Assembly (NCBI GenBank): GCA_026026165.1
Contig: JAPEUD010000067.1
Span: 1 to 64,000, forward strand
DNA from: Sarea resinae
Lineage: Eukaryota
Length of the DNA: 64,000 nucleotides
Reading direction: 5' to 3'
Shown: in pieces, positions 1 to 64,000 of the stretch
How positions within the stretch are numbered: the first letter of the stretch is position 1
Layout of the letters: each line of letters begins with the position of its first letter
The notes under the pieces: model-generated
What the model saw: the letters and a program-made list of their open reading frames with translations, nothing else
Database searches by the model: none
What the model was told of the DNA's origin: nothing
Program-made: the position numbers and the translations under genes

Positions 1-26
1 TTTTTATTGATCCCCAAACACCCCCC

Positions 27-29
<3 letters not shown>

Positions 30-57
<28 letters not shown>
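30..57. repeat. Poly-C homopolymer (28 nt)
   Basis: Uninterrupted C run read directly from the sequence, upstream of the DENN gene. Confidence 0.95.
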
Positions 58-718
58 GTCCCCAAAGTCCCCAGTCCACTCACCGTCGTCCTCGTACTGT
101 TTCGACCTGGACGCATAAGGTAGCGTGGCCTCGTCCCTGAACGTGAGCCAACCTACGCCGACGGAGCTTGAAATGCACCTGAACTGCACCTAGACCAGAC
201 TGTGCTGGACCTCTTCAGTTCCCTGGAGATCGCTCGTGTGCTATTGGCAAGTCCCGTCGAGTACTCTGCATTGCAGCCAAGACCCTCCACTATTCCAGCA
301 GCTTCAGCCTTCCTCCTGTTGCCCACGGAACGCTGTCGACAAGACACAGCAGATCAGCAAACTCACCACGTCCAATTGCCATCTGTAGAAGCAGACGGCG
401 ACCGAGTTCCAGGTTTGCTCCCGACCATACATTACACGAGCACTGTCGCTATCGTTGGCCACTGCTCCGGACAGCTCAGATTGCCGAGCGCACAACAAAT
501 CCGTACGACTAGAGAGCAATTCCGAGAGCGTATAAGGTTACACGAACATTTTTTGATCCAGCGTTCAGGAGACGTCCAATCGACCTCTGGTTGCCGAAAA
601 CTCTTGCTGCCACCCATAGGCCTTTGAAGCGTTGCCCGATGAGTTGAAGCGCCAACCTTCTTCATCGTGCCCTCGCACCCTCCGCTCGTAGCATCACGTC
701 CGAGCTTCGACAGCGTCA

Positions 719-3700
719 ATGGCTCCAGCTTCTCAGTCGGACGGGTCCTCCACTCCTCTCGCAGAATGGTTCTGGATTGCTGGGGTGGATTCAGATTCCC
801 TCTTACAGTTCAACACGAGCAAAAACAAGAGGGCGAGTAGCGGAGCCTTGCAGGTTCCGGTGTCTTCGACGATCGAAGAGGATAAGGCGTTGGAGTCTGA
901 AGATAGCAATGCCGCCAAATCACCACCAGCGGCCATCACAAAGGATGCATCTCCTAGGACTCCCAACGACCTTCGCCTATCCATGCAGTCATTTGCATCC
1001 GCCGATTCACCAGCAACAGGAAGCAACCGGAGCAGCGCCACGATCAAGGCCGTTCAACCCAATGGTTCTGCACTCAGTGAAGCTGATTTTGACAAGGCTC
1101 TACGAAAGTTTGCCTCTGAAAGGGAATCTTTCTTGGTGAGAAATCCGATGCATCAGGGCCCGGGAGAGTCACAAACTGAAGGGCTCCAGGATGAGCTTTC
1201 CTTTAGTGCGGGTACCGTGGCTACCAATCGGTCCAAGCCACGGTCCAAAGCACAGCGCATCAATGGCGAAGACATTGAGGGCCTCAAGTTATCGGGTGGA
1301 AGCATCAGAAGACGGATATCTTTCAGGTATATCAGATCTCTGAGAACTTTTGACCATTTGCTCAATGATTTTAGGGATTTGAATTCGATGAAACGACAGC
1401 CCTCGGTTGTTAGACAACGTAGGTGTCATGATCCCAGGCCTAAGCTCTATGTTGACTCATAATCTTGCAGCTTCCGTTCGCACGGCGAAGAGACTAAGCA
1501 ACTACAATTCCGTCATACCCACACCTCAACCTCTAAACCCGTCACCGAAAATGCATCCTCTCAGAAGACGCTTCGAACCAGTTCTACTCGACAGATACCC
1601 TCCGAAAAGCATGGTAGAAGAAGTAAAACGACGAGGCCAATTTCCAGACTATGTCCCCATGTTCGCGTTTCCAAACGACATCAACATCGTTTCCTCTGAT
1701 GAACGGCCGCGGTCAACCTGGCATGGCTTTGCGATGACCTCCGGAGACAATTCGAGGTTGTACGGAATCTGTGTCATCACGTGGCTTCCGTTGAAGCCAG
1801 ACGCAGCGGAAGAGCTAGAGCGGCAGTGTGAGGAATGGAGACGGGACAACATGACAGATGAAGAACGGGAGCTTGCGAGTAGCTTAGGAGAGCGATTGGC
1901 CCAAGAGAGAGCGAAGCTGTCCCGTCTGTTAGCAAAATTGCCCACGATGGCATCTGGTTCTGCAGCGAGAGAAGCACTCGAGGATGACATCAGTGCTGTG
2001 GAGGAGAAGATTGGGTTGATGACTGACTTGCTAAGACCGGTACGCCATGGTGCAGCTTCGAAAATAGACGGTTTGACGGAGAGCGAAACCGGCCTTTGGA
2101 TACCACGGGCTTATGGAATACTCGGACGAGACGCCAATTTGACTAGCTTTTGGAAGGAGTGGCTGCGAGCAGTTGTGGTGCCCATGACGAATGGTGGTGT
2201 CCTACGGGTACCCCCAAGCTCCCCTAAGACGGGAATGTGGCAGCCACTCGAGAGATATGTTGTGAATCTGTGCGCCGAAGCATTGAGTCCAATTACGTCC
2301 AAAACGCAAGTGGAGATTGCCGTACGAGAATTACGGCTCTTTGCCAGGAAGGAGGCAATCAACGAGCTTCCAGGCTCACGAAACGTATGATCTCCCTGCA
2401 TGCCGATCTTCCTAGAGACTGCTAACGGCCCATTAGACCGATTTATATGCTCTGTTCCGAGCATTATCGATCCAGAATATAGTAATATTATTCGAGGCAA
2501 GTCTTTATATATCAGACTCAACGTACAGTACTGATTTATATCACAGTTTGCGCTAGCAGAGTCCCGCATTATCCTGCTCTCTTCACATACTGCCATGCTT
2601 CACCTAGCAAGTAAAGCTCTGGTCCACCTGCTCTATCCTCTGACCTGGTCTGGAGTCTTCATACCTGTGCTCCCAGCGCGATTACTTCAAGCACTAGGCG
2701 CCCCTTGTCCGTATATTGTCGGTATCGAGCGTCGCTACGAGAATATTGAATTGCCTGACGACGATTTCGTTTTGGTTGATCTAGACCGGAATGAGATTGA
2801 GAGCACCGTTCGACCCCAACCCCTTCCACGGATGCACCGAAGAAAATTGAATTCCCTTCTGCAGCTCGCCGCGCCCCATCACAATCGTTATGGTGTTCCT
2901 TGCGGGCCCCCTCTGTATGCCGTCGAGACGTTTCCCCACGATGCGTTCTCTTCAGAGAACAATTCTATTTTCGCTCAATATGCGCCTCCGAGTACTCTTT
3001 CGAAGCTTGTCAGCATGAATTCGGCATCTTTCGGAGATGCCTCATCCGGCACCACTCCTAAGCCTCCAGTCTTCAATGCTTTCTTACAAGCAAGGAGCGA
3101 GCATGCCCGTCCGTGGGATAGGCCTTCTACCAGCTCTACAAGCAAGACTAGTTCTCCACCGTCGCCGAAGTTATCACCTACATCATCTCATTTCCCTCCT
3201 CTTCCAGCTACTCCGATATCACGACAGGACTCCGGCTATGCTCTTCAGGCAACATTGCGGGAAAAACGCTCCGGCCATTTTGATACAGCTTCCCGGAGGA
3301 GCTCTTCGGTATGCAAAACCCTTGATTATTTTCTCTGATTGTGTGCTAACCATCAGAAGTTCGGCTTCGAACGAGTGCCGACCTTGAGGAGGCCAAGCAT
3401 GCCCTTCAGCGCACATTCTTCCAGTCTTTCGACGTCGACATTGTCCACGGAAACTGCATCAACTTCTCACTACGCGCCTTCAACGTATGCAGCTTCGACC
3501 TTGGCTGCATCTACGATTATGCCAAACATGCTCATGCAACCAATACGCAATACAGATACCACTTCTTGGGTCGAAGGGCATTGCTTACAGTGGGTGGCGC
3601 ATGATGATAAAGCCACTTGCTCCGTATGTGATGAGAAATCGGATGAGGGTATTTATCGATGTACAGGTATGTAGCCTTTTGAACCATCCTCTGCTATTTT

Positions 3701-4497
3701 ACTGACCTTCTCAGGTTGTAATGTCAGGGCTCATGGGCGGTGCAGTCAACAAATCTGCATTGTCTGCCCCGCTGCGTTCCGCCCAGATCAAGTTCGGGCT
3801 GCATTTATCCGATGCTTTGCCAGCCTGTTCTACACTTACAGAAAGTACCTCCTTCCCGCAGTCGGCGATCAAAAGAAGGCGGGGATGCTTTATCGATTCA
3901 ACACAGACGGTTTCCTCCGAAGCATGCCGCACGAAAATGCCGACTATGTGAACATGCTCCAGCAAACTCAAGGTCGGTAGTTTATTGTACTGCTGCAAAG
4001 GAATTTTATTAATCTCGTCGCAGGCTTCAACGAGTTTATCCATGAGCGCGAGAGTAAGCCACCGAATGACCCTTCTATCTTACTCTTCGACCAAATCATT
4101 CTCTCAAAGAAGAACCGTGGCCGAACCTCGTTCTTTTCCAAGTCCAGTGAGTGCTCCACTCGCTCCACCACTTTAGTCACCGACAGGTCGTACTAACGCC
4201 TCCTCAGACACAGACTTTTTATCGGACACGTCGGACCATGTCTGGCGATCAGCTGCAGCGACTCCTCCAAACAGTCGGTTCCCGGGCGATTATCGGCAAG
4301 TCGTCAGCAGAAGTCAGTCCCCTGCCCTGTGCTTTCTTAAAAATGAGCCTAACAAGCAAAAAGTCCCCGCCAAGCTCGACCCAACTTTGATGAAGGAGCC
4401 ACGCGTCATCCAAGGTGTTCCGCGTATACCAAACGCTAAAGCGAAGCGAAAGCCTATCCCTTCGAAGCTCGGCAAAAGCAATGGGCAGCCACCGTGA
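719..4497 (+). CDS. DENN domain Rab-GEF-like protein (uDENN/DENN/dDENN with a C1-like Cys/His finger), multi-exon
   Basis: Exons join ORFs 719, 1407, 2595, 3339, 3740 and onward. Motifs: LAEWFWIAG, FPDYVPMFAFPNDI, YPLTWSGVFIPVLP, APCPYIVGI, CSVCDEK..CTGC. Stop TGA at 4495-4497. Confidence 0.88.
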
Positions 4498-5347
4498 TGG
4501 TTCTCGTGCCGTGACATAAGCATGATGCAGACTGGATATCGATCTTTTACGCCAGATATGTCCAATTTTTTCTTCCTCATTTGGCGGGATGGTATGGCAC
4601 TTGGTTCAGGTTAGGTCAGGTTTGGTCGGATTTGGTTGGCCTCCTCGGGCTGGGCGCATAAGGATTGGGCGCATCAATTTCACCGTCACTGTCCTGCATC
4701 TATCTCATCGGTAGTCCATCTCAGCAAGCAAGCAAGCGAATTCGAAGCGAATCAAGTCATATCACAGCGTAGGAAATATCTTTTGTTCCTATCCCCTTTC
4801 CTTTTCAGATAGTACTTTTCTTGTCTATCTCCAAGCATTTTTCGTTCAGACAGACGGTCTCGTTCCGTTGTTCCCCTTGGATGGTAATCGGGGGTCTATG
4901 CCTTCCCACGCCGGCAGTACCATGCAATGTGTGCACTAAGGGATGAAGGGCTTCGGCTCAATATCTGACACGGGCGTCGGATTTACTCGGCTGGAATAGA
5001 TAACGTTGGGGCTGGAATTGGAAGAAAACGAAATGAACGGCATAGCGAATGTATCTCACAATCTTCCTCGGCACTGCCCATCATCCTATGTTACTACGTA
5101 GTACGCCCCTGCGTTGCATGTATGTCATGTGTCGTCCTAATCTTTTTGGGGGGAGACTTGGTAATCGAGAGACGTTTCGACAAAGAATGTCGAAGACTAA
5201 GACCCCTCTTTTCGAAACCCATCGCTCTGTTCCGTTGTTTCTCCTTCTCCGCTTGGTTCCTGTCCGTCCGCCCGTCTTTGTCTCATTGGGTTAGGGTGTT
5301 AGTAGGTCATCAGAGAGGACGTGAGGTAGGTGAATAGATAGGTTAAG

Positions 5348-5397
5348 AGGTAGGTAGGTAGGTAGGTAGGTAGGTAGGTAGGTAGGTAGGTAGGTAG
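5348..5397. repeat. (TAGG)n tetranucleotide microsatellite, about 12 units
   Basis: Direct tandem repeat. It produces the spurious YLPT-repeat ORFs. Confidence 0.95.
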
Positions 5398-5910
5398 AGA
5401 GGTAGCATAGCGTAGCAGCCGATTCCACGGACCCGTAAACGTGGGTGGGAGTGCTTGAACGTCGGTAATAGTAGCAAAGCATGCACGCTTGAGAGGAATT
5501 GGCACCAAAGGATATCTCCATTCTTCACCTCCGTCATTTCCGTAACCTGGGTTTCTTATCCCTTTTTATTGTTCCAGCATTGGTTCGTGTTGCACGACCT
5601 GGGCTCTAGAAACTGGCTGTATTGTATCACTGCTGTTGCCGGATCCCCCAAAGAAAGCATGTAGACGGCTTACGCAAGGAAAAGAGTCTCGATCAGGTTT
5701 GCAGATTAGAGAGACACATATGCAGGTCAAACTTTTGATTTCTGTCTCCGAGGTATTCCTCAATGACAACACCAGCTAGAACGAATCTACTCGGCCCGAG
5801 GAACCAAAAGAATTAGAAGAGGGGCTATCAAAAGGGGAAAGAAACAAAGTCTCTGAAGCCTCCTATGGGGGTTTTACAATTCCATCTATCTACCACAATA
5901 CCCAAGTCTT

Positions 5911-8498
5911 CTACTTCTTCTTGGCAAGCACGTTCAGCGCACTGCCCGCAAGCACGAAAGCGCTCTGGTCCTGGCTGAGCGTATGCCGGGTCGGAACACG
6001 GACGACCTCCCCTGAGCCCCTCTTCTTGACGACGAGCGTGACAGAGCCCTTGCCACCACTCTGCAAAACATCGTACAGCCCCTCGGTGTCGACGTCGTCG
6101 CAGGCATCGATACGGTCGTAGTCGGCTTCGTTCGCAAACGTCAGCGGCACCAGGCCCTGTTTTTTGAGGTTGGTCTCGTGGATGCGGGCGAAGGATTTGG
6201 CCAGGATGACGCGGGCGCCGAGATATCGGGGCTGGAGAGCAGCGTGCTCGCGTGCGGATCCTTCGCCGTAGTTGTGCTCGGCCACGACGAGCCAGGATGT
6301 CCCTGCGGCTTTCCAGCGCGCGGCGAGGTCGGGGATGGAGTGCGTGGAGCCGTCGAGGTCGTACGCGACGTTGGTCTCGCCGGTGGCGGCGTTGACGGCG
6401 CCGATGAGTGTGTTGGCGCTGATGTTGGGGAGGTGGCCCTTGTATTTTAGCCAGGGTCCTGCGGCGCTGATGGTGTCGGTTGTGCACTGGCCCTTGACCT
6501 TGTATAGGACGCGGAGGCCGGCGAGGTCGTGAGGCGGAAACGGCGAGAAGGGTTCGAGGACAGCGAGCCGCGTGGATTTCGGATCAATGACGACCGGGGC
6601 GGATGGGTCGGGCACGCCTGGGGTCGGTTGGAAGGCTGGATTCCCTTGGGCAAAGCCCGCCGAGGGGAGTTCGGAGCCTTGTGGCGGTGAGAAACGGAAG
6701 GGCTCACCGGACGGAGTGGAGATGGTGTCTGTGAGGGGGTTAAATGTAGTCGAGCCGGCGTATGACATGGCGGTCACGATCTCAGGAGAGGCGAGGAAGT
6801 TCATTGTGTCTGGGTTGCCGTCGTTTCGGCCACGAAAGTTGCGATTGTAGGACGTGAGGATGGCGTTGGTGTCTCCCTTCTTAACACCATCTGTGCGCTT
6901 CCACTGCCCGATGCAAGGACCGCAGGCGTTTGCCAGAACGGTGCCGCCAGCCTCCGAGAAGGTTGAGAGAGTCTCGTCACGTTCGAGCGTAGCGCGGATC
7001 TGCTCGCTACCAGGCGTGATGAAGAAGTCGGCCTTGGGCGTCAACCCAGCGGCCGAAGCCTGCTTGACCAAGTCCTCTGCGCGAGTCATGTCTTCGTACG
7101 AGCTGTTAGTGCAGCTTCCAATGAGGCCTGCACCAAGCGTCTCCGGCCAGCTGTTCGTCTTGACCATATCGCGAAACTGTGAGAGTGGGGTTGAGAGGTC
7201 AGGCGTAAAGGGGCCATTAATGTGTGGCTCGAGCTCTGAAAGGTTGATAGTGATCAATTGGTCATATTCTGCCGCTTTATCCGCGCGAAGGAGGTTCTGA
7301 GGATCTGCAGAAGATGCAATTCTCGATGCCGCTTCGGCGATCGGACCTCGGTGTGTAGCCTCAAGGTAAGGGATCATTGGAGCGGAAAAGGGGAATAATG
7401 ATGTCGTCGCGCCAACCTCTGCACCCATGTTGCAGATCGTCGCCATCCCGGTACAGCTCAGCTCTTCAACGCCAGGGCCATGATACTCAATGACGAAACC
7501 AGTCCCTCCCTGAAGATCAAATCAGTACGTGGGCTTAAGCTTAGGATTAGGACAAACACGTACTCTCACGGTCAATTGGCCAGCCAAACTCAAGATAACA
7601 TCCTTTGGAGACGCCCAGCCGCTCAATTTGCCTTCCAGACGGACTCCCAGCACCTTGGGTGCTTTCAGTTCCCAAGGCGCATCCACCAGGGCATCCACAG
7701 CGTCCGCCCCACCAACGCCGATTGCGATAGCTCCCAGCCCGCCAGCATTCGGCGTGTGGCTGTCCGTTCCCAACATCATCAGGCCAGGGGCAGAGTAGTT
7801 TTCTAGGACCGTTTGGTGGATGATGCCTGCGCCAGGCGGCCAAAATTCGATTCCATATTTCTTTGCAGCCGACTCCAAAAAGTCAAAGACCTCCTTATTG
7901 CCGGCAATAGACGCAGGTAGATCCGTGTCGGCGCCCCTTTCGCCCACGATCATGTGATCGCAATGTATACTCGCCGGAACGGCGGTCGATGGCAGGCCGC
8001 ACGACATGAATTGAAGTAGAGCCATTTGCGCGGAAGCATCTTGCATGGCCACTCTGTCCGGCTTGAGCTTCAGGTTTGCATTTCCTCGGATGGATGCGCC
8101 ATTTTGAGTATTTGAGAGTAGAGACTCCTCCGCGTTATCCAGATGCGAGTATAAGATCTGTTCATTCATGTCAGAAGCTGTCACTGGCCGGTCACAGGGC
8201 TAAGGTAGCTTCTCACCTTCTCGGCGAGGGTGAGAGATCGCGACGGCCCCAGAACACGACGGACAGTCCCCAGTCGCTCCAAGAGCTTCGCATACGGCGG
8301 CGTCCTAGCTGGGAGGTCGGATCGCACTGGCGATTTCAGGTCGGCGACGGTGGCCAAGCTCCTCGTCCCCGTCGTGGCGCATTGTCGGGCTCCTTGAGCA
8401 GCCTGGAGATATGTGAGCGATGGGTCTGCAAAATTCATACAATTGGGGACGCAAACCCTCAAGGCGGTCCGTCCGCTTGACAGGCGGATCATCGTCAT
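5911..8498 (-). CDS. ACO2: Mitochondrial aconitase-family protein, Aco2/homocitrate dehydratase type
   Basis: [53 protein letters not shown] (Fe-S cysteines), [13 protein letters not shown]. Arg/Ser-rich presequence and 3 introns. ACO2 versus ACO1 assignment is inferred from divergent motifs. Confidence 0.9.
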
Positions 8499-9204
8499 GC
8501 CGTGATCTCCTCACTGTCGTCTCTCCTGCTCAGAGCGTCGTAATGGACGTCGCTGTCAATTCGGGCGTTGCAATGAACAGACCCGGTATCGGCACCAGAA
8601 ATAATCTCGAGTCGTCAGTCAATATCACTCGTCCATGATTGGTGCAGGAAGCGACATGCAGAATCCGGGGAAGAGGTACACGCCGACAAGTTACTTTCCC
8701 CCCATCTTGTAGGACGATCTACTCCGGACTACGTAGTGCGCATACCGGCTGCCCCTCTGGGCACCTTGGAGAGCTGACCTTGACGATGTTCGATGACATG
8801 AGAGTGAGAGGCGATCTCTACAGTCCAATATCATGATATCTACACATGATATCTACATTTCCTTGTCCTCTTCTGGGCCCTTTTTCCTTCCAGACCTGAA
8901 GGGCATGAAACATCCATCCATTTCATCGTTCAGACGGGGAGACTGCATCGCCTTTAGCGCAACATCGCGAGACGTGGAAGTCCCTCGGTACCCCCACCCC
9001 TCGCCGCTCGACGTCGACCCAACGCCGACGTTCAAAAGGGCCGAGCCGAGCCATTTTCTTTCTCTCACCGCCCACCCACCCAAACTCGACACTGGTTCCA
9101 CCGCCTTCGCTTTTCCTCCCTCCTGAACACCAACCCCAACGTCCCACCCCCAGACGCTCTCCTGTCATTGCGGACAAGCACAGATCAAAGCACAGCCGGC
9201 AGAC

Positions 9205-9534
9205 ATGGCCCGTGGTAATCAAAGAGAGGTGGCGCGGGCCAAGAATCTCAAGGAGGCCGCCGGCCAGAAGAAGAAGAACAATGTACGTTGCTCTGGTGCG
9301 TCTTTCGGCTGTCGCATGACGGGTCTCGCCCCAGGGCTGATAGCCGATCTCTAGCAATCCGGCACCGAGTTTGCGCGCACCAAAGAAGAGCAAGCAAAGA
9401 TCATGCGCGAGAAGCAGGAGGCAGGTCGGTTACTCGAAAACCTCGGCCTGGCTGTTGGGTCTGTATCGCATTTGCTGACATGTTCACCTACAGCAAACGC
9501 CAAAAAAGCAGCTACCGCGGCCGGCAAGAAATAG
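9205..9534 (+). CDS. Small EDRK-rich factor (SERF/4F5 family), 3 exons; absent from the ORF track
   Basis: MARGNQREVARAKNLKEAAGQKKKNN | QSGTEFARTKEEQAKIMREKQEA | ANAKKAATAAGKK*. The MARGNQR start is the family signature, and introns are canonical GT-AG. Confidence 0.9.
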
Positions 9535-10181
9535 ATGCTCCAACTTCTGACTGAAATTACTGCGGGCGCGAGAGAGAAGTCATAGATCAAGGGCGTCAGG
9601 TTTGGATATGGAGTGTAGAAGGTGACTGGATGGAGAGGCTAATCAATCATTTTGCTTTTTCTGGTTACGTGTCGAAGTTACGTTAGCAAGGCAAAACCGT
9701 GACAATGAGGTAGCCTGATTCGATCTCCGGGAATGCTGACTCCTTTGCTTGAGATGTGATGGAAGCATGGTCCATGATGTTTCTGGATGGCTTGCAAGAT
9801 ACCTAGGCAGTACTCTCGATGTCCAATCTGGAGCGTTGGTGCTGCCAGAAATCCCCATCCCCAATCCTAATTCCGAATGGTCCATATGCCATACGCAAAA
9901 GAAGCACCGCGATTGATACTACGTCTTCCTTAGGTCAAGCGCGGCTGACTAGCAACTCAACCGTTCAGTATATATACCAAAGATATCAAGATCTTGCTAA
10001 ACCCTCACCCGAGTCTAGGATGTTAATCCATTTGAAGTATCTTGCCTTCTTGAGCAATCTGGACGTCTCAACGCCCTTAGAGATCTGTTTTGAGGCTATA
10101 CAGCTCAAAGAGATACACTTCACCAATGAGGCCAGGACTCCACCCCCATGCAGCTCAGAGTGTATCTCACTCAACCAAGCT

Positions 10182-11019
10182 TCAATGGCTGGCGTTTTGT
10201 TGTGCTTGCTGTTGGCCCTGATAGAGGCCCGTATAGTAGCCAGCGTAGTACCAAGACATCAGCAGATGCTTGAGAGCTTGGTCTTGAGCTATAATTGGCA
10301 ATTTAGCAAAAGCAAGCTATTATCATATATGAGGGTGGGGAGGGCGAGTTCTTACGGCCATCTAGAAGTGTGTTGGGCATACTCGTAGCATCTAAGAGAC
10401 CTGCATGAGGTCCTTTAGTTGCTGGCCCTGACTGATCGGTAGTCTGGGATTGCCCTTGAAGGCATGCAGCCTGAGTCTACCTCTCTCATTAGCCTTGCAT
10501 CTGTAGAGAACGTTTGTGGAAAATATAGTATACTTTACATTTTTACTCGCCGCATCGCCGTGATCGAGCCCGTTCACACCTGCATTTTCCTTCTCAGAAG
10601 GAGCCGGGCCCTTGGTGTCAGGATGTTGGTCCACTCCGCTCCATTTCAGGCTCCCATTGCCATGAGGACGTGCGCGCTCTTTGCTGCTGCCATTCCCTAC
10701 CCGGCCGTCCTCTACTGCGGTATCCCTATCGAGATTACATTTAGTGCGCCGTCGTAGATAGATATGACAGAAGCTCACATATCATCAGCTTCTGCTTCCC
10801 CGTTCTGATCCTGCTCAAGCCGTCTCAAAACCTCCTCGACATTCTCGCCACGAGCATGTATGCTATGGTAAAGCTATCATATCTCATCAGATAACAAGAG
10901 CTTAGCTATGGATGGAATGCTCTGACCTTGTACTCCTCGAGAGCTTCATCCCACGACTGGACCAAGGCCGAATCATCCCATATCTCTTCGTGCGAGAGGT
11001 TTTTCCTCTTCTTAGGCAT
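10182..11019 (-). CDS. SMN1: Survival motor neuron (SMN)-like protein, 5 exons, no Tudor domain evident
   Basis: N-terminal Gemin2-binding motif EIWDDSALVQSWDEALEEYK|LYHSIHA and C-terminal YG box LKHLLMSWYYAGYYTGLYQG. GT-AG introns keep the frame. Confidence 0.9.
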
Positions 11020-11241
11020 GATAGTTGATTGCGAAAGTAATGTGTGAAAGGCACAGTGCAGTGCCGTACTGCGCTGTCTATGCGCTTGGTGTTGGTCTAG
11101 ATCTGATATCGCGCTAGTAGGGGCCGCCTACAGTACGGTACCTAACCTTAGGTCGCCCAAAAATCAAAAGTTTCGTTCGCTTCCGCACATCAATTGTTTT
11201 CACGACCAGAACATACAGCATCGCAAAACATTGATCCAACG

Positions 11242-12694
11242 ATGGCACCAGAATCGAAAAAGCGCAAGGGTCAGTTGTTCCTCGCAATGAAAGCTCTCGG
11301 CCTCTACTGATACACAATAGCTGCCGCCCCGGCGGCCAAGTCAAGCAAGAAGACAAAGAAGGCCGAGGATAGCACTTCGGTAGCTCCAGTCGAGGCAACT
11401 CGCCCGAAGAGAACCAAGAAAACAACCGCAACGGAAGAAATCGTAGAGATTGCAGCTCCAGCGCCAGAAGAAGCCGTTAAAGAGACCAAAAAGTCAAAGA
11501 AATCCAAGAAGACCGAAGAAACGGTCGAGGATGCAGACCCTGCACCAGCTGAGCCGATCAAGGAGGCTAAGAAGTCCAAGAAGTCCAAGAAGTCCAAGAA
11601 GTCCAAGAGGACAGAGGACGTCACCGAAAATACGCCCGCTGTAAGAGAATTTGCTCAGGATCTAAAAAAGTTGAAAAAAGTGATCGCCGACTCGGCTGTA
11701 AAGAAGGCTACCTCGAAGAAGGAAGAGAAGGAACCTAAGGTCGCCACATCATCCCCACCACCTGAGACCGTTGGCGAACCCGCGGAAGAGGATGAAGAGG
11801 AAGAAGAGGAAGATCAGACCAAAGCTCTGCTGAAGGGTTTCGAAAGTAGCGACGAGGAAGAAGGCCCCGGCGATGAGGGTTTCGAGGCAGGTCAAGAGGT
11901 CCCAGCTATTCCCGACGATAAGAAGATGCGCAAGAAGCTCAAGGGCGCCAACAAGGACGGAGACGGCAATCCTGGCGTTGTCTATGTTGGGTTCGTAATC
12001 TTTCTTGCCTCACCCCTTCTCGCTCTTGTTCTATGACTGACGAAAAAATCTATTTAGGCGCATTCCCCATGGCTTCTACGAAAACGAAATGAAAGCCTAC
12101 TTTTCTCAATTCGGCGACATCCGTCGGCTTCGTCTGTCTCGCAACCGTAAGACTGGCAAGAGCAAGCACTACGCCTTCATCGAGTTTGCCTCCTCGGAGG
12201 TGGCTCGCATTGTCGCGGACACGATGAACAATTACCTCATGTTTGGCCACATCCTAAAGTGCAAGCTGGTCCCCAAGGAACAAGTCCACGCCAGCCTCTG
12301 GAAGGGCGCCAATAGGCGTTTCAAGGCCGTGCCGTGGAACAAGCTCGAGGGGAGAAAGCTGAGGCTGGGTATGGATCGCGAAGGGTGGGGCAAGAGGATT
12401 GAAAGCGAGCAGAAGAGGAGGAAGGGCATGGAGGAGAAGCTGAAGGCTCTTGGATACGAGTTCGATGTTCCGGAGGTCAAGAGCGTGGACGATGTGCCCA
12501 AGAAGGAGGAGCCCAAGTTGCTCGAGGAGGCCAAGGAACCGGTCGTAGAGGAGACAACTGTGGTGGTCGAGAAAGAGGAGCCAAACACTTTGGTCGTCAC
12601 GGAGGATGTTACGACCAAGGTCGCTGCTGCCACGCCCGAGAAGAAGTCGAAGGAAACTAAGAAGTCGAAGAAAGGCAGGAAAGCGGCGAAATAG
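11242..12694 (+). CDS. NOP15: Nucleolar RRM ribosome-biogenesis protein Nop15/NIFK
   Basis: GVVYVG|RIPHGFYENEMKAYFSQFG..LSRNRKTGKSKHYAFIEF..MNNYLMFGHILKC. Lys/Glu-rich N-terminus with (KKS)n repeat at about 11569-11606. Confidence 0.93.
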
Positions 12695-13006
12695 ACGAAG
12701 AGGCAGATTTGCAAGTTGTGCCTCTTTTTCAGCATCGTCACGGGTATCTCTTTTCTCATCCGCTTGAATGATAGGTTTCTTGAATTGAAGATATGTTTGG
12801 ATAGAATCGTTGGAACTCCACGGTCAGGTCTCACGGTGTAATGGCAATATCCAGCATCTTGCGTCCAGAGATATATGAAAGGTGTCGACTTTATTGATCA
12901 TGATACGTGACATTCGCAGAGACTCCTATCAAGACAACGCTACAATAATCTCACAATCCTAGAAACTTGGATGCCCTCCACATATCTCCGCATCTCCACC
13001 AATTGA

Positions 13007-13155
13007 GCATGTACGCGCAAAGCGAACCGAATCAACCACACGAAAATCGTTAGGCAATGAGCCGGATTAGAAAGGCGTTTGAGGTACTCTCGGTCACTCG
13101 GGAATGTGTAAAGACAATGGAAGCAGTGTCTCCTACAAGGGTATGTTGAGGACCT
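13007..13155 (-). ncRNA. Box H/ACA snoRNA; 3' pocket matches 25S rRNA AAAGCGAA-U-GAUUAGA
   Basis: Minus strand reads hairpin 1 (GGUCCUC..UGUAGGAGACA/UGUCUUUACA..GAGUGACC), H box AGAGUA (13090-13085), hairpin 2, then ACA (13012-13010) plus 3 nt. Pocket strands UCUAAU and UUCGCUUUGC sit 14 nt from ACA. Confidence 0.8.
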
Positions 13156-13678
13156 GGACAATAATATGATGAGAAAAGAAGAAGAGAAGAAGGGGAGGCG
13201 TGAGAGAAGGAAAGGTTTTGTATGTGGCCGCTAAGCGTGTGTTCGGTGTGCACGTGACGGCTGTGTCTTCTGGTACCCGTACAGGTAAACGAGGAAAACA
13301 CGAGAGGCGAGAGCGGACGATTAGATTAGATGAAAGGGCATCAGATCGATCGAGGTGGGGATCATGCCTATCCTCGGCGCCTCGGTTTACTGCCCGTAGG
13401 TACCTCTGAGACCAGCCCAAATACCTGCTACATAAGGTACTCAGAGTATGCCATCACTGCGATCCAACTGCCGAGCAGATCGATCACTCCAGCGCTTTGC
13501 TCGGCCTTCTCTCGCTCTCCACATTCCCTCCACCGAAGCTATCCTTCCCCACGCCGACAACATCCTCGTCCTCCTACGTTATTAAAGAATTGCTGGTGCA
13601 CCGCTGCTTCCTTCCTTTTCTTTGTCTTTTGGCATTCTTTTTTGGAGATAGAGCGATTTTCTCGGAACGGTGCTCATC

Positions 13679-14718
13679 ATGTCGACTTCATTGAGGATTC
13701 TGGTTCCCGTCAAACGGGTCATTGATTATGCGGTATGCTTCCCCGTCTGTCCTCGTGTTATACTACCTTACCGTGCCCAATGCTTGCCGTCCCAGCACTG
13801 CCAATGCCACCACCACCACCACCTTAAGGATCGAAGGATCCGAAGGGAAAATCCAAAGTCGACATCAGCTAATGTCTGATCTACCTCGCCACAGATCAAG
13901 CCGCGCGTCAACAAAGCCAAAACAGCCGTCGAGACCACGGGCGTCAAGCACAGCATGAACCCCTTCGACGAGCTCTCCATCGAAGAAGCCGTGCGACTGC
14001 GGGAACGCAAACTGCCCGTCGAGGAAATCGTCGCGGTATCGGCGGGGCCGTCCAAGGCGGCCGACATCCTCCGCACCGCCATGGCCATGGGCGCGGACCG
14101 CAGCATCCACATCGAGAACAAGGACGGCGCCGACCTGGAGCCGCTGGGCGTGGCCAAGATGCTGCGCGCGCTCGTCGACAAGGAGAAGTCGAATCTCGTC
14201 ATCCTGGGCAAGCAGGCCATCGACGACGACGCGAACCAGACCGGGCAGATGCTGGCGGGGCTGCTGGACTGGCCGCAGGCGACGCAGGCCAGCAAGGTCG
14301 AGATGGACGGCGACGAGGTCACGGTGACGCGGGAGGTCGACGGCGGCGTGGAGACGTTGCGCGCCAAGCTGCCGATGATCATCACGACGGATCTGCGACT
14401 CAATGAGCCCCGCTACGCGAGCTTGCCGAATATCATGAAGGCCAAGAAAAAGAAGATGGAGAAGATTACGCTGGCGGACCTGGGCGTCGATGCGGGGAAC
14501 AGATTGAAGACGGTCAGGGTTACGGGTGCGTTTTACCTTCCTTCTCTTACCCTTCTCCTCTGCCTCTCATTGTTCTTTCCCGGCTTTCCCTCCCTTCAAG
14601 CGAGTCTTCCATTACTGACGAAATTGAAAATGCAGAACCTGCACCACGGCAAGGCGGGGGCAAGGTCGAGGACGTGGATGGCATGCTGGCCAAACTGAAG
14701 GAGTTGGGTGCTCTCTAA
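13679..14718 (+). CDS. CIR1: Electron transfer flavoprotein beta subunit
   Basis: [69 protein letters not shown]. 2 introns, TAA at 14716-14718. Confidence 0.95.
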
Positions 14719-15043
14719 ATGGAGCCTTGTTTTTCTTGGCCCGTCGTTTGCGTGAGCGATGCATTGATAAAAAAAAGAAATGAGAACATTTTACATATAT
14801 ATATCAGGTGCTCATGGAAGAATTACAACTGTATTATGCTTATTCATTCAGGGTGGGGCTCAATTCGGATCTGGGGAAAAATTGCACGTTTTCAAAGTTT
14901 GGATTATGGAGGAGATCGCTTTTCAAATACCCTAACCTTCCTAAGAAGAATAGCTTTACATTTCACTTCAACTTCACAGATTACTACAGCCTGACTATAT
15001 GTTACAGAACGGAATCCCCCTCCCTATTACGATTTCGTCCACT

Positions 15044-16297
15044 CTAGGGGATCTCGTCAATGCTCTTTACATTGATTTCCTTCTTATCGTTCATCTTCCG
15101 ACGCAAAGCACTGCTTGCAGGGTATACTGTTATTCCGACGTTAGCTTACGCTCCTCGACATGCTGAAACAATCAGTGATAGTCCTACCAACGCGGCGCAG
15201 CCGATTAGCCGACCCCAGAGGCTGCAACGACTTGAGCCCGTGCCAAGGATCCAGTCTCAGGCTGTCCTCCCAGAACACTTTCCGCGCAAATATAAACGAG
15301 TCTTGCTTCGGGACTACGATACGTCCGACGGTCTGCCAGGGGTACTTTTGATCGTCCCACGCCGTACCCACATACTCGACCGGCTGATCCTCGAGGTTCT
15401 CAAGCAACTGCACCTGGAACAGATATTCTGCGTCGTGAGCGCTGTGAAAATTCTGCAGCCACTTGCTCAGGATGTCGGAGCCGTCCTTGGCGGGTTTGAC
15501 GGTCTCCTCGTACAGCTTGCGTTGGGTCTCGGTCGAGGGCGTAAGGCTGTATTTGATGACATAGTCGCCAAATCGGTAGGCCGTCTGGGAGTAAAAGCGG
15601 GTGGACTCCAGATGCGTGTTGCGGACTTGATCGCGGGCTTTCTGCAGCTCGGTATCTTTGCGCGCTTCCAGGTGTTTGTACAGCTCTTCTTTATCGTGGC
15701 CGTATTTGATGCGGAGTTGGATGATCTCTTTGGTCGTCTTGGCGTCGGAGAGTTCGAGGGCGGCAGTGGAGTTGAATTCAATATCTTGGGTTGGAATGCC
15801 TACACCTGCTGGGAACATGTCGCCGGAGACATTGAAGACTTTCAGCGAGAAGCCGCGAGGTTGGGGAATACGGTCCTGAGGTAGTCATGTCAGTTTTCGC
15901 TATTCACATGTTGATTCATTGAACTTGCATCCAGGCCCGGGTCACCGGGCTCGCTGCTATATCTTGCAGCAATGGGGTACTTTCCACCCTTTGCGAACAA
16001 GCTCTGCTTTAGGTGCTTGGGCAGATCGTCTGGTACGATAAGCTCGCCCTTGATGAGGCCCTGCGTTCGAGCATGAGTGCCTACGTGCTCACATTAAATT
16101 GGCCCATTGAATCATCAGAGCGTTGAGAGGTGGTAAGCTATACCTCCATAGGCATGTCTGTGACTGTTGTATTGCATCTTCTGCATCGTGTTGATCAGCT
16201 CGGCCACGGCCTGGATGTCTTCGGCCTCGTTGGGCGGCGGCTTTTCCACGCCGGGAGCGTCCCAATGGATGTAGTTTCTGCTGGCGAGGTCGGCCAT
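15044..16297 (-). CDS. Short catalase-like heme-binding protein (catalase superfamily, not a typical large catalase)
   Basis: THARTQG (distal His), ARYSSEPG, PRGFSLKV, FYSQTAYRFG, LDPWHGL..PLGSANRLRRVVY (RxxxY proximal Tyr). 3 introns. Confidence 0.8.
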
Positions 16298-17493
16298 GGT
16301 GAATCCGAACGGGATGGTTATCAGATAAAGCGTATGTTAGACGCTAATTAGAAGATTGGTCAAGGAGTCAAGCAAAGAGGTAGTCGATGTTGTTAAAGAC
16401 GGATTTCAGAAATAAAAGCGTAGGTTTAATAAGATTTTGCCTGCCAACTTCGTGTCATTAATCATGCAAAGTCTGGAAGCCTGAAGGTTGAGATCGACAT
16501 GGCCACTGAATTGAATGATGACAGCGTGTGGATTCTAGACGGGGCCATTCCGCGAGGGGAAGACGATCAGCCCCTCAGCCCCTACTATAGGTAGGGTGGT
16601 TTGGACGGATGAGGCGGAGGCGATGGCTCCAGCGCTGGTGCACTGGTCATGATGGTAATGATGGCAGACGGGGCACTCGATGACGTCGCGCCTATGAGAG
16701 CGATGGCGTCTCTGTTGTCGAAGATCTGCATCTCCATTGGCCATCGATGGATGGAGTACTGAAGTACAGAGCACTCTACGTATTCGTACCTTACCGAGTA
16801 CTCCGTACTGTGGTCGAGGTCACTCGGAATCTGGAATCAATATTGACAATCGATATTCAGATAGGATCGCGCCAATCACAGTAGACGCATTAGAGCTCCT
16901 GAGGGCTTCCAGCTTTCCCCTGGGGATCAACCTGAAGCCATCAACAGAGAAGAGTGCACAGACTACTGAAGTAAGTGTCCAGCTGGAGGGCAACTCAGCG
17001 GACGCCTCGAGGTACCTACCCAGGGACACATCAGACGACTACTTTAGATGGTAGGGAACGGCGATGAGGCGATGAGGCATTCCACTTCCAATCCCTCATT
17101 CCTTCGATCTTCACATGCTTTGCGTGGGGGATCCAATTCCAGGAGTGCAGGTGGTGCAGACATGCCCTCTCTCTCCTTGGGGGGTTGATCGTCATATCGT
17201 ATCGTACCTTACTCTACCAGCTACCACGATTGCCGTACCTTATCGCCAAGCCTCACGCCGAGGATACACACTCCCAAGTCCCGAATTTGTCGAGGTGAGA
17301 GCTGGAGCTACGGTACTCTCTGGCATGGCCGGCATGGCGGTCGTATTCGTATCCCGCAGTAGAGACACCAATCCGGCTCCAAGAGAGTGGTCGCTATAGC
17401 AGGCAGTGCGATCAGCAAACGCAACCCAGCTTGCGCCCGAGCTCGAGCTCTCTTTCCATTCACTATCATTCTCATAGAGCGGCCGATATCGTC

Positions 17494-19545
17494 ATGTCGG
17501 CGACCGGCGTGTCTGATCCGGTGCAGAATCCTCCAGGTATGCTTCGTCGGCTCTTTTTCTCAGCTGGCCGCATCGGTGCCGCGGCGCTTTTGGCCCGATT
17601 GAGCTCACCCGCTGATGTTCACTTGATCAGGACCGGGTAACAAGGCCAAGAAGAACAAGAAGAAGAAGAACGCCGCCAAGGCAAAGGTCAATGGCGAGGC
17701 AGCAGCGGTTGCTGAGGGCACAAAACCAGGAGATGCAGATGCAGATGCAGATGAAGGAGAAGGCGATGACTTGGAGACGATGGTATGCCAATCAAACTGG
17801 ATTGAGGACCACAATTGCTGATCCAAAGCAAAAGAATGCTCCCTCAAACGGGATTCCCGATGAGACCCCGAATGAAGGAGCCGATACTGCTGAGCCGAAC
17901 ACGTCTTCGAACGGGAAGCCCAACCCAGACCGAGCACATCACAACGTTGAATCCCAGAATACGAAGGACACAAGTTCCTCATCTAATGGATCTCCAGTCG
18001 AAAGCAAGGATGCTACGAGCTCATCAGAAACCGAAAGAAAATTGGAAGCCCTCGCCAAGGACCGCGACGCACTGAGGACAGAAGTCGCAGAATTACGGAA
18101 GGCATTAGAGGGCATACAGGAGAAACATCGCAGCGAAGTTTCGGGTCTTCAAGAGCAGATCGAGGAGGCTCAGGGAGAAAAGGATCACGCAGAGGCTCAA
18201 TATCGGAATCTATTAGGCAAAGTCAACACTATAAAGTCGCAATTGGGAGAGCGGTTGAAAGCGGATGCCGTATGTTCTATAGCTGTGCCGATCTTCTCAG
18301 ACCAGTACTAATCGAAACAGGAGGAGCTTTCCCAAGCCCGGACCCAAATCGAAGAGCTCGAGGACCAAAATCGCAGTCTCAAAGAGAGTAACGACTCATT
18401 AGATGATGAGATCAAGAGACTTGCTGAGGAGGATGAGCGGCGATCGAAGGAGCTATCTAGTCTCCGTAACCGTACGAACTTATCTCAGCAGAACTGGTCG
18501 AAGGAAAGAGACGATTTGATCCAGCGGGAGGCGTTTGCAAAGGAGGAGTTCGAGGCCGCCAAACAGGCCATGCAAGACTGGGAAGTCCTTGCCATGGAAG
18601 AGAGGTCGATTCGAGAGCACCTCGCGGAGCGCTTTTCCGACTTGGAAGAACAGCTTTCGGCTCAGAAGGAAGCGTACGAGAAAGCTGCGGCAGATCGGGA
18701 TAGTCAAAATCTGACCGTAGATGGGCTACAACGTGCTTTACAAGAAATCCAAGAGGGTAAGTGGTGCCGGCAATATCAACTCCCCAGGCACATATTCTAA
18801 GTCTTGTCGCAGCTCGGAAAAAAGAACTGCGAGAACTTGTAGAGAGCACACAGACGCAAGTTGAGGAGTTGCAGAAGGAACTGCAAGTCGTCCAGCAAAA
18901 GGCAGCAGAGTCAGACGCTGCTTTGGAGACTACACGAAAAGATCTTGAGAGAGCTCTGCCATTTGAGAAAGAGGTCAAAGAGAAGAATCTATTGATAGGA
19001 AAGCTGCGTCACGAGGCGGTAATTCTCAATGACCACTTGACCAAGGCTCTCCGATATCTCAAAAAGGGCAAGCCAGAGGACAATATCGACAGGTAGCATC
19101 CATGGACTATTCGTGACGGATTATGCTGACACCACTAGACAAATCGTCACAAATCATTTCCTCCACTTTTTGGCACTTGACAGAGCAGACCCGAAGAAAT
19201 TCGAGGTCTTACAATTAATAGCGGCCTTATTGAACTGGACGGAGGGTACGTCGCTCAAGAAGTATGAGTGCTTGAGCAATCGACTGATCATTGGCAGAAC
19301 AACGAGAGCAAGCTGGCCTTGCGCGACCGGGAGGTCTCAACGCCAATCATCGAGTTCCTCTATCACCATTTCACCGAACGCCCAGCACGCCCGTCTTTTC
19401 AGCAGAGCTCTTTCCCGACAGCGGAAATAATAAAGAGTCATTAGCAGACTTGTGGTCCAACTTCCTGAGACAGGAGGCACAGGAGGGCTCAAAGGGGTCG
19501 CGATCTGCAAGCTCTTCGAGCTCCCAGAAGCCCCCGCTGAGTTGA
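17494..19545 (+). CDS. RUD3: Golgi matrix coiled-coil protein with C-terminal GRAB domain (Rud3/GMAP-like)
   Basis: Long coiled coil, QYRNLLGKVNTIKSQLGERLKADA, KNLLIGKLRHEAVILNDHLTKAL, DNIDR|QIVTNHFLHFL..KKFEVLQLIAALLNW..REQAGL. Confidence 0.85.
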
Positions 19546-20002
19546 AGCTGTTTTAAGACCTCTTTGTAGTATCGCATCTCTTGTCATTTTTTAGGTAGTG
19601 CGTGTAGGGCGCACACTGGCGTCTTTGGCGTTCTAGACATCTTCCTGGGAGCATAGTCATAGCATCAGCTCTTTGCTTCACTTGCGGACAGGAGCCTGTT
19701 CAGACAGAATAGCATATCTTTACATGCGTATGTCAAGTGCCATGCCACTGATGAATCGACACAGCATGGAACAGTTTTTGTGATGATCGAGCGAAATCCG
19801 TACTCTATTTACTTTTTGATGTTGAAACATGTCCGCACTAGTCGGCAATCTGATCTGATCTCGCATCGGCCGCCAACGCCCAGAACGGCCCCAGATGGAA
19901 CATGTAAATCTGACAATTGGGAAGTCCAAGTGCCCCCAACAACAAACCACACACAACTAAGTGAGCAGCTCCACCCGCACGGCCAGCACTCCTCTAGTTT
20001 AC

Positions 20003-21131
20003 ATGCTTCTACTGCGTCGACTTCCCCGTCTCTCATCCTCGAGCCTCAATCGCATCTTCATCCCCCCAACTATCGCCAGATCCTTCGCAATGGCTCCCAC
20101 TGGTAAGACGCCCTCAATTCCAATTCCAATTCCGCTCCCGCAAATGCGCCCCGCACCAGACGTACGCCCGAGAGCACCTTTACTCCAGCCCCCTCACCAC
20201 AAAAGTACTTCATCTCAAATATGAGAATCAATTTGCCTGATGATAAGATCTGCTGAAGGCATCACACAACATGGCTGTGACCGAACTCGACTGACCCAAT
20301 CTCAATGAATGCGCAGACGCCAAACCCCGGCCCATCGTCCTCTCTGGCCCCAGCGGCTGCGGAAAATCCACGATATTGAAAAGATTATTCGCTGCTTATC
20401 CGGACACGTTCGGGTTTTCCATCTCTCGTTCGTCTTTCCTCCCCCAACTCCCGACACCGACTCGCTCGTACTGAATGACCGACTCCCCAGACACGACGCG
20501 CTCGCCCCGCGCCGGCGAACAAGACGGTCGCGAGTACAATTTCGTGACGCGCGAGACTTTCGAGAAATTAATACAAGAGGGCGGCTTCATAGAGCATGCG
20601 CAATTCGGCGGCAATTACTATGGCACGAGCACTAAAGCGGTGGCGGAAGTAGCGGACAGGGGAAGAATCTGTGTGCTAGACATCGAGATGGAGGTACGTG
20701 TGTCTTATTTTCGTCTCTATCCCCTTAGCCTGGTGTTCCACACCTATTGTGCTGGCTGCGGGATCCCTCGTTTTCAGAGCTTCCGCTTCATGTCTCTCGC
20801 TCTCGTACGCTCTCCCTCCTTGTCCGCCGGCTGACAAGACAACACCGCTGCACGCCAGGGTGTCAAGCAAATTGCACGTACCTCGCTACGACCGCGGTTC
20901 CTCTTCCTTGCCCCGCCGTCGCTCGCAGAACTCGAGCGCCGGCTCCGGGCCCGCGGTACGGAGACCGAAGACTCGCTCCAGAAGCGGCTGAAGCAAGCCG
21001 AGGTGGAGATGAAATATGCGTCCGAAGAGGGCTCCGTCCATGAGAAGATTGTCGTCAATGACGATCTGGATACTGCGTATCGGGAGGTGGAGGAGTTTAT
21101 CTTTGGGGGAAAGGACGGTGAGAAGGCGTAA
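20003..21131 (+). CDS. GUK1: Guanylate kinase; in-frame ATGs at 20003 (presequence) and 20090
   Basis: P-loop [66 protein letters not shown]. 3 introns. Confidence 0.93.
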
Positions 21132-21244
21132 GTAGACGCAGAGGTGGAGGGAGGAGAAGCGCCAAGGGGATAGGGGACGCCGATTTGATGCGATACAATT
21201 GGGAGCAGGAAGAAGAAGAAGAATAGTTGTTGCGTTCAGGACTT

Positions 21245-21260
21245 GGGGGGGGGGGGGGGG
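21245..21260. repeat. Poly-G homopolymer (16 nt); a similar G14 run lies at 26796-26809
   Basis: Read directly from the sequence. Confidence 0.9.
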
Positions 21261-22279
21261 CAACAAGACCCGATACCATCAATACAATAGACCGAAGACC
21301 TACCTAGAAAATCAAAGGCATACTCACATACCAGAAATGCACGCATTCCATCTTTGGCAATATCCCTCGTCGGACTCACCTAGGTTGAATGTCTCTCTAT
21401 TCCTCTTTCTACTCCGCTTGCTGGGTTTCCATGGTTATTATCGGACCGTGGCTGCCACAATGAAAAACTTCCCTCACCCACGGTACATTACTTAGCTCTT
21501 ATCAAGATCTCCCCTCCAGGTCAACGATACTGTCTACCTCATGGTCGAAGGAACAAAGAGAGAGAGAGTTACAATCCAGGCCTCTTATCTGCGAGGATCC
21601 CGATCCATTCATCGGATCGGGGTATAAATGACCAGACGACAGAGACCCCCACTGGACACGAAGAAGTTCTCACGGATCCATGTGCGCTTGCACGCTGGCA
21701 GAACACGACGGGATCATAATAGGTAAGGTAGGTAGGTACGGGGCTCGACCACGCTCCAGCCACCTAGTCAATGATACCTCATATATCGAGCAATCTATCT
21801 CCCGGGTTCCATCTCCCGGTTCCCTTTTCGGTCCTTGCTGACATGACAGCCCAAGGAGATACGTGACTGACGTGAAGCTGATAGAAATCGAATCTATCGC
21901 GGTACCGATACTAGACGACAACGACGACAACGGCAACGGCAACGGCAACGGCAGATAGGAGAGTGGACTCTGAGAAAAATCGTAGATTTGGGATTTTTTG
22001 GGGGGGGTGTGTGTGTGTGGAAAAAAAATGAACTAGAGACGAAGACTGACTCCCTCCCTCCTCGAAGCAAAAGGTTTGGTTTGGTAAAAGAACAAAAGAG
22101 AAAGAACATGATTATAGTGTATCGGAGTTTTGAGGGAAAGGTGAGACAAGACAGTTATCGAGGTATATAAAAAATCGAGTGCGCTCCCCAGCCACGGGCT
22201 AAGTCTCCCTTCGCTACTGTTCCACACCCACTAGCTCACTCCCCGCAGCCCCCCTTCTCCCTTCCATCAGACCTGAGGT

Positions 22280-23702
22280 CTAATATCCGTTCATGGTCAC
22301 GCGCTGAGAATTCCGGCTCAATTCTCTGTCAGCCGCGGGGCTGATGGGTCGGCTTCCCGTGTGGCCACCGGCAGCACTGCTCTCCTTCAAAGCGAGCAGT
22401 TGCTTGGCGCGGAAGGTCTCGTAATGGATTTGCGACGTCGTCTCAATGAGGTCTTGCAGATGGGTTCGGGTCAGGAAGTTGCGCAGGTAAACAAACTCGC
22501 AGTGGTTCTCATCCTCGACTATCGTCCATCATTAGTGTTGCCCAGTAAAGCAAAATCCAAGAGTCTTACCATTTATAACGCCCCATCTGTTCTGGCGGCC
22601 TCGAACCTGCTTTCCACCGACGATGATGGACTTCTCGGAACCGACGACGGCGAATGGGATGATGTCCTGGTAAAACGCATTATTAGAGACCTCTTCTGGA
22701 GAAGCGGCCGTGGCTTTGCCCACCTTGATTTGGGCATTCAAGGCCCGCTCCTCCCCGTCCAGCTCATCGTTGTCGTATGGGTACATCTTAAGGTTGTGGA
22801 AGGTAAACTCCTCTTTGATCTACTCCGATTAGTCATTTGCAAAGGTGGTTCAAAACAAGCAAAGGCCGCGCGACTTACCCTCTCCTTGAATGCCATGCGC
22901 TCCTCCAGTGTCAACGAATCAGACTTGGCGATGACAGGAACGACGTTGACGACATCGGAGAGTTTCTTCAAAACAACGATATCAATCGGCTTCAGTCTGC
23001 ACAGCAGTCAGTCCATATCCTAGTCTGTATCGCTTTTAACAACGTACGCGTGTCCAGAAGCTTGGATGAAGAACAAGCAGCAGTGGATGCGGGTATCCTG
23101 AATGTATCGCTCACGCTGAGCGGTGAGCTCTTTTCGCAGGAAAGCAGAGTGTTGGTCCTTGATGTACTTGACGATTGGGTCCCAGCTGAAGAAAGTCAGT
23201 TGGGATGTTTGAAATGGTAGACCACATCGAAGACGTACCATCTGTCGTTGTTCACCTGGTCACCGTATCCGGGGGTGTCGACAATGTTCAATCGTAGCCT
23301 AACACCATTCTCCTCGATTACTGCCCAAGGGCCTCAGTCCTCGTCCAATTTCGAAAGGGATGTCTAACATACTGTGTGAAACAGTCTGGATCTCAGTGGT
23401 GGACCGCACTGGCTCATCTGGAGTCAGACGACCCTTGGAGTCGATTAAATGCGAAGCGAAGATGGTGTTGATCAAGGTAGACTTTCCCAGCCCGGTTTGA
23501 CCTGAACTGGACGTCAGTCGGAGCTCAAAGCCCAGGAGTCAATGCTATGAGATCGATCCATCGTACCGACGCAGATGACGTTGAACTGGAAACCACGCTT
23601 CAAGAGCTTGCGCTCGATCTGGGACGTGATGCTATCGAAACCGACATGGGAGTTCGGGTGCACAGCGGACTGTTGTGGGGGGATGGCATTTGCGGTGGCC
23701 AT
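22280..23702 (-). CDS. CDC10: Septin of the Cdc10/AspD group
   Basis: [56 protein letters not shown]. No C-terminal coiled coil; ends RVTMNGY*. Confidence 0.95.
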
Positions 23703-24274
23703 TGCGATGAGATCGTGCCTCTGTATGTCCGACGAGAAGAGTGGTCTGGCCGGTGCAGAGAAAGGAGATGTGATGATAGACGGACTGATTGACCGATGAG
23801 ACCTGAAGAAGGAGGAGATTCGACTAATTTTGTGTTTTGGACGTGGACGGGGACAAAAGGGGCGAGGGATGCCAGGACCCTTGCGATTACTTTGTTACCG
23901 TTGCGGTTAGTGCCGTGGAGAGAGAAAGTTAAGGTGCGGTACCACGGAGATTCGCGTAGACTTCCTCAAGGAGCGATCTGGTGCCGGTACCTCTGTACTA
24001 GTACTGGACCTCTGTTCCTCTGTCGCTTGTCGCTGGGTCGTACTCCACTACTACTATGCACGAAGTACCACTATGGAAGGTAGGTACCTAGGTATGTACT
24101 TCAGTAGATGAGCGTCAGGACCTGGCCGAGAACTAAATTGTCAAATCGTCAAAGGCAAACGCATCCCGGCGAGAGTCTGAGAGAGAGAGGCGCTGTAGGT
24201 GGAAATGCCTTGCTTGGCCACGATCCTGTCATCAGCCATCGACTGACCATAGATTAGGATCAACTCTGGTCAAA

Positions 24275-24728
24275 ATGGCTGCACTACGGCTATCTTCTTT
24301 CCTCCCGCAGCTGTCCGCAGCGACGCCGTCCATCCGCACACGATCGGCCATCGTCTTCTCCCGCCAGCTCTCGATTCCTCTGTTCCCCTCTCTGTCCATC
24401 GCAATCCCTGCGGCCGTCCAATTGCACCTCCCTTCTCTCATCCCGGGAATATGGGAGTCGATTCTACGAGCGGTGCCGAAAAAGAAGACCTCACACATGA
24501 AGAAGCGGCATCGGCAGATGGCAGGCAAAGCTTTGAAGGACGTTACACATCTCAACAAGTGTTCGGCCTGTGGCAACGTGAAAAGGGCGCATTTGCTATG
24601 TCCATACTGCGTGCAGAGTACGTGGCCGGTTACTGATGAGTTTGGGAGTTCAATGGCACACTAACAGTGTATTTCCAGGCATCAAGGACATGTGGTTAAA
24701 CAAGAGCAAGGAGCCGGTTGAGAAATAG
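24275..24728 (+). CDS. MRPL32: Mitochondrial ribosomal protein bL32m
   Basis: Long presequence followed by [27 protein letters not shown]. One intron. Confidence 0.92.
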
Positions 24729-25099
24729 GTCAGGAGAATATTTGCAGTGCGGCTATTCAAATGTGAGGGGAGAGTGTTGGAGACTGGCTTTGCATTGGTG
24801 ATGGCGTTCTTGTCTTGGCTGTAGATTAGTATGCGGACTGCGCAAGTCATGAAGCGCATGTTCGATGTAGAATTATATCACCGTTCAATCTCTTAAAGAA
24901 TCAATCTAGTCCACATCTGTATTCTTCCTCGTAAGTTGTGCGCAATCATGCCAAAGTTGAAGATCGCTAGGTCGAAGATGACATCAATCATAAGGGTTTG
25001 GAAGTTCCTCCATTTACCACACCACGGAACCTCTGCTCAGACTACAATCACTCGGCATAGTCAAAGGAAAAATTGCAAGCGCACTCTTGGCGGAGAACG

Positions 25100-26367
25100 A
25101 TGGTAATTCCAAGGCTTCATCTCATCAGTGCGAGTAAACGTTGACTCCGCTCAATAGTCAAAGCAATATCTCACAACCCACACGATCGATAACGGTAAGC
25201 CTTTCTTCAGCCAAATCATTGACTGATCTGATTGCCACAACTTACCACAATGCAGCACATATCACCGATGTTTTTACCCTAGCCGTTACGCCAACGCAGA
25301 TTATCTCAGGATCTGGGTCGTCATCACTCAAGGTCCACTCCACCACAGAGCCCGACTATCCGCTTGTCCAGTCACTCGAAGGGGCACACAAGCTTGGCTG
25401 TCATCACGTCGTGACGAGCAAGGATGGGAATAAAGCTGCAAGTGTAGGCTTTGGCGGCGAAGCAAAGGTCTGGCGTATAGATGGAGAAGGATCCGATAGA
25501 AAATGGGTGGAGGAGGGCAAGATCATAGGTCAGCGGTCACCTTATATGGGAAAAGTCGGGAATGCTGATGATGGTGATCTATAGTGGGAAACAAAGCTGG
25601 CGAGCTGTGGGCAATCGCTCTATCCGAGGATGGCCAGTATCTTGCGAGTACGACTTACGATGGACGAATCAATGTATGGGACACGGCGGCGAACAGGGAG
25701 AAAATCAGAGAGTATGAGACTAAAGGAAGCTATGGCACATGCATTGATATGGTATGGACTGTCAAAAACAATTCCAGATAACGAGCTGACAGTCAAAAGT
25801 CTGTGGACGGCAGATTCACAGCATCAGGGCATGAGAACGGCGCAGTCTACATATTCAATAATGATACTGGTCGGATGCTGCATTCTCTTCCCGGTACGAG
25901 ATCTTCTGCCCTTACAGAAGCAACTTGCTGATACCATTAGGCCTTGTCAAGCCTGTGCGGACTGTGGCGTTCTCACCAGGTGGCAAGCTCCTTGCGGCTG
26001 CCGGCGACTCGAGAGTCATTGCACTTTATGATGTCTCTTCTGGTGAACAGGTTGCAAACCTGACAGGACATGCAGCATGGATCTTATCCTTGGACTGGAG
26101 TGATACGGGAGAATATCTTCTCAGCGCGTATGTCTACTGAATTCAATCCTTATCTGTTGGGGGGACTACTGACAAACCTCCAGTGCATTTGACGGCAAAG
26201 CAAAGGTCTGGTCTATCGATCAGCGGGTATGTGTTGCAACTCACACGGAAACCGACAAGACTTTGTGGAGCGCGAAGTGGCTGCCAAAGACTGGGAGGAG
26301 CGAGGCATTTGCTACTGCTGGCGCAAATCGGAGCATCTCCTTCTACAGAGAGGCAACAGGAGGCTGA
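25100..26367 (+). CDS. SKI8: WD40 protein Ski8/Rec14
   Basis: M|SKQYLTTHTIDN|AHITDVF..AHKLGCHHV..LTGHAAWILSLDWS..FYREATGG*. The first coding exon is ATG only. Confidence 0.9.
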
Positions 26368-27713
26368 TCATACTTCACCTGTTGAACGAAAATGAACGAA
26401 AATGAAGGCGTCAATTCAGCATGAGGGAGGGTCTTGACATGGCAGGCTGTCGGATTACTTTGCATTGTCGATTAGAGAGAGAGTGATTGCCTATGGCTGC
26501 TCTGCAGCCATCTACTGCTCCGGGTTTTTCGGAGAGACAAAGGCTTCAGCCTCATTCGCAACGCGACCCCAGCTCCAATGCAGTATATCGATAGAAGAAG
26601 CATGGAAGTGTTTAGATACCGACTGGCATCCCCAATCGGGAGTTTTCCGACTTTTATCGTCGAACCTCTACACTTTGCTAATGCAAGATGAGGTCAGAAG
26701 AGGCAACCCTGTGATCGGTGAGGTTAGAGTCGCTCAGTTTCGTCCAGGCCATTCCGCAACCAGACCACGTAGCTTGACTCTTCCTCTCCCATTTCGGGGG
26801 GGGGGGGGGATCCACGATGGGAGGGGGTGGGAAGGGTATGCAATCGGCCTGCACGTTTCCAAGGGAGTTTCTGCAAATATCGTCGAACGTCTATGCAGGG
26901 ATGGGGTCACCTTGGAAGCAACGAGCCTGAAAAGGATGGTAGGTTAGGAGGTAAGGTATTCACTGGCATTACAGGTAAGAAGAGACGGCAAGAGGATGCG
27001 TTCAGAAGGAACGTCTCTCTCTCGCGATCTCTCTCTCGATCGTCTTGATGCGTCGGGTGCACTGCACTGCACTGCACTGCACCTGAGTCATGGGCCGCCC
27101 TTGCATTCCAGCTGTCATGATCCGCAACCATCGGTGGCGCCGTTGGCGACTGCGTTCCTGAAAGTAGTAGTACATAGTGAAGTAGTTCGTGGGCCCGTAC
27201 CTGTTTCCGTGACATCCGTCCCTTCCATAGGTTGTTCGTCGCTGTTCGTCGCTGTTCGTCGCTGTTCCTGCTTCTGCTTGCGGGTCGACTGTGCGTAGTC
27301 CCTAAGTAGTCCCTCATAGTACGCTCGTCTAAATATACATCGGCCAATCAACAATGCATCCGTCGGCCATCGCACCCCCTAAAACTCTTTCACCCTTAAC
27401 CCTTTTCCCTCTTCCCTTACCCTCTCTCCTCCCTTCTCCCGCTCTTTCCCTTTCCCATCGTCTTCTTCTACTCTTCTTCTCTTTCTTCCCTTCACTTCCC
27501 CATCCACACGCATCAAGTCAACCTTCGACCTTTCTTTCCTACACTCGCTCTTGCAAACATCTCACCAAGTCGCTCTTTAGCACTACAAAAGGATCCCTTT
27601 CACCTTCTTGTGTCCCAACGACAAACTTTCGCTTCACCTTCACCTCTTCACCTCACACCACACCAATAATTTAACCGCTCACCTTTTTACCACCCAACAA
27701 CAATAAGAACAAG

Positions 27714-28581
27714 ATGTTTGCCAAGTCTACCATCCTTTTCGCCCTCTTCGCGGCTTCTGCCCAGCTTGCTGCGGCTACTCCCCCAGCCTGCCTTCTGGCC
27801 GCTGTCAAGTACGCATCCGCCTCAGTATGGACTGTAATCGACCATGGCTAACAAACGGACAGCTCTCAGCCCAACCCGGCTGACTTGACCAGCATCTGCG
27901 GTGCTCACGAGTCCGACGTCCAGAGCAAGATCTCCAGCCTGTGCGGCTCTAGCACCAGTGCTGCCCAGAGCGCCTTTTCGTCCGTCTGCGCCTCCGCTGG
28001 CAAGAGCGTCTGTACGTTTGACTCATCCCTAGATCGCATTCTCCCACAACGAAAACTGACCATCTCAAAGCTTCATCGGCTTCGTCTTCTGCCTCGTCCA
28101 CTGGCTCCAGCTCTGCATCTTCCAGCGGCTCTTCCGTCGCCTCTACCACTGCATCCACCACTGGCTCAAGCTCCGGCGCTGTGACCTCGGCCCCATCATC
28201 GTCTGCCAAGTATGGCACCACCGTTGTCCTCACCTCTACCTACTGGGACACTGTCTGCTCGTGCAGCAAGACCGCCGCCGTCATGTGAGTATCAATGCTT
28301 CTGCCCCCACAAATACCCGCTGACAATCTCTCTCCAGTCCCACCGGTACCGGCATTGTGACCTCGGCCGCTTCTTCCCCTGTCCCAGCTGGCGCAGCCGC
28401 TCCTACTGGAACCGGCAGCATTATCGCCTCTTCCGGCAATGGTACCGCCCCGACCGCTCCAACCGCCCCGAGCTCCGCCAAGCCCGCAGTGCCAACCTAC
28501 ACGGGCGCGGCATCGAAGGCCAACCTCGGTTCCTTCGCCGCCGCTGCCGTCATGGCGGCCGGTCTCGTCGTCGCCCTATAA
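27714..28581 (+). CDS. Secreted Ser/Thr/Ala-rich, probably GPI-anchored cell-wall protein
   Basis: Signal peptide MFAKSTILFALFAASAQLAAA, Cys domain TPPACLLAAV..PADLTSICG, S/T-rich stalk, YTGAA followed by a hydrophobic tail. 3 introns. Confidence 0.85.
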
Positions 28582-29520
28582 AGCGCTCACGCCTCTACTT
28601 AGGTTTAGCGTCTAATATCTCCTTCGTCGTCGCATCATCTACGGGTGGCGAGTTAGGGATCTGGGGACTTTTTTCTCCCGGGGTTATTGCACAGGCACAG
28701 GCATAGGGATGGAAATACGGTTGTTTAATTTATATTTACTTCTTCATCTTTGGGGCAGCGACTAGGAATCTAGGAGCTCTCTTTTTGTGGTATTTAGAAT
28801 ACAGAGGGGATGTGATAAAAGGGTTTGGTGAATCGACTCGCTACTACGCATGCCAGTTGGAGCTTTTTCTACTCATTCTAGGCGGTGAAAAAATTAAAGG
28901 GACGGGCTCATCTCGGCGAGTAGAGATGGTTGTATATGTAGCTCGACGAGAGCGGTTGCATGTTGCATCTGTATTACTAGAAATCTAGTCGTTTTTTTAA
29001 ACTGCAAGATTCATCTCGGCCTCAAAGCTCCTGTATGCGGCATAGCGTAGCCCAAGTCCGTGTGTCCTTTCCCGCTTGTAGGGTGTAGGTAGGCTCTCAC
29101 CCCGAATTGCACCTACGAGACGCCATCACGTAGAACCGAAAATGTGTATGTCATGAATATGTTCTGATTCACTATGATGAACGGACTGCAATCTATTTGT
29201 TTTGATTGAACACCCGCCCCGGCGCGCCCAACGCGAATCGTGTACTATTAGTTTATGTTTATGTTTATGTATCTGTGTATGTTTGGCCGCATCCGTTTTC
29301 ACCCCTTCCTTTCCCCAACTAGAGGTCCGAGGACAACAGAGGGGGGGGCCGGGAGGATGGCATGCCAGGGGAAGAAATGAACAACGTGTTTATTTGTCTG
29401 GATTTTGAAAAAGTAAAAAGAGGCCACTTTTGATCCCGATCCCGGCTTCAGGGGCTCGATCGATGCAAGACGTTCTTTGGCGGACGAGAGCGGGGGTACG
29501 ATGACAGGAAATCTAGAACG

Positions 29521-31289
29521 CTAGATACTGGCGATGCCCAAGACCAAGCCGACGGGGAGGATGACCCAGATGAGGATCAGAGACGGGAGACTGAGGACCA
29601 TGGCGAAGGATTTCGGGCCCAGGCTGGCTTTGTTGTCGCCTTTGGACTTGCCGTCTTTGGACGCTGACGGAGAAGAGGAAGCAGAGGAAGATGAAGAGGT
29701 CGAAGGAGATGCGGTACCGGAAGCCGAAGGTTTCGTGGTGCCGGTCGAGGAGGAGGCGGATGAGGTCTTGGATGACGAAGACGCGCTGGAGGTAGGCGAT
29801 GCGCCCGAAGCCGCTTTGGCGCCGAAGCCTGGTATCGTGTCAGATTGGTCGATCACGGACTAGTCAATAGAACAGGAAAACACTCAAACTTACCAACACG
29901 ATCTTTATCGAAATCAAAGACCGAATACACATTCTTCAAGAACACGTCCCCGAGCAACCAAGTATCGGACCCAAACGCCTGCCGTCCAATTATGTTCGCC
30001 GCACACAGGTCGCCGTTTCCATTCGATTTCGCGCCGACGTAGTCCTTGGCTGAGATGTTGAACGTTGCGCCTCCGAAAGTGATCTGGATCGGTGCCGTAG
30101 ATCCGCAAGGTACTTCAAATGTCTCGCCGTTCTGCTGCATTCCCGGGACGCCCGCAAGAAGCTGCTGGGCATCTTTGGGAGGCAAGAGCACGAAGGAGGT
30201 GCCAGTGTCGATGACGGCAGTTTTGTTGGAATTGGCGAAATGAGAGGAGTTGCCATCTACGCCAGCATCGTCGACGGGTACCTCCCAGAGTCCGCCATCG
30301 GGCATGGCAGGTACCCAGGTCAAGTCGCCATCGAAGCGCGAAGTGTCGACGTCGCCGAAGCTGATCTCGCCGTCGTTGGTGCCGTCAGAGTCGCGCTGCA
30401 GGTGAACTCCGAACAGATTGTTCTTCAACAATTTGTCTTGGCCGATCACTTCCATGAGGGCTGGAACCCCAATGTCGTTCGTTCGTGGCCGGCCCAAGCC
30501 AAGGATGCCATCCTGAGGAAAAGACAGGAAATCATCCGATGTCTGGTTGGCCAAGCCCATCTCCATCTGAAAGTTCATCCCAGCAAACGACACGGTGTCA
30601 TTGGCTATGAATCCACCAACGGTTCCTGTGCCATAGGTGATGGAGAAAGGCGAATTAGATACCAGCAGAGACTTGGAGTCGCCCGGGCCGAACGTGTCAT
30701 GGGATTGGCACGCCTTCGATTGGCAGTCCGAGCCCATGACCCAGGTATTGCTTGCGCCGGTGTCGAGAAGCATGTACATCGGTGTGCCGCCGGAGCCAAA
30801 CTTGACCGACGAGAAATACGAGTAATCAGTGCCATCCTCATCGACGGCCATACTGTCTGTCGAGGTGGGCGTCGCCGCACTGACGATATGATATGTATTT
30901 GTCCGCTTGACGGGTGTTGCGCGCGTCTTGAGGGAACGTTCCACGGCAGCGATGGCCTCGCGTTCATCGATCTCCGGCCCGGCAAATCCACGTCGTCGGT
31001 ATCTTCGCGTCACACGATTCACTGCTCTGATGTTTCGAATGTGCGGGTGGCCTTCGCTTGACTGGGTGCATGTTAGCCACGGGAGCTTATCGAGGGACCG
31101 GCAGGCGGAACTTACAGGAGGGCTGTAAAGGTTGATCTTCAACGTGGATAGAGATGCGTCCGCGTCTCTCTTCCCGGCATCTTGACGATATGCAGCAGAC
31201 ACAGCCGTATCTCTAATTGGCGAAGAGGCCAATGCCGACGCAGAGGCGGAGAGGGAAGCGGCCCAGAGAACCCATGAGGAAAGACGCAT
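29521..31289 (-). CDS. Pepsin-family (A1) aspartic endopeptidase, CtsD-like, with Ser-rich stalk and hydrophobic C-terminal anchor
   Basis: Signal peptide, catalytic LLDTGAS and VIDTGTS, YGTG flap, DGILGL, WLLGDVFLKNVYSVFD. Last exon matches ORF 29521-29856. Confidence 0.92.
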
Positions 31290-32894
31290 GGCACAACTGA
31301 TAGAGCTCGAGAAAGGTAGCCAGCGTGAAAAGGCGGATGTTGGAGGGGTTGCGTGATTGCCAATTATCGGTCGTACCAGAGGAAAAGGTCAATCGGGTCT
31401 TGTTGATGAGAAGCACAAGATCGTTCACACCATGGATCCTAGACGGCTAGTGACCGTGTCGATTAGTCGTTCAAAGCAGTGAACGACGATCAATTGCTCC
31501 GTGTAGAGTGAAGAGATAAACTCCAATGATTAAAGCCGGGTCTGAAGACGGAATGGTCCCGAAATGATAAAGACAGTCGAGTGCCAGCCCCGTTCGAAGA
31601 AGAATTGCTATATGCAAGTAGATCACAGACGAAAAGAGTGAAGACGGCTCCCGGTAAAGAAAGAGGACGAAGGACGGAATCGGTCAGAGAAGAATGAGGG
31701 ATTGCAGATGCAGCTAACAAAAAGATCAATCAAAGAATGACGATGGGGGAAAAGGGCAGCAGATGCGGTACTAAGGAAGGCAGTACTCGAGTCGAGTATG
31801 GTAAGGTCTGGCAGAGAATCGAGCACGATGTTCTTCGTCCTTGGGTCCTTGGTCGAGCGTGCCGTCGACAGCCACATACCCACACCGGGCGCCACCAGAC
31901 AGCAGAGGGAGCGCTGGGGCGAGCCGGGCCAGCTGGAGCCCTGACCGTCGCCGGCCGAATCGGGACTAGGGCAGGCCGGATGTTCTCCTGAGTGACATCC
32001 CGGCCGTGGATCGCCGTCATCGTCGCTGATTCGATGGACGATGGAGGAGGCCCTTCGTCTCGCTTCCCCTTTCGGGCATGTCACCGTGGCACACTGACTA
32101 CGTAGTACTCTGTCTGGCACCATGACACATGGGCAGCACCCCCCCCCCTCGGACACCTTGGAGTACTGCTCGGTACTCGAGCATATGATCTGATAGACGG
32201 CACTACCGGCCAGGGACCGGCCAGTGTCACCGCCTACTGCAGAATACCTGACGCAGTACTCCGTACTCCGAGCACCAGCACCTTCTGTGCAAGCGTGCCG
32301 ACCTGATTGGCTGTTTACCGACCAGCTCAGCTCTCTTCTCCCCGCATTCCGTTGAGGGTTGAGGGCCGCCGTCACCCACCACCCCCCGTGACTCCCGATG
32401 GATCGCTGGATTGGTCGTCGGCCGTCGTCGTCCGTCGTCGTCACCGAGGGACGGACCAATTCGTGGAGTTGCTGGGGGATCAGCATCGACTACCTACCTT
32501 ACGAAGTAGGCAGGCAGTGCGTGGTCATGCCGAGTGCTCCGATATTATGGTGATGATCATAGCTGCCCGTACACCTCAGGCTGTACTACCGTCTGCATAC
32601 CTATTGCCGGGAACCCCAGAGATCAGCTCAGATGTACGGATAATCGTACGGAGTAGTCGTAGTCGTCGCAGCATTGCCCTTCTCTTCCCGTGAGACAAAA
32701 CCCCCCCATCTCCCCATCTCCCCTCATCCTCTGCCTCTGTCTCTTCCTCCCTCACTTCGATCATCATCCATCTCATCATAGCTCGTTATCGCGTCCTGTC
32801 GGCTTGATAAGGAACAGCACTATCAACATCCTTCCGCTACTTTCGACCTGAGCTTTGCTTCCCAGTGCCATCATCGTTGCCTCAGCCTCCCATC

Positions 32895-33833
32895 ATGGCT
32901 GCTCCCAGAACCGTCTCGACTCGTGCACTGAGCCGTGTAGCAGCACCTCGCAGCCACCAAGTCCGCTCCCTGCACATCACCGGCTCGACATCGACTCCAT
33001 CGCCGTGGGTGACGTCTACGAGAGGTGCATCGTATCGGCCTCAAAGTCTATCGGAGCTCAAGTCGGAATGCTCCAAGCGAAGCATCAACGCCGGCGGTAG
33101 CAAGGAGCAAGTTTGTCTCCCTCCAGTGTTTCTATCAATGGATCTCAATTGACATACCCCTCGCAGCTCGTCAATCGTCTCATCACCGACGATCTGGCCC
33201 GAGCCCGAGGCTTCTCAACCGCCGTCAAGCAAGCTTCGAAACGGCCCATCCCCATCGTTGCTCAGCCTCACCCCAACCCTTCCCGTCCCTTCAACACATC
33301 TCGCGCCCTCAAGGCCGTCCACGACACCTCCACCATGGACTTTGCCTACATGCCCTCCATGGAAGCAGCCGGGGCCTTGGACGACGCCGTCCGTGTGCCT
33401 CTGTTGCCGGATAACTTCTTCCCACAACGAGACACGGGCAAGAACATCAGCACTGAGGCCGAGCCTGACGCACCTGTATGTTTTCCCCATCCCAGCTCTT
33501 CTATCCCGGTCCATCTCTTCTCGCTTCATCCGTCGTCGATCAACTGGCCAAGAGACTGATCCTTTCAAGGTTCCCCGTGCCGTCATCTTCACCACCAGTG
33601 CAGACAGCACGCACATCTCCTCGCCGTCAGCCATGACCGACGTCGTCGACAACGGTGCCATAACCATGGATCCATTCTCCCTCGCAGAGAAGGTCTCCCT
33701 TGCCGCGGCCTCGCAGCTCTCCGGCGCCACACTTAGTGCCGAACAGGCCAAGCAGCCGGGCGCCATCAAGCAGGTGTGGAGTGGCTTCTTGGATGATCTG
33801 CTTGGTGCCAAGAAGACCGCGGGCCGTGCTTGA
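32895..33833 (+). CDS. Conserved fungal protein with mitochondrial-type presequence and SAP-like motif (Aim34-like)
   Basis: MAAPRTVSTRALSR.., LSELKSECSKRSINAGGSKEQ|LVNRL, RPFNTSRALKAVHDTSTMDFAYMP, RVPLLPDNF, VWSGFLDDLLG. Confidence 0.75.
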
Positions 33834-34207
33834 ACTACGTTTCTGCGCTTATGATTCACTTTCCGCCTTTATGCGTTCTAATATCATCTCTTTTTCCTTT
33901 ACTCCGATCGCTCGTAGCCTGGCATCTGTTCCGCGATTGCGACAGCACGGTTAACCGGACTGATCTTTTCCTGTATTCTTCGACATCTCCAGCGACGAAT
34001 CTCCTTCTCTCCTTTCCTACCTTCTTTCCATCTCACATGTCTCCTTTACCTTTTCCGTCATACTTTCTATCTCTCTGGTTGATTTCTGATATCGGAATCT
34101 GAGATTTGGGTTTGAGAATGTCTCGGATAACGAAGAGATTGTATCTCCCCTTACTTTTTGTTACTATAGGGGTTGGGTCGGCAGGGGGGTCTTCTTTCGA
34201 GTAGGAG

Positions 34208-34238
34208 CTATCTGGCTATCTGGCTATCTGGCTATCTG
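34208..34238. repeat. (CTATCTGG)n short tandem repeat, about 4 units
   Basis: Direct tandem repeat in a convergent intergenic region. Confidence 0.8.
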
Positions 34239-34888
34239 TCAATCAACCAATCAATCACTCAATCAGTAAATCAGTCAAGCTACTGGACAGCAGGTCCATT
34301 GAATGATTCGGATCATGACATTTCATGCTCGTTACCAGTACCAAGTTACCAAGTCCAATCCTCTCTTGAACATCCACTCCTGGTCACGCACGTAGTAAGG
34401 CACCGATAGTCCGGATAATGGGCTAGAGTGAATCTCCAGTCCGTAAAGGGGGCGATTGCGGTCTTGATTTTCTTTAAATATCCTTTTGTTTTGTTTTCTC
34501 CCTATGCGTTCCAGCCATCTATCCATCATCTCTCTACCCCATTTTAGAAGCTGTCTTTCGCGAACTCAGAGCCGACACGACACGAAAGGAGAACTGAGGA
34601 CTGCAGCTTAGGAGATGAACCGGCAAAGTGAAGCACAATGACAGCCAGGGGAAGAGCAGCAAGAAAAGAGCAAGAGCTCCAGCTCAGCAGCGCCTCTCCC
34701 GTCTTGAAATCGTAAGTCGGCCCTGTCTAGAAAATGTAGTTCATGCGCGTCTCATCTCATCTCATGGATTCTTTGTTGTGGGCCGCCAAATTGAGCTAGC
34801 TATCTAGCTATGCCACAGATGGCGGTAGGTGGAGAGCAGCAAGCAGGATCGTCGCAGCGCAAGTACAGACGTAAAAGAGGGCCCACCA

Positions 34889-36293
34889 CTACCGCCCAGC
34901 GACTTGGTTCAATACCCCGCCGTCTACGGCAATGACCTCGCCGGTTACGTACGCGTTTTTGGCCAAGAAGAGCTGTCATGCGGGTCGAGGGTCAGCTCTC
35001 TGCAATTGTTCTCATCTGGATAAGGGAATTGGGCAATGAACGGGTTAAGATACATACCACTGCTTGAGCCATCTCGTCGTCGCTGCCCGCCCGTTCCGCG
35101 GGTACGTGGCCTTTTTCCTGGACCTTCTCAGCGGGCAACTGGGATTTTTGCGAGTCGTCACTCTCTTTGGTCGTCTGTCGCATCCCCGTCCCTGGTCAGC
35201 CCTATTTCATAATACAACCAACACACAGACAATGCAAAGTCACGTCATTAGGGGACATGAAGAACTGACCATCTCAGACGGGAAATATCCCGGCGCGATA
35301 CTGTTGACACGAATCCTTGTCTTGCCGAACTCGGCTGACATGAGCTTGGATAGGTGCACCGTGGCGCCCTTGGCGGCGTTATAGGAAAAGTGGCCTTGGG
35401 CGTGTCGCATCAGGCCCGACATGCTAGAGATGACGATGACGGAGGCGGAGAGGTGACCGTGCGTTTCAGTGCCGGCTTGCAGGAGGGGAAGGAAAGCCAC
35501 GCTTTTTTTTCGGTGTCAGTATACGTACGATTGGGTAGATTTGTAAATGTATGGCCTTTCGATTTCTTGATCGATAGAGGAGGGGGAAGGAAGGAAGGTG
35601 CGTAGACTGACGTTGTGAAATACACGGCCGACACATTGGTATTGAAGGTGCTGTTCCAGCTCTCGAAGTCTTCGGATTGCCATAGCTTCTCCTTCAGGGC
35701 CGTAGCTGACTCGTGGTCTGGTTCGGCTTTCGGGCCCGAGACGCCAGCATTGCAGACTACAGAAAAGCAATTCGTCAGTGTTCGTGTCTCATGAATACAC
35801 GTTTCCTGTCATTCGAGGAGCAATGGCGTACCGAGGAGGTTGATGTGTTTTTCTTTCGAGGCGATTTCCTGATAGATCTTCTCGAGATCGTCCTTCTTTG
35901 TCACGTCGCAGGGTCCGATTCTGTTTCCATCGTTAGACCTCTTGACCGTAGCTGTAACGTACGGTGGCATACGGGATGATTTGGCCACCTTCGTAGGGAG
36001 TGTGGGTTTTGGCGGCGTTCTCAAGGACTTCCATTCCTGCGGTTTTGTTAACAATGCATCCGACGACAAGATTTCAGGCTCGTACGTCGTCCTGTGATGT
36101 AGACTTTGGCGCCTGCAAACAATTGGCATCAGTCTCGACTGCAATATGTACTGCTGAAAGTTGAGGATATACCATTCGCAGCGAGCGCCTGGGTAGCCAT
36201 TAATCCAATGCCAGTGCCTCCTCCCGTGACGACCGCAACATGGCCCTTGACCGAGAAGAGCCTCTCGGCCCTGAGATCGGCAGTGGATGCCAT
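34889..36293 (-). CDS. Short-chain dehydrogenase/reductase, multi-exon
   Basis: VAVVTGGGTGIG, CNAG, SSMSG, YNAAK catalytic YxxxK, RVNSIAPGYFPSEM, IAVDGG. Confidence 0.92.
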
Positions 36294-37004
36294 TCTGACA
36301 GATCAATGGTTTGGGTGGTTGTGGGTCGTGAGATGTGTGAGGGGAGAATTGATTGCCAGCAGATACGAGAGAAGCTGAGAATGGCGACTGAAGAATATTC
36401 TCAATTCATGAAAGATGTCTACTATTTCAAGTCAGATGAAGTATGAAGTCAAAGTCAGGTATGTGAATTCCAAGCTGCCCAGGTAAGGCAAGGTCGAGAC
36501 GGGAGATGCTTTGTTGTGACGTCACATACGATCAACTGAATGGGTACAAGATACTCCTACAGGGCCTGTACAATGTACTTCGAACAGGGCCCGCGGTGGT
36601 CTAGAAGCCCCAATACTCGAAGTACTTCAGTAGATCCCCCCCGAACCCGATACAGCCTGAGTCCTTTTGGCCACGCGATGCCTTTCCAGAATGGGCGCGA
36701 CCATTGATGACCTGGAGTGGAAGTTATGCTGCGCCCCCCCAAAACTCGTGGAGATTGATAACTATCGTGGAACTGTAGCGTTGGTGGGCATACAGTCGCC
36801 TCTGTAGCCATCGATCGTCTGGAAGCATCTTCCTGATGGGCGGATTCGGATCGATGGCGACCGCGACAGCTTTCTCTTGGCTGGATCAGAGCAGATGACC
36901 CTGGCTGGCCAGACAGCTCGGGATGCCACGGGACGGTCAGCCGATGTAGTCGAAGCTTGGCCCTTCTACCCGGACGTTGAAGCATTTGACTGCAATCGCA
37001 GGCT

Positions 37005-37592
37005 TCAGTGTCGCGCATGTAGAACGTTGACATCCTCGATGTTTCCTCCCTGATCATCCACGGCTGCACCCCCTTGATCGAGACGATCAGGCTCGTGGGG
37101 CGCCTCGCCGATGAGCTTCTCGATGACTTTCACTTTCGCACCTGCACGCTTGAAGCGGTCGTCGAAATCAGACACGCTGTCTTCGGTGTTCTGCGTGGAT
37201 AGACTGGCGGGTTCGACCAGGGCAGACAGCGTCTGGATGTGCTTCTCTAGTCGTGGATTGTTGGGTAACCGTGATAATGCGGTTTTCTCTTCCCGTGCCC
37301 GCGAAGGAGCCCCATTCTCCGATTTCTGCAGCCTGGGGGCAGCAAGATTCTCGCGACCTGTTGCATCCTCGGTCAAGCGTGATTGCTTGGCCAACTGCAG
37401 TCTTCCAGCCCAGACTGCGGAACGGCCGTGCAGTCTTCCCATCGATGTATATTTTTCAAAGCCTTTTTCTATGCCGAAGACTCGGCCTTCCAGATGGCCG
37501 GCGCGCTGCCCATCAGCCACACCCAGTTGATAGCCTTCATCGTAGAATTTATCTTCAAGGCCGAGCAAGCTGTCGAATGGGTCCTCGTCCAT
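37005..37592 (-). CDS. LTO1: Lto1/ORAOV1-family protein (Yae1-N deca-GX3 motif)
   Basis: MDEDPFDSLLGLEDKFYDEGYQLGVADGQRAGHLEGRVFGIEKGFEK (GX3 repeats), intronless. Confidence 0.8.
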   Translation of the reverse strand: MDEDPFDSLLGLEDKFYDEGYQLGVADGQRAGHLEGRVFGIEKGFEKYTSMGRLHGRSAVWAGRLQLAKQSRLTEDATGRENLAAPRLQKSENGAPSRAREEKTALSRLPNNPRLEKHIQTLSALVEPASLSTQNTEDSVSDFDDRFKRAGAKVKVIEKLIGEAPHEPDRLDQGGAAVDDQGGNIEDVNVLHARH

Positions 37593-37802
37593 CTTATCGT
37601 TTGACTCACGTAGGACGGCGTCTTGGAGTGATGACTCGGCGGGCGATGTTGCTGATGGTTTCGGACGGAGAGTAGCGGTCACAATTGTTGTGCCGCTCGT
37701 CTGACTCAACCTTCTGCGTCACAACCCCCACCAAACGAGACAAAAGAAAGTGCCCCTCCGCCGTCGCTTTCCGTCCTGGCATCCTCAAACCTCGACCTCA
37801 AC

Positions 37803-39795
37803 ATGGCGGAATCCGCGCCAATTCTGCCGCAAAAGGGCAAGAAAAACGTCTTGATCACCAGCGCTTTACCCTACGTCAATAACGTACCTCATCTTGGGAA
37901 CATCATAGGCAGTGTGCTGAGTGCAGACGCTTTTGCCAGGCATGTGTTCCTCTGTCCCGTCTCCTAAGAAGAATGCGACTGACAGGTTCTTTAGATATAA
38001 CAAAGCTAGAGACCGGCCAACCCTCTTCATCTGTGGCACTGACGAATATGGAACTGCGACAGAGACCAAGGCTCTAGAGGAAGGGGTATCTCCGCAACAG
38101 CTTTGCGACAAATACCATGCGCTGCACGCTCAGGTCTACGAATGGTTCGAGATAGGGTTCGACTACTTTGGTCGCACGACCACCGAGAAGCAGACAGAGA
38201 TCGCGCAAGACATCTTTAAGAAGCTGTACGAGAATGGCTATATGGCAGAGAAGACGACGAGGCAGCCATACTGTGAGAAGCATGAATCTTTCTTGGCAGA
38301 CCGCTTCGTGGAGGGCGAGTGCCCTCTCTGTCACTACGACGATGCACGGGGAGATCAATGTGACAAATGCGGGCACGTTCTGGATCCCTTTGATCTCATA
38401 AAGCCTCGCTGCAAAATTGACGGCGCCACGCCAGTCGCGAGAGACACAACCCACATCCACCTCCTACTCGACAAGCTACAGCCAGCCATTGAAGAATGGT
38501 CGGCCAAGTCCAGTGAGGAGGGCGCATGGTCGAGGAACGGTCGAATCATCACCGAGTCGTGGCTAAAGGAAGGACTGAAGGATCGAGGTATCACGCGCGA
38601 TCTCAAATGGGGTACTCCTGTCCCCCTGCCGGGCTACGAGAACAAGGTGCTGTACGTCTGGTTCGATGCGTGCATTGGATACGTCTCTATTACCGCGAAC
38701 TACACCAAAGACTGGGAGCAATGGTGGCGCTCACCAGAGGACGTCAAACTCTACCAGTTCCTGGGCAAGGACAACGTCCCCTTCCACACCGTCATCTTCC
38801 CAGGCTCGCAGATCGGCACGGGCGACAAATGGACCATGCTCAACCATCTCTCCACCACCGAATACCTGAATTACGAGAACGGCAAGTTCTCCAAATCCCG
38901 CGGTGTCGGCGTCTTCGGCAACAATGCCAAAGATACGGGCGTGCCCCCCGACGTCTGGCGCTACTATCTCCTATCCAATCGCCCTGAAACCAGCGACACG
39001 CAATTCGAGTGGAAAGCCTTCCTGGCAGCCAACAACAGCGAGCTGCTCAACAACCTCGGCAACTTCGTCAACCGTCTCATCAAATTCGTCAACTCCAAGA
39101 TCTACAATTCGGTCATCCCGGACTACACGGCCAAGCACGCCGACCCGGCCTTCGCGGAATTCAAATCGGACATCAATACTCTACTTTCCCAATACGTGTC
39201 CGAGCTCGAGGCCGTCAAGATCCGTGCTGGTCTTGACACAGCCATGCGCATCTCGGCCCGCGGGAACCTCTTCCTGCAATCCAACCACCTGGACAATAAA
39301 CTCGCGGCCACGACACCGGACCACGCAGCCGCCGTCGTCGGCATAGGCCTCAACCTGATCTATCTCCTCGCATCTCTCATCGCGCCCTTCATGCCCGCGA
39401 CCTCGACGTCCATCCTCGACCAGCTCTCCGCCCCGTTCCTCTTCATCCCGGACACCTGGACTGCCGACGACCTGAAGCCCGGACATGTGATCGGCAAGGC
39501 CAAATACCTGTTCAGTAGCATCAAGCCGGAGAAGGAAGAGCAATGGCGAGAGATGTATGGCGGGTCGCAGGCGGACCGGCTGAAGAAGGACGAGGAGGCC
39601 GCCAAAAAAGAGGCCAAGAAGGCGGCCAAGAAGGCCAAGAAAGATAAAAAGGGCCAGCAAGCCGGGACGCCGGATGAGAAGGCCAAGGCGGTGGAGGGCG
39701 GCGAGAAGGGTGTTGAGGGCACGGGCGTCCCTGACAAGGATCCCGTACAGGCTGTTACGGACGGCGTGGAGCAGGTCACCCTGCCTTCGTCATGA
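37803..39795 (+). CDS. MES1: Cytosolic methionyl-tRNA synthetase
   Basis: [16 protein letters not shown] (HIGH motif), GTDEYGT, Zn knuckle, YVWFDA, KFSKS. One GC-AG intron at 37940-37994. Confidence 0.97.
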
Positions 39796-40489
39796 GTGAG
39801 TGGGCGAATGTGGACGGGAGCGAGCGGGTCAGGCGGGTCTTCAACAAGCATCCTATCTCGCCGGCCTGCAGAAAGCAAGAAAGAGCAGAGGCCTCAAGAA
39901 AGAAGGGAAAAGATCGCTACATTGAGGCTAGATTATGTATGTTCTGTCGTCTCTAGAGCCTTAGAGCGTGTGCTATTCAAAAATTTCAAATGCACAAGGA
40001 ATCAAAATTGCACCGTGGTAAATCCAATATGTATTGATCTGGGGTTCTTGGAAGAGTAAAGTCTATGAATAAGCAGACAGTGTCCAAGCAAAACGTGGAT
40101 CTTCTCTAATGTCATTTTAGGTACCTCGTGAGTCATCAACACTCTCACGCCCACAAGGTCCCATTCCACAGTCCGCAATCATCTAATTTTTATACTAATC
40201 AATTCGCAAATTCCTGGGTAGACCCTTTCCTTTCTTCCTGACGCTTTAAAAAGCGCTACGTACATATAAAGTTCCTCGGTGAAGAAAAAATTGAAATAAG
40301 GCTGCTGTGAAAACGCCCGAAACACGCCTAATGCTATGAAAGCCGGACCAGAAACACACAAAGACGAAGCAAGGTACAGGAAGGTCGGCGGAGAAGGGTC
40401 CGGAGAGAATGAAAAGGGTTGGATATCGAGATCCGGGAAAGGAATCACTTTCGCCCTGCACCCTCAGATCGAACAACTAGAACCAAAAT

Positions 40490-41705
40490 CTACCTCTTTT
40501 TACCACCAGGCCGCGGCTTGCATTCATCCGGTTGTACACTATGCAGCATAACCTTATTCGCAAGCTGCGGGGTATTAAAAGCGTAGCCCTTGCTCCAATC
40601 ATAGCTAACAGCGTACGCGAAGATGTTGCCGTCGCGATTGAAGGTCGTGGCCGAGATAGTGCCGCCCACTTCCGGGTAGCCCTTAAGCCGGTGCTTGGCG
40701 TCCTTGTCCCAGAAGTGAAAGGTGCCGTCGCTGCCAGAGGTGCTGAACGTGCCGTGTACTGGGTGGAAGGAGATGGCGTTGACGGAGAAGACATTAGTGA
40801 CATTGGATTGGTTAGGGGGGTTTTGGCGATGGCATTTGAATGAGAAATTAGAGCTGGCGGTACAGGTGTCAGTATGAACGCAGTCCGTAATTAGGGATTG
40901 GACAAGGCGGTAGGATATTTACCTGCTATCTTTTTCCTCAACGTATTGTATAGCACAACGTCCTTCAATACTTCCGACCGCGAAGCCTGTCGCGTCGGTA
41001 AAACAGCTGACGACTCTCGTCTGCCATTTCAAAGGGCTTTGCATAGTCTTGTAGAATTTGGCCGGTTCGTTCAGACTTATAATGTTGATGTATCGATCCG
41101 CAGTCGCAACCACCATCAGTCTGTCCTTGACGTCCAACGAATAGACTCGTTCCTGGCAAGCTAACGTCGCTGCCGGCTGCGCCTGTCTCAAGTCCCAGTA
41201 TTTCACCGTCTTATCCCAGGAGCCGGTGACAAGCATAGGGGCTGCAGTACCAGGAACGTCAATGAATCTTGCGCACCGGATGGGCTGGTCGTGAGCGGCA
41301 ACTTGCTGCGCAGTAGTATTGCCGCTTCCCAGATCAAGCATTCGGCCTGCTTTGTCGGCGCCGGCGCCTACTACCTTACTTCCATCCTGTGGCACAGAGT
41401 GAGTCCCAGAATGGCAAATCAGTGCAGATTTCAGATCGAGGTACCTTTGACCAGCAGCAGCTCAACACCGGACCTTCGTGGTCAAACAGTGCCTTTCCCT
41501 CACTTCCACCCGTCTGATTAATCTCGTATATACGGACTTTCTTATCCCAGGATGCCACTGCCAGATGTTCCGACATGGGTGAGAATGCGAGGTCCGAGAT
41601 ACTGTCTTCGGGAGGCGAGTTCAACGCGACATCTTTTGATATGTCGCCTTGAGTGGGATTGGACGCCGCCGCGGTAGAGGCCGAGGAGCCGAAGAGGCCG
41701 GCCAT
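40490..41705 (-). CDS. GLE2: mRNA export WD40 nucleoporin Gle2/Rae1 (SonA)
   Basis: PPEDSISDLAFSP, VTGSWDKTVKYWDLRQ, SPLKWQTRVV, GSIEGRCAIQY, FSFKCHR, SYDWSKGY. 2 introns. Confidence 0.95.
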
Positions 41706-41988
41706 CTCGAGGATTTGAAGGATTTGATCCTGGATTTGAGGAGAAGAGAACGAGCCCTTTCTATATTGCGGAGGGGTCCTTGTTGGTTGAAAGGTGACTG
41801 TAGAACGGGCATAGAAATCAACAGTAAGTCCTCTGCTTCCTCGTAGTACTATCGTTACCTACCGCCAGCCAACCTCAACCTCGAAATTCTAAACGCGGGC
41901 GCTTGAGCGCTAAAACCTACGGCAAGGTACGCGAGCGTTGGCGTGCCATTGAAGTGGTCACATGATCTCGCTTCACCAATTTGTTCTC

Positions 41989-41994
41989 TATATA
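41989..41994 (+). promoter_or_regulatory. TATA-like element followed by a CT-rich tract, upstream of the RNase MRP RNA
   Basis: TATATA about 90 nt before the predicted RNA 5' end, followed by a pyrimidine tract at 42001-42040. Confidence 0.45.
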
Positions 41995-42080
41995 GTTGCG
42001 TCCCTTTCTTTTCTTCCTCGCTTTTCTTCCTCACTCCTCGCACACAAGATTCGCATTCGAAACTCACACACAGAGATTCG

Positions 42081-42542
42081 TCCTCTTTCGAGGTCTCTAT
42101 CTCGAGATGACTTCATCTCATGTTGATTTTGGGAGAAAGTCCCCGGACACGCTTTCCCTCGAGGGAGCAAAGTGGAAACACGCCGCCATAAAAGCACAAC
42201 CGCGGCTTATCTCACCTGTCCTCCTTCCACTTTCTCAGCTTTCCAAAGCCGTTCGCACTCTCGCTTGAGCTACTCACAGCGGTCGTTACCTGGGCTCGAG
42301 AGACACTATGGATGAAGATACGAGTCCGCGCTCTCTAGGCTTGGCTTCTACTCAAATGGGTTTCTCTGGCGAGAGGAGGATCTGGTTACGTCTGGCGTTA
42401 GTGAGATGGGTCAAAGGACTGGAGAGACTGATTTCGTCGTGATGGATAGTAATGCGACTGCTTTGGTCTTTTCCCTTCGGTCTTCGGACGGAATAGAAAG
42501 GATCCAGGGTAACTCGATGGGGCTTATTCTTGATGCGAGGAG
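42081..42542 (+). ncRNA. NME1: RNase MRP RNA
   Basis: CR-I GAAAGUCCCCGG (42135-42146) pairs with CR-V AUGGGGCUUAUUC (42517-42529) to form P4. CR-IV-like AUAGUAAU at 42446-42453, P8 GUG-GAAA-CAC at 42172-42181, P3 hairpin before CR-I, and complementary ends (UCCUC/GAGGA). End coordinates are approximate. Confidence 0.88.
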
Positions 42543-42930
42543 TCCAAAATTCCTTTTTACCCAAGTCTGTAGCTTATCTGCAAAGTGGGCCGACTCCACC
42601 CTGTCTTTGAGACATTGGTGAGCGGTCAGAAGCCCGGTCGAACGGGCCAGACTTTTATAATACGTTCAGGTGATGATATACCAATCATAGAGTCAAGCAC
42701 TGAGGTACCTCGCAGACCCTACGTGGTGTCGAGGACCTTTGATGACACGATTTGCGTTATGGTATCTGATGGACGAGTTACTATTGATAGTTGGTCAATT
42801 GTATTTCATCTATGAATTCGAAAACATTTTCCTTGTTGAAGTGACTGCCATGATGCAAGCAATAGACAACGCCAGGTCCGCTCACGGTGAGCGGTATGCA
42901 ATACATGCCCATGGAATGAAGCTACAATCC

Positions 42931-45019
42931 CTAATCGCCTCTCCCCTTATTATCCTCTCGGCCTGCTTTCCGTCTTTCACCGGAGTCTGCCTCGTCGTCG
43001 CTACTAGCTAGACCGAGGCTATATCTCTCCCTTTCCATATCCTCCTCCCTTGGCGTCTCCACATGCAGGTCGTCCAGCTCGCTCTCGTCAAAGTCTCCGG
43101 CCTCGAGATCTCTACCGGAGCGCTTGGTCCTGAAGCTCTCGAGACCCATTGCCCGGCGTGCTTGCTCCATACCGCCAGCAGCGCTCTGTCCGCCTCTTCT
43201 ACCACTGAACAGGCCTCGATACCCTGCTCTCTTTCTTCGATCACTCCATATAAACCAAGCCCAGACACCAAACATTATGACGACGATAACAAGTGCTACC
43301 TCACCAGACTTGTAGTATGCGTGCCATTTCGCCTGCTGCAATCTCTCTTCCTCTGCCTCTTCTGCAGCTGTACTGTTAGGGTGACCTCCAACACTCGTTT
43401 CCAGGCCCTTTTCTCCATCGATCCTGCTATCCGCTGGTGTGCCGCCGATACTTGCGATATCAACACCCAAAAAGCGGTCTAGCATATCCCTCGTTCGTCT
43501 GGGGTAATCAAAGGGTACCATATGGCTTGAGTTATAAAACAAGACATAGGTCAAGTTTCTTGCCTCCTGATAGATTCCCGCGGGCTCGCCCTCGAACGTC
43601 CAGTCGCGTCGTGGAGCCCAGGTGCCTGGACTCAGTTCGAATCCTTTCCCCCCATTCCACTCCATGTTCCCGATCAGTTCCTCTGTCCCTAGGTGATTGC
43701 ATATAAGGTCCTTTTCACCCGAGAAAAGCACGACGGGCATATGCTCTAGCAGACCAGGAAGCAAGGTGATTGAGGGCAATGAGTGCTTTTGCGTAAATTC
43801 CGAGGAAACAGCGCCTGAACACTCTGTCCATCCAGACCGCTTATCAGGGTTAACATGCAAGGCCTGTATCACATCCGGCCGGCGTAGATAAGGCGTGACA
43901 TTGTCCAAATCCGGAGGCCAATTCATACCGCAGGAAGGGTACGAATCGGTAAGTCGAACATCATACATGTTGACACAACGCGCGCCTTTTCCATCATTGC
44001 TCTTAGTAAGAGATAATATTTCTTGAAGTACGGCTTCACATTGGGGAACATCGACCGGGGGGGGATTTCCAGCTGCGTCAAGAGCTTTGATACAGACAGA
44101 TTGCTGCGACTCGACTTTCTTAGCTACGTCGGATCCACCTTCGATGAGTCCAGCTTTGTACATATAAGGAAGGTATGAGAGATACTGCTCTGTTGGAGAG
44201 ATCCATCCGTTACCTATCAGCAGACCTTCGAGACTCCATCTCTGTTTGCTATCGTCCCGGTTGCGGTCGACTATAGCCTGGGCAATGTAAGGTATATATT
44301 GGCCAGCATATGACTCGCCAGCGAAGTAAAGCTGCGCCATTATTAGCCTCTGAACTTTGACTGTAGCACTATCTCCGGAGAAGGGGCAATTTACGTCATC
44401 GTGCTCATACTCGGGAAAGAGCGCAAACCATTTTTCCAAGAAAATGACGACTTGATCGCCCATTGTTTTCAATTCATGAATATAGCTGTCTGTGTCGACG
44501 TAACTGAATCCTGTTCCAACGGGTTGGTCCAGAAACAAAATGTTGGCGAATTCGTCCCAGGACCCTTCGTTGTATTGAAGCTGTGTATTGTTCTTCAGCC
44601 TGTATGGCCCTACCTCCATCAATGCCCCATCCATAGAGCTGCAGCCCGGTCCGCCATTGAGCCAAATCACGGTCCTTTGGCTGTTGGCGATGTGGCGATT
44701 CTGAAAGTGCCAAAAAAAGAGGTTTCCGTGATGTTCGGGGTTGATTTCAACATGTCTACGATATTGTCAGTATGTCAGACGGCTGTAAACAGCTGGAGTC
44801 ATGTTTTGGGCATCCTATAACGCACCCAGCATGCATCTTCAGCAGAGGTCCATCCGGAGCCCCTGGCAAGGAATGTACGTAGTAGTCCGCGGCCGTCTTA
44901 TCGGCTGCCACAGCCAGGGACTGGGACAGTGACAAGAGGAAGCCACAACTTAGGATCCTCATGATAGCTTCACCAAAGCTTCCATTTAGAAGACCGCAGG
45001 TAGGTGGGCGCATTGTCAT
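42931..45019 (-). CDS. KEX1: Pheromone-processing serine carboxypeptidase Kex1
   Basis: [36 protein letters not shown], a C-terminal TM segment and an acidic tail. The start ATG could also be 45013 or 44963. Confidence 0.95.
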
Positions 45020-45821
45020 AGCTATCGATAGCCGTAAGCTTCGCAACGTGGTATCACTGGACGGGTGCCTTGTTGCAACGGGGCGTCCCACGAAGACAGA
45101 GGTCGCTGTGGGCTGCTGACGTTTCCCGTACAGCTTCAGGCGGGCTCTTGAGAGGCCGGAAACCGTGGCGCTAGCGACTCTAATCCATACAGGCAGGTAA
45201 ACAAATGTGCTCCTGGGACTTGGACTGCTTTTCAAGGGATGGATATATTGAGACTCTGCTTCTTGCTTCTGGTACGAAGTCAGAGTACGAGTACAGTCTT
45301 ATTGATAGGTGGTGTCTCGAGGCCTGAGCTCACAGCCGGAGAGCTCGCGTACCTGAGGTACTGCATACTTCGCATATGAGTCGCTCCCTGCAGCTGCAGT
45401 CCACAGTGCGGAGTACCTACTCTTTCTGTACTCTGTACTTAGGTACCTACGGAGTACCGATAACGAAAATCGGCGTAAATACGGTGTTCTGATTTAGGTG
45501 AATTATTCGAGGACCGAGATGGAACAACCCTCTAAAACGCCTCTACGAAGTAATAAGTGATACCTGGTATGAGCTTAGAAGGGAGTCGAAACAAGTTCAA
45601 AGTCGTTTTATCATTTTTGTCAAGGAAGTTGAGGCCCTGAAAGCGTTTCGTCTTTCATTGTTCTGCTATATCAAGTTACATTGCTATTGGTTGATTGCCG
45701 TTCTAGATTATAATATACGAGCAAGCTTTCTCATGGATCTCCAGTTCAAGATTCGTCGATGTAATCAAAGATATCCAAAAATCGATCTTTCTTGAAGGAA
45801 ACTTTTGTTGATCAGTCTACC

Positions 45822-46728
45822 TTATTCAAGAAATCCCTCGAAGCCTTTCTCGGAATCTTTCTTGATTAGATCTACCATGCCCTAAGAAGTGTCAGATTTT
45901 TTAAGGTGCATGCGAGGCCGTAGTAATGGCCAAATGGCAAGGGACTGCTGACCTGTGGCATAATTGGCTGTCCACCTTCCGACTTTACGTAGCGGAAAGG
46001 CATTTCGACGCTTTCATGCTTGTTGATCTTGATCTCCGGACAGTCTATATATTGAAGATTTTGCAATGGGACTGATATATAAAGTCAGTAGAGGGGATGC
46101 GGTTTCTAAGATTCCAACTGGGATTGTACTTTTGTCTTGGGTTACCATTCTTGTTACCCGTACTGCGGTATCCGTGGTCATTTGCTTGGGCCCAAGTCTT
46201 CGACCCTCAAAGCCTTTTGCCCTCAACTCAGATGTCCGATCTATTCAACATTAACAACCGCTTGATCACCATTGAAGGTACCACACCCGCGTACCTCTCG
46301 GGGGATCGTCGCCTGTGATCCCACCCATAGTTAGCCTACGAGAGCACAGATCCGAGATCAAGCCATCCTTGCGGCAGGACCCAAATACCTAGAATTCCTC
46401 CAAACAAAAAGACCGAGAATTGATCACCATCTTCGGGGCTCAAATCCTTCGTTGCAGCTGGATCAAGCAAGCAGACGGTGCCCCTCTTATCGGCGAAGAG
46501 ATTCTCGACATCTTTGCCTTCAACCTGTAGCCCCTCAATTGACTGGAGCTCCTCTTGTGACCGAAGAGATTCCGGTACGGAAGATAAGCAAAATCCGACA
46601 CCAGCTTTCTGAGACTCCTGAGCAATGGTAAGATATTCCAGCGCCGACCATGGGCCCAACTCCGGGTCCAAATGCTCCACCACGTAGGTTTTGGGTTTTC
46701 CGCTCCCTCGAGGTGCCGGACTCTCCAT
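45822..46728 (-). CDS. SFM1: SPOUT protein-arginine methyltransferase Sfm1 (DUF431)
   Basis: YVVEHLDPELGPWSALEY, CLLDP, FLFGGILG|DDPPR, GRRLGPKQMTTDTAVRVT, ESVEMPFRYV. Confidence 0.9.
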
Positions 46729-47703
46729 GATCAGGAGCTTGGGTGCAGAGAAATCATTGAAGTACGAATCGTGTTCCTCAAAGCCACCGAGACATCGGCG
46801 CGAAAGAGGAAAAGGGAAGCTTTAAACGATGTCCGACGTACGAGTTTGCCTACCTCCTTGAGTAGAAGCTTTTTTGAGACTACCTACTACCTAGTAGGTA
46901 AGACTTGGGCCCAATAACGATGGATGACATATGCCGAGACTACAGCGATATAGCGGGGCTGCAGTGTACAGCACACAACATGCCATAAGTGCAGACGGGC
47001 GTTCTCTTTTGATTTGGACGACAGCCGTCATGAGTTACAACTAGCAGCCGCGTACTTCTTTATTTCACTGCCATTGCGGCATCTCATCTTTAATAAGGTA
47101 ATTACCTACCTACCTCTCTCACAACGAGACCCTTCCGTGAACATTAGAATCCTCGACTAGGTACCTAAGGTACCTACCTTAACTACTCAATACTAGGACG
47201 AATTACATGAGGTAGTAGGCGAGTTTTCGTTTCATACCCACGATTGGCTCGCTCCGAGACGTCTCCCCAGGGTACCAGTACTTTGCCTCTGCCCCGTCCT
47301 CTGCCGTACCGAAGGTACGCGCTACTTGGCGTTGCTGTTCTTGACCCTTCGTCCTCCGTACGAAGAGAAAGTGACCGAGACATAATCTGTGACACTGATA
47401 CCCAATCCCGCCATCATCGTCATAACCAAACCACCTTGAGAACGGGCATGCTGATTGCAAACCTCATACTTATCCTTTCTTCAACACCAATTTGAATTGA
47501 ACACCACCAAAAAGCTCTCGTACGCCGCAGCAGCCTCACCGCTGCCACAGCGACGACGACGACGCTTGGCTTGGCCTCAGTCACGCAATAACGGCTTCGC
47601 AAAAAGCCCCACGTTACAGTGAACCTTCCGACCACGCTGCTTTGCAGATAAGCTCCAACAAGATTTACTTTCGAACTGGAACTCTATCAGCTGCTCACCT
47701 ACG

Positions 47704-48356
47704 ATGAATCCTCACCAAAAGAACAAGATTGACATCAGCGTAAGTCTAAGTGCTACTGGCTGTGTCCTCAAAAGGATCTCTCCCCTACTGGGCAGCATCC
47801 TTCGGGCATACATGTTTCTCTTCTCTTACAGTGGACTAATCTTCTATCACAGTCGCTATCCGAAGAAGAGCAGAAGCTGTTTCGTCTATATGGAAAGCTC
47901 CCCAACAAAAAGGATCTGTTTCAGAACAAACTCAAGGTAAGGGCTAACATTTATCCATCATTCACAGTGGCCTCCATCGCAGACTTTAAGCTGACGTCTT
48001 CACTCACATAGGAACGCAAATACTTCGATTCGGGCGACTACGCTCTCTCCAAGGCCGGAAAAGCTTCCGACGTAGGCGTCACCCAGATCGGCTCTCAACA
48101 TCCTTCGCCTGAGAGCATCCCGCACTTAGCCTCTCCTACCCCTAATGGCAATGGCAATGGCAACAACGGGAACAACCCAGCTCCGCAACCTGGACAGAAC
48201 GTCCCCAGCGGAAGCCCGGTGAAGGAAAGTAGCTTCTTGCATCGCGAGACCAGCATGGGTCAAAGTCAGGTGGCTGGGGAAGACGCCCGAGCAGAATTGG
48301 ACGAGAGCGTGAGCCCACCTCCTTATAAGGAGGGAGTTCCTATCAGGGGCGTCTGA
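47704..48356 (+). CDS. IGO1: Endosulfine/ARPP-19 family protein, 3 exons; mostly missed by the ORF track
   Basis: MNPHQKNKIDIS|SLSEEEQKLFRLYGKLPNKKDLFQNKLK|ERKYFDSGDYALSKAG, containing the Greatwall/Rim15 FDSGDY site. Confidence 0.93.
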
Positions 48357-49327
48357 TCCCTTGCCTTATGCGAATTGGATTTTGAGGACCTGAATTTGAC
48401 TGTTGGCGGGAGCCCCTGTATGAGACTGCAGGGCTTTGAGGGAGGGGAGGGACGATGTGTTGCTTTGCTTTTCCCTAAGAAAAGACAGCACTATGGACGT
48501 TGAAGTCCTCGTTGGTAGGAAGGAAATTGGCGTTTGGGGTGATCATTCTCTGCTTTCCCTATAGCTACCTTATCTCTCTCCAGATGGTGCCAAGTAGAGC
48601 TTTTGTCTTGGTGGTTTTCTTCAAAGTCGGAGGCGACGGAAATGTCTGCTGAATACGATATTCCATATCAAAGAGATATAACTCGGATCCGTCCATGCGA
48701 CGAAGTGATGGATTGCATTGCCCAAGAGGTTTTATATTAGCTTTTCAACTTTGGCCTCATCTGAGGACCATCAGAGAAGTGTCGACAATTTTCTGCTATA
48801 GCCTCCATAGACCATGCTCAAGCGTTCTATGTTTTCGTCATTCCTCCATTTGATTTTCCACCAGTAGATTGGTCATGTGCTACATCTGCAGCATCCACGA
48901 TTCCGTGCAGTTTTGAGACGCCCATGTCCCGGCGCTTAGACATATTGGGCTTGGACGCGATTATTCCATGGGTGATGGACCCTCAGAACCAGAAAGGGAC
49001 CATGATGGCTGATCAATGATGAGGATGCAAATGCTTGCTGCTATTGCTGCACGTAATTCAAAGATCTGTCAATCCTTGTTCTGTGAATCAACTTGTTCAT
49101 TCACGAACATTTCCCAACTGGGGGAGGGCCTCAAGACTTGGAGCCTCCGAATTCATCGGATCTCGAGAGTTCAGTCGGTGAATATTGGATCGGTGACTCG
49201 AAGATCTACTTTACGGATTAACATACAAGCGACCAACTCAGCGCTTCTACCTTACGGGCCGTAGTGGCCGGTACCGAAGACGACTGCAGGCATGAATGCC
49301 AGTGGGAAGGCCGCTGTACGTCTGCAT

Positions 49328-49353
49328 CTGCAGAGGTACCGGTACCTCTGCAG
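49328..49353. repeat. 26-bp perfect palindrome CTGCAGAGGTACCGGTACCTCTGCAG
   Basis: Equal to its own reverse complement, about 560 bp upstream of the ICE2 ATG. Confidence 0.95.
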
Positions 49354-49910
49354 CTCCACAGACGCAGTACCCGGCTCATCACCCGTACCTGCACTGGACA
49401 GATGGACGCACGCGACAACCAATTAATTCCTGCAAGTTGAGCAATTTCTGGGCTTCCTGTCAGGCAACTGCATCCTGCCATCAGCCCATTGACAACCAAA
49501 CGGGCAGAACGACCTTTTATATCGACCGCCAAGAAGCTGCAGCTCCGTCGCCCAGACGAAAACACGGCTCACGGCGGTGAGGCAGGTGAAGCAGGCCAAG
49601 CAGGTCAAGCCTTAGCGTCTTCTCCACGACTACATACAGCCACTGCCGGGGTCTGCACGTGAAGATAGAGGCGGTAGGGCAAATCAATATTGACCCTCTC
49701 CCCCCAAAGAGAATCATCTCGAGACACCATCTTCATTTGCTCGTCATCATAGCGTCTCGACGGAGACCAGCCTTGGGAAGCTTTCTTGGTCTGCTCAGAG
49801 CATTCGGATGCCCCCACCTCGAAGGGCACTTCTCCAGCATCACCGACGGCCAAGCTTCAACGTTGCCCAGCTAGGTGCGCTTTAACGCGTGCTCGGCGCC
49901 GTTCGCGCCG

Positions 49911-51334
49911 ATGTGGTTCTTCCGAGTTCTTTCCTCGATCATCTTCCTTTTCACTATCATCTTCTCGATACCCCTCGCCTTCGATGTTGGCGGCCGGACC
50001 TGTGGTCTGGCCTTCTCGCTGTCGCTTGCCTCGTTCTACTTCATCTACTCTGTTTTGCGATTAGCGACGCCAGACAAGTCCCGATTTCGGTATGCCTTGG
50101 TACAGACGTTGGGCTTGACACAGTGGGTCCTGTTGCCCACGCTCTTGATCTGTTGCCTAAACAGATTCTCTGTGGATTTCAATAGCAGTGGTGGCTGGGT
50201 CGAGCGAACTTTTGATCGGGCGAGAGCGGTGGACACGGGAGTCAAGGAGTGGATCTTTGGACACGATGGGCTTCTGGAGTGGCTCACAATAGGAAGCTGG
50301 GACAAATTGTTGAGATACTCGACGCCTGTCTTCCAACTCTCTGAAGGATTCTGCAGCTTGTTGGTGATCCAGGCCGCAGGTCAGATCAGTCGCTGGCTGG
50401 TCAACCGGGAAAGGAGTGAAAGCTGGATGGTTGGTGCTTTGTTCCCCAATGCTCTGGCGCACGTTCACTAATCTTTGGTACCAGATCGGATTCCTCGTCC
50501 TCTCAGCTTCCATAATATCCAGCTCCGTATACTTTCTTTGGAGGGTAATGAAGTTTCCGGAGATTGGTAGTGTCGATGCCGCCCTTATTGGCGTTGCAAT
50601 CACATGCGCGGTTTTCTTGTGCGCATGGGGAATTGGTAGTGGCAGGGGAAATGCTGTGGAAAGCTCATTACTTGTTCGTTGCTCTTAACGCGCCTAGAAT
50701 TACCGAGCACTGACACCTCAAATAGTTCGCATATATTGTCCTCTGCATCTACCAAATCTTCACCGATTATCAGCCTTCCTCCCCTATGGAACCTTCCTCA
50801 CCACCTCCACAGCCCGACTTCCCCCCTTTTCCTCCTATAGTGATGGCGTCTTACACAACCCTTCTGGACGCACTATCCACCCTTCCGTCAGCCTTCTTCG
50901 CTGCTTCAAATTTCCTAGTCGCCGCCCTGAGCACCATCACACCATCAGTCATCATCTCACTCGCCTACCGTCTCTTCGTGCTCTATGCCTCTACACGCAT
51001 TATCCCGGCGATCCGCGAGTCGGGGGCCCGTGCCCTCTCGCAGGAGCCTTCTGTCGAAGACAGCGATGGAGCAGGACAGGTTCTGGGCCTCCTCAGTTGG
51101 TTTAGTCCTAGTATCCTTGTCGCGGTCTACACGAATTTGCTATTGCAGCATTTTTCGACTACTAACGGCGAGAGCGCTGGTGAGTGGTGGTCCACGCAGG
51201 GAGGAGACATTGGTGGAAATGTGTGGAGATGGATCAACGTTGGCGGCACTATGGCTCTGTATGCTCTAGAGCTCTATCTTGGACAGGAAACCGACATGGA
51301 CGGCGCTTTGACGGGACACTGGAAGGCCGACTGA
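49911..51334 (+). CDS. ICE2: ER membrane protein Ice2
   Basis: IPLAFDVGGRTCGLAFSLSL, STPVFQLSEGFCSLLVIQAAGQ, GRGNAVESSLL|FAYIVLCIY, SPSILVAVYT. Ends WKAD*. Confidence 0.92.
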
Positions 51335-53191
51335 GTGCTGAAAATAATATGCCATGAAGGGTAGTGATTCACCACGGTCTGACGATCACGCTCTTCTTCC
51401 ATGGTGTCTACATGTGTCAGCCTGTCCAAGAAGACAGCTTCAATTTGTCTTTTGCTCGCTATAATATCTACGCCGCAGGCTCGAAGATGATCAGTCAGAC
51501 CCTATGGGATTCAGTTTCTACCTGGTCGAGGAGCCGCCAGTACCTCTATGCGCCTGCTCCTTCCTTCTCACCCTTCTTGTACTTGTTCCCGCCTCCCTCC
51601 AGCCCTGTTTTTTCGAGCACAATAAGAACAACGAATGCCAGCCATACATCACGGCGAAGAGAAATCAGATCTACTCGAGGCTTTCTCTTCTTCCTGAAAA
51701 CTTCCAGAATCAATCACATCATTTTTACGACAGTCACGGTTCAGTACGGCGTATACGACCCCTGATTTCCATCGATTCCCATTTCGTTTAGTTTACGATC
51801 CCAACCCTTTAAGCTTTCCACGCCTAATTCCTTTACCGTCTTCTCAAAGCACCTGTATCTAGCGCGACTCGGAGAAGGGATATAAAGATACGATCCCATA
51901 TCAGAGTCATCACATGCATGCATTTCCGGGAGAATTGAAATAGCGAGCCTCGTTTCTTTCTGTCTTTCCATTTTGCTTTCATCATTCCGTTGACGTTTCG
52001 TTTCTTACTACTAGTCTACATACTTGATGGGTAATTCACCGCCTCTGAGGTCGTAATATGAAGTTAAAGAGTCTCTCTTTTTGATGAACGATCTTGACAC
52101 CATTTTCCTGCCTAGCAAGGTTCTTGCAGGATACATTGAAATATTTTAGGCTCCTTCAAGTCTTTATATTTCCTCAGCCATTGCTCTTGAATAGAACGAT
52201 ATCTAATATTCTCCCTGTCTGCCTATACTATACCAAGTATCCCACCATCGACAAACATGACACGCGTCTTCTCCAGTACCAAATGTTGCAGAACTCTCTC
52301 AGTCTAAGTCCAAGCTCCAAAACTTTTCTTATATTATTTTTTTTCTCTCATACGGCTGATCTTGAAAAACATCACATTACGCCCATCCAGTTGCCTAAAC
52401 TATCACGTCCTCCAACTACCAATAATACAAATATTTAATTCGTCAATGTCGTCCTTTCGAACTTATCGGCTTCCGCGTCGCCCCAAGCTACGAACGTGAT
52501 TCCCAAGAGCCAACCCAGCGTAGAAACCATTTACGGCGGTGATCAGATTAGATGCACAGGAGGACTCGAAAGCAATATCTAGCCTCGTAGTCTAAGGGGT
52601 ACTGAATATACAAAAGAAGAGAAAGAATTAAAACTTTGCACTAAATTTTAGGACGTTGTCAAGAAAGATCAAAGTCCTCTACGTAGCGTCATTTATTTTC
52701 GTGTAGATTGTGGGCAAGTTGTTATCTGTTCCCCTTCACCTAAATATGATTGTTATCGTATCTGTCTATTTATTGGAATATGTGCACCGGGGGATTATTG
52801 CAGATCCTTTTGGGGGTCCGGATACGAGTTTCTGTTCGTGCTGGAGCACAGATGGGTATACGGAATACAAGTCTCCAGGGTTTAGTGCGAGCTAGACTGG
52901 CTTGACTTTGGCTATCCTTGATCCTGCGTAGGTTCATTGTCCTCGGCGGCGAAGTGAGGCGAAAAGAAGCATTGGTTCCATCCCACTTCTTCCTGTAAGT
53001 AGTGAAAATGGGCCTTACGGACGTCAAGGGAGGGCCTGTCACGGCTGAATGCTGGTACTGGGCTACACAAGGTAGAGTGGATATGCAGACCCTCCTTGTG
53101 CACTTGATTCACGCAATGACCCGTGTAGAGTAGAATGGATAGTTGTGGATGACTTGAGATATGTGATCCTTGTAATGAAATCTTGCGATTG

Positions 53192-54559
53192 CTAGGCAGG
53201 GGCTTGCTGCTCGGACTCGGGTTGGGACTCGGGCTCCCAATGCTCTTCTATCCATCGTAGCGCTCTCTTCATCATAATCATCCTGTTTCTATTCATCGCC
53301 TCAGTAGTAGCATCGTCAACATCTTTTCCGTCTCCATCTTTGTGCTCATGATCTATATTTTGCTCCCGCTTCTTGACCCGCACATCTTCCTCCTTTCCTT
53401 CAGCCACAATCCTCGTCAATATATCCCGTCGTACAGGCTCGGGCAGATAGGCCTTGGACGCTAGTACCGTGCGGAAGAATGCCCAGATGGAGTCATAGGA
53501 CCAGTGGAACGTGCAGAGGAGATTGATAGTTTGGTGTGTCATCGAGATGTTCTGCGAGATGGACGGGGAGGATGAAATGGGAGTGGAAGACGCGGGTATA
53601 AAATGGTAAGAGGGAGCAAAGGGGCTGAAAGACAGCAGATATAACATGTAGGACCAGCCAGAGGTGTCACTTGGATGTGAGAGACTCCACGTGTGTATTT
53701 TGGTTATGATTCTGGTGGAAACCGCATGGACAGGGTTAAGAGATTGCGAGTCTAGGGGCTGTGATTATTGCGGTGGTCGGGATGGAGGATGGAGCCATTG
53801 CTTACTGAGGAAGGAAAAGAGGCGACGCGCATATAACCACGCGTAGTAGTTTTTCGGATGTTTTTCTCCTGCCTTCATCACTAAGTCCAGCTCGGACGCC
53901 AATATCTCTTCCTGTTGTGCTCTACACAGTTCCGTCTTTTGGAACCCAGTCCTGCTGCCCCTGCCTGCACCGTTCGAGCAACCGGCCCGTATCTCTGCGT
54001 AGAAATTCTGCAGGACCCAGAACCGATGATACCACAGTGTTGGCGACTTGGTATGCCGTGCTAGCGGCGAGGTCAGTAGACTGGAGAGGAAGGAAAGTTC
54101 GTCGTGCACGACAGAGACTAGGATGCTGGATTGATGTTCGCTGCCCTCGGCGGGTGTAGGCGGAGAGGAGGACGACAAAATACTCTTTTGGAGGGCGAAA
54201 AGGTATTGCTTGCAGAAGTTGGCAGCAGTCAAGTGTTCAGGGTCGAACAGTAGGAGTATGCGTGTTGCGGCTAACTGATGGGCGTGGCTTTGCTCTTCTT
54301 GCGGATTGACCTTGGCGGGCAGACTTGACGCATCGAAGAATACTCTTCTAGCTACCACGAAGGCTTTTACTAGGTTACCTTTGGAGATCGCGAGACTTGT
54401 TCCATCGTGCAGGATGGGGCGGTTGCCCAAGGCGGGGAAGTTAGACGGCAGAATCTCAATTTCGAGAATCTCGCTGCGGTGAGTGTGAAGGTGCTCTGTT
54501 AGTACTTTGTATATTATGGATGCTTCAGAGCTTTCCTCCTCTTGCAACATGGAGGACAT
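53192..54559 (-). CDS. Prenyltransferase alpha-subunit-repeat protein (Ecm9/PTAR1-like)
   Basis: LLFDPEHLTAAN, HTKSPTLWYHR, AGEKHPKNYYAWLYAR, WSLSHPSDTSGWSYM. An in-frame TAA at 53765-53767 requires a 54-nt intron (53752-53805) or indicates a lesion. Confidence 0.75.
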
Positions 54560-54793
54560 GGCATCTGCAGACAAATGTCGTGGTTTGACGAGATTTACGA
54601 GGTTTTGAATTCGATATCAAGGTGACGTCCGTGGGGTCGATTTCCCACAGCTCGGTCAAGCTCTCTAGCGAGCTGGTCGCATTCCCATGTCAACTCCGAT
54701 GACGAGCAGGCTGCAAGACACATCAACAGCGAAGCCAGACACATTCTGCGTAGACAATTCAAGTCTGCCTATTGACAGCTTCGCAACGGCAAC

Positions 54794-55585
54794 ATGCCGT
54801 CACTTCTTCTCACCGTCTTCGTGGTGCAGCTGGCAATCCACCTCATTAATTCTATCGGAGCGGCCACACTCAACGACTTGGTAACAACGCCTCCCACACA
54901 AGTGGCCCATAACTTCTCTAGCTGTCCATATCGCTAACTTGTCATTCTAGCTCTGGGTCTTGTACAATAAAGCGCCAACCTCGACATCTAGGGCCGTAGG
55001 GGAGCAGGCAGTCTTGCGCCGGGAGGTGGTGCGCTTGCGAACTGAGATGAATAGCACGAGCAGCCAGGACGAGTTTGCCAAGTGGGCGAAGCTGCGGAGA
55101 CAGCATGACAAGGTGCTGGCAGACTACGAGAAGAAAAGTATGTCGTCTCTATACCAACTTATCCATTACGCCCCCTTCTATTTCAAACACCAAGCAAGAC
55201 TAACGCACGGCAACGATGCTTAGCCTCTTCACTCAAATCTTCCAAAGCTACCTTCGACAGCTCCACGACCGCCGTCCGATGGGCTAGCACGAATGGCGTC
55301 CGTCTCTTCCTGCAATTCTGGTATGCCAAGCAAGCTCTTTTCTGGGTCCCACAGGGCTGGCTTCCATTCTACGTCGAATGGCTACTTGCGTTCCCCCGCG
55401 CGCCGCGAGGTAGTATCAGTGTTCAGGTATGGAGTTTGGCATGCGCCAGCATTATCAAGTTGGTTAGTGAGGCAGTCGTGGCTGTCTATGCGCTTGGCAC
55501 GCAAAGCAAAGTCGAAGGGGAAAAGAGGCAGGCGCACAAGGTCGGGTCGGGCACGTCAACGCCCGATAGGAAAAAGGAACTCTAG
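54794..55585 (+). CDS. GET1: ER insertase subunit Get1
   Basis: [72 protein letters not shown]. Ends KKEL*. Confidence 0.93.
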
Positions 55586-55789
55586 CATACCCGTGTATTA
55601 CTTCATAACGGTCAATGGAATTAAATGGAACTACATATACGAATTCAAGGAAACCAAACGCCTCTGGTCTCTGACATCAGTACTAGAAGAGTCCTAACAG
55701 TCGTCAGCAGTGGCTTGCGATGGTCATCAGCAAGGCTGTCGAGTCAGCCGGCTTCTACAGTGACAATGTGGGTGCAGGTCGATGTCACT

Positions 55790-55980
55790 GAATGTGTCTC
55801 ATCAAATAGACGCAAGACCTTCATAGCTTTCACTAAGGCTCTGCAACACGAAGTGAGACAGCCCCTTGGCAGGGGCTCTATGGGTTCCATATAGGCATTC
55901 TTTTTGACTCTGAGTGACCATGGGAGAAAAGGTTCACTAAAGCTTCGAAAGTGCCGTTCGCCAATATCACGGCCCAAGTC
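55790..55980 (-). ncRNA. Candidate H/ACA-like structured RNA, target unresolved
   Basis: Long 5' hairpin (GACU..AGUC), ANANNA box AAAAGA (55904-55899), and a 3' hairpin closed by GUCUCA/UGAGAC directly followed by ACA plus 3 nt. A CT-rich tract lies upstream on the same strand. Confidence 0.35.
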
Positions 55981-56544
55981 ATCGAGATGCATTGAGTGGA
56001 AAGAAAGCCAAAATTTCTTTTTCATTCTGCTGGACAATTGATTTGATAAATTGATTTGATGTACATGAGCACAGTTGAAGAGCGAATCGACAGCGATGAG
56101 AAGAGCGGACCTGGTGAGGTGAGAAAATGCGGATGGGAAGGAATGGACGAGTAGAAGCAGGTTGGAGTTTGGGGTTTGGAGGTTGGAGGTTGCAGGCTGG
56201 AGGTTGAAGGACGAGAACTTTTGACTTTGAACCCTGGAACGACTAGCCGAATTGGGGGGAAAAGCTCCTACGGGAGGCAGCAACAGCTGGACACGCAACT
56301 ACCGTCATAAGCGCGGGTTCTAGCCCCCTTCAGTCCTTCCTTAAGCGCCATCTTCGCTCGAGGGCACCTCAATAATCTACCGGATTTCTGTCTTCCAGGC
56401 GTCTGATATATATATGTGTGGCGAGGTCCGGAAAGGCAGTCTTTCCCCTCATGACAGATCCAGCCGTTCAAGCGTTTGCCCCTTTCATCATCTCCTTTCC
56501 ACTATAGCTTCTGTCGGACCACAATCACCCCCTCGCACCTCGCC

Positions 56545-57757
56545 ATGGCATCCTGGGCAACGTAAACAATCACTTCCCCGTGCCGAACATGCCTACTTCC
56601 ACTGACCTGACTGCCCCGCTGCCTCTAGCATCAAGACCCTCCTCTTGACTCTAGGACCCATCTTCCTCCCCCGTCTCATCTCCTGGGCCCGAGCCCTCCT
56701 TCATACATACCGAACCAACACACTCCCACCTCTCTCGACGCCCCGCCGCACATCCTACGCACTCTATCTCCTTGCTACCAGCACAATCCTCGCGCTACTC
56801 TCTTCGTTGCCAATACTCCACCCCCGGGATGTCTTCACGCAGACCTCCTCCCGGCTACAGACGCCAACAGATGTAATTTTCACTCGTCTGCGAAATCTGA
56901 ACCCTTCATCCGTCACCGCTTCTGCCTTTGCGGCAGAGCAAGAGACTTTCCTGCGGCCCTTCCTCCAAACTTTAGATGGTCGCCTTCTTTACCTGACCTT
57001 TGGCCCACAAACGCTCACGGCTTGCCCATTCTGCTCCACCGATGACCCAACTTCCTACATCTACTACGCCGTTCCCACGATTCTTGTCCCTCACCTGTTC
57101 CACCTCTTTCTCCTAGGCCTCGTCACCCCCCAATTCTTCTCCCCGGCTCCATCAGCCACCATAAACAACACAACCACCGACTTTCGCACCCCCTTCACAG
57201 CAGCCGGCGCCTTTCTCGCCCTCGCCGACGTTGCTCTCCTCGCCAACCACGATCCCCGCTCCGCCAATCTCCGTGGTTCGAACTATATTGACGCCTTCCA
57301 CTGGCGACTTAGCACCTACCGTGGCCTTTCCATCGCGTTCGTCGATGCCCTACTAGCATGGTGTCTCTACCTGCGCAGTACACAGCGCTTCTTCGTCTCC
57401 ACGTCGGCCTTCTCAATTTCCACCCGACTCGAGGCAGCGACCGCCGCTCTGGAAGCTGCGAACCGAAAATTGAGCGCGCTGGGCATCGTGCGTAATGTCG
57501 TCAATCGCGATGCGATGCTCCGGCAGCGGGTGCAGGGGTACTGGATGGCCGAGGGAAATATCATGGGAGAAGTGTATGAGGACAGAGAGGTTGTGGAGGG
57601 GGTGAAGGGTGCGTTGGGGCGCTTAGACGTTGGAAGTCTTGAGTTAGAGGCTGGGAAGTATGCTGAGAGGGTTGTGGGGGGAGTCTCTGGTACATGGGGT
57701 GGCGTAAATGGGAGTTCTGCGACTGCTTCGGATGGCGCTGGGGAGGGGGCGAGCTGA
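56545..57757 (+). CDS. Uncharacterised fungal multi-pass membrane protein
   Basis: MASWA|intron|IKTLLLTLGPIFLPR.., DVFTQTSSRLQTPTDVIFTRL, RLLYLTFGP..CPFC, several TM segments. Confidence 0.8.
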
Positions 57758-58603
57758 TTGTGTGCATTAGGGGGATGAATTAGCAAGGCCTACCATCTGT
57801 TTGGCTTTGTATTTCGAGACGGAGTCTGTCTGCCGAGGTCAGGCGTTTCTGGATGGCGCATAGAGATGAACTTTATCTTCAGGATGGTGTATTTGTCGGT
57901 TCTGAAGATCTCTCCGGCCGATGCGATATTAAGCCCTTGGGTATTGGATTCGACGTCCGGGACCAATCGCGCATGGGGGTAGAGGATCCTCTGTATATCT
58001 ATATATATAGAGACTGCGTCTTGAAGCTTACTTCTTCTATCAGCCTTGAAAGAGAGAACGCTCCGTGGACTTTGTATTTGAACAACGATCTCGTCATATC
58101 TATACCTTTCCAATCTTTGCCACGGATTTTCTACGGCTTAAATTCGATATTATCCATTTCCTTTCTTCGTTAGCATGTCTACATACTATGTCCCTTGCGC
58201 CAATATAAATACATCAAAAATGGAAGTTCCTTCGTAATACACCTAGAAGACCCCCATTCCATGCCATCAGGGTAGAAGACTATGGCGAAAAGAAAAGGAA
58301 AAAGTGTCCAACTATCTGAGCTAGTCAAACTGTATTTGCTTCATGCTAGCTAGTGATAAGAGCGAAGGTCTTGAGCATGTGAAACCGAACCGTGGGGAGA
58401 GAAGAAAGGAAAAAGATTGGCTTGTGCATAGAAGTCAGATCAAAACATTGTAGGAGAGTTGGAGATCATGAGTAAAGAGACCTTTTAAAGGAGAAGAAAG
58501 GAAAAGCGGCCGTAAGCTCGTTTCAACAGGTATAGGTCATGAAATTTCATATCATATCATATCATATTATATCATCTGCATTGCTTTCCCAGCCCCGTTC
58601 AGA

Positions 58604-59697
58604 TCAAGCGTTTCCGTTGCACAGCGCAGGGTGCACTGTACCATGATGAGGACGCACGACCGCCTCCGTAGGTCTCATCACATCTCCTTTCGAATCGGCG
58701 CCCGCACCACCGTTCGCATTCCCCATCTTGGCGTAATCTGCGAATTGAGGATTGAGATTAAGCGGTGCTGAGATATTGAGCGGCATACGAATTGCAATGG
58801 GCTGTGTGGCGTGGTGAGGGCTGCCATCATTGCTGGTATTGGTGGGACGGTGGTTTGTGGAGTAGCAGTCGCTGATGCGGCGGGTTTTCGAGCGGACGGA
58901 CTTTTTGGGGGATGACGAATGGTAGGATGGGAGAAGATCGAATTGACGGGTGAGGTGAAATGAGCGGCGGATATTGGAAGAGGGTGAGGTATGCACCGAG
59001 CAGCAAGAGGGCTGCTTGTGCGCGGCCACGGCGCCGTAAGAGCGGACGTGCCGGGCGGTGAGGTACGTGGCCTTGTCACGGAATATGAAGCTCTATAAGA
59101 ATAATTAGCTGAAGGCTTACGATGGGAGCTGAAAACTAGGATGTTCGGCTGACGTACACAGAGAATATTCAGAAAGCCGAGAATGATCGCTACGATGCCG
59201 GCGCCGAGGACGATTCGCCAAAAGGCCAGTCCGAGTGACTCCTGGCTCTTGGACGGAACATTGAGTCCGCCCAGGAGCGAAACGCCCAGTGCCATCATAG
59301 CTGCGCCAAGTGTCACAAAGCCATGCGCGGGGCTGAGGAGAGGCCAGTTGCGCGTGATATATGATCGAAAGAGTGGAAGCTCCGATATGACGAGGAACAC
59401 TGCGGAAGATTAGCATGCAAGACTCGCCATGTTTGCTCGAGTAGGGACGTACTACTGATGGAAACGGTGATGACATGACTAGCTGCATCGAAGAAGAAGA
59501 ACTTTCCGGATTTAGCTGTGAGCGACGGGAGGCAAGGGATTGTAGGTGTACTGGCGCACCTTTGACACAATGAAGGTCTTGATCAGCATGACGCAACAGG
59601 CCGCCATTATGGCCAGAAGACTCATGATGTTGAGGACGCGGATGATGTTGAGAATGATGTAGCCTGGGCCAGCCAAAGATGCGCCAAAGAGAGACAT
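58604..59697 (-). CDS. Uncharacterised fungal membrane protein with about 4 TM segments, 4 exons
   Basis: LAGPGYIILNIIRVLNI, FFFFDAASH, FRSYITRNWPLLSPAHGFVTLG, SFIFRDK..TARHVRSYGA. GT-AG introns keep the frame. Confidence 0.8.
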
Positions 59698-61065
59698 ATT
59701 GAACCAAGCTGCACTGGAGTTTCAAAGAAGAAGATTGCTGAAAGGATTAGAATAATGTATGGATAGTCTCGGGCTTTTAGATCACGCAAGAGAAAGGCAA
59801 AGGCAACGCCTGAAGAGCTGCAGTTGAGCTGGAAAGTGTCACTGGCCAGCAGTGAGTAACGAAGAGTAAATGAGTCAAAGATGGGAGATCCTATGGTGGA
59901 GGTGGAGGTGGAGGTGGTGAGGATAGGTAAAGTGAGAATGTTTGCTGGAGGTGAGCAAGCCAAGTAAGGTAAGTAATAGATAGATGAATCTCAGGCAGAG
60001 TATAAGGTAGTGCAGACTGCACGCCTCGCGAGGCCGCTGAACACAATAGAGGACGCAGAGTGCTAGATAAGGTAAGGTAGATATGGTGAGCCTATTCATC
60101 ATGAAAGTTCTCAAGGCGATGAATATCGATGATAGCAAGATAAATATGAGTGCGCCTCCGACTGTGGCAATAGACGTTCTTCTCCACACATCTATCAAGA
60201 CTCAGCGAGACGATTCATTGTATTCAACGGATTCAATCATTGGCACGGCCCGTAGAAGACCCCGGCGGCGATCACCATAGCCGCCGGAGCTTCTGCCAGC
60301 ATTAGTGGCCATACCAGAATCATACCGTGAAGCTCGAAGATCAATCATTCACGCTCACACTGATACTGAAGACATAATGCAGACATGGAATCGACTCGCC
60401 ACTGCCACATGGCATGGATAATGAATGTACAGTACACTGGAAGCTACTCGGGCTCTATCGTATAGTTCGAGGCCGGCGCAGGCAGTCCGCCGTGGCTCTG
60501 TCTGTAAAGACGAGCAAGGGCGGAGAATGACTGGCCCAGAAGCCGTCGTGGATTTGGTTTCCAATGCTCCCTGGGTACGCGATGGTTTCAGGGCTGACTG
60601 GCTCTTGTTGGCCATCGCTGAGGCGTTCCATCTAGATGATACATGGGGCACCGTCACGATTGATCAATCGTGATCTCCAGCTGTCATCGCATCATCCGAG
60701 TTGAAAGGTAATGCGCCTATCTCTTGTTCGTGACTCACTCAAACTCAAGCCCAACGTCGGATCTGAACACCGGGCGTCGTTCGGTTGTGACTGTCGTTGG
60801 TTATGGAATTGGAATTGTGGTCAATGCATCCACCGAATTGCACAGACGGCTGGTAAGCCTGACCGTACGCGCATCCTCGATCGCGCTCGATCCAACCAAG
60901 CCCGTTCGTTCGTGATCGAAAGATCCAGTGTCTGGGCTACGTACGTTACGTCCCGCAGCTCCCGCTTGCAGACACCTATTAGATACAACTACAATTACAA
61001 CATCAACATCCTCATCAACATACTCATCCTCATCGTCAACCACATCATGCGAGCGCAATAATGTC

Positions 61066-63333
61066 ATGGCTAAGGAAGACTTTCGCATTGCACGAGAGAC
61101 CGAAGCCCACGCTCATGATGAAGAAGAGGCTCGCTCCCTTCTCTCCGAGGATTCTCAGGAGAGCGATATCGTAGTCCATCGAGCCCCAAGTCCATTTCCA
61201 AGCCCAAGCCCCAAATCCAACCACAAACCCACCCCCGTCCGTCCACACCCCGGCCCTCCACCACGCCGACAATCCTCGATCTCTTACCCTCCCCCAAATG
61301 GCGAGCCGCGTACGCCCCGTACAACGAACCGTGTTCGCTTCGACATTGACGACCGCGAGCATGATACTCCCAATGGAGAAGTCGAATCGCCGAGGTGGAT
61401 GGACGAGGAGGACTACTTGGAAGAGGAGCATTCGGGCGATATGAGGAGTAGCACTGGCCAGAGAGCACCTTTGTTGACGGGCATTGAAGCTCCGAGTGTG
61501 ACCGTTGCCTCAGCAGATTTGGACTTCAATCCCGAAGACCTTCTAGAGAGCGCGAGACCAAAGAGCGGCTTACGGAGCGCCTTCATGAACATGGCAAATA
61601 GTATCATGTGAGCTAGCATTTGTATATATCTATCTCAATATCAAACGCTGACAGATTCCCTTGAAGTGGTGCTGGGATTATTGGTATGCTCGATGCCATT
61701 TCTTGCCAGCGTCCCAAGCTGTGGCTAATGCGAGATTCAGGCCAGCCATATGCATTTCGACAGGCGGGTTTGCTCACAGGTATCATTCTGCTGCTTGGCC
61801 TTACAATTACCGTATGTCTTCGCTGGCTTGACCCTGATCCCCTCTTACCCCTTTTATTTATGGAACTCTCAGGTCGATTGGACCATTCGCCTTATCGTGG
61901 TCAACTCGAAGCTCAGCGGCGCCAATTCATTTCAGGCAACTGTGGAGCACTGTTTTGGAAAATCCGGACTAATCGCGATATCCGTGAGTGATCTCGGTAT
62001 TGGCTTGCGAAGTTTCTGTGACTGATGTGATCTAGGTTGCTCAATGGGCGTTGTGAGTACTACATCTACAGTTGCATCGCTCTCCATGCCATTTCTACCG
62101 CTAATTTACACACCCCGAGTAGCGCCTTTGGCGGCATGATTGCGTTTTGCATTATCGTTGGTGATAGCATACCACATGTCATGGCAGCATTGTTCCCTTC
62201 ATTAGAGAATACCCCTTTCCTTTGGCTTCTAACCGACCGTCGAGCTGTCATTGTCATTTTCATACTCGGTATCTCGTACCCTCTCTCCCTGTATCGGGAT
62301 ATTGCAAAGGTGAGCTTGGCGTACACCGTCCTTCTTCGCTCCAGTGACTAATGTGACACAGCTTGCCAAGGCGAGTACGCTAGCCTTGATGAGCATGATC
62401 GTTATCGTTGTCACCGTGATAACTCAAGGCGTACGAATGCCATCTGAGCTTCGGGGACAGCTGAGAGGCTCTCTTTTCATTAATAGCGGCATATTTCAGG
62501 CCATCGGCGTTATATCTTTTGGTAAGGACTATCCTTTGCCAATAACTAAGGAGACTATACTAACCGAGATAGCATTTGTTTGCCGTACGTCAGAGCTGTC
62601 CCATGTGTTGAAAGGTTTGACAATTGACTCTCAACCAGACCACAATAGTTTACTCATCTATGGCTCGCTCAAAAAGCCAACATTAGACCGTTTCTCCAAG
62701 GTGACACATTACTCGACAGCCATCTCTATGGTCGCCTGCATGACCATGGCCTTAGCAGGCTTCCTCACGTTTGGAGATAGGACACTCGGTAACGTCTTGA
62801 ACAATTTTCCTACCGACAACATCATGGTCAACATTGCTCGTTTGTATGTGCCTCTCTCCTGTAGGGCGCGAATCTAGCTAATGGCAGGGTAGCTGTTTCG
62901 GGCTCAACATGTTGACTACTCTTCCCCTCGAAGCATTCGTCTGCCGCGAAGTCATGACCAATTACTGGTTTCTGGATGAGCCATGGAATCCTAATCGCCA
63001 TCTACTCTTTAGCACTTCGCTAGTGGTGTCTGCTATGGCGCTTTCTTTGCTGACGTGTGACCTGGGAGCCGTATTTGAGCTCATCGGGGCGACGAGCGCA
63101 TGCGCTTTAGCATATATCCTACCACCACTTTGCTATATCAAACTAAGTACTAGGAGTTGGAGAACGATTCCCGCATGGATGTGTGTCATATTTGGATTCG
63201 TGGTCATGTGCATCAGCCTGGTTCAGGCGGTTGCCAAGGTCATCCGAAGTATGTCCCTGAAATTATTCTATATACTTCTCTGTCTTTGCTTACGTATCAT
63301 GCAGACGAAGGAGGGGCCCAGGTTTGCCGATGA
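61066..63333 (+). CDS. AVT2: AAAP-family (Aa_trans) amino-acid transporter, Avt2/SLC38A11-like
   Basis: SAFMNMANSI|IGAGII|GQPYAFRQAG, AFGGMIAFCIIVGDSIPHV, LSLYRDIAK, AFVCHHNSLLIY, LPLEAFVCRE. Many short exons; TGA at 63331-63333. Confidence 0.92.
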
Positions 63334-64000
63334 TATCAAATCGCGGAGCGAAGCGGCCTGAGAGGTTGCTCTCAATTTAAGTCTATCATCAATAGCTTGG
63401 AGTTAACGTCGTCAAATTCACCCAATTGTCTTCTTCTTTTCTACATGAGATTTCCCATGTTCAATTGATTACAGAAGCCCGCCTTCTGCTCCTAAGGTCT
63501 TCGGTATTTAGCCGAGATCACTCCAGCTGACAGACAGCACACTTGACTCCCTTGTTGATCTAGGCTTGTTGATTGTCAATCCAATACCGTGAATTTTAGT
63601 TATAGCCGAAGTTGTATTCTACTAATCCTATCCAAGACTTTATCTCTTCACGCACTTCTTCATGTTCAACTTTGCACGCTGCTTTGATAATACTCTCCCT
63701 TCAAGCCCACCGTCGATTGCACACCTGAGATGGGCTCAGTGCTTAAAGCCTCTCTTATGTCATCGCAGTCCTCGAAAATCCAGATTCGGGCATATTTTCC
63801 TGGTACGAACGAACAGTCTGATACTTAAAGTCAAAAAAATACGGGCTTGTCTGCGCCCATCAAGGAGCTCCTTTTCTGCTGACCCACAGCTGCTTTCGAG
63901 TAAACCAAACTTTACGCCAAAGGCTCCTTTGGCTCCTGAATTCCGATGCCAACGTCCCTGCATCATCCTGAGCTTTGCAGAAGAGCAGTCAGTATATAAG

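What the first reader, a model, noticed from the sequence alone, without database searches (positions are those of the whole stretch)
13007..13155. Unannotated dual-guide H/ACA snoRNA between NOP15 and the ETF-beta gene
Seen in sequence: the minus strand folds into hairpin-H box (AGAGUA)-hairpin-ACA, with both pockets 14 nt from their box. The 3' pocket (UCUAAU / UUCGCUUUGC) is complementary to 25S GUAAAGCGAA-UG-AUUAGA. From memory this is the yeast Psi1004 (snR5) and human SNORA52 site. The 5' pocket (ACCCU / UUCCC) fits 18S GGGAA-UU-AGGGU, from memory the human Psi406/U71 site, and not the second snR5 target. Inference: a rearranged guide combination predicting an 18S pseudouridine I do not recall from budding yeast. 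A CT-rich tract upstream (about 13170-13320) and AATAAA downstream (12894-12889) suggest its own Pol II transcript divergent from ETF-beta.
Basis: partly seen in the sequence, partly recalled or inferred. Interest (0 to 1): 0.72.

Follow-up and report, generated by a model that had tools for sequence, protein, structure and literature searches.

The report
Fungal H/ACA snoRNA, Neurospora ACA14-like

Summary
The element is real in sequence: minus-strand hairpin - H box (13090-13085) - hairpin - ACA (13012-13010). The 3' pocket makes 8+6 Watson-Crick pairs with this genome's own 25S rRNA at the uridine equal to yeast Psi1004 (0 of 1500 rRNA shuffles; only such hit in the window's 128 kb). Its 3' hairpin matches Neurospora Nc ACA14, a cloned, northern-verified intergenic guide for that site (18 of the last 20 nt identical), so this is most likely its orthologue, and the split of snR5's two targets over two RNAs is already published for Neurospora. 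The 5' pocket pairs 10 bp with own 18S at U366 or U367, but only at p about 0.03-0.06. The pocket is not kept in Nc ACA14. No expression evidence or close homologue was found. Verdict: new member of a known kind; a lineage-specific 18S pseudouridine (possibly two adjacent) remains open at about 45%.

The parts
13007..13155 (-). Box H/ACA snoRNA core (3' end predicted at 13007; 5' end unknown, may extend into the CT tract)
   Evidence: Fold and motifs; likeness to Nc ACA14
13092..13154 (-). Hairpin 1: 7-bp lower stem with one bulge, open pocket, upper stem 13137-13107
   Evidence: z -2.27, 2 of 200 shuffles
13138..13147 (-). Hairpin 1 pocket, 5' strand; its last 5 nt pair with 18S 368-372
13100..13106 (-). 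Hairpin 1 pocket, 3' strand; pairs with 18S 361-365 (target U366, 14 nt to H box) or 361-366 (target U367, 15 nt)
13085..13090 (-). H box (ANANNA) in the single-stranded hinge
13013..13078 (-). Hairpin 2: 4-bp lower stem, pocket, long upper stem 13065-13027
13066..13074 (-). Hairpin 2 pocket, 5' strand; 6 WC (+2 G-U) pairs with 25S downstream of the target
13017..13026 (-). Hairpin 2 pocket, 3' strand; 8 WC, then 1 G-U and 1 WC pair with 25S upstream of the target, 14 nt to ACA
13010..13012 (-). ACA box, 3 nt from the predicted 3' end
13161..13340 (-). Pyrimidine-rich upstream region, putative promoter / start region (inferred only)
12890..12895 (-). AATAAA; chance-level, function not shown
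12089..12694 (+). 3' coding part of NOP15 (convergent with the snoRNA)
   Evidence: RRM; best PDB hits Nop15/NIFK, E 8e-49 to 4e-19
13680..14698 (+). ETF-beta gene, divergent from the snoRNA; first intron 13733-13894
   Evidence: PF01012; spliced contig in run X1; start codon read; 3' end not mapped

Best explanation
A stand-alone box H/ACA snoRNA gene, orthologous to Neurospora Nc ACA14 and functionally equal to the Psi1004 half of yeast snR5 (human ACA52). Shown in sequence: two hairpins, boxes, and pairing of hairpin 2 to the own 25S rRNA. From established H/ACA biology: each hairpin binds Cbf5, Nop10, Nhp2 and Gar1; the pocket holds the pre-rRNA so that the first unpaired U, 14 nt from ACA, is isomerised to pseudouridine (25S helix 38). 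Inferred: Pol II transcription divergent from ETF-beta and 3' trimming to three bases past ACA. Hairpin 1 either guides a lineage-specific 18S pseudouridine at U366 and/or U367 (about 45%) or is an orphan scaffold arm.
For: Hairpin 2: 8+6 WC pairs (10+8 with G-U) flush with the upper stem at 14 nt; 0 of 1500 shuffles; unique top candidate in the window. Site identity: own uridines lie 43, 37 and 14 nt before the target; yeast Psi960/966/990 lie 44, 38, 14 before Psi1004-snR5 and C. thermophilum Psi942/948/972 lie 44, 38, 14 before Psi986, which all four methods call modified. Nc ACA14: cloned, northern-positive, intergenic, ACA hairpin guides 26S-Psi984, listed as homologue of snR5, snoR81, ACA52; by eye from the printed sequence 18 of the last 20 nt and 13 of 15 columns of the 5' arm are identical, including stem bases that do not pair with rRNA. 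Single copy, and no Rfam snR5 match elsewhere in the genome.
Against: No expression evidence: the only run found holds near-identical contigs on NOP15, 12823-12992 and ETF-beta but none over 13007-13155 (low depth, contigs only, so uninformative). No Rfam match even at E 10. Whole-RNA folding z only -0.99. No close homologue was reachable, so no covariation test. Orthology rests on one distant sequence compared by eye, and on hairpin 2 only.
Confidence: 0.88

Rival explanations
1. True double guide: hairpin 1 directs a lineage-specific pseudouridine at 18S U366 or U367 (yeast 368/369), at the closing G-U pair and first loop base of a small hairpin.
For: Best match of all own rRNA and U2, U5, U6-region uridines; 10 WC pairs, above the 8-bp minimum (PMC6049503); canonical 14 or 15 nt spacing; pocket fully open and its 3' strand pairs right down to the lower stem; lineage-specific second targets are common in fungal H/ACA families (PMC5824354). 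Local 18S fold puts U366 in the loop-closing pair.
Against: p about 0.03-0.06 (89/1500; 65/2000; 199/6000 for 11 pairs with 1-3 unpaired bases). Equivalent site unmodified in S. cerevisiae, S. pombe, human, C. globosum (0.05% and 0.08%) and below threshold in C. thermophilum (1.9% and 0.4% Psi calls). Pocket not kept in Nc ACA14 (by eye). Caveat: Chaetomium rRNA differs just downstream of the site (U pattern), so these two species are a weak test.
Confidence: 0.45
2. Single guide: hairpin 1 is an orphan scaffold arm, as in Nc ACA14, and the 18S match is chance.
For: Nc ACA14 has no target assigned to its H hairpin; only 22% of fungal H/ACA families are double guides; 10-pair matches are frequent background; site unmodified in five maps.
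Against: A fixed pocket reaches this match in only 3-6% of shuffles, and two adjacent 10-pair registers in 14 of 6000 (post hoc statistic).
Confidence: 0.42
3. Hairpin 1 targets something else, for example the 25S uridine equal to yeast 898 (3+6 WC pairs), or an RNA not scanned (U1, U4, mRNA).
For: Second-best match, 9 WC pairs with one slack base each side.
Against: Only 3 pairs on one side; that base is 2'-O-methylated in yeast (Um898, snR40); the C. thermophilum Psi nearby (881) is the next base. No U2, U5 or U6-region match of 3+3 WC or better.
Confidence: 0.08
4. One reading: hairpin 1 guides the human Psi406/U71-equivalent site.
For: That site is modified in S. pombe (Psi361, 80%), C. 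thermophilum (U355, 72%), human (87%) and predicted in Arabidopsis (Psi360), so a fungal guide for it should exist.
Against: It is own U356; the pocket gives no 3+3 match to U356 in the scan.
Confidence: 0.02
5. Not a gene: chance fold in intergenic DNA or a dead copy.
For: No Rfam hit, no reads, unremarkable overall folding energy.
Against: 14-pair match to a conserved Psi site at exact spacing, and sequence identity with an expressed Neurospora snoRNA.
Confidence: 0.05

Closest known systems
Neurospora crassa Nc ACA14 (EU780993; Liu et al. 2009, PMC2780460)
   Same: Intergenic H/ACA snoRNA; ACA hairpin guides the same LSU uridine; 18 of last 20 nt and 13 of 15 columns of the 5' arm of hairpin 2 identical (by eye).
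   Different: Nc ACA14 is listed at 234 nt with no target for its H hairpin; its hairpin 1 lacks this pocket 14-15 nt before the H box.
Saccharomyces cerevisiae snR5 (Rfam RF01252; snoStrip HACA_27)
   Same: Guides 25S Psi1004.
   Different: snR5 also guides Psi1124, which pocket 1 does not fit (no such hit); the Rfam model gives no match in this genome.
Human ACA52/SNORA52 and Arabidopsis snoR81
   Same: Listed as functional homologues for the same LSU site.
   Different: No sequence match; functional analogues only.
Human U71/SNORA71, Arabidopsis snoR86 (18S Psi406 / Psi360)
   Same: Target the same stretch of 18S.
   Different: Their site is own U356, ten nt upstream of the pocket-1 target.
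Dual-guide loops SNORA53, SNORA57, SCARNA1, SCARNA8, yeast snR82 (Jady et al. 2022, PMC8763049)
   Same: One pocket with two alternative registers that place neighbouring uridines and share a core of pairs, as pocket 1 does for U366/U367.
   Different: Those cases have both pseudouridines mapped and conserved guide bases; neither is shown here.

Membership tests
Box H/ACA snoRNA | Hairpin-hinge-hairpin-tail fold | tested here: met
Box H/ACA snoRNA | H box ANANNA in hinge; ACA after second hairpin | tested here: met
   13090-13085 and 13012-13010
Box H/ACA snoRNA | Bipartite pocket of 8 or more pairs, target 14-16 nt from box | tested here: met
   pocket 2: 14 WC at 14 nt; pocket 1: 10 WC at 14 or 15 nt
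Box H/ACA snoRNA | Stable RNA ending 3 nt after ACA | tested here: inconclusive
   one contig-only run, no cover of the locus
Box H/ACA snoRNA | Cbf5/Nop10/Nhp2/Gar1 binding and guide-dependent pseudouridine | not testable with these tools
   needs bench work
Box H/ACA snoRNA | Covariation of stems across relatives | tested here: inconclusive
   no homologous loci obtained
Nc ACA14 orthologues | ACA hairpin guides yeast-1004-equivalent uridine | tested here: met
Nc ACA14 orthologues | Sequence likeness beyond the guide strands | tested here: met
   hairpin 2 stems and tail, by eye; hairpin 1 not alike
Nc ACA14 orthologues | Conserved gene neighbourhood | not testable with these tools
   no Neurospora genome held
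snR5 (RF01252) | Score above the Rfam gathering threshold | tested here: not met
snR5 (RF01252) | Second guide for Psi1124 | tested here: not met
U71/SNORA71-type guide | Targets human 18S Psi406 equivalent (own U356) | tested here: not met
Dual-guide loop (Jady 2022) | Two alternative registers with shared core pairs | tested here: met
Dual-guide loop (Jady 2022) | Both uridines modified and guide bases conserved | not testable with these tools
   no map or close homologue for this lineage

The most novel reading that the evidence does not exclude
Hairpin 1 has acquired a lineage-specific 18S target and, through two alternative 10-pair registers, makes one or two adjacent pseudouridines (U366, U367; yeast 368/369) that are absent from the yeast, fission yeast, human and two Chaetomium maps: a new rRNA modification site and a fungal small-subunit example of a dual-guide loop. 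About 0.45 for at least one of the two, about 0.15-0.2 for both.
Probability: 0.45. Interest if true: 0.5.

Novelty: new member of a known kind. Interest (0 to 1): 0.3.

Why it matters
As it stands it fills an annotation gap: Rfam does not recognise this Pezizomycotina-type guide for a widely conserved LSU pseudouridine. If pocket 1 is real it would add an rRNA modification site not seen in five maps and show a free H/ACA arm capturing a new target, possibly two adjacent uridines with one loop. That is a cheap, sharp prediction, but lineage-specific second targets and dual-guide loops are both described phenomena, so a specialist would find it useful rather than very surprising.

Tried and rejected
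Rfam scans of the window and of 12750-13700 gave no snoRNA family (the CRISPR-DR17 hit at E 0.92 is chance through the pocket-2 strand). Tighter patterns gave 3 viral and 0 then 4 prokaryotic matches, all rejected on inspection. Run X1 (share 0.18) has no contig over the snoRNA; not counted as evidence either way. Pattern searches in the own genome for an ACA6-like guide (58 matches against 44 control; 53 against 60; no pair close together) and for a guide to U356 (9 against 7) were at chance level and not pursued. AATAAA and TCACGTG (13257-13251) are at or below chance frequency. The H/ACA candidates of Gao et al. 2021 target other sites; the T. rubrum table lists no 18S target between 267 and 412 and its numbering was not mapped; Jochl et al. 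2008 cloned no H/ACA RNA. Earlier findings by sequence and by relatives gave nothing; by words, seven unrelated snoRNA notes. The 'two adjacent registers' statistic (0/2000; 14/6000) was defined after seeing the match and is not taken at face value.

Full report
Observation. On the minus strand, 13155-13007 folds as hairpin - hinge - hairpin - tail in both MFE and centroid. Hairpin 1 has a 7-bp lower stem, a wide-open 10 x 7 internal loop and an upper stem; the H box is at 13090-13085; hairpin 2 has a 4-bp lower stem, a pocket and a long upper stem; ACA is at 13012-13010. Folding energy is not by itself unusual for the whole RNA (z -0.99, 36 of 200 shuffles), better for each hairpin (2 and 9 of 200). 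Rfam finds nothing here at gathering score or at E 10, and the snR5 model finds nothing in the genome (0 matches, 38 of 534 candidates scored). The locus is single copy. It lies convergent with NOP15 and divergent from ETF-beta (first intron seen spliced).

Targets were tested on the genome's own RNAs: the rDNA unit on contig C72, with a 1530-nt group I intron removed from the 25S and the 25S 3' end taken from the neighbouring repeat, plus U2, U5 and the U6 region; U1 and U4 were not fetched. Pocket 2 pairs 8+6 Watson-Crick (10+8 with G-U), flush with the upper stem, 14 nt from ACA; the next best site has 7. None of 1500 dinucleotide shuffles of the rRNA reached 14. A snoGPS-like scan of both strands of the window found it as the only candidate at 14 pairs with a closed upper stem; the best others had 12 (ACA) or 13 (H). 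The site is yeast Psi1004: own uridines stand 43, 37 and 14 nt before it, yeast Psi960, 966, 990 stand 44, 38, 14 before Psi1004, guided by snR5 (PMC5699541, table passages), and C. thermophilum Psi942, 948, 972 stand the same before Psi986, positive by BID-seq, HydraPsi-seq, nanopore and cryo-EM (PMC12723226 supplement).

Closest known RNA. Liu et al. 2009 (PMC2780460; passages with Table 2, and supplement search) cloned Nc ACA14, 234 nt, intergenic, northern-positive, ACA hairpin guiding 26S-Psi984, listed against snR5, snoR81 and ACA52; the other snR5 site (Psi1105) is on Nc ACA6. [quoted passage not shown] I read this as orthology. So the loss of the second snR5 target from this RNA is already described in a filamentous fungus. 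Hairpin 1 of ACA14 has no assigned target and, by eye, not this pocket.

Pocket 1. Its best match among all uridines scanned is own 18S 361-372, in two registers: U366 (5+5 pairs, 14 nt to the H box, two slack bases on the 3' strand) or U367 (6+4, 15 nt, one slack base each side). Ten pairs exceeds the 8-pair minimum (PMC6049503; abstract and discussion). But 89 of 1500 rRNA shuffles and 65 of 2000 pocket shuffles do as well, 199 of 6000 reach 11 pairs when 1-3 target bases may be unpaired, and 10-pair candidates are common background. A rival 25S site gives 3+6 at the base that is Um898 in yeast.

Human Psi406 is 56 nt before Cm462, and the human table shows nothing between 406 and 428 (PMC6182160, table passages). 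S. pombe Psi361, mapped to yeast 358, is 56 nt before Cm417, with nothing between (PMC4605285 Table S3, 30 of 51 '18S' places seen). Own C412 is that Cm position, so Psi406/U71 (equivalence to Arabidopsis Psi360 in PMC2685112, passage) is own U356, and U366/U367 are yeast 368/369 and human 416/417. Yeast has no modification between Psi302 and Cm414. In the C. globosum nanopore table, own uridines plus 17 reproduce the U pattern: U383 and U384 show 0.05% and 0.08% Psi calls, against 31% at U317 (yeast Psi302). In C. thermophilum U365 shows 1.9% Psi (9.4% with U-to-C) and U366 0.4% (3.2%), against 72% at U355 and 54% at U299. So the predicted site is unmodified or below threshold in 5 of 5 maps checked. 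The two Chaetomium species are a weak test because their U pattern just downstream differs from this genome's, so the same pocket would not fit. No map for a nearer fungus was found.

Mechanism. Established knowledge (partly recalled; pocket rule as stated): each hairpin assembles Cbf5, Nop10, Nhp2, Gar1, and the first unpaired U 14-16 nt from the box is isomerised. For pocket 2 every sequence requirement is met and the site is known to be modified in relatives: about 0.88 that this is a live guide for it. For pocket 1 I put 0.45 on a real, lineage-specific 18S target, 0.42 on an orphan arm. Canzler et al. 2018 (PMC5824354; passages only; supplements not readable, and they may hold a prediction for this family) report that only 22% of fungal H/ACA families are double guides but that one hairpin often takes lineage-specific targets. 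The two-register geometry resembles the dual-guide loops of Jady et al. 2022 (PMC8763049; abstract, sections 8 and 11), which make adjacent pseudouridines through alternative pairings with a shared core; two adjacent 10-pair registers arose in 14 of 6000 shuffles, a statistic chosen after the fact. U366 would be the U of the loop-closing G-U pair in a local fold.

Expression and transcription unit. The only run found (X1, share 0.18) has near-identical contigs at 12391-12782, 12823-12992 and 13503-13731 at depth 2-7 and none over the snoRNA; contigs of a shallow library cannot show absence. The pyrimidine tract is there and 16 of 20 Neurospora H/ACA genes are intergenic, so an own Pol II unit is the default inference; AATAAA (12895-12890) and TCACGTG are at chance frequency (PMC4138321 passages, name no shared snoRNA motif for Aspergillus or Neurospora). 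The 5' end is unknown, and a non-coding host intron was not excluded.

Homologue hunt failed: no fungal genomes are held, and pattern scans of metagenome, viral and prokaryotic collections gave only chance matches. Hence no covariation test. Other fungal surveys read did not list this RNA or the 18S site: PMC8216456 (passages, sections 16-17), PMC5640933 (passages), PMC3890542 (passages, section 8), PMC2377427 (passages), PMC5062969 (passages).

Verdict. Observation confirmed; interpretation partly supported. New member of a known kind (Nc ACA14 / snR5-Psi1004 type). Interest 0.3; the open point is whether pocket 1 marks a previously unrecorded 18S pseudouridine, or two.

Noticed in passing
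window 42035-42540 (+): RNase MRP RNA gene, about 506 nt with long insertions against the Rfam model (77.5 bits).
   Followed up: no
L003 about 4106-5635 (G000:C72, 25S rDNA): 1530-nt group I intron in the 25S gene (Rfam RF00028 113 bits; bounds) holding a 264-codon open frame with a His-Cys box homing endonuclease domain (PF05551, E 1.7e-7), apparently followed by a spliceosomal-type 3' splice signal before the ribozyme core.
   Followed up: partly
L123 (G000:C72:136273 onward): The U6 snRNA gene matches Rfam only over positions 1-54 and appears interrupted by several short spliceosomal-type introns.
   Followed up: no
L128 (G000:C72:226642-226750): A probable second insertion near the 3' end of the 25S gene: the LSU model resumes at 3004 after non-rRNA-like sequence, and the contig ends at the matching point.
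   Followed up: no
window 12823-12992: An RNA-library contig of a near-identical strain covers this stretch and stops 15 nt short of the predicted snoRNA 3' end; it may be the NOP15 3' UTR or a snoRNA 3' extension; strand unknown.
   Followed up: no
own 18S U356: The Psi406-equivalent site is modified in S. pombe and C. thermophilum but not C. globosum or S. cerevisiae; its guide in this genome was not found.
   Followed up: partly
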